DNA of 64,000 bases. It comes from Orbicella franksi. Its lineage: Eukaryota. The notes under the pieces were generated by a model. The model ran no database searches. It was not told where the DNA came from and saw only the letters and a program-made list of their open reading frames with translations. The stretch is from contig OZ116709.1 in NCBI GenBank assembly GCA_964199315.1, positions 2,480,001 through 2,544,000 on the forward strand, in the 5' to 3' direction. The translations under genes and the position numbers were made by a program. Shown here piece by piece: positions 1-64,000 of the stretch. Numbering within the stretch: the stretch's first letter is position 1; each line of letters starts with the position of its first letter.

Positions 1-3000
1 CCATTTCTCTGTACATAATACGTCCCGCTTGGTTGGCCCTCTATCAATGACTGATCAATTCTAATACCCACGGACATAATTGCTAACAGATGTCGAAATA
101 TCAACAGTTCTCAAAAGAATCTATTTTTAAGCGACAATTTCCTGTAGGTTTACCAGCTATCACAATGCATGTCAATCAATTCAGTTATTCAGGCATTATA
201 TGCAACCCCAGGGAGCATCAAATCAAGACCTATTGTGTACCATTCATCTTTGTCCACCCCTCCAAACGAGGAATGGTCAGTCCCCAGAACAAACCCGGGA
301 ATAAAATAGCTGACTTTAAAACGCAAGTACTGTAAGTAGTGACCTGTGCTGGCAGGGGAGCGGAGGGGTACGGTGGGTGGTTCAGGGGGGGGGGGGGGGT
401 AGCCAAATTGAGGAGTACCCTAAGGCTTAAAATACACGTTCAAGGTAATACAATATACAACTGTACTAAGGTATAGTCTTTGATTGTCTGCAAGCTTAGA
501 GTCTGAAAATGTGTTTCTCTGTTTCAATGTGCCCAAGGTTTGTTTGACCAAGGAAACAACTATTTGTTATTTCCTGTAAATTGAATCTACTATTTGCACA
601 TAGCTGAATTAATCACTTGAGAAAGCCTGATTAAACTTTGCGTAAATTCAAGAGGTCTGTTACTTGAATCATTTCGGCGAGAGTATAGATATTTATAGCA
701 ACACAAATGAAGCAATTTATCATTATGTTAGCATTGCCTTATCACTGAGTCGACTCTTTCCAAAAGGCGCATTTTGCTGGAATACAAAGTAGATCATCTC
801 ACGGCACTAGAACAGATGAACAGTTTACAAGCCTGCATGTCATAAATACTCAATCAAAACGGCTCCAAAATTAATCATAAGATAACTACAACCTAAAATT
901 CTGATAACAATGTTTACTTTGCAGTTTTTAATTTAAAAAACCGACATATGATTGATACGTGTTATTACCTTTATCAGTGCAATATAAACTGAGTGTGCTA
1001 CAAAAAAAAAAACATCAATTTGCCAAACACATCTTTAGTTATATAGCTGAAGTTTCATGTTATCTACCACACACTTGTATTGGTTGATCGATGGTCACGT
1101 GGCAATGATGATAAATCGATGATGTCTCAAGCACAGTTGGAACCTGAACAAGATGAAACGTATACTTGTACTCCCCTGTGCGGCAGCGAAAATGACATAA
1201 CCCAGGGATCGGTCATCACTTTCACGTTTTTTATATGGAACTGCAGCATATGATAACATCGTGACACAAGCTGCCGTGATATTTTCATCACACTTGCGTG
1301 TCCCAAGTTTTCCTAGGGAAACAGATAGTTTTGTTTTTACTCCAATCTCGCTGTTGAGTTCCTGTTGGTTTCAATCTCGAGAAACGTCGGGATTCTCAGT
1401 GAAACAAAGCTGTATCCCAAGAAACTAGTGTATTAAAGTGTATAATGTCGAATCTTCGAGAGTTGTCAGCAAACTTTGTTCTTCAGGAAAGATACATTTG
1501 CGGATATTTTGTGAATACACAGCTTAGAGCTAAGAATAGCAAAACCTACTGATTAACTTATAAAGTTTTTTTGATCAAAATAAAGCCCTGTTAACAAACT
1601 ATGTACAAAGAATTCAAATCTTAATTCGCACAAACTACAGAATGTACATGTAACAGTGAATTAAAACTCTACAAGCTTACAGTACTGTTGAAAATTTATA
1701 AATAGGAGGAAAGCGACTCAATTAAATGAAGTTAGTGCTTGTTCACTAACATCAACAGGAAATTGAGCTAAAAGCAACTCTGTTTTTAAAAGAAAGAAAG
1801 AACATTACCAAGTGACAGACATCTACAATCCTTCTGTAAGAAAAATATTGAGAGAGGATGCACACCTTAGAAGGATTTAAAAGAAACTCAGGCTTAAAAC
1901 ATCGCAAGTTTACCAGACTGAAGGTTGAAAAGGTAACGAGGCGAGAACACAGGTTTATAAAGAACAGAGCCAGAACTTTCGCTGTCTTATCACTTCAAAT
2001 CTTCAGAAAAAGAGTTGAAAGTCACTCGGATCATGCCCACACACAATGATTTAAAGCTCGACTTGCGCATTCATTATTTAGACAAGTTGCAAAAGAGGAA
2101 GTAGGCTAAAAGAACTTACAAAACCATCAATGTTGGGATAAGGGATTAAGAGAGCCTCAAACGCTAAGACAGACAACCAGGAATCAAAGAAATAACGGTA
2201 CACATTACGACTTTTAAGGAGAGCTTAATTCAAGAGCGAATTGCTCCGTAATTACCGTATGGAGTTAATTAAAAGATAGGCAGCATCTGCAATTGTTATT
2301 GCTTGCACTGCGTCACTGAAGCAGCACATGATAACACAGATGTTTTTTCGATGATGATGACTATGGGACAGGTATGAACACACATACACAGTCTCCACAT
2401 GACATTATGTGCATAAGTGCACGTATAAAGCCAGTAGCTTGAAGACACCAAAGAAATTCCTTTCCTAAAGCTCCATATAGATCCAAACACTGCTACTTAA
2501 AAATTTTGACAAAGAGCTTAGTTTACGGGGCCTGATATAGTTTAATGTCTAATATATCATGGCAAACCTATCAGTCCCTGTGAAAGGTGTTCTACATGTA
2601 TAAACACTTGTAAGAAGTCAAAAACTAACATGGGTGTTTGAAACGATATGGACAAAACGATGCTAAAAGAAGGCCACAATGCCAGCAAAGTTCAGCCATT
2701 TGCAAATATCCTTACTATGGTGTCTGGGTAGTATTACAAAATCAAGACCTATGTACATTATCCATAGCTAAAGGTCATTTATTTACCAGCATCTTAAGTC
2801 TATTACTGGCTTCTCTTCATACTACTGTAGTTACTCACTACTACACGAGATTCTAAAACCTGTACAAAAGACATAAAAAGCAGACAAAGCTCTTTATGCT
2901 AGCTTCATACAGTGCAGAGCTATCAAGGCTTTATGGACTCAAAATGTTGCTCTACAGACCATCATGCATGACATGACATCAAGTCGTGGATTACTGTTAG

Positions 3001-4483
3001 GATATGCGTTGAGCAGACAATTAGTCTTACCTTCGATGAAATGGCCACAGAATTACTCAAATCCATCACAGAAGTCATCAAAACTACAGAAGTCATTAAT
3101 TCCCTGCCCAAATTATGATTTGTAGTTGACTGTTACGTGCAGCTGTATCACGAGTTAAAATTTCTTTTACAAGGGGGAAATCTTTCAGATCTTGAAAGGA
3201 AAAGTTAAAGCAGCAAAGTTCATGTCTCCAGTTGTGGCCCATTCAATGACCACAAAATGACAGACGACTCCTAGCTTTCTTCCCTTATAGCATATTAAAA
3301 GTTATCACTAATGGGTCAGGATACAAGCTGTCAATTTGACGAAAACTTGTACACAGAAGAATGTTTTCACTGTCAGCAAACATTCATGTTAAAAAAAACA
3401 CTAAGCAGGAAGGTGAGATGGCTAAACCTCAGGAAAAATATTAAAAAATTCCTGCATGTATTGCAAATAGTCAGAATCAAAAGATTATCGTAAATTTATC
3501 ACCCAAGACACATGTGCAAACTTTCCAATTTGGAGACTAAACAGAAGTGAAAACAAACCTACATCTAGATAAAGTTTGCCGTTCAGTCAAAAAAAAAAGG
3601 AACTTTGGGATCAAACTGAGACACCAATACAAACAAGACATACCTAGTTGAACTGATTCTTTGTTGTCAAGTAGTCAAGGTCAAATAGTTTTTGTTGTCA
3701 TTTGGGTTCAACGTTCCATTTTCAAGATCAAAATATACAAAGAGTGTTAATTAATACCTCAAACTCGTTGAACGCTCGACTATCAATGGCATTTGAGGAA
3801 TTGCATCTGAATATATGTTTCTGAATGCACAAGGAAACGACAGCTTAATAACTCAATTGATAATTTAAAAATAACTCACAAATGTTGAATTTCGAATCTT
3901 TGTACAATTCCCCAAAAGTCTCCCTAAACATCTTTCCAAGCGTCGAAGTCAGTATAAAAATGTTTGAAAAAACCTGTCACGCTTGTTATCAAAGTTCAGA
4001 ACTGAAAATGTTCCTAAGCCCTTGACTAATTATCCTGTTTTGGCCTTTTCATTGCACGCATCATCACTACTCCATGTTCCAAGGTATAACTTAAAATTTA
4101 CTGTTAGTATAAATAAATCATGCTAATTGTTCCTGGTAGATGACCTCCATAAAGCTTAGATCTAGACAGTATGTAATTTGCAAGCACCTAATTAGTTTGT
4201 TCCTGCCCCACTGATAGCAAATAGCTGTTAATCAGCATTGATAGCAATGGATTGAAGAAGTATTTCAGACCTTTTTGTAATTGATAAACAAACTCCCATA
4301 TAATGAACAACTGGCTGTACAGTAACATCCAAACTCAAATTACTAAATATGGTCACAACCACTTGACCAGTAAAAGAAATTTGGTAGATCTTTCTCACAT
4401 ATTTATAAATTAAGGAGTGTTAACTACATCATTCAGGGTACAATAGATCAAATTTAGAGATTCAATTAAAATATGATAAATAT

Positions 4484-4636
4484 AGCAAGTAGAGTATAGC
4501 ATTGTCTAGTAGCGTAAGTATCCCACATTGTAAGTAAGTAATGTGAGTGTTTGTGTTGTAAGTAGCGTGCTGTTGTAGTGGCATAAGTAGCTTGTAATTG
4601 AAAGTGATGTAAATAAAATAAATAAATAAATAAATA
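4484..4636 (+). mobile_element. Probable 3' end of a non-LTR retroelement ending in an (AAAT)n tail
   Basis: AT-rich segment ending in ...AAATAAAATAAATAAATAAATAAATA (4611-4636). No coding part recognised. Confidence 0.3.
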
Positions 4637-5230
4637 TGGTCAATACACTAGGGTTGATTACACTGTTAACGTTACATGTATAATAAATGTAAATCTTATT
4701 GCTGTTACTGTTAGTGTTTTTGTTGTTGTTGTTGTTGTTGTTGTCTGGTACGTATAAGAAAGCTTACCATATGGCTTACTGATTTCAAAGATAATGATGC
4801 ATACCCTAGAAAAGCCCTGCTCTTAACATTGCAGTTCTGTTACATTTGTAGATACTGCTGTATTGTACTGATGGTACATGTTTCAAAATCTAAATGTCAT
4901 TACTGAAAATAATGTCAGTTGCATTACTACAGGCCTAAACATTATGAACAGGCCATGAAGCTGTCAAATCTAACCTAAACTGCTATGAACAAATAGACTA
5001 ATAATTACGCCACAGTGATGTTCTAGTTACACATGAATCTAGTGACTGACTCATTTATGGTTGCAGAGTGTTTGACGGCCAGAGTGTTGGTAAGGGTAAT
5101 TAAAGCAAATTCATCAGTGTAAAAGGGTTCACAAGGTAGATTCATAAACACAAAGTGACTGATATAGGATCACATAATTAACATCTGCAAAAGCACAACT
5201 AGTATGAGAACAGAATAATACAACAACAGC

Positions 5231-5287
<57 letters not shown>
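5231..5287. repeat. (AAT)n microsatellite
   Basis: 19 perfect AAT units, with degenerate units to ~5306. Confidence 0.95.
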
Positions 5288-5288
<1 letters not shown>

Positions 5289-5573
5289 GTAATACCAATA
5301 ATAATAAATTAACATTTTAAGAGGAGGCCTCCAATCACCTAGAGATGTTTTTCAGGAGTGTCCTATAAAAAATAAAAGTCTAAAATATTCATAAAATGTC
5401 TAAAATACAGAATTAATAAAAGCTAAAAACTATTTAACTATTTATCAACCGTGCACCCCCCCCCCCCCACCCCAGGTTAGTATGGTACAGTAGCAATAAT
5501 CCTAGGCATGCGCTCACAAATCTGCCATAAGGCAGATGACAGAGTGCAAATTATACACAATTATTGGATTAGG

Positions 5574-5684
5574 TTTTCATGATATCCCGAATAATCAAGG
5601 TTGAGGTAAGTGTTACCAGCCAAAGCCGAAGGCTTCGGCTGATAACACTAACGGAGACCTCGATTATTTCGGATGTCACAAAAA
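5574..5684. repeat. Imperfect long palindrome (foldback/MITE-like)
   Basis: Left arm TTTTCATGATATCCCGAATAATCAAGGTTGAGGTAAGTGTTACCAGCCAAAGCC pairs with right arm GGCTTCGGCTGATAACACTAACGGAGACCTCGATTATTTCGGATGTCACAAAAA around a GAA loop. Confidence 0.75.
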
Positions 5685-5836
5685 CCGAATCTAATAATTG
5701 TTTTATTATACATTGTTTTAAAGAATTAACGACAAACACATTATTGCACCGAACACAGTTTGTTTTCAACAAGCCATGTTCTTACTTTCCTGTCCGAGAC
5801 CTTGACTTTGCTCTTTGAAATCATGCATTGCGCACG

Positions 5837-5892
5837 CAACCTACAGATTATTCACTAATCTGCTAGCAGATTAGTGAATAATCTGTAGGTTG
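5837..5892. repeat. Perfect 56-bp palindrome with no spacer
   Basis: CAACCTACAGATTATTCACTAATCTGCT|AGCAGATTAGTGAATAATCTGTAGGTTG; the arms are exact reverse complements. Confidence 0.95.
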
Positions 5893-6785
5893 TGCTGTTT
5901 CCCAGAATTAACTGTAGGCTTTTAGCCAATGAGGAGACAGATGGTGACTACAAAGTATAATAATATTAATGTTCTGAGCTTATAACAAAGGAAGGGAGGG
6001 GAATTGGAGGTATTAACAACAGAGTAAATCCTGGAAAAAAATAATGCTGACATGGGGTCAAGGAATTACTGGTGTATAGTATTAAATTGTCTATAGTACT
6101 TCCAAAGACTAGATTACTATTGTCTAATGATGACAGAGCGTCTGAATTTGTAGAAAATAGCGACACTGCCCATGGGGTGCAATGGAAGCATTGTTGACAG
6201 GGTTGGACGAACTTTTTAGGGTATCATAATTGATGGAAAGTTTCTATGGCGATGTATTTATCAACACAATGTATGTATGAGAATTGAGACAGGCAGACAA
6301 AAACAGGGCCATTTACCAGTTATCAGCCAGTACACTCATCATAATAGCTGTCTCATTATTGGCTTATCAGTTTCTAAGGAAGTCAAAGTAACTGGAATCA
6401 CAGGATTTTACATGTCTTTGTAGTCAAATAAAGGTGTAAACATTTTTGAGAGGAAAGGAATTTTTAGAGGTTTTAGTGGAATGTTTTAGACTCTGTAATA
6501 TGCTTTGTAAATGACAGATAATAATAAATATTATAAATATTGCATCATGACTGATCTTGTCAAACCATAATCATATTAACCCGTTATTTGCAAATTAAGA
6601 TGCTTTGCAGCAATTAAATGCCAATCACTTTCTTATTAACAACATTAGTTTATAAAATTACCAAAGAAATTGCTCTCAGTTTACAGTCAAAATCATCACA
6701 AGATTCATGCATTTGGCTCACATGTGACTTGAGAAAAGACTGACTTCAAATAACAAACACAACGGGGGAAAAAAAAAAAAACAGG

Positions 6786-6935
6786 TGTAAATTTTGCTCT
6801 TGGGCAAGTGAAAATAGAAGTTTGGTGCCCTGGTAGGCAAGTTAAATAGTAGTGTTGTGAGTCTGAGTGAAGATGTCAGCTTAACAAATGATAATGTCCA
6901 GTCAGAAACTGTTTCAAAACTTATGACTGCAAGAT
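6786..6935 (-). mobile_element. Dispersed repeat fragment; second copy in opposite orientation at ~24455-24722
   Basis: Its reverse complement aligns with 24458-24603 (shared ATCTTGCAGTC.TAAGTTTTGAAA, TTATCATTT.T.AAGCTGACAT, CAGACTCACAA, AACTTCTATTTTCACTTGCCCAAGAGCAAAATTT). Confidence 0.75.
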
Positions 6936-9679
6936 GAGCAAAACTGAATATGGATTAATTTAAAATCTAAGCATACTTTTTTTTGCGTTGATGACTTAAT
7001 TGATTTTTATACAGAGATGTTACTCAGTCATATTGATCCAGTAGATACGTGTTTCTATTAAAGCAAATTAACATTAGACATGATATTAGTGCCCGCTGGT
7101 CGACTGAAAACAATAACAAGAAAAAAAAAAAAAAAGTTCTCAATAAAATGGAGTAAAAAGCCCATTATTATTGGGAGTCCATGAAACATTGCCATGCATG
7201 TCATCCATCTCGTTCCCTCATTTTTTATCTCTATGAGTATAATAATAATATTATTTGTCATAAGAAAGGATGTTCCACTTTACTTCCACTTTACCTCAAT
7301 CAAAACAGAACAACAATATAGGACACCATTGTTGCAGTTATTGCCCTCAGGGGAATATTTCACCCAAAAAAAATACTTCAAGGAATTCATTTACAACATA
7401 CATACTGAGTTACTGAATTTAGTTTCACTTCTGGCAAATTGTTGCAAATTGAAAATCGTTCTATAAATTAACTAGCACTTGACAAAACAGCATGTGTAAA
7501 TCAATCAGTCAAAATTTATCTACAATACTTGGGGAATGATATCTGAGCCAAACAAGATTGAGTAGAGCTGGAATATCCCACCTTAACATTTCATAAAACA
7601 TGTTATGCTATATCTTACTATGAGTTAATTAATCATGATCCAGTGGCAAGAAAGCCGACACTGACATTGGTGACAGTGTTTTTCCTATTCTGAACCTTTG
7701 CTAACATATACATTACCCAACACCAAGCATTTGACTCACTACTCTTGAGTTAAAAAATAGCTTGTACCTGATCAGTTTGAAGTGTTCTTAGCATACACTG
7801 ACCTCTGTACATGACAAATGATGAAAATGGACAGGTAAATTTAACATGCCTAAAATAGCTTGAGTGTTGACTGCGTGAAACATGATAAGATTGATATTGT
7901 GCCACCATTCAACCTGACACAACATGAAAACACTTCACTGAACAAAACAGCATGACCTAGTAGTTTTTGGGCTAATGGGTTCGACCAATACAAAATTCAT
8001 GAAACTTAGAAAAACGCTTATTTTGATCAGAATGTCACTCACTCAATTATGCCTTTAAAAAATAGAGTTAAAACAAGCCCAAAACAGCTAGTTACTTATT
8101 TTTACCATTATAGCCAATAGCAAGTAGATGTAGATCCTTGATGTAATGCATGCTAAAAGATTTATAAAAAGCAGAATGGTTGCTAAGATATTATTTTTCC
8201 TGTGTTTATATTTTCTCATTTAACATCCCTGGAACAAGTAATTTTCTGTGATTACTCACTGATTAGTTCTAAATGCAAGGTATCTCAGAGAATACTCAAA
8301 TCCAGCAAGGTGAAATGAGTTAACTGGAGACAACATCAGTTAACTGCACCTTGAACCAGATTTCACAACTTATTTCAAAAGACAAAAAAATATTTTGATA
8401 ACCTACTCTCAAGTTTAGAAAATCCACTTTTAAGGAAAAAGTTGTCAGTGGCTGTTTTGAGTTCATAACCTCGCATGGCTTATCAACAATGATTGAAATA
8501 GACATCCTTGTCCATTACTATGATCGTAACACGTCGGGGTGTTTATGATAATGCAATTCTAATCACATTTCTAACTACACAGTTTCTAACTACACTTCAA
8601 ATTTACTTGGCTATTATGAAGTTATGATGGACGCAAATAGCACAGCTTCTCGACTGAAATATGTTCTCAACAAAACCTCTTCATAAATATTTGCGCATTT
8701 CTAAAACTTCCAAACAATTTGACTGCATGTCAGACAGCCAGGTTATCAAGATCAATCCAATTTATTGCAATCACGAAACTTCATTTAAACTTACAGGGAA
8801 TAAAATCAAAACCGCAAAACGAGCTTTCAAGGCCATTCAACAATTAATACCACATGGGGGCTGCCTAATGGAGTACAATTTTTCCAACATAAACATGTAC
8901 AGTGCTGAAAAATGCAACAGCGGAAATAGATGTTTACCAAACGACCTACTTATTGAGAGCGATATAATTCTTCGTAGATCACGAATGGAACCGTAATCTT
9001 ATTAACACTGGAAGTGTAAGGCACTTCTTTAGAACCTTTGTTGGATAATTTACCATGTTTGATTTCGAAAGTACCGATTAATTAATCCACAAGAAGAACA
9101 AAAACTAAACAGTGGTCGCATCGCGTGTTACAATTTCTGTTTACATCTCCCCAAGATTATTGCGGAAAGAGCGCTGAAAGAAAGCTGTTTTTAATACTTG
9201 AAGAACAAGATGAAATAACAAGAATGGGCATGCTATAACAAAATCATGCAAAATACAGACAACTATTTGCGTCCTGCAAGGTGCATCGCATATGTAAGAC
9301 TCAAATTTCGTCGAGAGGAAACTTGAAAAGTACAAACATGCACTCATTCCTTAGAGCTAAAAACAAGCAAACTTGAAACATCTGTAAAAGCGATTCTTTC
9401 CCAAAGTATATTTGGTTTTCCTTTTCATGTAAAAGCCGAAATTATTACCATTTTTGATTGTTTGCTCAAGGCTATTCAAAACACCACTATCAGTTGTAAA
9501 TTCGGCAGGTCGAAGGCAAAAGCTAACAAACATTCGAACTATGCCAATCGTCTTGACACAGCTAATGCAATTGTCGAATGTACTAGGTTCCTTTGCAGCT
9601 TGGGACTAATCTTATCATGGTTTTAAAAGCTTGCACATGCATACGTGTCGTTAATTCCATTTCCTTACTAGCTCGTTAC

Positions 9680-10006
9680 CTTTGACCAGTTGGGTTGGAG
9701 TTGTACTGCGTATCTGCCGTCTTCCAGCGCTCGTTCGAATTGCCGCGTTCGAATGAATGCCGCCGATCTGTTCCCATACAGTACATGATTCTGTGGATCT
9801 AGGTTGATCGCATCTGTATACAGCTCAACAGCGTGATCAAACTGTCCCCGCGAGCAAGCTTCCCCGGCTAACCTAGCTTTCTCCAAAAACACCGACCGGG
9901 CTTCGTCTGTTGCGGCTTGCGTCTGAAACCATCAAACGTAAATAAAGTAAAATTAAGACCGCCTACTTCAAAGAAACACTCGACTTGACTACCAAACATT
10001 TACCAT
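9680..10006 (-). CDS. TTC28: TTC28-like tetratricopeptide-repeat protein, 5' end only
   Basis: Exon 9922-9680 has a polypyrimidine/TTTCAG acceptor and a GTAACG donor. It encodes TQAATDEARSVFLEKARLAGEACSRGQFDHAVELYTDAINLDPQNHVLYGNRSAAFIRTRQFERALEDGRYAVQLQPNWSK, matching the first TPRs of TTC28 (F.EK.R...AC..G.F..A..LY..A...DPQN..LY.NRSAA). Candidate initiator exon CCATG|GTAAAT at 10006-10004 is phase-compatible. The next expected exon (AYFRQG...) was not found in 1-9679. Confidence 0.8.
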
Positions 10007-10520
10007 GGAAAATAGGAAAAGTCCATTAACGATAAAACTGGCCAGTAATTTAGCGGCCTGCAAAACGACCTACCAATATCATACCACTTATTGCGGTGAA
10101 TTATAAATTCCCGCTATCAATCTTAACGTGAAGTTACGTATGAAATTTCAGAGCAGTCCAATTTTCACGACAACATGGGCACAACAAAAAACAAAGACCA
10201 GGTTAAATTTTCATCATTGTCACCACGTTGGAAGTATAGGAGTTGTTGACAAGACATGTGCGAAGACTTAGAGGAAACTCAGTGCAAATTTAGCCGTAAT
10301 GATCCGTTAAAGTCAGCTCCTCGGGAGACCAACAAATATGCACAGAATTGCGAGTTTGTCAAACCTGCAATTTGTCGTCCTTTGAGGCTTTAGCCATCTA
10401 GCTCACTGGGGAGCACGGCAGAAGCTTTGAAGTATTTCCTGTTGTGTATAACATTCGCTCTAACCGAAAATACAATCCAAAATAGGTGCTCCATTACGTT
10501 ACGTCGTGGGACAAGCGCCG

Positions 10521-10581
10521 TGAGTCATCCATTTTGGAGACGATTTCGGTAAAGAACTCGGCCCAGCCTCCGGTGACGTCA
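10521..10581. promoter_or_regulatory. AP-1 (TGAGTCA) and full CRE (TGACGTCA) sites in a CpG-richer interval between divergent genes
   Basis: TGAGTCA at 10521-10527 and TGACGTCA at 10574-10581, ~0.5 kb upstream of the TTC28 start. Motif match only. Confidence 0.35.
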
Positions 10582-11814
10582 CAGCAAGTAACTGACAGCT
10601 TCACACTTCAATTGTTTCAAATAGGACAAGTTACTTAGCAAAGTGCAATAACAATTATACAAGCCTACAAATCCTTCCTTTATGAGGAGGGAAATGAAAA
10701 ATATCTTCAATTTCCTATCAAATAAAAAAAGAAATACTTATGTTAGGCGCTTTGTGCTGTAAACAACCAAGAAATATCTCAAAAGCAGGAAAAACTGGCG
10801 AGCCACTCATTTGCATGTAATTGTGTGATGAATTTGTGGTATTTTCTAATAGCATAATTATTTTAATGTCGCATTTTACTGTATATAATTTGAACAGGAT
10901 TCCATTAATCCAGACAAGAAGGAGATAAATGTCGTAACTCAGTTTCCTAACTGAATCTTGGAAATTTTGTATTTGCAAACGTGCTTTGATCTAAAAGTTG
11001 ACTTGAAGTTGCTGCATATCTGCAGCTTCTTCGAAACATGAGTTAGTCTTAAAAGCAACAGCTGGCTAGAGGCTATGCTTAAAAGTCAAAACAATGGAGG
11101 TAGTGTTAATGATTTTAGATCAGAACAATACGTTAAACGAATCAAACGGAAACACGGTTCAAAGAACGGAAACGTTGTTTTTGTGCTCAGAATTCTAATT
11201 ATCTTATTTTCAATTTCTTAACAGTTTCAGTCTGTTAAGACAGTCCGTTATCACCTCTGTTAATTAGATTCTAGCCACATCGCCGTAAGACAACACAGAA
11301 TGCGATATTGTTTCTAGAGCGTGTCAGTCTTCAACCTAAACAATCGAAATGAATAAGATAAGTTTAAAAAACAAATATACATTGTTTGAATTTCATCCAT
11401 GCGTTAACAACTTCGAACCACAGGAAGAGCTGTGATTATTCTTTCTTGTAGGTGTTGATGCCATTCTGCAACATGAACTTTATAAAGGTTATAACTTTGT
11501 GGGCGAGTCGCTGCCGGTCTTTACAGTATTTGTAATTGTACTTAAGCCCTTTAACATTTCCTCATTCCTTAAAAAAAGCAACTAATCAATATATAAATGT
11601 ATTTTAAATTATTGGCTGTTGCGCAAAGCTACTTCTAAGATATTAAACTGGCGTTCCACTTGACCTTCAGTAGAAATTTCACAAAATTATAACAAAAAGA
11701 AAGTTAGAATATAAAGGTAAAATTAAGTTCTACAGTTCGAATGAACCACTAAATTTTGAATGCATTTTTGCTTAACACGAGACTGCGCTTCTCCTCAAGC
11801 CTCCTTCCTTACAG

Positions 11815-14800
11815 TTGTTCTGAGATTGACCAGCCTGTGCATTTTTGCGAGATTTGCTTTGTCAATATAAAGTAAAGAAAAAAAAAAACATTCACCTGAC
11901 ATACCCACCCTTGATTACATCAAAATTGTACGTGAAAGTAGTGGATTAATTCTCACAGGGAAGGAGTTTGAGACCTGATATCGACAAATAAATTGCACTT
12001 TTCCATGCATTCACTGTAGCCCTGAAGTAGGCATTTTTTTTGTCAACACTGAGCTTTTTTGAGGAGTAGCAGCACAATTTTTGGGTCAAAGCTGTTTTCC
12101 CATGATGAGCGTTAACGTCCATCACATTTGAGATGCGTGGTTTACGAGCTAACATAAAATAAACTCACGGCAGCAGAAAAACGTCGGATTTCTATTCTCT
12201 TGGCAGTCTACCGAAGTGGCAATTTACCTGAATCTAGCCCATTTTCACTTGTCTGACAATGCGCGCACGCACTCTCAGTCGGACCTCTAAACGTCATACC
12301 GACTATTTATGCTAGGGGATTTCAGGGTGGTTGAGCGGTAAAAGTGGCCCGCAACGGATACAGCGGATCGTGGGTTCGAATCACACTGCTGCACAGAGGT
12401 CATTCTCAAACTGGCTTGGGGGTCACATAACCTCTCCCTGGGTACGTGGAGAATTGCTCTCGCCCCGGGAAACTCGTGTCAAGATTTTTGTTTTTATTTT
12501 GCTTGCCTTGATTTTTAATCTTTATTTTCCTTCTCTGAATTCCTTAATCGTTTTCCTTTTCTCTGTTTTCGGTATTTTTGTAACTTTCTATCTCGCGGAA
12601 AAGGACGGGAGCAATACTGTGGCATTCTGGCTCAAGATTTCCAATTAATTAGCCCGGGGTTATTATTATTTTTTTTTTTATTCTCGGCTTTAACTTGTTT
12701 CTACCTACAGAGTTGACATTTAATTAAAGGTGTTTTACTTTCTTTCAACTTGCTTTAATTTCTCTTTGCCTTGCATATCGGCCGGAACAAATCCGAGGGA
12801 TTTGAAACTCGACACTGTCTCCAGGAATTTGCACAGAATTTTGACATCTCACTCATTATTTCTTTGCAAACTTTGAATTTCAACTAATATCACTTGATTG
12901 TAAAATAATACTTCAATGACCAACTGTTACATCAAAACGCAACAGGCCAGTGCACGATTTCTTTGGCATTCGAGATCAGTCTGGTTCAGGGCTATCTCTG
13001 TACAACAGTGTTTGAACTCGACGAGGGTGTTCACATCTTATCTAGAAACCGAACAGTATCATTTAGCTTCAGCTTGTACGTAGCACATATTATTAAGCTC
13101 CACCTGACGTTCGAATTAGCCTCTTTTTCAAATCTTGTTTACTTTGCTAATTAACTTTGTCACTTTCATTAACAGTCACTGTTAGTAGTGTTTTGGGGTC
13201 AAATTCTTGGTGCTTTGGAAAGACCACCTCAGCGCCCGGCTCAACGCTCTCGGAGCTCCACGCCATTTGACGTCAGTTAAACAATTTTAAGACAATATCC
13301 TACCCTCGCCTGTATAAATATAGTGTGATGACATCGCAAGAATTAAAGAGCCTTTCGGCCATCAAAACTATAACTGAAAATGTCCAATCAACTGTAAAAG
13401 TGTTTTCATTTTAAAATAACTTCATTTTATATTTAGGAAGTTTCTGTGGTTTACATCGTGGCCAGGCCCAGAAATTTCTCGTCTAAAAGCATTGAAAAGT
13501 ACATCAATGGCCACTTTGTTTTACATTAACACCTTCTAGGCGAGTTGCCTTACACTATAGCGAGATGACCTGCTCTTTTCTGCCGTTTTCAGACACAGTT
13601 ATTCGTGTCGCGTTTTCTTGTTGCCGTCTCACGTGACCCTTGAGTCACATGATCTAAGCAAATGGAAAGAGTGAAATCTTTTCTGATCAGTATCATTCTA
13701 ACCCAGAGTAACGAAACTTAAATGAGTTTGGACGTAGTTTTTCTTCTTCCCTTGACCCACATGGACAATGCAACTTAAAAAGCTTTCAAAAATATCACAA
13801 TTTATCCGTTAAGGAGGCCATTAAGATAGTCATCGGGGTTAAAACATTAACATTCTTGAAGTGATCACAGTGTTGTTGATTCATGAATAGGTTCGTCTCT
13901 AAACTGAACAAAACATTCGATGAAAACTCGTTAAGTTCAAACTACATGTAGTAACTACACCTCAGACCAACTCGTTTTATAACATAGCCTTAGAGAAGCG
14001 CGCGTTTACCATTTCTTAATGGGTCAGGAGATTCCGAAATGAAATGGAGAAACGCATTTCTGTTTCAATTACGTTAAATTTGCTCTTGAGTGCAAGCCTA
14101 ACACCTGCCATGGCCCCTTGCCAAACTGATCCTTGCTGAAGTCGAAATCCCATTTCCAATTACTCGATAACGCGAAAACAATGGCTTTAATGGCCGAATG
14201 CCATTTTAACGACTAGCGGTGGAGATCCTTTCCTCGTACTCTTCAACAAATACCGAGTGTCGTTTAGGCAAGATCCAGTCACCTTTTGAAAAACAGAGTA
14301 ACTTTTTCAGCCTCAGTTAAATTCATTCAAATTAACTTTCATCTATACATGCAGACAAACCCTTCCGTGCACCACTGAAGTACTACTTAATGTAAGTACG
14401 GTGTTGCAATTGTTTGCTTGTCAATATTTCAGTGGAATTGATTACCTTTTTGGTTTTGCTTTTCAAGTGCATGAATTTCGATCTTTAACACTCGTGGGAT
14501 TATGTCTGACTATGTTATGTTTCTCCTCATTCCTCAGGTTTCAGTTGCTGATGAGCGAATGTTAGACATGCATGGCCCTTTAACGAGTACCATGGAAATA
14601 GAAATGCTGTGTAGGAAGGTATTAAAACGGATACAGTACAGAACCTACAAAATACTCCTTCCAACAAGCGTGTCTCTCTCGCAATTAAACGCCCCTAATC
14701 CCTTAGTTTTTGAGATGCTGAAGCAACCCCCAGTAGTGCTATGACCCAAGGGATCCTGGTACTCCCAAGGAACCCCCCCCCCCCCCTCCAAAAAAAGAAG

Positions 14801-15527
14801 CATCCCGTCCCGTTCCGTTCCGAATGAGCAGGGGATTTTCAAAATACAACCAGTCTCTCTAGGCTCGAGTTACCAAGGTGAGGGGGATGAAGTCGACGAA
14901 ACGAGGATCGAATTTTTTTGGCAACTGTTTGTTTTTGGTTGTTATTTGTCTTGGTGGGAGGGGGGAGTTTAAAACTTAAGTGAGGCTGATGGAGTTGTTG
15001 GGTATCAAACGAATTGTATATCCAGTGATATATCATAGCTAGCTTCCCAATTCTTATTCCTTTATTGATAAAAGGCTAAGGAAAAAACTAATACAATGAC
15101 ACAGATTTGTAAAATCAGGGGGAAACGTAAGTAGTGACAATGAACAAAATTAACTGCATGGCTGTGATAACATATTCATAACACTTCATTTAACGACGGT
15201 GGTGGGAGCATTTCACAGTTTTAGCGTTTCAGGAAATAGCTAATTTTTCGTGTAATAAATATCAAACTAAGAAACAAAAGATGCTAGGCATCAACAGCGA
15301 ATACATATCATCTTAACTGTTTTGAAAAATGTAAAATTCTTTTGAAATGAAAATAAAATGGTTTACTGTAAACTATTTTCATATACATGTAATAAGAGAG
15401 GATGTTTCATCCTTTTCTACAATAATCGAATTTCTGGTCGCACTTATGAGACAATGAAATTAATTACTGAATATTCATAGAACAAGATAGAAGGAATCAT
15501 TGGGAAAAGGGCATACAACAATTTTAA
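11815..15527 (+). CDS. Candidate small multi-exon gene of unknown function (missed by the ORF track)
   Basis: Phase-consistent AG/GT exons 11815-11871, 13593-13670, 14355-14391, 14538-14618, 15075-15126, 15481-15527(stop) give xCSEIDQPVHFCEICFVNIKHSYSCRVFLLPSHVTLESHDLSKWKEQTLPCTTEVLLNVSVADERMLDMHGPLTSTMEIEMLCRKAKEKTNTMTQICKIRGKQQDRRNHWEKGIQQF*. Possible 5' exons 11075-11099 and 11452-11487 do not join the rest in phase. Confidence 0.45.
12317..12480 (+). mobile_element. tRNA-derived SINE-like element (Pol III A and B boxes)
   Basis: A-box-like TGGTTGAGCGG 12328-12338 and B box GGTTCGAATC 12373-12382 at tRNA-like spacing. No acceptor stem; followed by an unrelated body. Confidence 0.55.
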
Positions 15528-15854
15528 ACTAAGTAAATCGAACAATCTAAATGATTTTGCCTTGTTTAACTCTAAGTGTATGTCTGCACGGTGGTGCTGT
15601 AATCTCGGCAATCAGTTAAAATTTCACTGAGTCTATTTATCATCTCTCAGAAAAATTTGCAGAGCTCGGATCTTAGCTAGTTACTGTCATTACTCAGCTG
15701 ACAGTTAAAGTTTTTACCAATTCAGTCTCGGCTAAATGAAATATTAATAAATACACTTTTTCGCCAAACAGTTTGCCTGAAAACCGCTTTCAAATACAGG
15801 CATAGAAACATGGCTGTTACATTTTTGCTGCGTTAAGGCTGTCCGATTTTAGCT

Positions 15855-16847
15855 CTAAAAGCGTTTGCCGAGGACTCGGGCAAATGTGCGCTGTTCTCGA
15901 GCGCTGTCTGTTACTAGGCATACTCCTTTTCGTCTTCCTCTACATTGGTTTTTTGCTTCACAGTCCTCCTGTCTTCCCGGTCGGTTCTTCTTACTTCTTT
16001 TAAACTGGAGAGGTCTGTCGTTTAACGGCTGTATTGGTGGTAGTCTTGTTTCTCTCATATTCAATTCTTTGTGGCTACCTTGAGGCGAGTTGGCCTCATT
16101 TCGCTGCATGTATACATACAAGCTGCTGGTTCCACGGCATGTCTGGCGCCTCTCAATATTCTCTAGATCTTGGCAATGTCGTGAATAGCCCCGCGGAGCG
16201 TTCGCTCGGAGGCGCAGTAGATACTCCAAACTATTTGTGACATGGCGGAACGGATCATGGTGGTAGCGAGGACGGCTTTGCCTGTTCGCTTGACTATGTG
16301 AATAGCCCTGAGTATCCGCTTGGTTCTGGAAGTAGCCTTGACGCTGTTCGCTAACTACCCTTAGTGGAAAGCTTTTAGTGTTTTCCAGAACTCGATGCCT
16401 TATTTTCCTGAAACTTTCTCGTTCTTCTCTCTGTCGTTGACTTTTCAGTTCATCGTAGAATCTGGCGGCCTGAGGATTATTTGCCGAAACGTATCCATTT
16501 CTTACCTGGAACTGGCCGGCTAGGGTGTCACAATCCTCCTCCGAAGAACTCTCTGTATCAGAATCATAGCTGTCATGAAACACCAGACTCGAAAGAGTTT
16601 CAGCAGTGGAAAATCGCAGTTCGTTTCTGTTTCCAACATAGGGAAAGAACTTTTGCCTCATCTCCGGTGAAACGTTTGATTCGTAAACCTCAGCGGGATA
16701 GGCCTGTCCAGAGCGCAATCCCCTGAAAGCAGGACCCTTTTTCGATTCTAAACAGTCTCTCAGGTTGGAAGTGACCTTTTGATCTCTCCTCTTGTTGTGT
16801 CGATGACACAGCTCAAGTACTGATGGTGTTTCTCTTCGAACATTCAT
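15855..16847 (-). CDS. Uncharacterised intronless ~330-aa Arg/Gln/Ser-rich, probably disordered protein
   Basis: 993-bp open frame in AT-rich DNA, raised GC, first in-frame ATG at 16847 (AAGATG). Acidic patch DSYDSDTESSSEEDCD and basic C-terminus. An in-frame acceptor at 16877 may link to an upstream exon. Confidence 0.7.
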   Translation of the reverse strand: MNVRRETPSVLELCHRHNKRRDQKVTSNLRDCLESKKGPAFRGLRSGQAYPAEVYESNVSPEMRQKFFPYVGNRNELRFSTAETLSSLVFHDSYDSDTESSSEEDCDTLAGQFQVRNGYVSANNPQAARFYDELKSQRQREERESFRKIRHRVLENTKSFPLRVVSEQRQGYFQNQADTQGYSHSQANRQSRPRYHHDPFRHVTNSLEYLLRLRANAPRGYSRHCQDLENIERRQTCRGTSSLYVYMQRNEANSPQGSHKELNMRETRLPPIQPLNDRPLQFKRSKKNRPGRQEDCEAKNQCRGRRKGVCLVTDSAREQRTFARVLGKRF

Positions 16848-17679
16848 CTTCAACGCTAAATGTTCATTACTGTCTAACTGTACGTGCTTGCAGATTTACT
16901 GATAAAAAATAAAGAACGATGTCTTGCTAATTACATTCTCATCTGACGTAATACGATGTAATTAGGCTCAATTAGGAAAATAATGTCGGCGTTCTTTGTG
17001 ATGTACCGCCAGAGAAGATCACTATTTCCTAGTATGGAACGATGTATTACTTTCTTGTGGTTCTGAAAATGATGAAAATTTTCTGCTTTTAATTGCACAT
17101 TGCGAGGTTTGTTAAGGTCATAGATAAAAAAAAAAAACCTCGCGAACTAGACTAATAGGTGATGTTATTTTGCCGTGTGTCATCAGATCTCTGACATAAA
17201 AGAACTGTATGGTAATTAGGAGGAGTTTTTGGGACCTCCCTCTTCCCCCCTCCCCCCGACCCCCACAAATTTTCCTCCCACTAATCGTCCCGCGCTATAC
17301 GGCAAACGCCTTTATAATTTAAGCGACTACAGGAGCCATTTTAAAATGGGCTCCGGGCAAATCAGTCTATTGTTTGTCTTCAAAACAAAGTTCCTGTGAA
17401 GGAGAGTCTTCAATTGGAGACAAAAGGAGAAAGGATTTAGTTGCTGGGTTGCTTTGTGGCACACAAGTCAACATATGACAGAAGAAGGCAAGGATAAAAA
17501 TCCCCCAAATCGGTCGGTTCGGAATTCATATCCATTTCGTGCCACAGGAACGTAGATGTCTGACGCCCTGTGACCAAGCTGTTGTTCGCTGTCATCGTGA
17601 CTAAGACTGCGCGGTTACTTAGCAGGAGGCAAAGAACAACTTTAGGGAGTATTCGAATTTTGCGGCTCGTAGATCTGAG

Positions 17680-20600
17680 ATGTTGGGCTGGGCAATAGCG
17701 TTGCCAATAGTCGGAACTTACATTATTACTTCTGTGGTTCTCTTAAACTTCCCATGGCTAGTACATAAGAAGAAAAAGCTGAAGTTTCGTTGTCGACACA
17801 TCAGCCACAGAGGAGGCAAGTAACCGACTAATTTAAACTTGTTTTTAACTTTAAGTTTAAGTCCTTGTTCAAGCTTATTACAGTTAAGCTTAATGGTTGG
17901 ACGGGTCTTTGATCACGACCAATAAGTAGAAATAACAGGAGATGCTATGAACTTTATGTTTTTGATAATTTCTGATAATTTGCCTTGATCTTCCACTACC
18001 ATGAAAAGATGTTGCCAGCAGGTACCTTTTCTTGACCCAGAAAAGGTGACCAAAAATTGCAAAAATAATTGTGAGCTACTAACTCAATGTATTTTCCTAG
18101 TTTCTTGGACAACATTTTCCAAGAGACTAGAAGATATTATGGGACAATGACATATTTACTTGTTCCCTGCATTACATCAACTAAACATTTAGGTCAGACC
18201 CCCACCCTCCCTCCCAACTTCACATGGAATTTTGCTGTCCCAAGAGTCACTGCATTCCAGTCGCTAATGTGGGCATTACTGACATTTATGATATGGCTGT
18301 GTCTCACAAGGACTGGGAACTACCAAATTCGCGAATTTGATTGGCTGAAATTGATAGTGAAAGCAGTCTAGATTTTCCCATCTAGACTGGCATCTAGATT
18401 GGTTACATTTTGCTGAGAAAACTAAAATGCAAAACTTTCGACTATTTTCTTCCAGCAATATTTATTTATGGAGGTGCCAAAAAGCCTGATGAGAAAAAAG
18501 TAAAGACAACAAGCAAACTTTGGCAGAATTATTTCAACTTCAGCTCATCGCTGTTCGCAAGCAAACTGTCAGCTAGTACAAACCAGTTACATTAAACGAA
18601 TTAGTTTTTCTTGTTTGCCATATAATAAACATCTTATTAACCAAGCTTAGTCGGTCTGTATGGGAGAATCTTGACCTCGGTCATTTGTACAGATCTCGGT
18701 CAAGATTCCCTCATACAGACCTCCTGCCCGGTTAATAAGAGCTAAGTGAAGATGTCAACATGATCTACAAAGCTTTCTCCAATCCGTTCTATGGAAGCAT
18801 CCAGATGTCTTCTGTGTTCTATTTACAGTTTTGATTTCCAGTGAAAGTAATTTGGTAAGAGAGAACCAGAATCATCAGTAGAAGGCCTCAAAAGGGGGCC
18901 ATATTTTGCAACACTTTTACCCGCTGGCCTTTGCCTGCCTACTTCACAAATGTGTTACTCTTTCTCTAATGTTGAGTGTTTCAACTGTGGTGCAATCTCT
19001 CATCCAAGTGAAAACTACATGTATCTGTTTTTGGTGTTTGCTGTTTGCAACATAAAGTACTAAACTTTATTAAAATAGAGTACTTTGCTTTTAGTCAAAT
19101 ACCCCCTGCACTGACATCCAAAAATGGACTTGTCTTACCCTCTCCCACCCTAAACATCTAGTTGATAACAATTCGGGAACAAGTGAATGTGTTGACAGCC
19201 CCTCAATCTGCATCTTAATCAAAGTGCAGTCGATGTGAAGTTTATGCTGAACATATGCCGAATCAGGATTATTCCCAAAAAAAGCAAACATGTTGTGTAA
19301 ACATGTTCAGAGTAGCCTGCACAAAATGCACCCTGGCTGTAATCTAGTTGAGACACTCCCATACAACCCAGGAGAGTTGAAAAGTGTACATGTATATAAC
19401 ATGCCCAGGCTCCAAGCTCAATCTCAGACCTTTAGAATTCCAATACACCAACAGCAATTAACCCACCAGCCCTAACACTATCTCTCTTATTATAGATTAC
19501 TAGGTTGATGGACAATTTAAGTAATCATTTTTGTATCCCTCTTTATCTGTTTATTTCAGGAGCTGCTGAAAATTTAGAAAACACAATGACAGCTTATCAT
19601 CAGTAAGAAATATCTTGCGGCACATTATGTATAAAGCAACATTTTTCTCTCCAACAGTTCTGCATCTCAGTATACTGTTGGCCTGGGAAGGGGGGGGGGG
19701 GGTACTCCCTATAATGGCCTTTATAGGAAGGCTCGTCCTGAAAGGGAACCTTTTTCAGGCTTCAGGTATTTCACAAGTTGATGTATATGAAAGGGTAGGG
19801 AAATCTGTCATTTAGTTATTTAAAGGAGCCTTAAATCAAAATATTTTGCACAGATACCTTTTGGCTGTATCTGGTAATGTGTGATGTTCTCCCATAAAAT
19901 TGTTCGTTAACTTCAGGAAAGGATGCAGTGTTCTTAAGTAGATATGTGGAAGGGGTAACTTTTTTCAATAAAAGGTATACAAAAGGGGTAATTTTTTTAT
20001 CTAAATGGTTTGCAAAAGGGTAAGGGATTGGACCCCGGGGTAGAGCCTCCATGTATAAAACTTTGTAGAGTACTGTGCCCCCCAACCCAGGATTGTTGGT
20101 GTCTAAACTGTAACTGTTATATATAATATTGCATTTTTCATCCTATAGTGCATTAAATATGGGAACAGAAATGCTTGAACTAGACGTCCGCTTGACAGCC
20201 GATAAACAGGTACTAGCAGGGACTGATTTAAAGGGACACCGTCGCCATTTTGAGCGTGATTTTGGAAATCTCAAAAACATATATCTATCTTTGGAAGCTG
20301 AACAATTAAATGGTTTTATTTTTTAAAGAAAATCCTTTGATGAGCTGAAGCAGCAATGTTGTCAGTCCCTATTCATTGCACAATAAACTTATTTAAAAGA
20401 CTCAGCTTTCAGGATCATTCATAGGTTAATGTGCTCAATTGAGACCTTATTATGTTCTCTGGAGAATTTGTCCTCTACCAATTTAGAAATTGTCTTTCCT
20501 TTGGTAATCTGTATATTTATTTCCAGATGTATACATGTTTGTTATTGTGTACGCAGGTTGTTGTGTGTCATGATGACGACCTTTCCCGTGTTACAGACAC

Positions 20601-22007
20601 AGAACACAATATTTCTGATTTCAATTACAAGGTATGTCATCTTTCACAAATCTTGACGTATAATTAAATTGCTAAATTTATACATTTTAGCTATTTACTG
20701 ACACGATCATGTTATCTCAAGATGATCAATATGAAGAGATACATGTATATTTTGCTAATATCATGAAAAGTAAATAATTATTAAAAGCAATTCTGTCAAT
20801 TATCTTTCTTAACTGTTTATAAATAAAATAAATTCATTGACCTCAGTATATATTATTAAGTTTATGAGGTAAATTAATCAAAGAACATGATCAAAACTGA
20901 TGAGGTACTTTTAGAGCCATTATTTATGACCAATATTAATAGCAAAAATTTCCTCTTTTAGGACCTGCCACCTCTAATGAAAAGGCTCAATGTTCAGTTT
21001 CAGCCAGGTAATTGTACAATTTATTCTGACTAGTAGACTGCAAAAAGTATAAATTTAAGTTAAACATATGTGCTTACTAGCTGTTATGAGTTGCTCTGAG
21101 CTTCAATTTTTTATTCCAATAGGTGTTACATGTGATGTAAAGAATGACGACTGTCGTATTCCGTTACTAGAAAGTGTTTTTGAAGCATTTCCTAATATTC
21201 CTATAAATGTAGACATAAAAACCAACTCTGATGTGCTTATAGACAAGGTAAGTGGTATAATTGTAAATGTGTAGTTTTAACAGTTCCTGTTGTGGTGCAC
21301 ATCCAATTTTTATTTGAGAACTCATGTGCTTTCTTTCTTTCTCTCTTGCTAGACACATGAACTTATCTGCAAGTACAACAGAAAGGATTTAACAGTGTGG
21401 GGGAACTTTTCAAAAGAAGTTACTGACAAGTGTTACAAGAAGGTTAGCTTGACAGCGATCTACAAAGTTAATCATCTGAGCTCTTAAAATGATTATTGCT
21501 AAAATGCTGGAAACTGCTTATTACATGTACATGATGTATGTCTGGGGATCAGTCTCCAGTAGAACATGCAATTTTCTTTTCCAAAATCAGTCAAAAACTT
21601 TTAAAAGTCAAATGGACATTGTATAATTGTCTCAGGCAATGACAGTGCTGCATGTACCGGTTCTTACTGGTTCTTTTTCTTGTAGGATCCAGAAATCCCA
21701 ATAATGTTTTCAATGAAGCGTTGTGCTGCACTTGTGTTGCTGTTTTATACTGGTCTACTGCCATTTATTCCCATCAAGGAGTCATTCCTGGAGATCATGT
21801 TACCAGTCACAATGATTAGGTAAAGATGTTACCATATAATTGAGTTCAAACATTATTCTTTAAATAACATGAATAAGTAATAAATATTAATGGTTAGGAG
21901 CCCGGACGTGCAGACAAGGGATCTTTCTAAATGTAACAATAATAATAAATATAGTAATAATGATAATGATAATGATAATGACAATGATAATGATAATGGT
22001 AATGACA

Positions 22008-22038
<31 letters not shown>

Positions 22039-25000
22039 TTCATTTATACAGCGCACACATCCATTATTTGCCCAAGGTGCTTTACAAAATTATCCCTAAA
22101 ATCTACAATTTTACTCTAAGAAAATTGGAAACTAAAAAACTAGCAAAATACTGAAAAAAAACTAGAATCGAAAAAAAAATTAAAAGTATTATGAAGAGTT
22201 ACTCTTAATAAATTTAGTAAAAAGGAAGGTCTTGAGTTTTTTCTTAAATAATAAAACTGTACTGGATTGTCGTATTTCCAAAGGAACAGTGTTCCAGACC
22301 AAATCTTCGGAGCGCATATGGAAAAAGCTCTATCACCATATGTTCTGGTTTTACAAGTTGGCTGCATTAACAGGTCTTGAAAGTTCACGTGAAGAAACCT
22401 TGTTGATTTCCAACATTCCAGGAGTTCTGTTAGATATTGTGGGCAGAGACCATTCAATGTTTAAGGAGTGATGGAATGGTGTGCTAATAAGGCAATACTC
22501 TAAAGATATTACAAAGAATATTGCATTATGGGGCAGAAGGAGAGGGAATAAATTTAGGTATAAATACAAATTATTAGTACAATTTTTTTTTTCAGAAAGG
22601 TAGGGAAGTGAGATCTTCATTGTAGAAATGATAATAATTAATATATGTTGTTGGAACAAAAGATTTTTTAGGTAACTGTAGCTAAATTGTATTACAATGA
22701 ATTGGGCAAATTCTCAAATAGTAAATTTAAGTATCAGTTTACTAAAATTTCTGTCAGAAATGCAAATTTTCAATTTTTTTTATCACTGGCTAGAAAATTT
22801 AGTGGTCTTTCTTTTCAAAAAAGTTCGGAATGATAAGCTCTAAAGTGGTGTTAGAGATGCAGAGGATAAGCTATTTTTAACTTGTAATTACCACAGCGTG
22901 TTGACAAATTCCTGTCATCGCTGAGGAATTCATCCTCTGTCATGTGTACGTGTACATTGTTCAACAGATCCAGAGTTGACCAGAATTATTATCCTTTGTG
23001 CGATTGTGCTTCATTTCTCCGGTTCTTTAAAGTTGTCCATAGTTTCTTCATTTGACTATTTTGCTTGCTGTTTCTACATTCTGAATTTTTGATGTCTTCA
23101 AAGAAACAAACCATTGTGCCCTTTTGGGTTGGGAAAGAAGCTGAAATTGTGAGAGAACAAGCCATTTTCTGTTTCAAAGGTTGCCAATTTTGCTGCAAGT
23201 GATCACAGCGATGTGACCTAATTTTGTTAAGCATCTGCTCGCTTGAATTTTCTGCCGGACTTTCATGGCATAATCAGCTTGTTACAATTTGTTTTCTTGC
23301 AGTTTGATTTACGGTGATCTACGGCTGGTTCACGATATTCTTTGCATCTTTATAGCCATTTTGGCATTCAAATCACCAACTTTCCTGACTAAATTGAGTA
23401 CCGAACAAGAATCTCACTGCATGTCGCCATTTCTCATACCACCATAGTATACGTGAAGTTTTCCTAAAGTTTCTATAATTATTGTGATGTCTGTTAAATG
23501 CAGACTGTCATCAACACCATAGTTATGGTAAGCGGATCCTTGGACTCGTTTATCAGCACATGGTTAAATCCAACAGTTTGTGTGTCATCAATCACTTAGA
23601 ACAAACCAAGTTGGAAATTAAAGCTTTTTTTTCATCAGTGTATCTCAAAACCTTAAATTCCATACAGGAATGTACATTTTAAGTTCATTTACAGCCACCT
23701 TTCGACAGATTTAGCTGAAATTTGGCTGAAATGTTCTCACTCCAGATAGATGCTCTACAAGACTGTGTCTCCAATTAGTTAATTTTAGTCCGGTTTAAAA
23801 GTTATGGTTTTGTTTATCAAAGGATACCCCATGCATTCCAACGTTGTAGAATAGTATAAAAAGAAAACAAAGTGATCTTTCAGAAATTGGAGACACACGT
23901 TTGAAGGGCATTGTGTAATCAATCAATTCCAATATTGAGACGGTCAAATATATTTGAGGTATACTCTGATACTTTCAATTTAATTTACTTTTTACTTAAA
24001 AATTTTAAAAAAGTTTGATTCTCTGACTAATTCCCCACTATAGAAACATACCTTAACTTGCTTACTACCTACCGGATTCTTCTGTTCCTTTGTAGGCGTT
24101 TTGAAGTGCCTCGAACAATGAAAGTCTTATGTCACATAGTTGACTGGTGAGTTATATGTGAATGACAAAATGTATCTGTCAGTGACAGCAAAACATCTGG
24201 GCAAAAAGTTTCTTCAATAACACTCCCACAAAGAAAAAATGTAACGAGCTGTCAACATCATATCTTTCTGATTGATCTGACAATGTACTTGCCGACGTGG
24301 TGGCCAGTATGGCAATCAGAGGACAAACACAAACAAAGTATACTTGGATTCCTAACGTAAAGTCCATGCTTTCAACTACATACATTTATTGAAGCTCCCG
24401 CATGGGGGCTTTTCAGCCATAATGTAAAAAAATAGTCATGAATAACTCAGTGGTTAACTAATCTTGCAGTCTTAAGTTTTGAAATAGCATGTGACTGGAA
24501 ATTATCATTTATCAAGCTGACATTTTCATTCAGACTCACAAGACTATCACTTGCTCACTGGGCCATTGAACTTCTATTTTCACTTGCCCAAGAGCAAAAT
24601 TTACTTGCCTCAGGCAATCTAGCCTGCGAATACAGCCGCCTCTCATTCGCTCCCACTACTACGTGCGAAACGCGAGTATTCGCAGGCTACAGGCAATCGG
24701 ACCTGGGTTTTTTCCTGCCCTGTAATAGTTGTGTGGAAATTAAATGTTAATTTTCATATGTTTTTGGTAGGTTTTTAATCAGCCCAATACTTTTTAAGCA
24801 TTTGGATAAGAGAGGAATTCAGGTACTGATAACTTTTTTGGTACTGACAAATGTAAATTTAGCTGTTTGTTGTAGGATGATGAGTGTTTTCCAAAAAAAT
24901 ATATGTTAAAATATGCAGTCTTTAGTTTCAATAGCTGTAATACTTTCCTAAATAGTTGCCTGTTAATGTCACTCAGGTCGTATGAACTCTTTATTTTGGA

Positions 25001-25586
25001 GGTATGTAGTAACTACTTGTAAAACCTCTTACTATAAACTTCTTTTTTTTCTAAAATACCCCCCGTCTGTAATTTTGAAAAAAAAATGTAACTTGGGAAC
25101 AAATGAGCCCTTTTGGGAAAGCGGAGGTGGAGGTAGGTATATCATAACTCATACAGAACTTTACCTAGTGTTTTGCAAAGAAAATCAAATCAGCTACTGA
25201 CCAGACTTTTAGCCAAACTTATCAGTAACTCTGAGTTATGACATATTACAATAATGATGTAGAGTTACCTCTAATTATTAGAAATACATCTGCCTGCTGC
25301 AAAAAAATCATTCATTCAAACAGAATTGATGTTCTTGCATTGTTGTATGTACTGCAACAAATCTGACATGAATATATGTAACTTGTTTCTTGATCTACAG
25401 ACTTATCTTTGGGTGCTAAATGATGACAGTGAGTTTGACTTTGCCTTCAACAAGCTTAAGGTTGCTGGCGTTATGACAGACTATCCTACAAGACTGCAAA
25501 ATTATCTTAATGGTAGCAATATCCCTCGAGAGCCTGTAAACACTACCAGTGGAAGTGAAAGGAGTGAGCTGATTAAAAAAGAGTGA
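17680..25586 (+). CDS. GDPD1: Lysophospholipase D / glycerophosphodiester phosphodiesterase, GDPD1/GDPD3 family (332 aa, 11 exons)
   Basis: Exons 17680-17815, 19560-19602, 20149-20209, 20557-20631, 20962-21007, 21123-21247, 21353-21442, 21686-21819, 24096-24146, 24771-24822, 25401-25586 total 999 nt with no internal stop. Motifs: N-terminal TM helix, ISHRGG-AAENLENT, EMLELDV, VVCHD, INVDIK, second hydrophobic segment LLFYTGLLPF, WVLND...GVMTDYPT. Confidence 0.93.
19683..20085. mobile_element. ~400-bp MITE-like element in GDPD1 intron 2
   Basis: Degenerate terminal inverted repeats GGGGGGTACTC ... GAGTAC(TGTG)CCCCCC. A similar right end (GGGAGTACCCCC) occurs at ~29430-29441. Confidence 0.5.
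21937..22460 (-). mobile_element. Degenerate L2/CR1-type LINE 3' fragment with (ATT/ATC)n tail
   Basis: Minus-strand translation NGLCPQYLTELL...TRTYGDRAFSICAPKIW resembles the C-terminus of L2/CR1 ORF2. It is followed by the AAT/GAT microsatellite at 21937-22040. Confidence 0.75.
22985..23560 (-). mobile_element. Possible highly degraded LINE endonuclease (APE) remnant
   Basis: Minus-strand fragment VGDLNAK resembles the APE GD(F/L)NA motif; many stops. Confidence 0.25.
24620..24689. mobile_element. 70-bp MITE with perfect 14-bp TIRs and 9-bp TSD, nested in an older repeat
   Basis: TIRs TAGCCTGCGAATAC / GTATTCGCAGGCTA; identical flanks CAGGCAATC at 24611-24619 and 24690-24698. Confidence 0.9.
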
Positions 25587-27770
25587 CAGATTAGTCTTCT
25601 CCTGCCGAGTGCAAACTGAAAGCACTCATGGCAGCAACAATGATAGTGCACCAGTTATAGAGCTGGAAGTTTCTTTTTAGTTTTTTTTTAAAAACTAGAC
25701 TCATTAAGTGTCATATTTTAGTGAAACATCGTACTGTTTAGTGTGTATTTTCATTCAGGGTTCTCTTTAATTTAGGGAATAGAGGGCTTGATTCATAAGT
25801 AGACAGCTGACCCTAATAGTTTTTGAGTGCCCAAGGGACAAGCCTCTCAGGAGGTTTGGGGTCATCTTCCCCCAGAACATTTTGAAATTTAGATGCTCTG
25901 AAATGCTATTTTACGCATTCTTTTATAGATATTTCCTAAAAAGAAAATCAATTTTGGAAAAGTTCAAAATGCCAACAAAATCAAGGGATTACAAAGAATT
26001 CAACCTTTTTCATACAGTGCTAGCATAATTGAAAATGTGCAAGACACCCTGATCCCATGCCCCTTCTCTAGCTACAGCCTTGATTGTCCTGAGACAAGGA
26101 CAGTCAAGGTTCAGTCACATTCCAAACAACCTGTATTTTCCCTAAATTACTCTTTACAACTTACATACATATTATTTCACGAATAGTGGGTGGCTCAGAA
26201 ATTGAAGTAGCTGGCTTTTCAGCCATCAGCCGGCACTTAATGAAAACCCTGATCCATTTGAGTGCAAAAAGCAGTTCTTCGAAGTAACATAATTACACAA
26301 TCTGTTATAGAGCATCAGGTATGAATCAAGCTCAAAATTGTCAAGTAGCTTGGTATCCAGGCACTCCAGTTCATTCCTAGACCTTTGTAAACAGCGTCAA
26401 TAACCAAACAAAGCACATCTATATTGTAATGTAGGTAATTAGTATTATGTTAGCAAAAATAGTTCATACAATGTATCACTGTTTTTGCAAGGTGATAAAC
26501 ATGTTGTATTCAATATTTAATTTATGTCCAACTGTAGAATATTTCCTTGTTTTAAAGATATAGCATGTCAAAAATCATGAAAATCACGATCAGACTGTGT
26601 ACTGGCTATCAAAGGATTACCTACCTTTTGATTGAAAAGTGACTGATGATATCAAATTTTATTTCCTATTTTGTTCACTTTCTGTGATTATATTTACTTC
26701 CACTGATTGTTTATGTTTGGGTCACAACCAGATGGCATGGAATCCAGACCTCTGACCAATGTCGATGTATTTAGTTTTTAGCGCAAGACAGTTTGCTATT
26801 ACAGTACCAAAGGTGTAATATCTTCATAAGCTCAACAATAATATTAGAATTAGAAATATTTATTATTAGAGACAATTACTGTAATTTCCGGTAGTATCCA
26901 CCCATTTTCACACTGTTCAGGTTTTAATCATGAACTTTTCTTCCAAAAATGTAATGGAAATAAATAGAAACTGATTTATTAAATAATGTATCTACATATA
27001 TTAGTAGTGCATTCCAACCATAGCATTGAAAAACAAATTGATTTCATTGTATTTGTGATTCCTTCAACGAAAAAGTCTATAATTCTGTAAATATTAAATA
27101 TTTTTGTTAGTGTAAAGTTCATGTCTGCAATAAGAATTCTTTCTTTCAAGTAAATTAAACCAAAACCACAAAACACTTAAGACTGCTGCACCCCAGTGGT
27201 GTGGAAAACATACCCTTCCCTAAAGAGATTTCATATTTTTTGTTACCAGTGATGATTTTCCCAATGTCGTTTTAATCAGATTGATTATTATAAGAAAAAG
27301 TAATTACCTCTTCTTTAGCCATGGCTATGAGAAGCAACCTCGCATATTTTCTGAAAATGCAAGGAGCAAATGGCTCTTTTCTCAGGAAATAACCTGAAAT
27401 CCTGGAGCAATATTTTCTGCTCACTGAAAGGTCTCAAGTTCAGTATATTTACACTTTAGTAGTGACATTTGTGATAAATCCTATTAGATTGCCGATTTCT
27501 TATTGCCTTATCACAAATGACTCAAACACTCTGTAAATTGTCACATCATGTAACCAAGCTGTAGTTAACATCTCTGCTAAAAGCTAAACGTAACTCCACA
27601 ATCAAAATTCTAATCCCCAAATCCCCTAAACAAAGGACCAGGGCATGAAACAATGAAGAGATAGGGGGAGGGGGACAGGCAGTATGAATGTTTTCTACAC
27701 TGTATAATGATTGACAGTCATTTGAAAATGGGTAAACAAATGTTTCACCAGAAGAACACCCGGAATAAGT

Positions 27771-28856
27771 TTATTCTGTAGTTCCCTGTGTTTCTGTATC
27801 GTTCGTAGCTTTATCTTCTTCCATTACAATCTTCTTCACTTGGCCCTCATCTGTGTCCTGGCAATTGACTGGGTCTTCAGCCTCGGCCACCTGTTCATGC
27901 TCTCGCTTCCTCGGTGAAGAATGGCCATACAGTGCCTGTTTACTCATCGTCATGGCGTCCAGTAATTCTGTGACAAACTCAGCAAGGTCGATTGTCACTT
28001 CTTCCCAAAGCTCTTCATCAAAATCAATACACGATTCTTTGTTTTCTCCTTTCAACCTCTCCAGTAAGACACCCTTGGATTTGTTGCGGATGAACAAGTA
28101 GGTTTGGAGCTGAATGTAATCATATTCAGGACACATGAAGCGATTCTTTCGATTCTTTACTTCAATCACACTATCTTCTGTTTCTGCATCCACCTTGCCA
28201 CATACACTCCACTGTACACCATTGTATTCCATGTCCCTGTAGTACAACTCGGGTGCGATGGGGCGTTCGATCTCAATCCCTTTGGCTTTTCCGAAATCTA
28301 GAACAGCTTTGCCTTCCAACTGCGTTCCGCGATCCTTCGTGATTTTGGACTCAACTGCCTCTACGACCTCCTTCTTTTCGATTCTGGCCTTGGCACAAAT
28401 CTCTTTCACAACCGATTCCACGGGTTTTTCTTCGTTCTGACAAAGTGTCTTGACCTCGGCTGCAACCTGTTCGACCACTTTAGCTGCTACTAGTGCTTGG
28501 TCTTCTTTGCTGCTTCTAAAGAGTTTCACTTTCAGGAAATTCAACGTTTTCCAATAAATTTTTCTCAGTGAAATGTCGCAAATTATTTTTCTTAGTTCTG
28601 CACCGAAATCGACGAGATCGGATTCTTCTGTCAAAGATGGAAGCTGCAATTCTTCACATTCTGTCAACATGGAGTGAACTTCAGTTTTGAACTGCAAGGC
28701 ATAGGCAAAACAAAACGATTGTGGATGTGATCGAAGCCAAACTCGTTGGAAGGTTTCTTCTCTGGATTGATATCTATGCCGTCCAACAGCACTGGCTAAT
28801 TCACTTGCAAAAATAACAATTTTTCTTCTCGCGTAATCGCTTGCCTTGCCCGCCAT
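27771..28856 (-). CDS. Intronless lambda-exonuclease/YqaJ-like PD-(D/E)xK nuclease, 361 aa
   Basis: Ordered motifs match lambda exonuclease: RKIVIFASE (lambda RLGVITASE), RGTQLE (G...E), GKVD (catalytic D), IEVKNR (ExK), YDYIQLQTY (Y..Q.Q). Strong start context AAAAACATGG. Acidic tail containing SPRKR. Confidence 0.8.
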   Translation of the reverse strand: MAGKASDYARRKIVIFASELASAVGRHRYQSREETFQRVWLRSHPQSFCFAYALQFKTEVHSMLTECEELQLPSLTEESDLVDFGAELRKIICDISLRKIYWKTLNFLKVKLFRSSKEDQALVAAKVVEQVAAEVKTLCQNEEKPVESVVKEICAKARIEKKEVVEAVESKITKDRGTQLEGKAVLDFGKAKGIEIERPIAPELYYRDMEYNGVQWSVCGKVDAETEDSVIEVKNRKNRFMCPEYDYIQLQTYLFIRNKSKGVLLERLKGENKESCIDFDEELWEEVTIDLAEFVTELLDAMTMSKQALYGHSSPRKREHEQVAEAEDPVNCQDTDEGQVKKIVMEEDKATNDTETQGTTE

Positions 28857-28894
28857 GTTTTGATGTCCGTTGCAAAAATGAAAAATTTGATTTT

Positions 28895-28930
28895 CACTTC
28901 CGGTTTTTATAACGGGGAGAGCGCGGGAAA
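28895..28930 (-). promoter_or_regulatory. ETS (CCGGAAGTG) and E2F-like (TTTCCCGCGC) motifs just upstream of the nuclease ATG
   Basis: Plus-strand CACTTCCGG at 28895-28903 and GCGCGGGAAA at 28921-28930, 39-74 bp upstream of the start codon. Confidence 0.5.
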
Positions 28931-31225
28931 AAATTGCTTTACTAGGGAGGGGTAGTGATAAGTATGGTTAATTAACCTGGAAACATATTTGTGAGAGCAA
29001 ATTTACAAAAATATGATACCGTATTTTGAAAGGTGATTTACAAGTCTCACTATCAAAAGATATTAATTTTATGTATTCAGTGGGGATAAATCGGTTTATT
29101 GTCTGGTTCATCTCTCCCTACCCTAGTCAGTAGAATATTTCAATGTTCCGGTCGCTCGGGCAAGTCTGAACATGTCACGCTGACAAGTCTACACGAACCA
29201 CAACATCTCATGACGTCATCGCGATTCATATGGGTAGGCATGATGTTTTTTTTATGTACCGCACTAGAGAGCCTGAAAACCAGCGTGGAAAGCAAGTACT
29301 GGCAAAACATCGGAAACCATTCAGTGGATGAAAACAAGAAATGCATAGGGTAGGGAAAATCGCAGATTTTGGTCATAAATAGGGTAAGGGATTTGGGAAA
29401 CGCGCCGCACGCCCCCATCCAATTTTTCTGGGAGTACCCCCGAGCATCTGAAACATACTTTGCTTATCAAGGCGATTGATTATCTGTACTGAACAAACAA
29501 TTAAGTGCATTTTTTACGGTAACTGCATAAATTCTCGCGTGCTCATATTGGCTAATTTTCTTTGTCAATAAGCGGACAGACACATGAATGTATAATTTGT
29601 GCGATGCGTCAACGAGCGAGAGCGGACAATTTGCTATCGTCGGGTTTGACAATTTATTATCTGCGATCCATTCGGCTATCGCCTCGTGGATCCGCATCTA
29701 CTTTGACAACGTTGTGACGAAATTCATGATCAATAAGAGGACAGACGCATGAAAAACTGACTTCAATTTGTTAAATTGTGTTGAAAAATTGTAAACAGAT
29801 ATAAATTTAGCTCCTCTTCTACGTGACGAGGATATAAACTTTGGTGGTTCTTTACTCTGGGATATTTCAAACTGATGACATCATGTGAAAACACTCTCGA
29901 CTACATAACTACAAAGCCTTTAGTGTGACATGACATAATGAGACGAAAGTAAGCGGGCGAACATATCACTCCAAAGCACGCGCGCGCAAACTTAGACGAT
30001 TATGACGAGACGTGATGCAATGAATTGACAGAAGCTAACTTGAGACAGAAGTGTAACAGCTCTTGTAAGCTTGTAATTCTCTTCATTGTTAGCAGCTGTT
30101 ATTGTTTTAGGGCTAGGGGCATTGTTTCTGTTGTTTGTTCTCAGAGGGGAACAAGCCATTCATGCGAGACCTTACGACAGCTGCTACATCACCCACTTGA
30201 GAACGTTCACTGTCGGCATATAACTGTCACTGTTTTTAATAGCAGGCTTACTTACAATTGATTGAGTGAGATAAGCTTTACTGAGACAAGTGAAACAGAT
30301 GACAAAAACGGAGGTAACGTTATGAGCTTTAATTTCATCTTTTAATTTAATTTTCAGCCACTAAGTTTAGTTCCTAATGGCCCTATTCTCCCAGAGGAGA
30401 GCTAGGAATTAGTAGTAAGTTTGGTTCCTAATCACCAGAACATGTTTGCAGATAAACTGGCGAAGAGCAATAACTCATTCTCATTATGTAGCTTAGACTA
30501 TGTAGGACTATGTAGCGTTCTCTGGTCTGATTGGATTGCCTTATGGCCCGGGTTTGGACAACATAATAGAAATTTTATAAACAGTAAACTTCTGTAAACG
30601 AGCTGGTTTTTAGGAATAAGTAATCTGAGAAAGAAAGAAACGTTGAAAAAATATGTCCGCAAATTTACAAAAAAAAAAATAATATGTAAAAAAAAAATTC
30701 AGTCAGACCAATAGGGTTAAACAAACCGTTGGCCTTGGGACAAGTGCAAGCTGCAAATTCTGTTGGTTATGAAACAATCAAAAGCGAGCTGATGATTTTT
30801 GCGGGAACTTTTTCTTTGAAAGTTTTTGCGGTTAATGGCGAAAACGTTGCGATAGAGCGGTAATTTTTCTCATTACAATTACCTTTCTGTATGACCCGAC
30901 TTCCAAGCACCACTTAATTTATGAATCAATCGGATGCGAGTGGATAACTCGAGCGAGTTTCTTGGATAAATTCCTATCGCTCGAATAACAAATTCAATGT
31001 TCAACCCTAAATTCGACACTTTCTATGAAAATCTGTCGATTTCTGCCGCCAAATCTGGTTATTAATCATTCTGCATACTCAAACTGTGGTCTGTGATTGC
31101 TGACTGAGCAACATGTGGTTCAGTAAGAAAGCGACAAAACTTATCTTACGCTCACGTGAAAGCTTGGGCATGCGCCGAACCAAAAAACACTGGACAAAGG
31201 TTTCATGTTTCGAGTTTTGATTGGC

Positions 31226-33902
31226 TCATCGCGTCTCTCGTGACACCATGTTCATTTCTGGGCAAGGGAGAACCCATTTAAAAGCCATCTGGTGTAGAAG
31301 TCCTGTCGCATTACATCGCAAGCATTTCCACGCATGCGACAAACTTCCGCTGGCATAAAATCCTTCCAGACGCAGATCTTTTTCTGCCAGGGACGTAAAG
31401 AGCCGACAATCCGGGATATCTTCATCTGGGACAATGAAATCGACCAATGGGAGATCAGGTCCTATATAATACTCAAGTCTTTCTCCTTTCTCATCCACGC
31501 AGAAGAATTGATGGTTTTGGTAGTTTTCCTTCTCGTCGCAAAGTGAACTGTAACTTTTGCAGACACTTGCACTGAGCTTGTAATCATTTTGCGAAGCGTA
31601 TCGCGTCACTGTAAGGGCGCAGTCACGACCAATTGAGAATTTTACAAATTGGCGATACTTTTGCTGTGCTGTTTCTAGAAGGATGTGTTTCCAGTGAAGA
31701 TACCGTTCAGTGAAGTCTCTCGTCTGTTCTTCTATTATTACATATGGAACAACAGAAGGGTAGCGTTCGAGCCGACGGATAAGTTTCTCTAACCTGAAGT
31801 ATTGCGCTTCGCGGTACACATATAACGCAACAGAAGTTTGAGGAAGCAGTGACGCATCCCGCAAGTAGTTTAAGATATAGCCAAAGTATGTTCCGTCACG
31901 GTCAATGAAATATCTTCCTTCATTATCCACCTCTAGCTTGTGTCGCCCACTAAACATGGCTGCCAACATGGAATCTTCGTCCTTCAGAAGTGTTGAAAGG
32001 CGAGTGGTAAAGAAATGACCTCCAACATTAAGAGAAAGAATAGTCGGGAGCTACGAAAAATTTGCCAAGAAGAAACTTTGATCAGAAGAAATTATGAAGA
32101 AAGATTCACACCTCTCAAACTGAAGTAATTATCAGCGATTCACCATTTTGTAGAAAGATCCTGTGCTATACAAACGCGTAACACTCTTTTCTTTCAGAAG
32201 GTGACCTAAACAGTTTCCGAGAGACTTGACGAGTTGTGAACCTCAAAAGGTCGTAACTATTTATAAAACGTCAGTTACCCTGGTCTTTAACCAATTATGA
32301 ATTTGTTAAATTAAAACCTTACGGAAATGAAGTTTCTCCATTAGTTAACCATTCTTTCTTAATTCTTTACTCAGTTCCACAAATGCAACCCATTACTGGT
32401 GATCATAATCATGAATCAAACAAAATCTTCCGCTAAAAACATAAAAGTCACCACCAGTTTAATAGGATTTTCCACCTCGCATATGGAATATGAAAGGGCT
32501 CCGAACAAGAGCCAGATAATATAAATGGTGGACGCGGAAGTTTACAAGCTTAGACGTTGGTTTTAATTTAATTTTTGTCACCAGCATCCAGTATCTAAGT
32601 GTACAGTGACATACATTATAATTACCGGTAATTTTGGACAAAAGAAAGCTGATTCAACCGGATGACCCAAGTCGTAAATTGAACACTGCATTGGCTCCGA
32701 GAGGACAAATATTTTTTTAATCAGAAGATAATCTAACATTGACCAATGCACGTCGTTGCGGCATTTTAACGAAATTTTTCTGTGTTTTCCAGGAACATAG
32801 TAAGGAGGTGTTGTCATTAAAACAGCTACATGAGTTTTCCTTTTTGATTTTATACTTCCCGGCGGCAAACCTTGTCCTGCGGCTTGAAAGTAGAAATTCG
32901 TACTAGATGACACTAAGCCAGAAACTAACCAAACAAATCTCTAAAACTACACGAATTTCACTGAAAAGCTAGGAACAAATTTGAAAACTCCCCTGCAAAA
33001 ATGGAGATTCCTTTGTATCGTATCTCTTGGGCAATGTCAAAACCTGCTATACTGTTATTACTGTTATTAAACTTTTTTGGTTGACGTTTTTTAGTCAAAC
33101 GGTTCGATCAATTTAGAAATTTGTAGTTTTGGAATATTGTCTTGTTGTTTACGTATTTACACCTGCTCGTTATATGGAACAAAGCATTTGGCACTGAAAA
33201 TGTGTCATACACGATCTAAAGTGAGAAGTCAATGACTGGAGTCTTCGGCTTTAACTATGCAGTGCAATTGCTAAGATCTGTATGACGAACTGAGTTGTGG
33301 CCGCTATAGGAAAAATTTTTCTGGCCTTCAAATTGTTTATGACAATGGTCGTTTAAGTTGAGTCAAGATTACCATAAAGATCAAACATCACTTTCCTCGA
33401 TAACAATAAGGAAAGTTTCCCGGAAATCAGTGGTCTTGAAAGCACAGTGGACTGACATCATCGAAATATCACTCCTTTTGTAAAATAGAGAACTGAAAAG
33501 TTTTAAGCTTATTCTCGCGAATTTCATCATGCAACAATCTACTGCTGCAGTATAAAACAATTTATAGGTCTTCTGCTGCCGCGTAGCTCGACCGTATCAA
33601 TTTCATTTAATGCGAAAAAATATGAAATGGCATGTGCACATTTAGGTTATATATAAATTTACTGGCTAACGGGTCTCTTTTAGCAATATATAAAGTGCAC
33701 GTTCGAAAGAAGTTTTTGAAATACCATTGATAGCTTCAGAATCCTTAAAATGAAACCGAAATTTAAACGTGTACGTTCAAGTAAAAATCTGAATTCACTT
33801 GCAAACTGAGGAAACATGACTTCCTTCAACCCACGTTCCTGGCGTAGATTAATTTAAATAACAAGTTAATCTTGTATATCATACCGTCACTTTTTCTGCC
33901 AT
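31226..33902 (-). CDS. KCTD-family BTB/POZ (T1) protein, KCTD7/14-like, ~280 aa
   Basis: Main exon 32050-31226 (acceptor TTTTTCGTAG): LPTILSLNVGGHFFTTRLSTLLKDEDSMLAAMFSGRH...RYFIDRDGTYFGYILNYLRD, a classic KCTD BTB. Candidate first exon 33902-33885 AAAATGGCAGAAAAAGTGACG|GTATGA (MAEKVT) is phase-compatible but less certain. Confidence 0.88.
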
Positions 33903-35468
33903 TTTTTTCCTTCTGAAGTTCAGTCCAGGTTCAATCCAAGTTCGGCTTGTCAGCGCGGGTGGCGATCACGAAGTGATTTTTCACGCGCAGTTACAAACAT
34001 TAAAAGTAACCTTACGATTTACATAAAAAAGAAAACTCTTTAGGACTGGTTGAAAGTGACAGGTTTTTCACGAAAGAGGACGCTTCCATGACACGCAACA
34101 ATAGTAGCCTCTATTTCAACACAGCATTCTTAAAATTCAACGACTGGAATACAATTATTCTATACTTAAACTAAACCAGAGAAAAACAGCACTAAAAGAG
34201 CAAGAGATTTCGTCATAAAAATTGCTCCCGACATAATTCGTGCTCGCGTTCGTGTTGTTTCGTGTTACCTCGTGATTTTCGGCGTGATGCGAGAAACGCA
34301 ACAAAAGAAAAGAATAGAGTTCTGCACGCAACACTGCCCTTAGTTTCAATTGGGGAAATAATTGAACAATTACAAATGAATCGCACTCATAAAATGCATT
34401 TTTTCAAAGTTGATCATATGCAAGTGTATTTACTTCAGTAAAAGGTTTATGCGTACCTGTCTCGACAGGCAATTTTAGTATCCTTTCCTTCGCATAGTTC
34501 GGGGTAAAAAAAAAATAGAATTACAGAACAACTTGACATGTCAATGATCGAAATATCTATAGAAACAATTTTTTTTCCGAGTTGATGTCATTTCTAAATT
34601 TAATAGTCATGACATGAATTAGCATAATGCCAATTCATTATTTATGGCGTTACAAGCGCGTGACAAATTCAACGTTAGATTTTAGCCGCGTGATCACGAA
34701 ATATGAAGAGAGGCGGCGAAAGTTGTTTGTGACTACAAACCTGAGCAAGCGCTATGCAGAATTAATTGCTACGTCTAGTGCATGGTACCTTTATTTTGCC
34801 AAAATACTTCAGGTACCTGGTACGACCTTCACCAACGGAAAATCATGTCAGAACGATGTCTTGACATAAATTACATTATGGCTGGTCATGACTGCTTTTA
34901 AAAGAAAATAATGGACTATCGTCAAGGCAGATAACACTGACAATGTTTTTCTTGCTCGCACAAACCGAACTACAGGCTTACGAGTGCTGCTACACTTCTG
35001 CAATTTGTTAGTGCACGAAGGCGTCCGATCTTCTGATTGGACAATAAAACCTAATGATAATTTGCCATAACTGAACAGCGTTTCTTCTCAGCGCCATCTT
35101 CTCGGCCTCCGTGGGAAACACAGGTGTGAGCTTTGAACGAGCATGTGTAATCTTGTTGTTGGGTTCTTCCTGGAGCCAGCCGGGCTTTTCTCTGTTTAGA
35201 GAGTGCTCTATACTGATCAAGCTTTATCCATTTTCTCCAATGTCACGTACGGCGAGAGATATCACATGTGATTTCCAGTCTCGGTTTATAGACTGACTGC
35301 GCTGTGGTCATGGCGAACAATTCTCTCGCCTCCAGGCATTAGGTCTCAACAATGAGATTTGTCTTACTGTAAGGCCCTTCGCCGCCATTCATTCAATCTC
35401 ACGCTCTCTCGATTAGAAGCCTGTCCTGGGCTTTTTCTATGGAAATTCACAGTCCCCCTGTTTGTTTG

Positions 35469-38400
35469 TCACCACGAGCTGAAATCTTTAAACCCACCAG
35501 AAGTTTTTATTTTCTTTTTTGTTGGCTGCGGTGTGAAGTCAGCAGTATCGGCATCCCTAAGAAACGTTAAACCAGAAAATTAATTGCAAGGAAAAACGTC
35601 GAGAAAAATTGAATGCCGCTTAAAAACTAGAATCAGATAAATGATTAAGATTTTTCAGATCAAGCTCAAACAAAATTCCTCATTAATTAAAGGTTTCCAT
35701 GCATTTCTCCTGATACAAGTGTAAGAATTAAGCTTTGCACGTACGGAGGTAAATCCCCTTGTTGATAATTTTCTTTTTTCTCATCACCCTTCTGCTTGAC
35801 AGTGTATGGATATTGTAAGGAGACATTCTATGCTGATAGTTCTTGAGAAATACATTATTAAGCTATATATTTTATGATACCTGGATGCTGGTTTCTGTGG
35901 AATATATTTTCCAACTCCTGAGCGGTAAACCTTGGGTGCTTCTGCTGGTGTAGCAGCTGCTTTCTTTTTCCTGGCGGCTTCTTCCTGTTCACGTACACAC
36001 AAGTAATAGAACATTTCAGATCAACTGTAACCTGAGCCTGCGGTGTTGCTTACGTAACATGGCGCGTCCTGTTGGCGCTACGATGACTACGTAGCAACAA
36101 TCAGAACCCTCGAGATCGCTCGTGACTGCTCGTACTCCCTTTAAGTTTGATTGAATAATAAGAACGGAAAAATCTTGACGTGTTTCTACGAGATTCACTG
36201 ACTAGGGTTTTGCAGAGATTGATAACAGGAACAAAGATGCGAAGGTACAAGGCTATTAATCCTATCTTTGCATTACAGTGATTAAACACACTTGCAGAAG
36301 TAATGGACCTCAGCTGACGAGGATAACCTGGGAGGTGATCGGGTACATTACCTGTCGCTTTTCCTCTTCTTCCTTTTTCTCGCGTTCTTCTTTAAGCTGA
36401 AAACAAATTTAAGTTGGTGTCAAACTCACAAAAAAACAACAGCCTACCAATGGAAAATGAAAGGATGATGACTCGTATCCGTCTCTGTCACGTTACTGAC
36501 ACGTTAGCTAGTCATCATGGACAATCATCTGGCTCTTCACTGTATTTGTATATAACTCGTGCGCATCGCTGTATCTTGTCACGGAATCTTTCTCCTCAGT
36601 GACGGAAGGATTGTGTGACGAGCTATGCGAACGTAGGGGACTACATACAAATTCTCCGTACCTGTCGTTATACGTTACTTACAGCCTTAGATTAGAGAAT
36701 ATGTTAATATATCCAGAAAATATTGCCCTTGTGATCGATTGTCTTATTCTCCTGACCTAGATGGCTCTTTTTCATATAAATTTTTAAGAGAGTTAAGATG
36801 TTGATCACCGCTGGGTCAACTTACAACGGCGTCCACTTCATCAAAAGGATTCACGAACACCACAGCCTTGATCAACTTGATCGTTTCCTGATGGGAGACA
36901 GTTAAATGAAAAAAATATTCACCCAATTGAACACAAAATAGAATTTGACCCAGATTAAATGAAATCCAAAACGGGAATGACATCGGAACTCAACTGGTAA
37001 AAAGAGAGAAACAAATGACCAACAGCTATATCGTCACATTCTGCGATGTGAAGATCACTTCAGTTCGAATGAAACGTCAAAATCACAGTGTAAACTCCCT
37101 CGGTATAACATTTAATTTCTTTGCTTTTAACCCATTGTTTGATCTTCATTGTCAACCTCTTCATTCTTGGCCTACTCATAAGACAGCTGCGGAAAATTCC
37201 GGCCATTCTTTACCCACAGGGTGGTGGAGAAGGTTTACCCACAAGTGTTTATGAGAACTTTGTATAAGGAAAACTGGAGTCTCTAAAGTTTTCACTCACC
37301 GCGAAAATGGACTTAATTTAATGATCTGCCCCACAATTGAATAGATGTATTCGATAAAGTAATACCTTAGGTCGATCTTTTTCGTCGGTTTCGACTTTTT
37401 CCATAGCGCTAAGTGTTTCAAGCCCACCAACTAACCTGGCAAAACAGACACAACGATAAAACTCCAGTCACGTCTGTGAACATGCGAACATTTATAAAAA
37501 CCAAATAGCTACGACTATAGTACTACAAAATGTACAAGAGTCGCGCGTTATCTCTAGATTTACCCTACAGTACCTTGTACTGCGGAAATTCAGAAACTTT
37601 ATCCAAGAGGGAAAGGAAAATTACTTGAGAGTCATTTAAAAAAAGAAAGTCGTTCAACAAGCTTTCCTTACTGGATAATAAACTTAAGGTAATTCCTCTG
37701 AAATAAAAGTGACAATAGATTTTTGTTCAAACTTTGTCCACTGAATATTTGTCATATGATAACTTCAATTTTGAAATAAAAAGGGGGGGGGGTGCCCATG
37801 CTCATTAAGGAGCAGTGAGGCATTGAAAATACCCCATTTTGGCATTATTTAATGCTTATTATAAGAACGCATTCCCAGTAATTGTAAAATCTTTGTGAAC
37901 CCAGACTCATAAGAACATGCATTAAACTGCAGTCAATACATTGTGTCGGACACAAATAAACATTTTAAGTTTGATTCAGGCAGAAAGTTAAATCCTTGGT
38001 TAAAAATTTGAACCAAATTTCTTGACGTGGTTACCGACTGCAAAATAGAAAAGACCACAGTGTATCTGCTATTTTTCTTATTTATTCAATTTTCAGCAAT
38101 AGAAATTAGATCACTCTTTTCTCACGCAAAGCTTATGATTAGTTGATTACAATGACTGGAAAAAAAAATTGGGGTGCCCGTGCTCGTTGGTGAGCTAGAG
38201 CCATTTTTCAACTGACGGAGCTCAATATCAAGGCAAATCCGTCATGTTTTCAATATGCGCGTGCACGAGCGCGCGCTAATGACGCCATAAATTATGCGCA
38301 GTAAGGATGCGCAATGCAAATGTGAGGAATGACCTTAAAGCCCAATACATTTTAAAAGCTTTTAAAGGTCTCTAAACGAAAAGAAAAGAAAAAAAGTCTC

Positions 38401-41400
38401 GAGAGTGTTACCTGCCAAACACGGAATGCTTTTCATCCAAGTGCCGACAAGAACGATACGTTATGAAGCTACAAGGAAAACAAAAGGCGGAATGAACAGT
38501 ACTACAGAATGAACAAGGGAGGGGAGGGTTAGGCAAAAGGGCCTACCGACCCTGCCTGACCCTTCCTGAAAACATACATTGAATAATTGCCATTGTTTAG
38601 ATTCTACATATCTCTACCATTTCTCGCAGTTTCCAAAAGAAGTAACTGAGTAATACGTGAATAATTTTTCCCCCTTGATTGCTATTTGCAGAAAATGTTT
38701 TTGTTTCGTTTCCTGAGAAACGAAACGACCAGCAGTCGTCCGACAGACGACCGACGGACAACCGACAGACAACCGTCAGACGACCGACAGATGACCGACA
38801 GATGACCGACAGTATCTTGTAGGAGCTGCTCTTCACTATTGCCCATAAACGTTGACAGTTCAGCACTAAAAACATAATATTGACAAGTAAGTGTGAATAG
38901 AGTTCCATCACTCACAACTGTGATTTGTTGGTATTGGGTCCTGAATTTGCCATACTCAAAATTCCTCTGCCTGAAAAATACAAGACAAAAATGGTTTGAA
39001 TGCGGTAACTGTGGGACTGCAAACCTTTGTTAGTCTCAACAATAAATTGACGAAGTGCAAAAATATTGTGTTCAGAACATTCAGTATGTGCAAATAATAG
39101 AAAAAAATAAAAAAATAAATAGAAATAGAAAACATGTACCGTCTTTCTATCGAGTTTTAGTATAAACCTACAAGCGTTCTATCGCGAGCGCCTTTCTCTG
39201 ATTGGCTTCGTATTCTGTCATAGATAGTGAGTTCCGTAGCAGTGTACCCTTGTTAACAAAATGACGGCCGCTTCTTGGCGTTTTCGAAGTGTCCGTGAAG
39301 AGGATTTAGATAAAGTTTTGAACTACCAGTAATTGAAGATTTATACTAATACAGTGACATTATTCGCTCTCGATTTCTATGCGTGATAGTTGACGAGGGT
39401 GCGGCGATAGAAATCTCGAGCTCATAATCTAATTGTTTAATAGAGGCACGATTCTAAACCAATCAGAGCGCGTATTTTCCTTGAGCTATTTTCTACTTAC
39501 TATTACTGTACAATAGAGATGCAATGTACATGTACAACGGAGGAAAAAACAAAGATGCTACACGTCTACAAGATAAAAAAGTGCCTTTATTCATCCTTCT
39601 CACCTTGATGTATTAAATTCGGTTTGAACTCGTCCTTAAAGGCCTCGCCCCACGTCGATTCCCCTCCTGTAAAGAAGGCAAATAAACAGCTCGTTAAATG
39701 CGAAACACACACACAAACTAAAAACCTGTATTATGTACAAACATCTTTGCTCTCCTGTTTGACCAATTTAAGTCTGCGAGGTATAACTCCCTTAGTTTTG
39801 TTTTCCAGTCTGTTCCACAATCAGAATCCCCCCAAAGTTATTAACCTCCCCTGTTCCTGATTAAATAGGCCTCTCAACTGAACAAACCCCTAACTCCTTT
39901 GAAACTATGAAAGTAAAACGTAAGATTTTTATAACAATCTCCTTGGGCTGAGTGTGTGTCATTTTCACAATTTAACCCACAAACGTATAATTTATTTATT
40001 TTATTCTCGTTTGAATGACAGTGATGTTTGGTAAATCACGCCAATTGAGAAGAAAAAAGGTTTACATTTTACTGCAGCTGAGGAAACAAGGAAGATTTGC
40101 TTTTAATTAAAAATTTACCTTGCCCAGTTCCAGTAGGATCCCCTCCTTGAATCTGAAACAAACACATACAAGTACCAAGAAATTTAGAATACGCTCTTGG
40201 TTTGATTTGATTTGAAACATCAGAAACCATATTCATTACATGCTTAGAAATACAACAACAAAAAGGCTGCGTTTTTGCTCAAGAATAAATCAGATAAGTA
40301 AGTTAATAATGTAACAGCCTTCACACATACCATAAAATTTCTTATAGATCTGTGAAAAACTAACAAGAAAATAAAAAAAAAAACATATTGGTTAGGTGTG
40401 TAATTTAAACTTAACTAATACCGTCAATTTCACGTCAAGAAAGAAGAAACCGCTTTCTTGTCTATTTACTTACTTGTATTATCGTAATAGCCTTCACTAC
40501 AAAGCTTCATAAAATTCTCGCATGTTTTTGGTACCTAAAAAATATGATGAAACTGGTCTCAAATCTTCCACATATATGCATGTACCAGAAGAAATAAGGT
40601 GCAGTCCCAACAATATATATATTACAGCCCATGGAAGGTCACTGGAAATTCTGAGGAGGTGGGGATCTTAAAAGCCAACAATTTTATTCAGGAAAGTATG
40701 AAGCTGAACTGGAATTTCCAGGGGGAGAGAGGTTCAAACCAAAAACCTTCTAATTAACAATTACATTATGAGCTTGAGATTTCTATCGCATGATAGTTGA
40801 GGAGGGCGCACCTCAAGTAAACTATCACACATAAATGTGGAGAGCAAATTATCTGTTATAATTGTTTTAGTGTAAATCTACCAGACATTCAAAACTCTAT
40901 CTAAATCCTCTTCACATGAGAATGCAAAGTAATGGCCACCATTTTGTTAACAACTGCATACTGCTAGGCTACTCACTGTCAACAACAGAACATCTAGTGT
41001 GTGCAGTGTAGCCAATCAAAGTACTGCATTCATGATAGAACACTAGTAGATTTATACTAAAAGGGGAGATAGATATATTGAGCTTCAGTTGTACCCTTGG
41101 TACAATTTAGTATTTTCCTTTGTTCTGGTGTCAACAGTAGAACACCATTAATCCAGTCACCCCAGACTGGTCACCAACGCATCACAAAATCTGGCTGTAT
41201 TAAGCGGGTGGCCATATTAAAGGGGTTCTTGAAATAAGAAAATGACTTCTCAGGACTGAGCTTTTGTTCAGGCCACAATAAAGTGACACTAACAACGAGG
41301 TGGCTTATGGGCTGGCCGTAAGGCAGGGTTCCACTGTAGTAATACAACATATGAATTATATAAAACAAAGGAAAATACCAAAAATTGTTCCAAGGGTGAA

Positions 41401-44400
41401 ATTGAACCACAGTCGATATTTTCTGGAACAACTCAGTTTCTGAATTTTTGAACCATAAACAATTTCCTCAGATACTGTTGTCTACACAGTTTAGGTTTAT
41501 AAGGAGTCATGTATAAATGAATCAAATGTGTCAATCCTGCATCTTGAGAAAAGCCCCAGAATTAAGTTCTTTGTATTTGCTCACCATTTCACAATGAATT
41601 TCCAAGTTTAGGTCACCATGACTTGTTTGCAGTCTCACATAACCTTAACAAAGAAAAAAGAATCATAGTATATTCCAAATTCCACGGATCAATTTAAAAT
41701 AAGAAATAAAAAGGACAAAAGACATTATCTTTTTAACATGTACAAGGTGTGTACCCTTCTTTTTCACTTCTCTGTATCGTACTATATCCTGATCAACAAC
41801 AGCTGAAAATAAATCATAAAATTGATTGATCATTAAAAGCTCCTATTAATAAAGAAAGAGACTGTTAAGTGCATTACTTGGACAGGCGAATTTATGGACA
41901 AATGAGCAAACAAGCATTAAATGGCAATTGACTGTTTGATTTATTAATCAGACAACTGAGTTGGATATAAACAACGCATTGCAATTCAAGAATGCTAAAT
42001 TGAAGAGATGGCTGCAGTCTACTGAGTTTGTGATGTCTTACCTGCTTCCTGTTGAGTGACTGGTATTTGCGCTGTCGATGTAAATGAGCTAGCTACAGCA
42101 CCAGTGGAATAATGAGCCTACATGCATCGACAAACAAAAACAACATTATTTATCAAAATTTACCCAAAAGTACATTGCAAAAATGGGAAACTACAATAGA
42201 ATAAGTCAACAAATAAGTATAGATCCTTTGCATAAATGGCAGCTAAATTTGAGTAACAATACTTTATGCATCCTTAGCCTTGTGATCATGTTTCCAGACA
42301 AGGGATTTCACATGAATGTAAGGCTAAGGACGTATAAATATTGTTATTCAAATACAAGCACCATTCATGCAAAGGGTCTATACTGGGCAGGAAACTTACT
42401 GCATTCCTCTCTGTGAGTGATTCACTTTTCTCTATGTTCTTCTTCTCCTGCGAAGTAATTATTAGTAAATCAATGTTCCGTCAGAAAAGAAACTTCTGTC
42501 AGTGATAAAGTGATCTTGTCAATCAGAAACAACAACAACAACAACAGTTTCTTTCTACTACTGCAAACAACTAAAAGAATTTACAAGATTATAATCATAA
42601 ACAAATAAACATTACAGTACATACAGTAGTGGGACACCCAAAATAACTAAAAAGCTAAACTAGTTGGGTGACCGTAATTATAATAATTAAACATGTGAGA
42701 GTCAGGAAAGAGGCACAACAAATACATTGGTACACATAAATATCATAAACTTGGTACAGGAGTAAATATACAAAACAAAACAAAATAAATAGATATAAAC
42801 CATCAAAATATCAGTAAAGATTAATAGAGACTAATGAAATGTGAAGTTAGTTCATTTTTAAATTGATTAGAAGTACAACACTTGAATCTTTCATCAAGTT
42901 CATTCCATAATTTAGGTCCATTAAAATGAATATTAAAAGGAAAGTTCAGTCTAGAGCAACAGAAGCAGCATAGAGAATGACAGATAAAGTAAAGTTTACT
43001 TACAGGTTCTTTGTAAGTTCTTTCCAGCTCATTAAGAATGCCAAGTGTGTCTTTGTTGGCTCTGTTCAAATAATACTTTGGATCCTTCTTTGCTTTCTCT
43101 TCCTCTGAACAAATGATGAAAAGTATTTATGGTACAGTTATCTCTTGCTAGCTATTTTCTACTTTCTCCAGACTGTTGTCTATATATTGAGTTCTCATGC
43201 AAGGGTCAAGGCTTGCTGCTAGTATGGAAACAACTCTACTGGGCTATTGGAGACAACTTTTATTGCACCATGAATACAAAACAGACCTTCATTCACCACT
43301 TTCAAGTTGTTTTTTAGATGGTGGAAATTTGCCAGGTTAAACTTGTCAAGACTTGTTGGATCCTGTTGGGAAAACAATTTAAATCAAAACATGTGAAACT
43401 CTGGAAAAATGACAAGCAATAATAAAAATAGTATGTAAATTGATGGGTAAAGTCTGTATACGGGCCAAGTGGCCCATCAGGCCGGCGCTTATGCCTGGTT
43501 TCTGTAGCATGAAGCAACCAGGAGTATTCTACTCCCCCTTGGATGGGATGCTAGTCCATCACAGGGTTATCCCCCAGCATTATAATACACCTGGGTGGAG
43601 AGAGGCACTGTGAGAGTAAAGTGTCTTCCCCAAGAACACAACACAATGTCCACGGCCAGGGCTCAAATTCGGACCGCTTGATCCTGAGTCTAACCATGCA
43701 CTAACCATGAGGCCACCACACCTCCCTTATTTCAACTGATAAACCAGTATTACTAATTTAACATTTGAAAAATTAACAACGTAAAAAAACAATTAAGCAC
43801 TTCTTTTTTTCATTCTTGCACTTTTTGACTAGCATTATGGCAGCTATGGACTTTAAAACATTGAAAGAGTGACAAACCTGTATAGTTATTATGTCTTTAC
43901 GTGTAAATGGTTCATCGGTGAGAAGATCTTTGAAGTTCTTTGCTTTTAGATTTAACTGTTCCACTGCCTGTTATCAGTCGGGAAGAAACAAATTTCTCAC
44001 TGAAAACTTAAATATAACTAAGAGACAGTGCCACATGTACATAGTGACTCTGTAGTGTGACAGGATGAGACCAGGAGGGGGGTCATTAGGTAATATTTAT
44101 TTAGCGTTTGAAATTTGGGATATGAAAACCCATCTGAGGTTAGAAATTCATAGTTTCTGTGAAAGATGTTGCTAAGAACATTTTATGGGATCAACAAAAA
44201 GCAGAAGCTAATGTTTTTTACTGCCATGTAACACTAAAGTTTCTTTGACATAAACTACTGGTTCAAGCATGTGACAAAAATTTATATCCACTCCCCACCA
44301 TACACTTGGCATACACTTTCCCACCCAAAAGGAAGGCACAAAGAAAACAAAGCTGCATGTCTCATTCAGGGATAAAATTAAGAAAATATTTATATTATAT

Positions 44401-46661
44401 TTGCATCTAAAAGAACCTAGAAAACTACAAATTTGTCAGTTTACAAACCAATGAAAGGAATTATTCCTTTGACTGGTTTGTTTCTTCATCCTCTGATTCA
44501 TTCAGCACTGGTCAGGAACTAAAAGTACTACAGGAAAAATGCAAAGACTTTTAACCTACATCATATGAGAAGACATTTCCAGTTGTTTTGACAGCAACAA
44601 TGTGTGAGTTGTTATTGAAGACTTTGAATGTTACAGGACAGTGATATTTGTCTGTAAAAGACACAAATTGACAACAACAACAATTACTGCCAAATTCCAA
44701 TCTTTAATTTTCAATAAACACCGATCACTCAACTTACCCTCGGCATTCTTGTGAAAATTCAGTTTTACAAGTTCCTTGGCCTGTAGAGGCTATAAAAGAA
44801 GAACGGAATGTTAATTATAATATAAGTGCATATACCACACCAGTCCTGTAATTGACATGCCTTTGATTAATGAATTATCAGATAATGATGATACATACTT
44901 CTCCTGTGACTGGGTTTTTCCCATATTTCTTGAGATAAGGAACAATATTTCTGTAAAAAGAAGAAAAGTATAGCTTAAATAATATGTCAGAAATCCTCTT
45001 ATATCAGTACTTTTGCCCACAAAATTTATTTGCCAAACCCAGCGTGAATTAAGAAGAAAATATGTTGAGTAACTTACAGCAAATCAAATATGATGCCATC
45101 TTTAGTGCAGAGTGGATGTTCAAATGGCTGCATGGAAAGGCTGAATAACAGAAAACAAAGAAAAAAAACTTGGAGGACATTTTTTTCACAACAATCACAA
45201 GTTCTATTTCACATCTTTTCCTGCAAGAATAATTATGCAATTTCAGTCACACAATGTGCATTGTTTCACTAATAACATAGTTTATGAGCTGTAAGTCAAC
45301 TGAAAAGTTGATTTGAATCATGAAAACAAACCTGCAGCAATAAAATGGTAACCTTCTAAAGCTGGCCTTCTCAGGTACATCTAAAATGTAATACAGAGAA
45401 AATTCACTTGTTTTCAATGTTACCTGCATCACAACCTTCTCTTTACATTCTGTCTTTTGAAATGCTATGGAATCAGCTGAGCTGATGATGAGACTATAAA
45501 CCTGGAAATGTTTCTTGCTATTGAGCAAATCTGAGTTCAGTTACTGTAATCAGATCAACTTCTATGTGAATGCTTCATACTATTTTATTCAGTCTTATTT
45601 GGTTGGAAAGTTAAAATTTGTTACTAGTAAATGCCCTGAATTATGCATATCAAATAGATGGTTGGCATGTGTGCAACAGATGCCTTTTCCCTTATCAGCA
45701 CACATCGACCAGTCTGGCTTTTAACACTCAGGTCTTGTTTTTTTTCATAAGATAAATTTATGTCATCAAAATTACCACCAATCATAGTCAAGAATTAACA
45801 GATCATTTATGTAATATTGAATCTGCAGTAAGTTTCTTCACACTACTTGCATAATCTATGTTGTTAAGTAGAGATATAAGAAATGACATTAGTGTTGGGT
45901 ATTCTTTACCCCTTAATTTTCGCTCTCACCCATAACCCTTCATCCCCAGGGATCAAGAGGTTGAGTGTCGATTGATAACCTTAATTGACTCTCAATTAAC
46001 CCTCGATTGACACTTGACTGATACTCAATCAACACCTCAGTTGACACTTGATCAACACTTGACTGACAGTATGTTGAGAGTCAGTTGAGAGTCTGTTGAG
46101 AGTTGACTTATTTTTGGTTAATACATATGAAACAGTTGATACTCGGCCAACTATCAACCCACTGTTGATTGGGTGTTGATCAAGTGTCGATCAAGTGTTG
46201 ATTGGGGCTTGATCAAGGGTATAATATGAATCAACACTCGACTGTGGATGTCTTTAGTAAACATAATTTACAGGACCCATCATATCCTTACTTGATGAAG
46301 ATATCACAGCTTATCATGTGTCGTAATTGAAATAGTCATGCATCCTTTCTTGAAGATTTAGCTACCTGTGGCTAGTACTGGCTACCCAGGGAATGATATC
46401 TCACGGAAAATTAACTTACCGGCTTTCTTTCCACCCCATTCATCTCTCCACTCCTTGTTCGTCAAATATCTTTAACATAAACCGTGAAAAATATAGAACA
46501 CAAACATTTTAGTGCCTTACAATGTCTATTGCTGTCATAATATTCTCTCACAAACTCCTCGCCAAAACTAAAGGCATATTGTTTTAAAAATAAGACAGAG
46601 AGAGGACCTAATTAAGGTATTAAGCTTACAATTTGTCTTTCTGGTGTTGTTTCTTTCCCAT
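35469..46661 (-). CDS. PPIL2: PPIL2 / Cyp60 U-box cyclophilin (518 aa, 25 coding exons)
   Basis: Exons (+ coordinates) 46630-46661, 46420-46469, 45332-45380, 45078-45140, 44899-44950, 44738-44789, 44560-44651, 43878-43967, 43287-43362, 43004-43104, 42400-42447, 42042-42117, 41755-41802, 41585-41643, 40474-40534, 40331-40359, 40119-40152, 39604-39666, 38916-38970, 38412-38468, 37366-37435, 36825-36887, 36352-36396, 35881-35984, 35469-35556. All introns GT-AG; total 1557 nt. Begins MGKKQHQKDKLY, contains FHRSIRNFMIQGGDPTGTG and SMANSGPNTNKSQFFIT, ends GVGKYI...GGFKDFSSW as in PPIL2. Confidence 0.97.
37684..38338. mobile_element. ~650-bp MITE with TTAA target sites (Kolobok-like termini)
   Basis: TTAA|GGTAATTCCTC ... 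GAGGAATGACC|TTAA; TIRs match 10/11. Confidence 0.65.
38740..38812. repeat. 11-bp minisatellite (CCGACAGAYGA) x ~6.6
   Basis: ccgacagacga, ccgacggacaa, ccgacagacaa, ccgtcagacga, ccgacagatga, ccgacagatga, ccgacag. Preceded by a short hairpin TTCGTTTC-CTGA-GAAACGAA. Confidence 0.9.
39140..39435 (+). mobile_element. Dispersed repeat copy A (inverted partner at ~40750-41062)
   Basis: Shares TTTTAGTATAAA, TGATTGGCT, TTGTTAACAAAATG, GTGAAGAGGATTTAGATA.AGTTTTGAA, GCGATAGAAATCTC.AGCTCATAAT with the reverse complement of 40750-41062. Confidence 0.8.
40750..41062 (-). mobile_element. Dispersed repeat copy B, inverted relative to copy A
   Basis: Same shared blocks as copy A; retains an internal hairpin GATAGTTGAGGAGGGCGCACCTCAAGTAAACTATC. 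Confidence 0.8.
42820..42960 (-). mobile_element. L2/CR1-type LINE 3' remnant in a PPIL2 intron
   Basis: Minus-strand translation FNIHFNGPKLWNELDERFK...QFKNELTSHF resembles the GPKLWN motif at the end of L2/CR1 ORF2. Confidence 0.6.
43447..43726 (-). mobile_element. tRNA-derived SINE (~280 bp)
   Basis: Minus strand starts GGGAGGTGTGGTGGCCTCATGG (A box), then a degenerate B box (GGTCCGAATTTGAGCCC), then TTGTGTTCTTGGGGAAGACACTTTACTCTCACAGTGCCTCTCTCCACCCAGGTG, resembling conserved SINE central domains (CORE/Meta-like). Confidence 0.8.
45950..46260. repeat. Degenerate internally repetitive element (GATCAACACTT-like units in both orientations)
   Basis: Repeats of TTGACACTTGA/GATCAACAC followed by the inverse GTGTTGATCAAGTGT, giving a foldback-like layout. 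Confidence 0.55.
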
Positions 46662-46783
46662 AATTACGAACTTTTGCAGGCGAGTATCACAAAATCACCA
46701 CTTTCAGGAATTTCAGGAACACTTTGAGGACTTTCAGACCAGCGGATACATCGTATGGCAGAAAGTGTGTCACTTAGGCTGAA
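46662..46783. promoter_or_regulatory. Very compact bidirectional promoter between PPIL2 (-) and BOLA2 (+)
   Basis: PPIL2 ATG at 46661; BOLA2 in-frame ATGs at 46784 and 46844, i.e. 122-182 bp between start codons. Confidence 0.7.
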
Positions 46784-46843
46784 ATGAAAACATTCAAACC
46801 CAGGCTCTTCTCTTCATCTAATAATCAAGCAAGGAAGAAAGCC

Positions 46844-47912
46844 ATGAGTGGAATTAGCAGTGAATTTCTTCAAGAAAAGCTTCAAAAGGAGTTCAACCCT
46901 ATTCATTTGGTAGGAGAAGTATATATTTTGTACTCAGTTTGTGCAATATACGCACAAAAATTTGGTTTGCCGATCTGGATTTTCAAGATGTGGACGCATG
47001 TAGCATGCATACATGTCGTCTCCTTATTGCATGTACTACACATCAAATGCTTTGGGAGCTTATATTTCACAGCGTTCCATTAAGATCTCTTTCATCTTCA
47101 GTTGAAAAATAAGTGTGCGTGCTTTGAATTCAAAATTCCATATTCAACTGACTGTTGATTACATCATTACGTTACATCAATATTGATCATGAGTGACCAT
47201 CGTGACTAACACTGCATTGGTCAACATTTCAACTGAAATCAACGTGTTGGTCAATATCACTGGCTGATCATGACTTGACCATGGAGAGGAGCTGAAGCGG
47301 ATCTAGACGAAAACTGGCCCACAAATTACCCTAGTTGAAAATATTGTTTTAAACTTGTTCCGTCTCAAATGCGGTACATTACCATCATTGAGAGTGAACT
47401 GTAAATTAGTTAATCTGAGCACTATCCTAGCGGCAGGGGTATTGTGCAGGATACTGAACGCCGAATGCACTGTTTTCTTCTGGTTAGTTCCACTCATGTT
47501 TGCCTGCGGTTAGTTTTTATTTGTTAGAAAGGGGCAAATACAATATATCTGTCACAAAGAAAGAATTTATGAAACGTTAGGGTATAAGGTGCTGGTCAAA
47601 AAACCTACCTTGTAAATTCTTCACTTGTCCCAACTTTCCTTCTTAGTCTTACTTAGAAAGATTAAATATAGTCAACTTTACACTTTTGACTCTGTAACTT
47701 TTTTCACGTGAAAACAGGAAGTGGTTGACCTGACAGATGGCTGTGGAGGAAAATTCTCAGTAGTCATTGTTTCTGACAAATTTGAGGGAAAACCACTGTT
47801 AGCTCAGCACAGGATGGTGAATGACTGTTTAGTCGAGGAACTGAAGACTATCCATGCATTAACTATTAAAACAATGAAACCTGCACAGTGGGAGAAACAG
47901 AAGGCAACATAA
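46844..47912 (+). CDS. BOLA2: BolA-like protein 2 (Fe-S cluster chaperone partner of GLRX3), 86 aa, 2 exons
   Basis: Exons 46844-46909 and 47718-47912: MSGISSEFLQEKLQKEFNPIHL-EVVDLTDGCGGKFSVVIVSDKFEGKPLLAQHRMVNDCLVEELKTIHALTIKTMKPAQWEKQKAT, matching BOLA2 (VS.KFEGKPLL..HR.VN.CL.EEL..IHA). Confidence 0.92.
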
Positions 47913-48652
47913 TAGAGAATTCATGAACGCTAGAAAAAGAACCCTTCAAGAACTAGGGTTGACTTTATTTGAGGAAATTCATTAGAACATCTACTTCCAG
48001 CACTATAGTGTATTTAAAACAGAGAGTTCTTCATGTTATTGCCATAATATGGTTGTGCAATGGTAGAAGTGGATTATTATTTTCTAAGCAATTTTTGAAA
48101 AGCTGTATGTAGTAAGCAACCTTATCTAGTGATTTTTTAATATGAAAAAAAAAATTCAGGTGGCACTCAATGAACACTTTCATGGAAATAGATATGTTAG
48201 GAATTTGATATTTTCAGCAATGTTAATCAATAAGCCAAGCTCATAAGTTTATTTAAAGCAGATGTAATATTATATAACAGTCTACAGTTAGTCATATAGC
48301 ATATGTGCTTAAAAATCACCCCTCCAAAAAATTTAGAATTAGCACAAAAGAGCCTGGAACACTAAGGCAATAACTATGTAATTAATGTAGTAAAGAAATA
48401 AGCCATTGTTATGATGTTATGTTGAAAGTAATTTTTGGAAATCAGTGTACAATATTCTCTCCAAATCTAGGGAAGCCTCAAAATGATTGTTAAACTTGAA
48501 AGTCTGAAAATCACAAAGAATAAATCAGACACCAAAAGAAACAAAGTATGGAAGATTGATCATCAATGTATTGCATGGTGTGGATTCTTTACGCAAGGTC
48601 ACTTTCTGAACCATACAAGTGTTTGAATCTTGACTTGTCAAAAAAGGTTTCA

Positions 48653-48653
<1 letters not shown>

Positions 48654-48725
<72 letters not shown>
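48654..48725. repeat. (TAA)n microsatellite, probably the tail of an adjacent minus-strand retroelement
   Basis: ~24 perfect TAA units; the source of the spurious poly-L and poly-I ORFs. Confidence 0.95.
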
Positions 48726-48726
<1 letters not shown>

Positions 48727-49366
48727 GACTTTATCATCGTGTCAATTACATCTAGTAGCAGAGAATCCCCACTGGTAATAGGGGACACCTAACTAGAACT
48801 ATCTAAAAAAGAATAGTCCTATAAGAGATATTAAAATTATGAGTTACAAAGATGGCAGCCACTACATCCATCGAGGATGTTGCTTAGACCTAGCCTCCGT
48901 ACGTGGGTCTTAAACTACTTGAGATTTATCGCCAGTCTTTCTTTATTTGTTAGTTTGCTCCATAGTTTATCCATAGTATCTACTCCATAGTATTTAATCA
49001 TTTCCTAAAACACACGAGGGTGGGTAAGGTAAAGTAAAGACACCTGGCAAAAATGTGCTGTTTATAAGAGAACACCTGAGATAAGATATTTCACTTCCCT
49101 AAGTTTTTCCTTCCTTCACAGCTACACCACAAGTCTATTTTGGAGGGAGTTGCCTTGTTATGTCAAAATAACCTTGCTTGCTGGAAGAACATTCATAAAG
49201 AAATAATCCAAGCCAGGTTAAACAAAAGCCTTGGGAGCAATGATGTGTCGCTAAGTGCATACAGAAATATTCTTGTTTCTCCATTTTTTGTTTACCCTCT
49301 GTACTCAAGATTTTTCCTTAATGCCATCCTCTCTTTTCTTCGCCATACTTGTTCATTTTTCTTTCT

Positions 49367-49531
49367 ATTCTCTACTTGCACAAATCCCATACTACACCTC
49401 TTTTGCATAATCATTGTTTGCAATTTCTCCTGGGACATGAAGATGTCCCAAAAGAAATCTAAAACAATGCCTATGCAAATGTTTTTTGGGGGTAAAAGAG
49501 GTGAAGTATGGGATTTGTGCAAGTAGAGAAT
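49367..49531. mobile_element. 165-bp palindromic MITE
   Basis: Perfect 27-bp TIRs ATTCTCTACTTGCACAAATCCCATACT / AGTATGGGATTTGTGCAAGTAGAGAAT, with further internal symmetry around GGGACATGAAGATGTCCC. Confidence 0.85.
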
Positions 49532-50907
49532 TAACATTCCACCTGGATATACCTTTCTAGCTTGGGTGTTTGTTGCCCCATTTCAGACCATGTGATGATA
49601 CTCTTGAGAATTCTCGTGTATATGAATGAATAGTTTTAAATGGACAAAAGAACAATTCTCTAGAAAATATCATGTGGTCTGTAATGGAGACAAACTACCT
49701 GGGCTGAAATGTCTATTTGCAAAAAGAAAAAAAAAAAATGCGAGGCGTTTGATGACGTCACACGAGTGTCGAAGTCTGGTTGCGTGTTGGTTCAGACTAG
49801 ATTTTTCCTTCTTTTTTAATCGAAAACCTGCTTAATATGCAACTTATGTCATTTGTATTTTTATATTTTCAGACCGTTAGTAATTGCTTGCTTCAAAGAA
49901 ATTCAGACAAACAGTGAACAAGTATGAAGGCCACGGAAATCTGGATTACCGATTTCGATATTTTTCAAAAAAAGTATTTAAAACATTGTTCTGATCATTT
50001 AACCTCACATTTTTAGAGAAAAACAGACAAAAATAGCTTAGCTATTAATGTTCACACTTTCACTTACAAAAGAAAACGCATTTGCTGTCTTGTTAACATA
50101 AATTCAAGAGATAATTTGATGCGAATTGACTAGCCTTTCTTTTCCTTTTCCAGGCGGAGAGACCGAACAAGCGAGCGAGCAAAGGAGCGCGCCTGGGGTT
50201 GCAGTAACAGTTTAACAGACGTTCATCAAAAGTGATCAACATTAAATCTCTCAGTACAATCTGATCCAGAAATTATAAGCAAACAGGTGATGAGGATAGA
50301 GAAAATCTGATCAAGTAGAGGATACAGTCTTGATCGAACACCAAATTCTCAAAACAAACCCCCCATTAATAAAATCGTCTTTGCGCCCCGGGCTTTGCGC
50401 AAACTTGTGCCTCTCAATAAAAGGGTTACAATTTGAAACAACAAATCCAAAATAATTACAGTTCTTAAAAAAGATTTGCCTGAAGTAATGTAAACATCAC
50501 TTTTATATATAATTAACGACAATATGTTCTCCTTTGTTCTTAAAGTAAAACCGCGTCTTTCGAATAAAACAAACGCGAACTGTCGCATATTTCTTCATTA
50601 GATTTTTCATTTAAATACAATAAAGCATTAATCTTACAAACGTCCGTCCAATCACATCGGAGAGTTATTGTAAATTGAGCGGACGCTGCGAGACATTTGG
50701 CATAAATTTTGTCGGCGATTTTCCTGTCACCTGTCCCGATCACCGGGTTTGGCTGCCGAAAGTCATCTAAGTTTATTATCGAGTGTTTTTTTTCCGTCGT
50801 AGCCGGTATGACCGAAGAAAAATAAACCTTGCCGCGTCAGAAAACACCAACGATTTCATAGAGGACGAGTAAGAGTCGGCATACAATCGCGAAGCTTCTC
50901 GAACAGC

Positions 50908-53900
50908 ATGGAAAGCTTACGGCTTAGAGAACGCAAGAGGTAAACACGAGTTTTATTGGCTTGATTCAAATGTAAAATCACCATTGGTAGATGGGAGTGT
51001 CACATTGTTTGATGCAAGTCGCGCTGTTCACATCTTATATTATCTTACATTCACAGAATTTTGGATTTGCCTCGAGACCCGACCGACCACAGAGATCCTT
51101 CTTTGTAAGTACATGTAAGGTAGACATAATTTTCGCATAATATTTAGTAAACGACTAACCTCTGTTCAACTCAACCTGAGTTTGAAGCAGGGCGTGTGTT
51201 ATAGTGTATTTTTTCGCGGGAATGACAAATTCGAAATCAAGCAGGTGTTGGAAGCATTTGAATTTTTAACTCTTTCTTCTTCCTTTACAACGGTACTGAT
51301 AGAATTATATTACTATATCAGAATGATTTTTAGAATCAGACAAAGCGTATTTACTCGATGAAGACATCTTTCCGTATATTTGCGTTCTCCAAAAGCTTTT
51401 AAAGACCGACATCGACGTTCATTGAAGCCATTTTTTCAGTGTATTAATCGTGCTTTATCAGCTCGTAACACAATAAACATCATACACGCCGATTTTGAGT
51501 TTGAGGACATCACCTTAGCTTAGAGCAGCTCATGAGGCTGTTTTTATAGTATTTTTTTCGACCTAGCGTTCATCGTAGTAATCAGCGTAATTTGTTTTTC
51601 ATAAGTCGGCGGTCTGTATATTTCAGAAATTGTAATATTAATTATAAAAATCTGATCTCGTCGATCAAAGTTCGTACAGTTATGTACGGAGCATGTTGCT
51701 TGGCAATATTTTATTCCTCATTTGCTATAAATCAGATTTAATGGTGATTTTATTCTCAGTCACTGTTTGGAAGCGACTACAGCAGATCAGCGACGGAGAA
51801 AATTCCATATTTTATGTTGCCCTGTTTTCATTTCAGTTGTATGCAACAATTATACCACAAAGTCATATTTAAAACATTACAAGTTGACAATGTAAGATTT
51901 TTCAATTCGCTCTAGATCTGCATGACTAGTATCCATGTAGTATTTTCAATGTGCTCAGTAAAGATTGCACGAAAGAGTATAAAAAATATCAGTGAAGTTG
52001 ATTTATGGAGTTGTTTTTTCTCCTCGTTGTTGTTTGTTTTTACTGTTGTTTTTCAAGCTGCATTTTGTTATTTAACATTTATTTACTTGATCGGAGCCAG
52101 TAAATTTTGATTTTTTTGACGAAAGTTGTCATTTTGTAACTGAGACTTACTCAAGTTTGTTCCAAATTCCAATATTTTAGGCATCTGTACAAACACACAC
52201 ACCCCAAGCGTGGGACCGATATATCAGTGCAATCAATCAATTCGCTGTAATTCTTCATTACACTACTGCACTAGCCAGGAAAAATTTACAGTCTAACCCC
52301 GTCAAGTTTGCCTATGTTAGCTAGAGCCTCAAGTGTAATATGTGCTAGGTAGTTAAATTATGTTTAGGAAATTGATGCGCACAAGATAATTTGCAACAAT
52401 CGGCCCTTCATAACTGGGAACAAATAATGACATTTTTATAATTTCAACCACTCTCGTAGTATGAGATAAGGTCACTCAGAGAAGAAATTATGAAGCTTTC
52501 AGGCCAGATACGTCAACGAGATTGTATCTCCCTTCATCTTAGTCTGGTTTCCACTTAGACAACAAATCTTTTAAATAGAGCTAACCGTAATTTGAAAATT
52601 GCAAGATCATTGAAGATGCAAAACATTCGCCCAGGCCAAGGCTAACGTTTCAAACCAAAACCTGAATAAATAAGGCTAAGTCACTCTCGTCGTTTCAGCT
52701 GGTTTAGTCGTGGCTGAACCCCGGGGGCTGAACCGAGAAAAACATGTTTGGAGTTTTTCCTTTTAGTTATGAAAATTTCAAAACTGTTATATACGCCGTT
52801 CCGTAAATCATTAGGCGACCTTATGTGCGATATGTTACGAAGAGACCGCACTGCTGGGATTAAAGTCCGAGTTTATTACAATAAGGAGTCCGGCAATCTT
52901 TAAGGAATGATTTGTGCCATGATGAGTTGAAATAGTATACCCTTAAGAGTTCACTGCTTTGTCTTTTTGTCTCATGCTTTCTTTTAAAGTCACGTCCTAT
53001 ATAAATTTATAGCATCTTTCAGTCTTTATATTTGAATTGAAAGCTTTCTTCGTCTTTGTTCGTCTTGTCTTCCTCTTCGACCGAAAAATGTTGTACGCTT
53101 GCCTCGCCATGATAGATCAAGTTGCTGATAGATTTTTGTTTCCCGGCGGAGCAATTTTGATTTTTGTTTTCATTTTCTGGGAAGAGTTCTGACGAATCTG
53201 TGGGGCGACTTACATCAAATGTTTTGTTGCTAAGCATCGAAACAAAAATAAAGGAGCGTTATGGCATGAATTATGAATGAATTTTCAGAGAAGTTTCAAT
53301 TAACGCTCAATCATTCAAATCATCGACTTTCTCTCTGAAAATCCCGAAACGTGCTTGGTGGAAAATAAAGTTTTCTTTCTTTAGCGAATTATTCTTCGAC
53401 AACGACTATATTCTAATTTTTTTAGAGGGCGAACCATCTGACTTACAGAAGTTTGCTGCGCTTGGGGCCGTTCATCAAATGCAATTCATATTTAATTTCA
53501 GGCTTTTCAGTTAGATCCGAGTACATTTCCTTGGTCAAAAACTGGAATGATCCGGTTTACATGTAGTTTTAATTTCCCAATTAACAGTGTTTTTAAAAGT
53601 TAATTTAGTGATGACGGTGATAAATACAAGATTCTACGATCTCTCCGGCAGTGTGCCAACCTTATCTTGACTTTTCTTCACATCATGGCAGGTGAAAATT
53701 CTATTTTATTGTGATGATGACAATCGGTGATTCCAAAGGTTAATAACTCAGTTACCTCATTTCCTGCTGCTATCTGTGTTGTCTTCTCCGAGTCTCATGG
53801 ACGGATCGAACTTACGATGTGACAACAAAAGTTGAGTTATAAATGTACTGAATGCAAAATCGCCGAAAAAAATATTTGTACGTTGTATATAATTTAACAA

Positions 53901-56900
53901 GGCAGTGAGCAGTTTGCCGATCGAAGTTTGAATCGAAGGGAAACTATCGTGAATACTTAGTTTAGTGGTTGTATCACTCTCAAAAAAATCACAATAATAT
54001 GCAAATGATTACGATATTTAAGTTTGAAGACAACACAATTTATTAGTTTTCATCAACTTCCGTAGGAACAAACTGTTTTCTTGCCTGGAGATTGACCATT
54101 GTTTTGCATGATAAAGACAAAGTGTTATTAGGGTCTTATCACGACCTTATCGAGAACTGAGCCGCACCCAACTTAGTTCCCAGATTCTCTCTTTTCCCGG
54201 TCTCTAGGGGTAGGAAGTGGAGAGTCCCAGGTTCCCTCTTTTCTTGGTCTCTAGGGCCAGGAAGTGGAGAGTTCCAGCTGGTGCGTTTAAAGTCTATGCA
54301 GTATGCATTTTCCAGAAGATTATTCTAACATTATATACTGCTGGTAACCGCTGGTGCCAATCGGAATGTAAGCAAGATTTCGTGATCTTACCATATCGAA
54401 GCCTTACTTGAGCGTAGCTCATGAAAAAATAAAGCTGTCGAGTTGTCGTTGTTTTTCTGTTGTCCTGATCAAATAGTCTGCATAGGACAGTCAGCCTGAA
54501 TGAAAAATTAACCAGATAAGATACCTCTTCAGATACCATTAGCTGCATGTAGAGCTTAAGCCTCGCTCCCATGCTTATCTAAAGCTTAGCCTTTCGAACC
54601 TTCCCATTGTTATCATATCAAATGTACGTCAATTACAAATAATGATAATATCAGAAAAGCGGATTGCAGCTATCAATTCAAAGAGTTTTATCTCTTTCAG
54701 GGTCGTTAGTGGATAGGATTTTCCTATAGCCGATCAGGCCCCAGCGATAATCCTTCTCAGAACAATGGAACGCATTCGGTCTGTAGCCAATTATTCACGG
54801 AAGATTTCTAAGAAGAAATAATAAACAGAACAATTAAACAGCGAGTTTTACTTCTGTGAAACTTAGCACAAAGCAAGGAAAAAGACTGGAAAAAACTATG
54901 AAAAATTTATTTCACTAAGATGCTCGATCGTTCGGTAGGAAAGTTATCATAAGATCTGTTTAAATCAAAAGCGCTTAAAATTGTGCGCGTGACCGTCACT
55001 CTTTGCTTTATTCGTACTTTGCTCACTCGGATTATTTAACGGCAAGTGAACTGTCAAGTGGTCAAGAGTCATGCAGAGAAGAAGTGAAGAATCTCTTGCT
55101 TGCTACTTACTCTGCTGGGAGCATGCGTTTTCAGTTCTGAGCAGAGAGTGTTGTTCATCCGGGATGGGAGTAGAAGCTTAAAAGAGCTCCGCCTGGAATA
55201 TATCCCCTTCCCCTCCTACCCCGTATGGGCTTAACACACTCTTGTACTGAGTCCGACAACTTACAAAGTCGGTGGAATTTATAATTGTGGAAGTTTTGAA
55301 AGCATGCAAATGATTCACTAATGCGTTTTGTTCCTCACCAAAATTTATCGTGGGCTCCATCCATCGGTATTTACAGTATTATGGTGCCTTTACGTGAAAA
55401 TATCTCTGATCTGCCAATACACCTAAACGTCCATGCACCTACCCTTTTCGATTTTTCGCGGGAACGTGAGTATCTGGGGTCAAAAAACAAGGACGTTTGT
55501 ATCATTTGTATTATGGAAAATAAGCCGTTTTTCTGGGCGGGCACGGACAACTCCCGGATTTCCTTCGGTTTTGCAACTCAGCGCGGTCACGTTCAAGGCT
55601 TTTTTGCACACAAAAATTCTAATATGTCAACGCTAATTTTAAACATCCTTTGAAAATTTAAAATAAAACCGATGACTCTACTTACACGTGGAATATTAAT
55701 CGTGGTGATCAGGTGAGCTCTATTAAGTAGACGTGACGAGTGATATACAGCCACCACATATCAGTTTTCAGTGGATCAATTTTTTTTATAGCGTCAAAGC
55801 ATAGCTCGACCTTTATGTGTTATTTCTTATCCATTCTTGATCCGTGCTGTTTGCCTCCAATGCAAATATCGTGATTTACTTTGACGGAAAACACTCTAAG
55901 GACTTTTGACCGCGCTGCCACTGTAATCTTGGTCAGCAGTTATATATTTGTCGAACCATCTGATCTGAAATGCTGGCGTTTTTCGGGGAGAGAGAACCGA
56001 GGTTAGTGTCTATTTCAGTTCTTTTCTCGTTAACCTTTCATTTGCACTGTAACTTACTTAAAGTTCTGTCATTTTAATGTCATATTTGAAAGCGGTTTGT
56101 TTGATTTCGTGTACTACAAACACAGAATCACTAAATTATTCAAAACTAATATTCGTGCAGATCTTATCGCTGGGCTTGTCGTCGTTTCGACCGATTTTTA
56201 TTCGGATTTCTCTGTTATTCTTGTCCAAAGAACCGTATTTTTTTGTGTTGTGTAGGTCAACGTTCCGATTTTCCTTATTTTACAATTGAAGATCTAAGTC
56301 TTATTGGATTTGTGGTCAAAATACAAATTGTAAGTGTAATGAGATAATAGCGCGCGTAAGATTACCGAACAACAAAACAACCTGCTATTTTCATAATTTC
56401 CCAATGTAACTGATCCATTACATTCACTTTATTGTGGTTCAATTAGATCTACAGAAATTTTAAGACCACTGGATTACTTTATGGACCAAATATAGGCATT
56501 ACATCACATCCTTCACGCGGAAAACGCAATGCACGGGGGCTTCTAGATTTCTAGAATAAGCTTGCAAAATTCAGAACATAAATTATCGAGGATAGCAGTG
56601 TTTTGAATTTGATGCCCATTTGATCACATCAGCTGTGAGATATGCTGGTTAGTCATATAAGCAAGTTCGGACTCTGTTTATTCCTGTTATGGTTGATATT
56701 TTGCTGACATGTTCAATCACAAACCACTTAAAGAATACCTCGTTCTCCCCTGTTGGTTTGTTTATGTTTTTTTTTGTTTTGTTCGAAATGTCTATAGTCT
56801 CTATAGCGAGCGTTGGAACGTAAACATGCACTTCAGTTGTGTTGCCATTGCATAATTCGTGGAACAAGGCTCCATGCTGTGCAATTGTGTTTTGTGGAAT

Positions 56901-59900
56901 GAAGGATGAGATAAGCCATGATATTTAACTACAGTAGCTTTAAAAGTTGGAATCCTTTATGATGCTTTATCCCCTTCCTATTCAAATCACGAAGAGATGG
57001 GAGGTGGCGGAAAAGGTCCCCTAGACCTTTTCAATGTTAGATAAGAATGACATTATTTACTTTTAAAAAGTAATATCTAAGTGGTTTCCGTGGGGACCCC
57101 TCCCTGGAGGTAGTCAGTAATATTATTTAATGCCATGTCAGCTTCTTAGAGTGTCCGGTTGATTATTGTCAGGTCAATCCAAGAAAATTAATGGAAAAAT
57201 TAAATTTCTCCAAAACGGAACGAGGTCGGATAACCTATATAACATCTGCCATGGCACTATTTTCCTCACGAACAAAACGTTATCAGTTTGGAAAATGTAG
57301 AGAACCAATAGTTTTTGTGCAGGCTCCAAACGGAAATATGTTGTCAGAGAAACAAGAAGTCATAGTTACTTCAGTGCATGTCTTCTGGTGTGGCGCACCA
57401 GCAAAATTCAATCAGCTTTTTTAAGCGAACGCTTCTTATTTTAAAACTAATGGATTTTTTTAATCTGAGTCACTGTAGACCTGCGTTTTGGTCATTTATC
57501 GTTTTCTTTCCTTGGCACTGTTGTCTTGGTTATCACTAGCTGCTGTAAAGTAAAGCGTTAAGAGGTACACTCTACCGTTTCGTGTTATTTGCACATGTTA
57601 TATATACGAACCAAAAGTGTAACATTGTTATGACTGTAAATGACGTTTTCCTGCGGGTTTATAATAGCCGCAGTTGCAACTTCAAACTTATTTGGCGTTG
57701 TCAAAAGAGCAGGAAACATTTTACAACAGCAGATTTGATCGAGAACAATATAAAACTTCACATGTTCCATTGTGGTCCATTGTGTTTTAATGTATGAATT
57801 GTCAAGCAGGTCATAGTTGTGTTTAGAATATCACACCAGTTAAAAACGTTATCAGATCGTTATACTAAGCCGTTGAATTCTCAAGTGGGGTCCAGAGAAA
57901 ATGAAATATTTCAGACAAGTGTTCACAAAGTAAAAGCATTTATGTCGCAAACGTGACAAACTTCACGCAATTTTAGGTGTTAAAAACAAGCTTAATTTCA
58001 CGTGTTAAAAACAAGTTTTATGCCAGTAACTTCGCAGAAAGGCATGATGGCATTCTACCAATACTAGAATGGTTATATTGTACCTTGAATATTAAAAACG
58101 TTTTAAATCGCATATAAAAGCAGTTGAATGGCAAACTTCCTGTACTTGAAACACTAACAAACAAAAACTCGTTTGGTCATGTAATCTACTGGAAAGTCGC
58201 TCGCTGATTGGTTCTTTCACAGCGTTAGATGACGTCCTTTCCGAGGCCCATCAAGTTTGGTAAGAGTTGTCGCACAAACCTCTCATTTGCATAACTCTCC
58301 TTTGTCAGCATGCATCTAGTGAAAGTTTTCAATTAACCCGCTGTCTTTCACGACTTGACCTAAGCGAAGAAGATCGACTTCGAATTTCTACTGTAAATCT
58401 GGAAGCTCAATCGCTACTTCCGTAGAAAGAGATTGGTAAGTGATACGTTCTATTTGACACCTAAAGTTTGAGGTACGCGGATAAACTTCTCAACTTCATT
58501 CAAACTGAAGTTTTCTTTGCGTTGATTAAACCTAGAATCGATTTAAACGTCATGTTTGTGTGAGAGCAGATGAAATCTACTCGTATTTAAAACTCAACCA
58601 TTGGAAGATTGCGAACGCATCCGAAATTTACGATCGCAGTACGTAACGGAAATGCGACAATAGTTCTTGAAATATTTGGTTGCATTTATCGAATAAGATA
58701 TACAGGACAGTGGCACAGTACTGGAGGTCTCTTTCAGGTGTTTTATGTGACGTATAAAGCACGCTTTCTTTTGTTTTGGATCTTGAGCGATTTACTTCGT
58801 ATGTCGTTCTCAGAAAGCAATCGAGAGACTGAATCATTTCCGCCGAACGTGCGTTACAAAAAACTAAGTATGGTCGACGCTTAGCGGTGTGGTTGCCAGA
58901 TAGACTGCCTAGGCTTATAAACAATCTTTAAGCGAGCACAAAGGCTCTTTAGAAGGGGTCTAACGTGAAAATGGTGAGCTATAATTAACAGTGTCCAGTA
59001 ACCCGGTAAAACAGTCAAAACGCACTAAAAATTATATTGGAACGCTTTGCGCTTTTGGCCTTCAGGCAACGAAACGTCCTTTACGGAGTTCACCTAAACA
59101 AAAGCGACGACGCTACGCCAGTTGAACCCATTTTGGATATGTAACTAATGTTTTCATGTCTCTTCATGCAAATGAAGGCGTCTGAAAATCCCTTAGGCGT
59201 AGATACCTTGTACGTGAACATCAAACCCATAGAAAGAGCGACGAAAGCGAAATTTTCGCTTATCCTCATAAATTGCAAAAGTATAATTTTATGACAGCAG
59301 GTTAAAAACGTTACCTCAGCTTTACTTTCGATTATGCGTATATCAAATCTAATACCTGTCACATTTATTGTCAGACAGATGCCGGAATAAAAGGTCTCAA
59401 ATGCTTTGTACACAGAACGTTCTTTCTCTGAGAAAACAATCATAAAGTTCAAAGATTTATTTTATTGCGAAAACTGAAAGCGAACGACAATTTGCCCCCA
59501 AGAAAGGATTAGCTATGAAAATGTCGCTGCAGTTGTCGAGCCTCCTTGCCGAATTTTTCACGCTCATTAATAATGTAATACCACGGTCGGTCGCACCCAA
59601 ATGGTCAAAAAATATTGGTATTGTTGTACGTTGGGTTTTGATAGGTCCTGACAAGTTACCAGGCGTGCATACAGCGAGTCAGTTTTTGATGAATGTAAAT
59701 AAGTTTTTCTCTTCGATTATTTGCATTCAGTCATCCGTATTTTTAGAAAAGTTCGACAGACAACCACAAGGGTGGATTGAAGGAAATTCAAATGAGATTT
59801 GTGCGCGCTTTCGGAAAATTTGTGTCTTTGACAACAATAATGTAGACTGGGGCTTCCGTGTGTCGATTGCGGTAACGACGGTATGGCCAAGAGAGAGGCG

Positions 59901-62900
59901 AGTTCACCACGACAAAGATTGTTTTTATTGGCGCAACTTATTTGAAGTTTATACAGACTACATCGACTGAAGTAGGGAAAGATAATTTGATGAAAGAAGC
60001 CACTACTGCATCGCTGTCAGTGTTCTCCGAACGATCTTGTCGCAGCCATATGGAACATGTCTTCCTTCTGGGAAAAATTGGCACAGCCGTAAGTAAAATT
60101 AAATATCTTCTAACGCTTTCCATTTGTACGAACGAAATATGAAAGTCAATCAATATCGACATTTCACATCGCAAAATACTGAAGTTTCTGTTTGTGTGTA
60201 TGTCGATAAAAACGCGTCATAAAATTGTAAGCCGGTGCATTTTCAAGACACATAGAGCTAGACATCAGGTGAAGTGAATATGGACCATATTCTGTACATA
60301 TGGTACCTTTTTATAATTTCATGTCAGCGATTTTCGTTTCGAAAGAAGTCAACATTAGACATGACTACACAATCGAATACCGGACGTCGAACTGTCAAGT
60401 GCCGACTCGAAGATTTTGGGCAACGAACTGACGTTTTCAATTCTTGTTCAATCTAAAAGGCAATTTTCTCGACATCTGCCCATTATACAATCGAACTGTG
60501 TCATATTATTTAGTTGTCCTGAAATCTTCACGTGTATTCCTAGATCGCACCCTAAGATCTGTTTATTTTCAAAACAAGAGATACTTTTAGCCTAACTCCC
60601 TAAAGCGTCAGAATATCATCGAGAACAAAATGTTTAAAAATTCTGTATTTCACGCAGAGAATGAAAGCGGTCCGTCTTCGTGTAATTTTCATACGCGAGA
60701 AACTTCATGCATAAATCTCATGACTACTTGGAAGCACGGTCAAAATTCACCCTCACCTCCTTTTGTGCAATATAAGAAATTACCTAAGTTCTTAAATCGT
60801 ATTGTTAAAGGTTTATTAGAGAGACATGAACACATTGCTTTAATTTGCGGTTTAAGAACTGACTATTTACATTTTTCGCTTTGCCCATAGAACTTGCCAT
60901 TCAGAATTTTTTTATTGTGCCAGAAGGCAACAGTTTTCTCGCATTTAGCTTTGGTGCAGATACTGAAGGAAGTTTCAATTTCTTTGTTGTCCAAAAATTT
61001 GAGATAAGTCTCTTGCACGACCCATTTTGACCAGAAATTAGCAATATGGGACCGTGTCGTCGACTTTTCCGGAATATAGTGTATTTCGTGTTAAGATGTT
61101 TTGATTTCAGATAAATTTTACTATATTCGCAGCGAATAAACTCGACAATAGACAAAGTAATTTCAATCTGAAAGCCTTTGTTGAATTTGGATTGTTCACT
61201 CTGTCAAAGTTATGGATCCGCTTGAGTTCCGAAAACGACAAATATACATTAGGATGTCATTATTCCTATCGAAATTATCATAAAAAATTGACGTCTTTTA
61301 CAAAAGATAGACTGTTTGAAAATTATATGCACTGGTTATTTACAAATACTACCGAGATTTGGCTTCTTTTTTGTGCATGATGTCCTCACACGCGCTATTT
61401 TGAGGGCGGGAACGATTTTAACCGCCAGAGCTTTTGTTTCCAAGCCAATTTGAAATAACACGCGTATGCAAATCTACAAATGCGTTCTCATTCAAAGATT
61501 TCACGGTTTAATTTATTTGTTTGGTTACTTCAGAAGCTTTGATCAACGTTCATTGGAGAGTTGTCTGTACGCCATTGTTTTCACTGCCCGAGCTCTTTGT
61601 TCCTGCAGTTTGGTTTTGTTCTCGTGTTTTGCTTCCACTCAACATGGATCCATTGTTAATCTAATTGAGGTATTTTTCCCCGTGTTTCCAATTCAGTTCG
61701 GCCTCAAATCGATTAAAATCTGTCCCTGTGGGAGCTCCAATTAGCGAAATTCTTTAACAACTTTGTCTTCTTCTTTCGTGAAGTTATGTCTGCTCAGTGC
61801 AGTAGCAATTTATGTAGGAGAATTGAACTTCCTCAGCTGATTAAACGCTACCATTGTCTTTTGAAGTAATTTTTAAAAATTGTTTTTTAGAATGGATCAG
61901 AAAGTATTGGCATGTTTAACAGCTTGAGTGCTTTTCATTGTTCGTCAATTGCTTGAGTTCTCTTGTTACCTTGCATAATTTATTGGTATGAACACGTACC
62001 ACAGCTTTGCAGTGTTTGTTTGCACCGTAAAGCCACTGAAACAACAAACAAAACTCTTCGCTCGAATTTTTTTCAGTTTCACGGTAACTCACCAGACCCT
62101 TAGCAGGTTTTCACATGATAACATTTGAATCTGAAAATATTTCAAAAGGAATTATCAAAAATCGAAAACCAATAGCATTTTTGCATTTGATTTTAGGCTT
62201 ACAATGGCTGGGCTCAGCTATTGGCTGCAACAGCTCGTTTAACATGCTCTCGACCAATCAAAGACAAATTTCATTCTTTACTAATCAAATACAAAACCTA
62301 CACCAATCGAGACTTAGCTGCCGGGTTTTTCCCGCGCTTTTCTGAGGTCATAATGTATACATGAAGTTGAAGGGATTAGCTATGACATAACTCTTGGTTA
62401 GTTAAAATTCTCTTCCCTAAGTATATCGAACTAACAAGTGCCATAGTTGTAGCCGTCGAACACTTTTATAGCCTTATTATAATCTCTCTGAAAACAGCAT
62501 GATTTCTAAAGAGTATTACAAAAAATCACGTCCGTAAACACGTTGACCTGTGAGCAGGTTCACGGTTAGGTAAACGAGTCGGCGAACGAAGCCGACGCGC
62601 TCTTGCGGCTTGGTCGCTCGGGTGCATGACCTGGACAAACGTGATAGTGCTCGCAGACTAAAAAAATGTTGTTGATGAGTGCAATGGCCTCGGTTAATTC
62701 TCGGAGTCACGATTTCGTTCTCGACTAGCTCTTGACCCTTCGACTGCATTTAGCGGTTTCCTTCCAGACAAAACTAATTGTTCTTGTTTTTACTCCTAGT
62801 CTTCCAGATCCATCAAGGCAAGGACGTAACGCTTCTGCCATCTTTGGGGCCAGCCCAAGTTTCGGACTATATCCGGCAGAGACTAAGCCTCAGTTCAGAC

Positions 62901-64000
62901 CAGCCCCACCCAAAAGAGTCCCTGAACCCAAGAAGGTCAAAAGGAGTAATAGTGATGTAGCGCTCAGAAAAAGATCCAATCCAAGGCGGAAGTCAGGAGA
63001 TTTTAGCCAAGTGAGGAAACGCAGTGAAAGTGAGAGTGAAAATCATTTGAACGGCGTAACTTGTAACGGAAAAACTGTTTCCACTTCGATACTGTGTTCT
63101 GGATCAAAAGGGAGTGATTGCGCCGACACAGTCGCCGATAGCGTCTGTTCATTACCCGAACAGTCGCAAGATCCAAACGATTTCTCCAACAGGTATCCGC
63201 TGTTTATTCAAGTCAATAACGGTTCGCAAACCGCAAGTAAAGCGCGCATTGTAAAACCCGTTGGCAGGGCATCAAATCAAGGTTCTTACAAACAAGACGC
63301 TGCTCAAGACAAGCAGTCAGTCCGGCCTAGAAGAAGCGCCAGTTTTTCAGCGCCTAAAAAAACAGCTACTCCATCCAGACCCTCTCAATCAAGCCAGCCG
63401 GCCCAGGATACGTTGAAAAACGGAAACCTGCGCCGTGAGAAGAGTGATATCGTCAGACCTCGCCGTACGCGATCGCCATCTAATAGAACTGCTATCCCGA
63501 GTCCCGCTCGGTCAGTCTCTTCTTCTAGTCTTAAGCAGGACAATAGTTTAGTAAGCCCACGCTCTCAATCGCCAGCTGGTCTTCGGCGTGAACACAGTGA
63601 CGTCACCAAACGTCGCGCACCGCCAAGTGTAAGACGGGAAAAAAGTGACATTGTTCGACCAAGAGGCCAACTAAGAACTAACTCACCTACTGTGAGTAAT
63701 GAAAATTTAGAAGGCGACATAAGTAGGTCGTCAAGTAACAGAAGTTTAACTTCAAGTCCGTTGAGTAAATCACCGTCAAAGAGTTCAATTGAAGGCAGTC
63801 GATCTCGTTCAGGGAGTAGCAGCGAGATGTCGAAGATTCCGTCTCTTGTTCGATCGCCAGCAAGTGCTGGAAAAACAGACTCGCACGTTTCTCGTATTCC
63901 TTCTCTCACGAAGAGAAACAACAGCGAAGAACGTACTCCTCCCAAGAGTAGGATTCCATCTTCAACTAAAGGCGACAAGGCTCAAGAAGTCGCCCAGAAG
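50908..64000 (+). CDS. Large Ser/Arg/Pro-rich protein with multiple SxIP motifs (putative microtubule plus-end tracker), 5' part only
   Basis: Exon from 62800 (TTCTTGTTTTTACTCCTAG acceptor) is open for 400 codons to the window end (LPDPSRQGRNASAIFG...). Phase-2-compatible upstream exons: 50908-50939 (MESLRLRERK), 51057-51104 (RILDLPRDPTDHRDPS), and alternative first exon 60057-60088 (MSSFWEKLAQP). The long exon is well supported; the upstream joins are inferred. Confidence 0.75.

Follow-up and report, generated by a model that had tools for sequence, protein, structure and literature searches.

What is an intact, single-exon gene for a viral-type nuclease doing between ordinary host genes in the stony coral Orbicella franksi, and how did it get there? 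An earlier note on the window, by which we mean the whole 64,000-nucleotide stretch of DNA analysed, had read the gene as a lambda-exonuclease/YqaJ enzyme captured from a giant virus or from a transposon and since domesticated. In our working model a giant virus was the source of the gene, which was captured prior to the divergence of stony corals from anemones, and the gene product would now serve as a Mg2+-dependent exonuclease acting in the S-phase nucleus on 5' ends of DNA. The model is tentative, and we would give slightly less than even weight to all of its parts holding together. The parts differ considerably in strength and are taken up separately below.

The gene and its surroundings

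The open reading frame occupies positions 27771 to 28856 on the minus strand and specifies a 361-aa nuclease of the PD-(D/E)xK class, from a divergent YqaJ-like family of giant-virus type. It is unbroken and begins with an ATG in good context, so the intact 1086-bp single-exon frame described earlier stands. By eye, the Orbicella faveolata protein XP_020604398.1 differs from the window protein at one residue. Only one match to the ORF was found in the coral's own genome (G000, 497 Mb), at the window's locus. The gene had been called solitary, which is true of its own subfamily and not of YqaJ sequences overall, as the same genome holds at least 145 canonical YqaJ matches, the candidate not being among them.

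The flanks are ordinary host genes, as had been proposed. Downstream lies the last exon and 3' UTR of a convergent GDPD-family gene (25398..26902, plus strand), whose last exon matches at E 2e-5, just short of the Pfam cut-off, and upstream lies the main coding exon of a BTB/KCTD gene (31226..32050, minus strand). The AATAAA of the GDPD gene at 26959 (plus strand) adjoins that of the nuclease gene at 26975, and the 3' UTR of the latter would extend over 26975..27770 on the minus strand, with an RNA contig beginning at 27061 and with its strand and exact end presumptive. High-copy interspersed repeats (29115..30238, no strand assigned) sit between the promoter and KCTD, outside the gene; DNA depth over them is 44,000-242,000 versus 120-149 in most single-copy bins. 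Between 25500 and 33000 the gene is not bracketed by any terminal repeat that is long or of high identity; short matches were all that was found there, in agreement with the earlier statement that such repeats are absent.

Less weight can be given to the contrast drawn earlier between a single-exon gene and its spliced neighbours. The intronless state is weak evidence at this locus because the KCTD neighbour also has a single coding exon, of 274 codons, and the ORF at 15855-16847 is a single frame of 330 aa. A mixed cluster from Pocillopora hinted at a fusion of the nuclease with KCTD, which we consider a probable gene-model artefact: a search for a longer homologue found none (weak evidence in itself), no RNA joint connects the two genes among the 15 of 18 joints listed, and RNA depth drops to about zero directly upstream of the nuclease ATG.

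A nuclease with the lambda-exonuclease fold

Searches of Pfam, NCBIfam and PDB sequences with the window protein gave no nuclease match and therefore profiles and structure were needed to identify it. A family profile built from 150 rows matches Cas4 SSO0001 (E 5e-4) and LHK-Exo (E 2e-3). The AlphaFold2 model (pLDDT 88, below 60 from residue 311 on) matched LHK-Exo in VIA with a Z of 14.0 (rmsd 2.9, 171 aligned) and lambda exonuclease with a Z of 12.0 (3.2, 167); further matches were to HS_1420 (Z 13.0), mimivirus R354 (11.6), Cas4 SSO0001 (10.6) and human EXO5 (10.0), with weaker ones to EBV alkaline nuclease (9.0), MGME1 (8.8) and DXO/Rai1 (5.7-6.4). Foldseek agrees with these results. Taken together, profile, Foldseek and VIA bear out the earlier assignment to the PD-(D/E)xK nucleases with a lambda-exonuclease fold (Z 14), and the catalytic D...ExK of that class, on its alpha/beta core, is present as D223, E232 and K234 in 150/150 rows. 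Among the 150 relatives, 99 match the lambda-exonuclease model TIGR03033 and 80 match the YqaJ model PF09588, weakly in both cases; the window protein matches neither.

The weaker fold matches are what would favor an RNA 5'-end enzyme resembling DXO/Rai1, or a dual DNase/RNase like the herpesvirus alkaline nuclease. Such an activity would also be consistent with the remodelled 5'-end pocket described below and with the position of some viral relatives near mRNA-related genes, namely a triphosphatase (L025) and a DEAD/DSHCT helicase (L120, L137). However, the top fold matches are all DNA exonucleases, as is the TIGR03033 model matched by 99 of the 150 members, and we regard an RNA enzyme as quite improbable.

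The motifs follow one another in the order previously claimed, all on the minus strand. Motif I, R11-KIVIFAS-E19 (28800..28826), includes S18, the equivalent of lambda S35. After the helical insert (28374..28724) come G177-x3-E181 (28314..28328), invariant in 150/150 rows and with E181 as the presumed counterpart of lambda E85; G220-K-V-D223 (28188..28199), with the metal-binding Asp that corresponds to lambda D119 and with K or R in 147/150 rows at the place of lambda S117; E232-V-K234-N-R236 (28149..28163), with the catalytic ExK, in which K234 corresponds to lambda K131, and a family-invariant Arg; and the Y245-x3-Q249-x3-Y253 helix (28098..28124), with Q249 as the presumed counterpart of lambda Q157. 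Residues G177, E181, G220, D223, E232, K234, R236, Q249 and Y253 are invariant in the 150-protein alignment.

Likeness to lambda exonuclease, LHK-Exo and YqaJ thus covers fold (Z 12-14) and motif order. It does not extend to the whole of the 5'-phosphate pocket, which in lambda exonuclease is formed by R28, S35, S117 and Q157, with W24 (passages of PMC3239189 and PMC7496540). In the coral protein K221 takes the place of S117; W24 is absent, with D7 at its place, and many family members start too late to have a Trp24 at all. The structural alignment starts at model residue 12 (lambda 29, LHK-Exo 13), which puts R11 in register with lambda R28 and LHK-Exo R12, and the position is poorly kept in the family, with Arg in 14/26 animal-clade rows and 11/124 other rows. 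The coral protein further differs in its insert and in an acidic tail bearing an SPRKR motif, and its gene is flanked by GDPD and KCTD with no annealase gene adjoining. Because S18 and Q249 are kept, the R28 position is poorly kept across the family, and the S117 and W24 positions are changed, a lambda-type exonuclease action is likely, although by a non-canonical member; with the pocket remodelled and no match to Pfam YqaJ, the canonical lambda-exonuclease/YqaJ identity proposed earlier has to be given up.

The insert, residues 45-161, forms seven helices in the model (residues 45-156). The distance from S18 to E181 is 163 aa as compared with 50 between S35 and E85 of lambda exonuclease, so the insert amounts to about 113 aa; the earlier description of a helical insert following the first motif was correct in kind and place but not in its size of about 130 aa. 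In members outside animals, 87-261 residues (median 118) separate the S18 column from that of G177, and judged from the alignment an insert of varying length is a family trait, common to viral and protist members. Folded alone the insert reached a pLDDT of only 52, and the matches of AMPK_alpha_AID and DUF2240 to it, both below cut-off, were dismissed as matches of helix composition. A trimer prediction (residues 8-312, three copies, alignment not used) scored 0.00 and carries no weight either way.

Cas4 (SSO0001), EXO5 and MGME1 have in common with the coral protein the nuclease core and the G-[KR]-x-D form of motif II, and the Exaiptasia homologue has been automatically named 'Cas4'. Cas4 proteins, however, have four conserved Cys that hold an Fe-S cluster, whereas no Cys is invariant or near-invariant in the coral family, and the coral gene has no CRISPR context. 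We conclude from the lack of conserved Cys that the protein is not a Cas4.

A second YqaJ-like family of giant viruses

A first search found 38 proteins, with identities of 39-100% for 36, and a profile search extended this to 2,280 relatives at E<=1e-3. Named members from stony corals come from Orbicella, Oculina, Desmophyllum and Pocillopora, and those from anemones come from Exaiptasia, Actinostola and Nematostella; among the 30 proteins looked up, and with the best 150 of the 2,280 relatives listed, all named animal members are hexacorals. The remaining 'animal-clade' rows were assigned to that clade by similarity and tree position.

Outside animals the family is largely viral. The top Atlas clusters are 84-100% viral with Nucleocytoviricota commonest, full-length structural matches in BFVD include an iridovirus protein (A0A068QKG1, E 6e-12) and an entomopoxvirus protein (A0A916P1H1, E 4e-11), and the genes adjoining relatives on contigs include those for the NCLDV major capsid protein, Erv1/Alr, TBP, PCNA or VLTF3. 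A single scan of viral sequence yielded 174 viral stretches with the family; scans of viral contigs with the coral alignment and with P0093 gave no match, nor did phage records, and no prokaryote genome matched in one scan run with a single viral-type pattern set. Cellular members also exist outside animals: Phytophthora infestans carries one, further unnamed proteins are probably from protists, and contig L022 (51% GC) has a family member adjoining a kelch-repeat gene. The view in the earlier note that relatives occur in giant viruses and protists is therefore confirmed by Atlas, BFVD, contig neighbours and Phytophthora infestans.

On the combined evidence of sequences and models, the coral protein belongs to a second, divergent YqaJ-like family that is common in giant viruses and has been uncharacterised. 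With other members it shares FASE, GxxxE, G[KR][IV]D, ExKNR, YxxxQxxxY and the helical insert, and its membership in the tree is supported at 100/99; it differs in that its gene is part of an animal chromosome and has a host-type promoter, and in having a longer insert and a tail found in animals only. The 'RecB-like nuclease' family of early comparative work on NCLDV may be this same family.

The canonical YqaJ recombinase of giant viruses (NCVOG1192; mimivirus R354) has its fold in common with the coral protein (Z 11.6 for R354) and comes from the same virus phylum (PMC3493329, the retrieved passages of which treat canonical NCLDV YqaJ only). Contigs L018 and L021 each carry both a gene of the coral-type family and a canonical YqaJ within 5 kb, the latter scoring only 22-28 bits on the family profile. 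Since both occur side by side on these contigs, the coral-type family is a second paralogue beside the canonical giant-virus YqaJ.

Origin of the gene

Two trees bear on the origin. In the first (78 rows, 173 columns, LG+C20; bootstrap not fully settled) the animal clade was supported at 99/91, the same clade together with P0093 and the giant-virus-contig protein L039 at 99/92, and animals stood apart from the protist-like clade. In the second (56 rows: 33 outgroup, long or redundant rows were removed and 11 viral rows newly included) support for the animal clade was 98/94. The split of animals plus P0093 plus the 11 viral rows from the rest reached only 89/85 in this tree. The backbone has weak support, from 173 columns at about 25-30% identity. 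P0093, the closest outsider in the trees, and most non-animal rows carry no taxon label.

The nearest tree neighbours of the coral gene are thus viral, and we consider it probable from these sequences that the gene was captured from a giant virus (Nucleocytoviricota), likely before the split between stony corals and anemones. The principal alternative is an old eukaryotic nuclease family that descended vertically and was lost in most animals, with giant viruses acquiring it repeatedly from their hosts. This scenario gains from the cellular members outside animals (Phytophthora infestans and L022) and from the precedent that hexacorals retain other ancient repair genes lost elsewhere, such as MSH1 (PMC8438181). 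It also gains from AU tests, in which a joint clade of animals and protist-like rows was not rejected (p 0.071, and p 0.17 for a wider clade with unlabelled rows), and by reason of these two tests vertical descent with many losses keeps a place among the explanations. In contrast, a tighter test joining animals with a 7-row stramenopile-type clade was rejected (p-AU 0.0007), the unconstrained trees place viral lineages between the animal and protist-like rows, the named animal members among the matches listed are all hexacorals, and the viral diversity of the family far exceeds the cellular diversity seen. The tested groups were chosen after the trees had been seen, and 'protist-like' is our own assignment for all rows except P0095. 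On balance we give vertical descent a minor but appreciable share of the probability. The capture proposed in the earlier note is therefore likely in its direction and unproven, with shared eukaryotic ancestry only partly rejected.

The other source that had been suggested, a resident DNA transposon, is very improbable. ISL2EU transposons encode a YqaJ ORF (PMC4482050, in part), and the coral genome holds the at least 145 YqaJ matches mentioned above. The 8 readable copies among 12 genomic YqaJ copies fetched, however, scored no more than 22.7 bits on the family profile, as compared with 116-254 bits for 11 proteins of the family encoded on metagenome and viral contigs, and a phmmer comparison of the candidate with the 8 copies gave no match. 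The genomic copies fall outside the family at 100/99 in the 78-row tree, and a joint clade of animals with host transposon-type YqaJ (3 copies) was rejected at p-AU 0.016. With the gene present in one copy and no bracketing repeats in addition, we reject capture from an ISL2EU-type element. We likewise set aside a recent endogenous giant-virus element on the strength of the host flanks, host-like GC3 and purifying selection. An NCLDV capsid search of G000 gave no match, and control genomes likewise gave none.

A conserved host gene

The gene is a conserved host gene: it is single-copy, transcribed, under purifying selection and set between host flanks. The GDPD 3' UTR, the ORF and KCTD lie together on an independent contig, L002 (6,919 bp, 98.6%), and DNA depth over the ORF is 142 as compared with 120-149 in single-copy flanks (run X15, with genome-like coverage). 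L006 and L007 (71-72% protein identity) likewise have KCTD upstream, and L004 and L009 have sequence matching the GDPD 3' UTR downstream. L003 and L005 match only over 1.3-1.6 kb around the gene, and no KCTD was found upstream within 3.4 and 6.6 kb, respectively.

In polyA RNA (run X8) an unspliced contig covers 27061-28628 at a depth of 18, compared with 37-41 over the GDPD 3' UTR and 0 in the GDPD intron bin 24900-25180 and in 32206-33300. Raw RNA reads cover the ORF at about 1.5-6x in X24 and almost not at all in X22, and the RNA contigs are a sign of presence, neither of level nor of strand.

Nei-Gojobori dN/dS between the window and L003-L007 is 0.12-0.27 for the whole gene, 0.056-0.142 for the core (residues 161-310) in 5/5 unsaturated comparisons with the window, and 0.35-0.82 for the tail in 4 comparisons; values against L008 were saturated, and L003 versus L005, with 5 differences, was uninformative. 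GC3 is 0.446 compared with 0.431 for KCTD. Single copy, polyA RNA, core dN/dS and synteny in several corals are all in keeping with the host-gene status previously proposed.

Promoter and C-terminal tail

Two features that are new here may reflect adaptation to the host. One is a conserved core promoter on the minus strand (28896..28930), made up of an E2F-like TTTCCCGCGC (28921-28930), the TATA element TATAAAAA (28904-28911) and an ETS-like CCGGAAGT (28896-28903). The compound motif, TTTCCCGCGC...TATAAAWA.CGGAAG, lies upstream of the ATG in the window and in L002, L003, L004, L006 and L007; in L005 its last part is interrupted by a 2-base gap, and L008 is without it. It persists at dS up to 1.3, and the 100 nt upstream align better than the 100 nt downstream in 4/4 comparisons and exceed all 200 shuffles. 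In mammals, S-phase genes carry TTSSCGC as their E2F motif (PMC5716687, in part). Since TTTSSCGC alone occurs in the window at chance frequency (3 found, 4.2 expected), the case for E2F rests on conservation.

The other feature is S314-P-R-K-R318 (27903..27917, minus strand), an animal-clade motif at the start of a low-confidence and likely disordered tail that is overall only weakly constrained. The pattern [S/T]P-x0-2-[KR][KR] follows the core in 36/44 animal-clade proteins as compared with 1/121 others; P0031 and P0092 are without it, and 6 further proteins have it in altered form. We read SPRKR as a predicted CDK site overlapping a putative nuclear localisation signal, which would fit the consensus. 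Together, the tail motif and the E2F-like/TATA/ETS-like promoter are likely signs of domestication, as far as sequence can indicate.

The tail also bears on the possibility that the enzyme works in mitochondria, like MGME1 or yeast EXO5, and keeps hexacoral mtDNA slow-evolving. In the coral protein motif I is preceded by just 12 residues, one Asp among them, and the conserved basic tail resembles a nuclear signal, and we therefore think a mitochondrial role improbable, despite the fold matches to MGME1 (Z 8.8) and EXO5 (Z 10.0), the Arg-rich, acid-poor N-terminal extensions of several protist-like members, and the enhanced repair of anthozoan mtDNA described in PMC8438181.

Proposed function

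Judging from the model, the coral protein is very probably an active nuclease, and it is probably, with somewhat less assurance, a 5'->3' DNA exonuclease. D223 and E232 would bind Mg2+, helped by K234 and E181 in the manner of lambda exonuclease, and the 5' DNA end would be held by S18, Q249 and the basic K221 and R236, the last two standing in for the R28/S117 pocket of lambda exonuclease. The helical insert may clamp the DNA strand. A nuclear role in S phase, for which promoter and tail sequences are our guide, has in our estimate an even chance of being right: cycling cells would express the gene more strongly through its E2F-type promoter, and nuclear import, under CDK control, would be directed by the SPRKR tail. 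There the enzyme might remove nucleotides 5'->3' at breaks, flaps and replication intermediates and so back up host enzymes of the EXO1/DNA2/EXO5 type.

An antiviral role or a multi-gene 'system', raised in the earlier note, found no supporting evidence at what is a single gene. Captured viral genes are often redirected against viruses, and a gene of viral origin might be used in host defence by degrading linear viral or cytosolic DNA ends. The related mimivirus R354 has been described as belonging to a virophage-resistance system (PMC6137704). However, a gene kept in one copy, under strong purifying selection and with stable neighbours is unlike the fast-evolving, expanding genes of defence, and promoter and tail look cell-cycle-linked. 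We consider a defensive use unlikely, and favor DNA end-processing in the nucleus.

Meaning of the finding

The gene is apparently undescribed so far. No published description turned up among titles and the opening lines of abstracts, in a search with most subscription journals outside its scope. Table 1 of PMC4878875 reports 41 anthozoan transfers, with no listed source viral and three rows unnamed proteins, and the coral nuclease is not recognisable among them. The subfamily is not mentioned under the terms searched in the accessible parts of PMC3424549 and PMC1189080, and bioRxiv 10.1101/2025.04.19.649669 is a survey of viral regions in eukaryote genomes that might include this locus.

The closest precedent found is octocoral mtMutS, likewise an anthozoan DNA-maintenance gene from a giant virus that has been retained (PMC8438181, in part). 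It is a different enzyme from another subclass and is mitochondrially encoded, whereas the coral nuclease gene is nuclear and found in hexacorals. There are few documented cases in which a single giant-virus enzyme was captured into the core DNA metabolism of an animal and kept in lasting function; mtMutS is the main anthozoan case found and the coral nuclease would be the second.

A broader and more doubtful proposal can be put forward on this basis. In hexacorals, part of the nuclear DNA end-processing of S phase may fall to a giant-virus nuclease that has acquired an E2F promoter together with a nuclear signal gated by CDK. Both anthozoan subclasses would then have independently taken DNA-maintenance enzymes (mtMutS and this nuclease) from giant viruses, and stramenopiles might separately have co-opted the same viral family for mitochondria. 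Corals are exposed to UV and oxidative stress, and transfer is known to have added DNA-repair genes to them. Reef corals have the gene, as do two laboratory anemones, Nematostella and Exaiptasia, in which it is open to knock-out and tagging. It also gives access to a nuclease family that has been uncharacterised, counts more than 2,000 cluster representatives and has its 5'-end pocket remodelled.

Genomic neighbourhood of the nuclease gene

Polyadenylation signals of the nuclease gene and of the convergent GDPD gene (AATAAA at 26975 on the minus strand and at 26959 on the plus strand, respectively) lie side by side within 26959-26980 and, therefore, the 3' ends of the two genes may overlap. 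At 27770, the stop codon of the nuclease is itself overlapped by another AATAAA. Elsewhere in the window, a 330-aa single-frame ORF (15855-16847, minus strand) gave no Pfam match, and upstream of the KCTD gene are exons of a cyclophilin-type gene (37318-39730, minus strand; weak Pro_isomerase match, E 0.002).

With regard to upstream synteny, the Pocillopora 90% cluster of homologue P0023 is a mixture of nuclease and KCTD21-like proteins. Mixing of both protein types in one cluster implies that, somewhere, the two genes were fused in a gene model or joined by read-through, and hence that the nuclease and KCTD genes are neighbours in Pocillopora. No KCTD match was found in the upstream flanks of two near-identical loci, L003 (1-3050) and L005 (1-6300), and thus the lineage of these loci may have lost the synteny on the upstream side; the L005 flank contains collagen-like frames.

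Homologues of the nuclease and canonical YqaJ genes

In anemones, the Nematostella gene model (P0094) ends prematurely at the catalytic ExK motif. The Actinostola protein (P0092) is far more divergent than that of Exaiptasia and does not have the C-terminal tail motif, raising the possibility that anemones have a second paralogue. The closest outsider to the hexacoral clade, P0093, comes from a 12.6-kb Logan contig; its insert is long and the SPRKR tail is absent. Scanning viral contigs with P0093 gave no match. Two readings of P0093 are an orthologue from a basal cnidarian and a virus resembling the donor.

Canonical YqaJ domains number at least 145 genome-wide in the O. franksi assembly, and many form identical-score groups spread over different contigs, which suggests that YqaJ-bearing transposons have been recently active in this genome. 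Canonical YqaJ and the nuclease family co-occur on giant-virus-type contigs L018 (829-5571) and L021 (1857-7022), where DHFR and Erv1/Alr genes lie near the paired YqaJ-type genes. Adjoining the nuclease are a P2X-receptor-like ORF (E 5e-10) in a giant-virus MAG (L023, 3319-4713) and an intein-containing ribonucleotide reductase large subunit gene on a viral contig (L025, 6500-9958).

Eight protist-like family members (P0037, P0100, P0101, P0108, P0115, P0119, P0129 and P0188) have Arg-rich, acid-poor N-terminal extensions that, judged by composition, look like mitochondrial presequences. Possibly, the family was co-opted separately in this group to serve as a nuclease for mtDNA.
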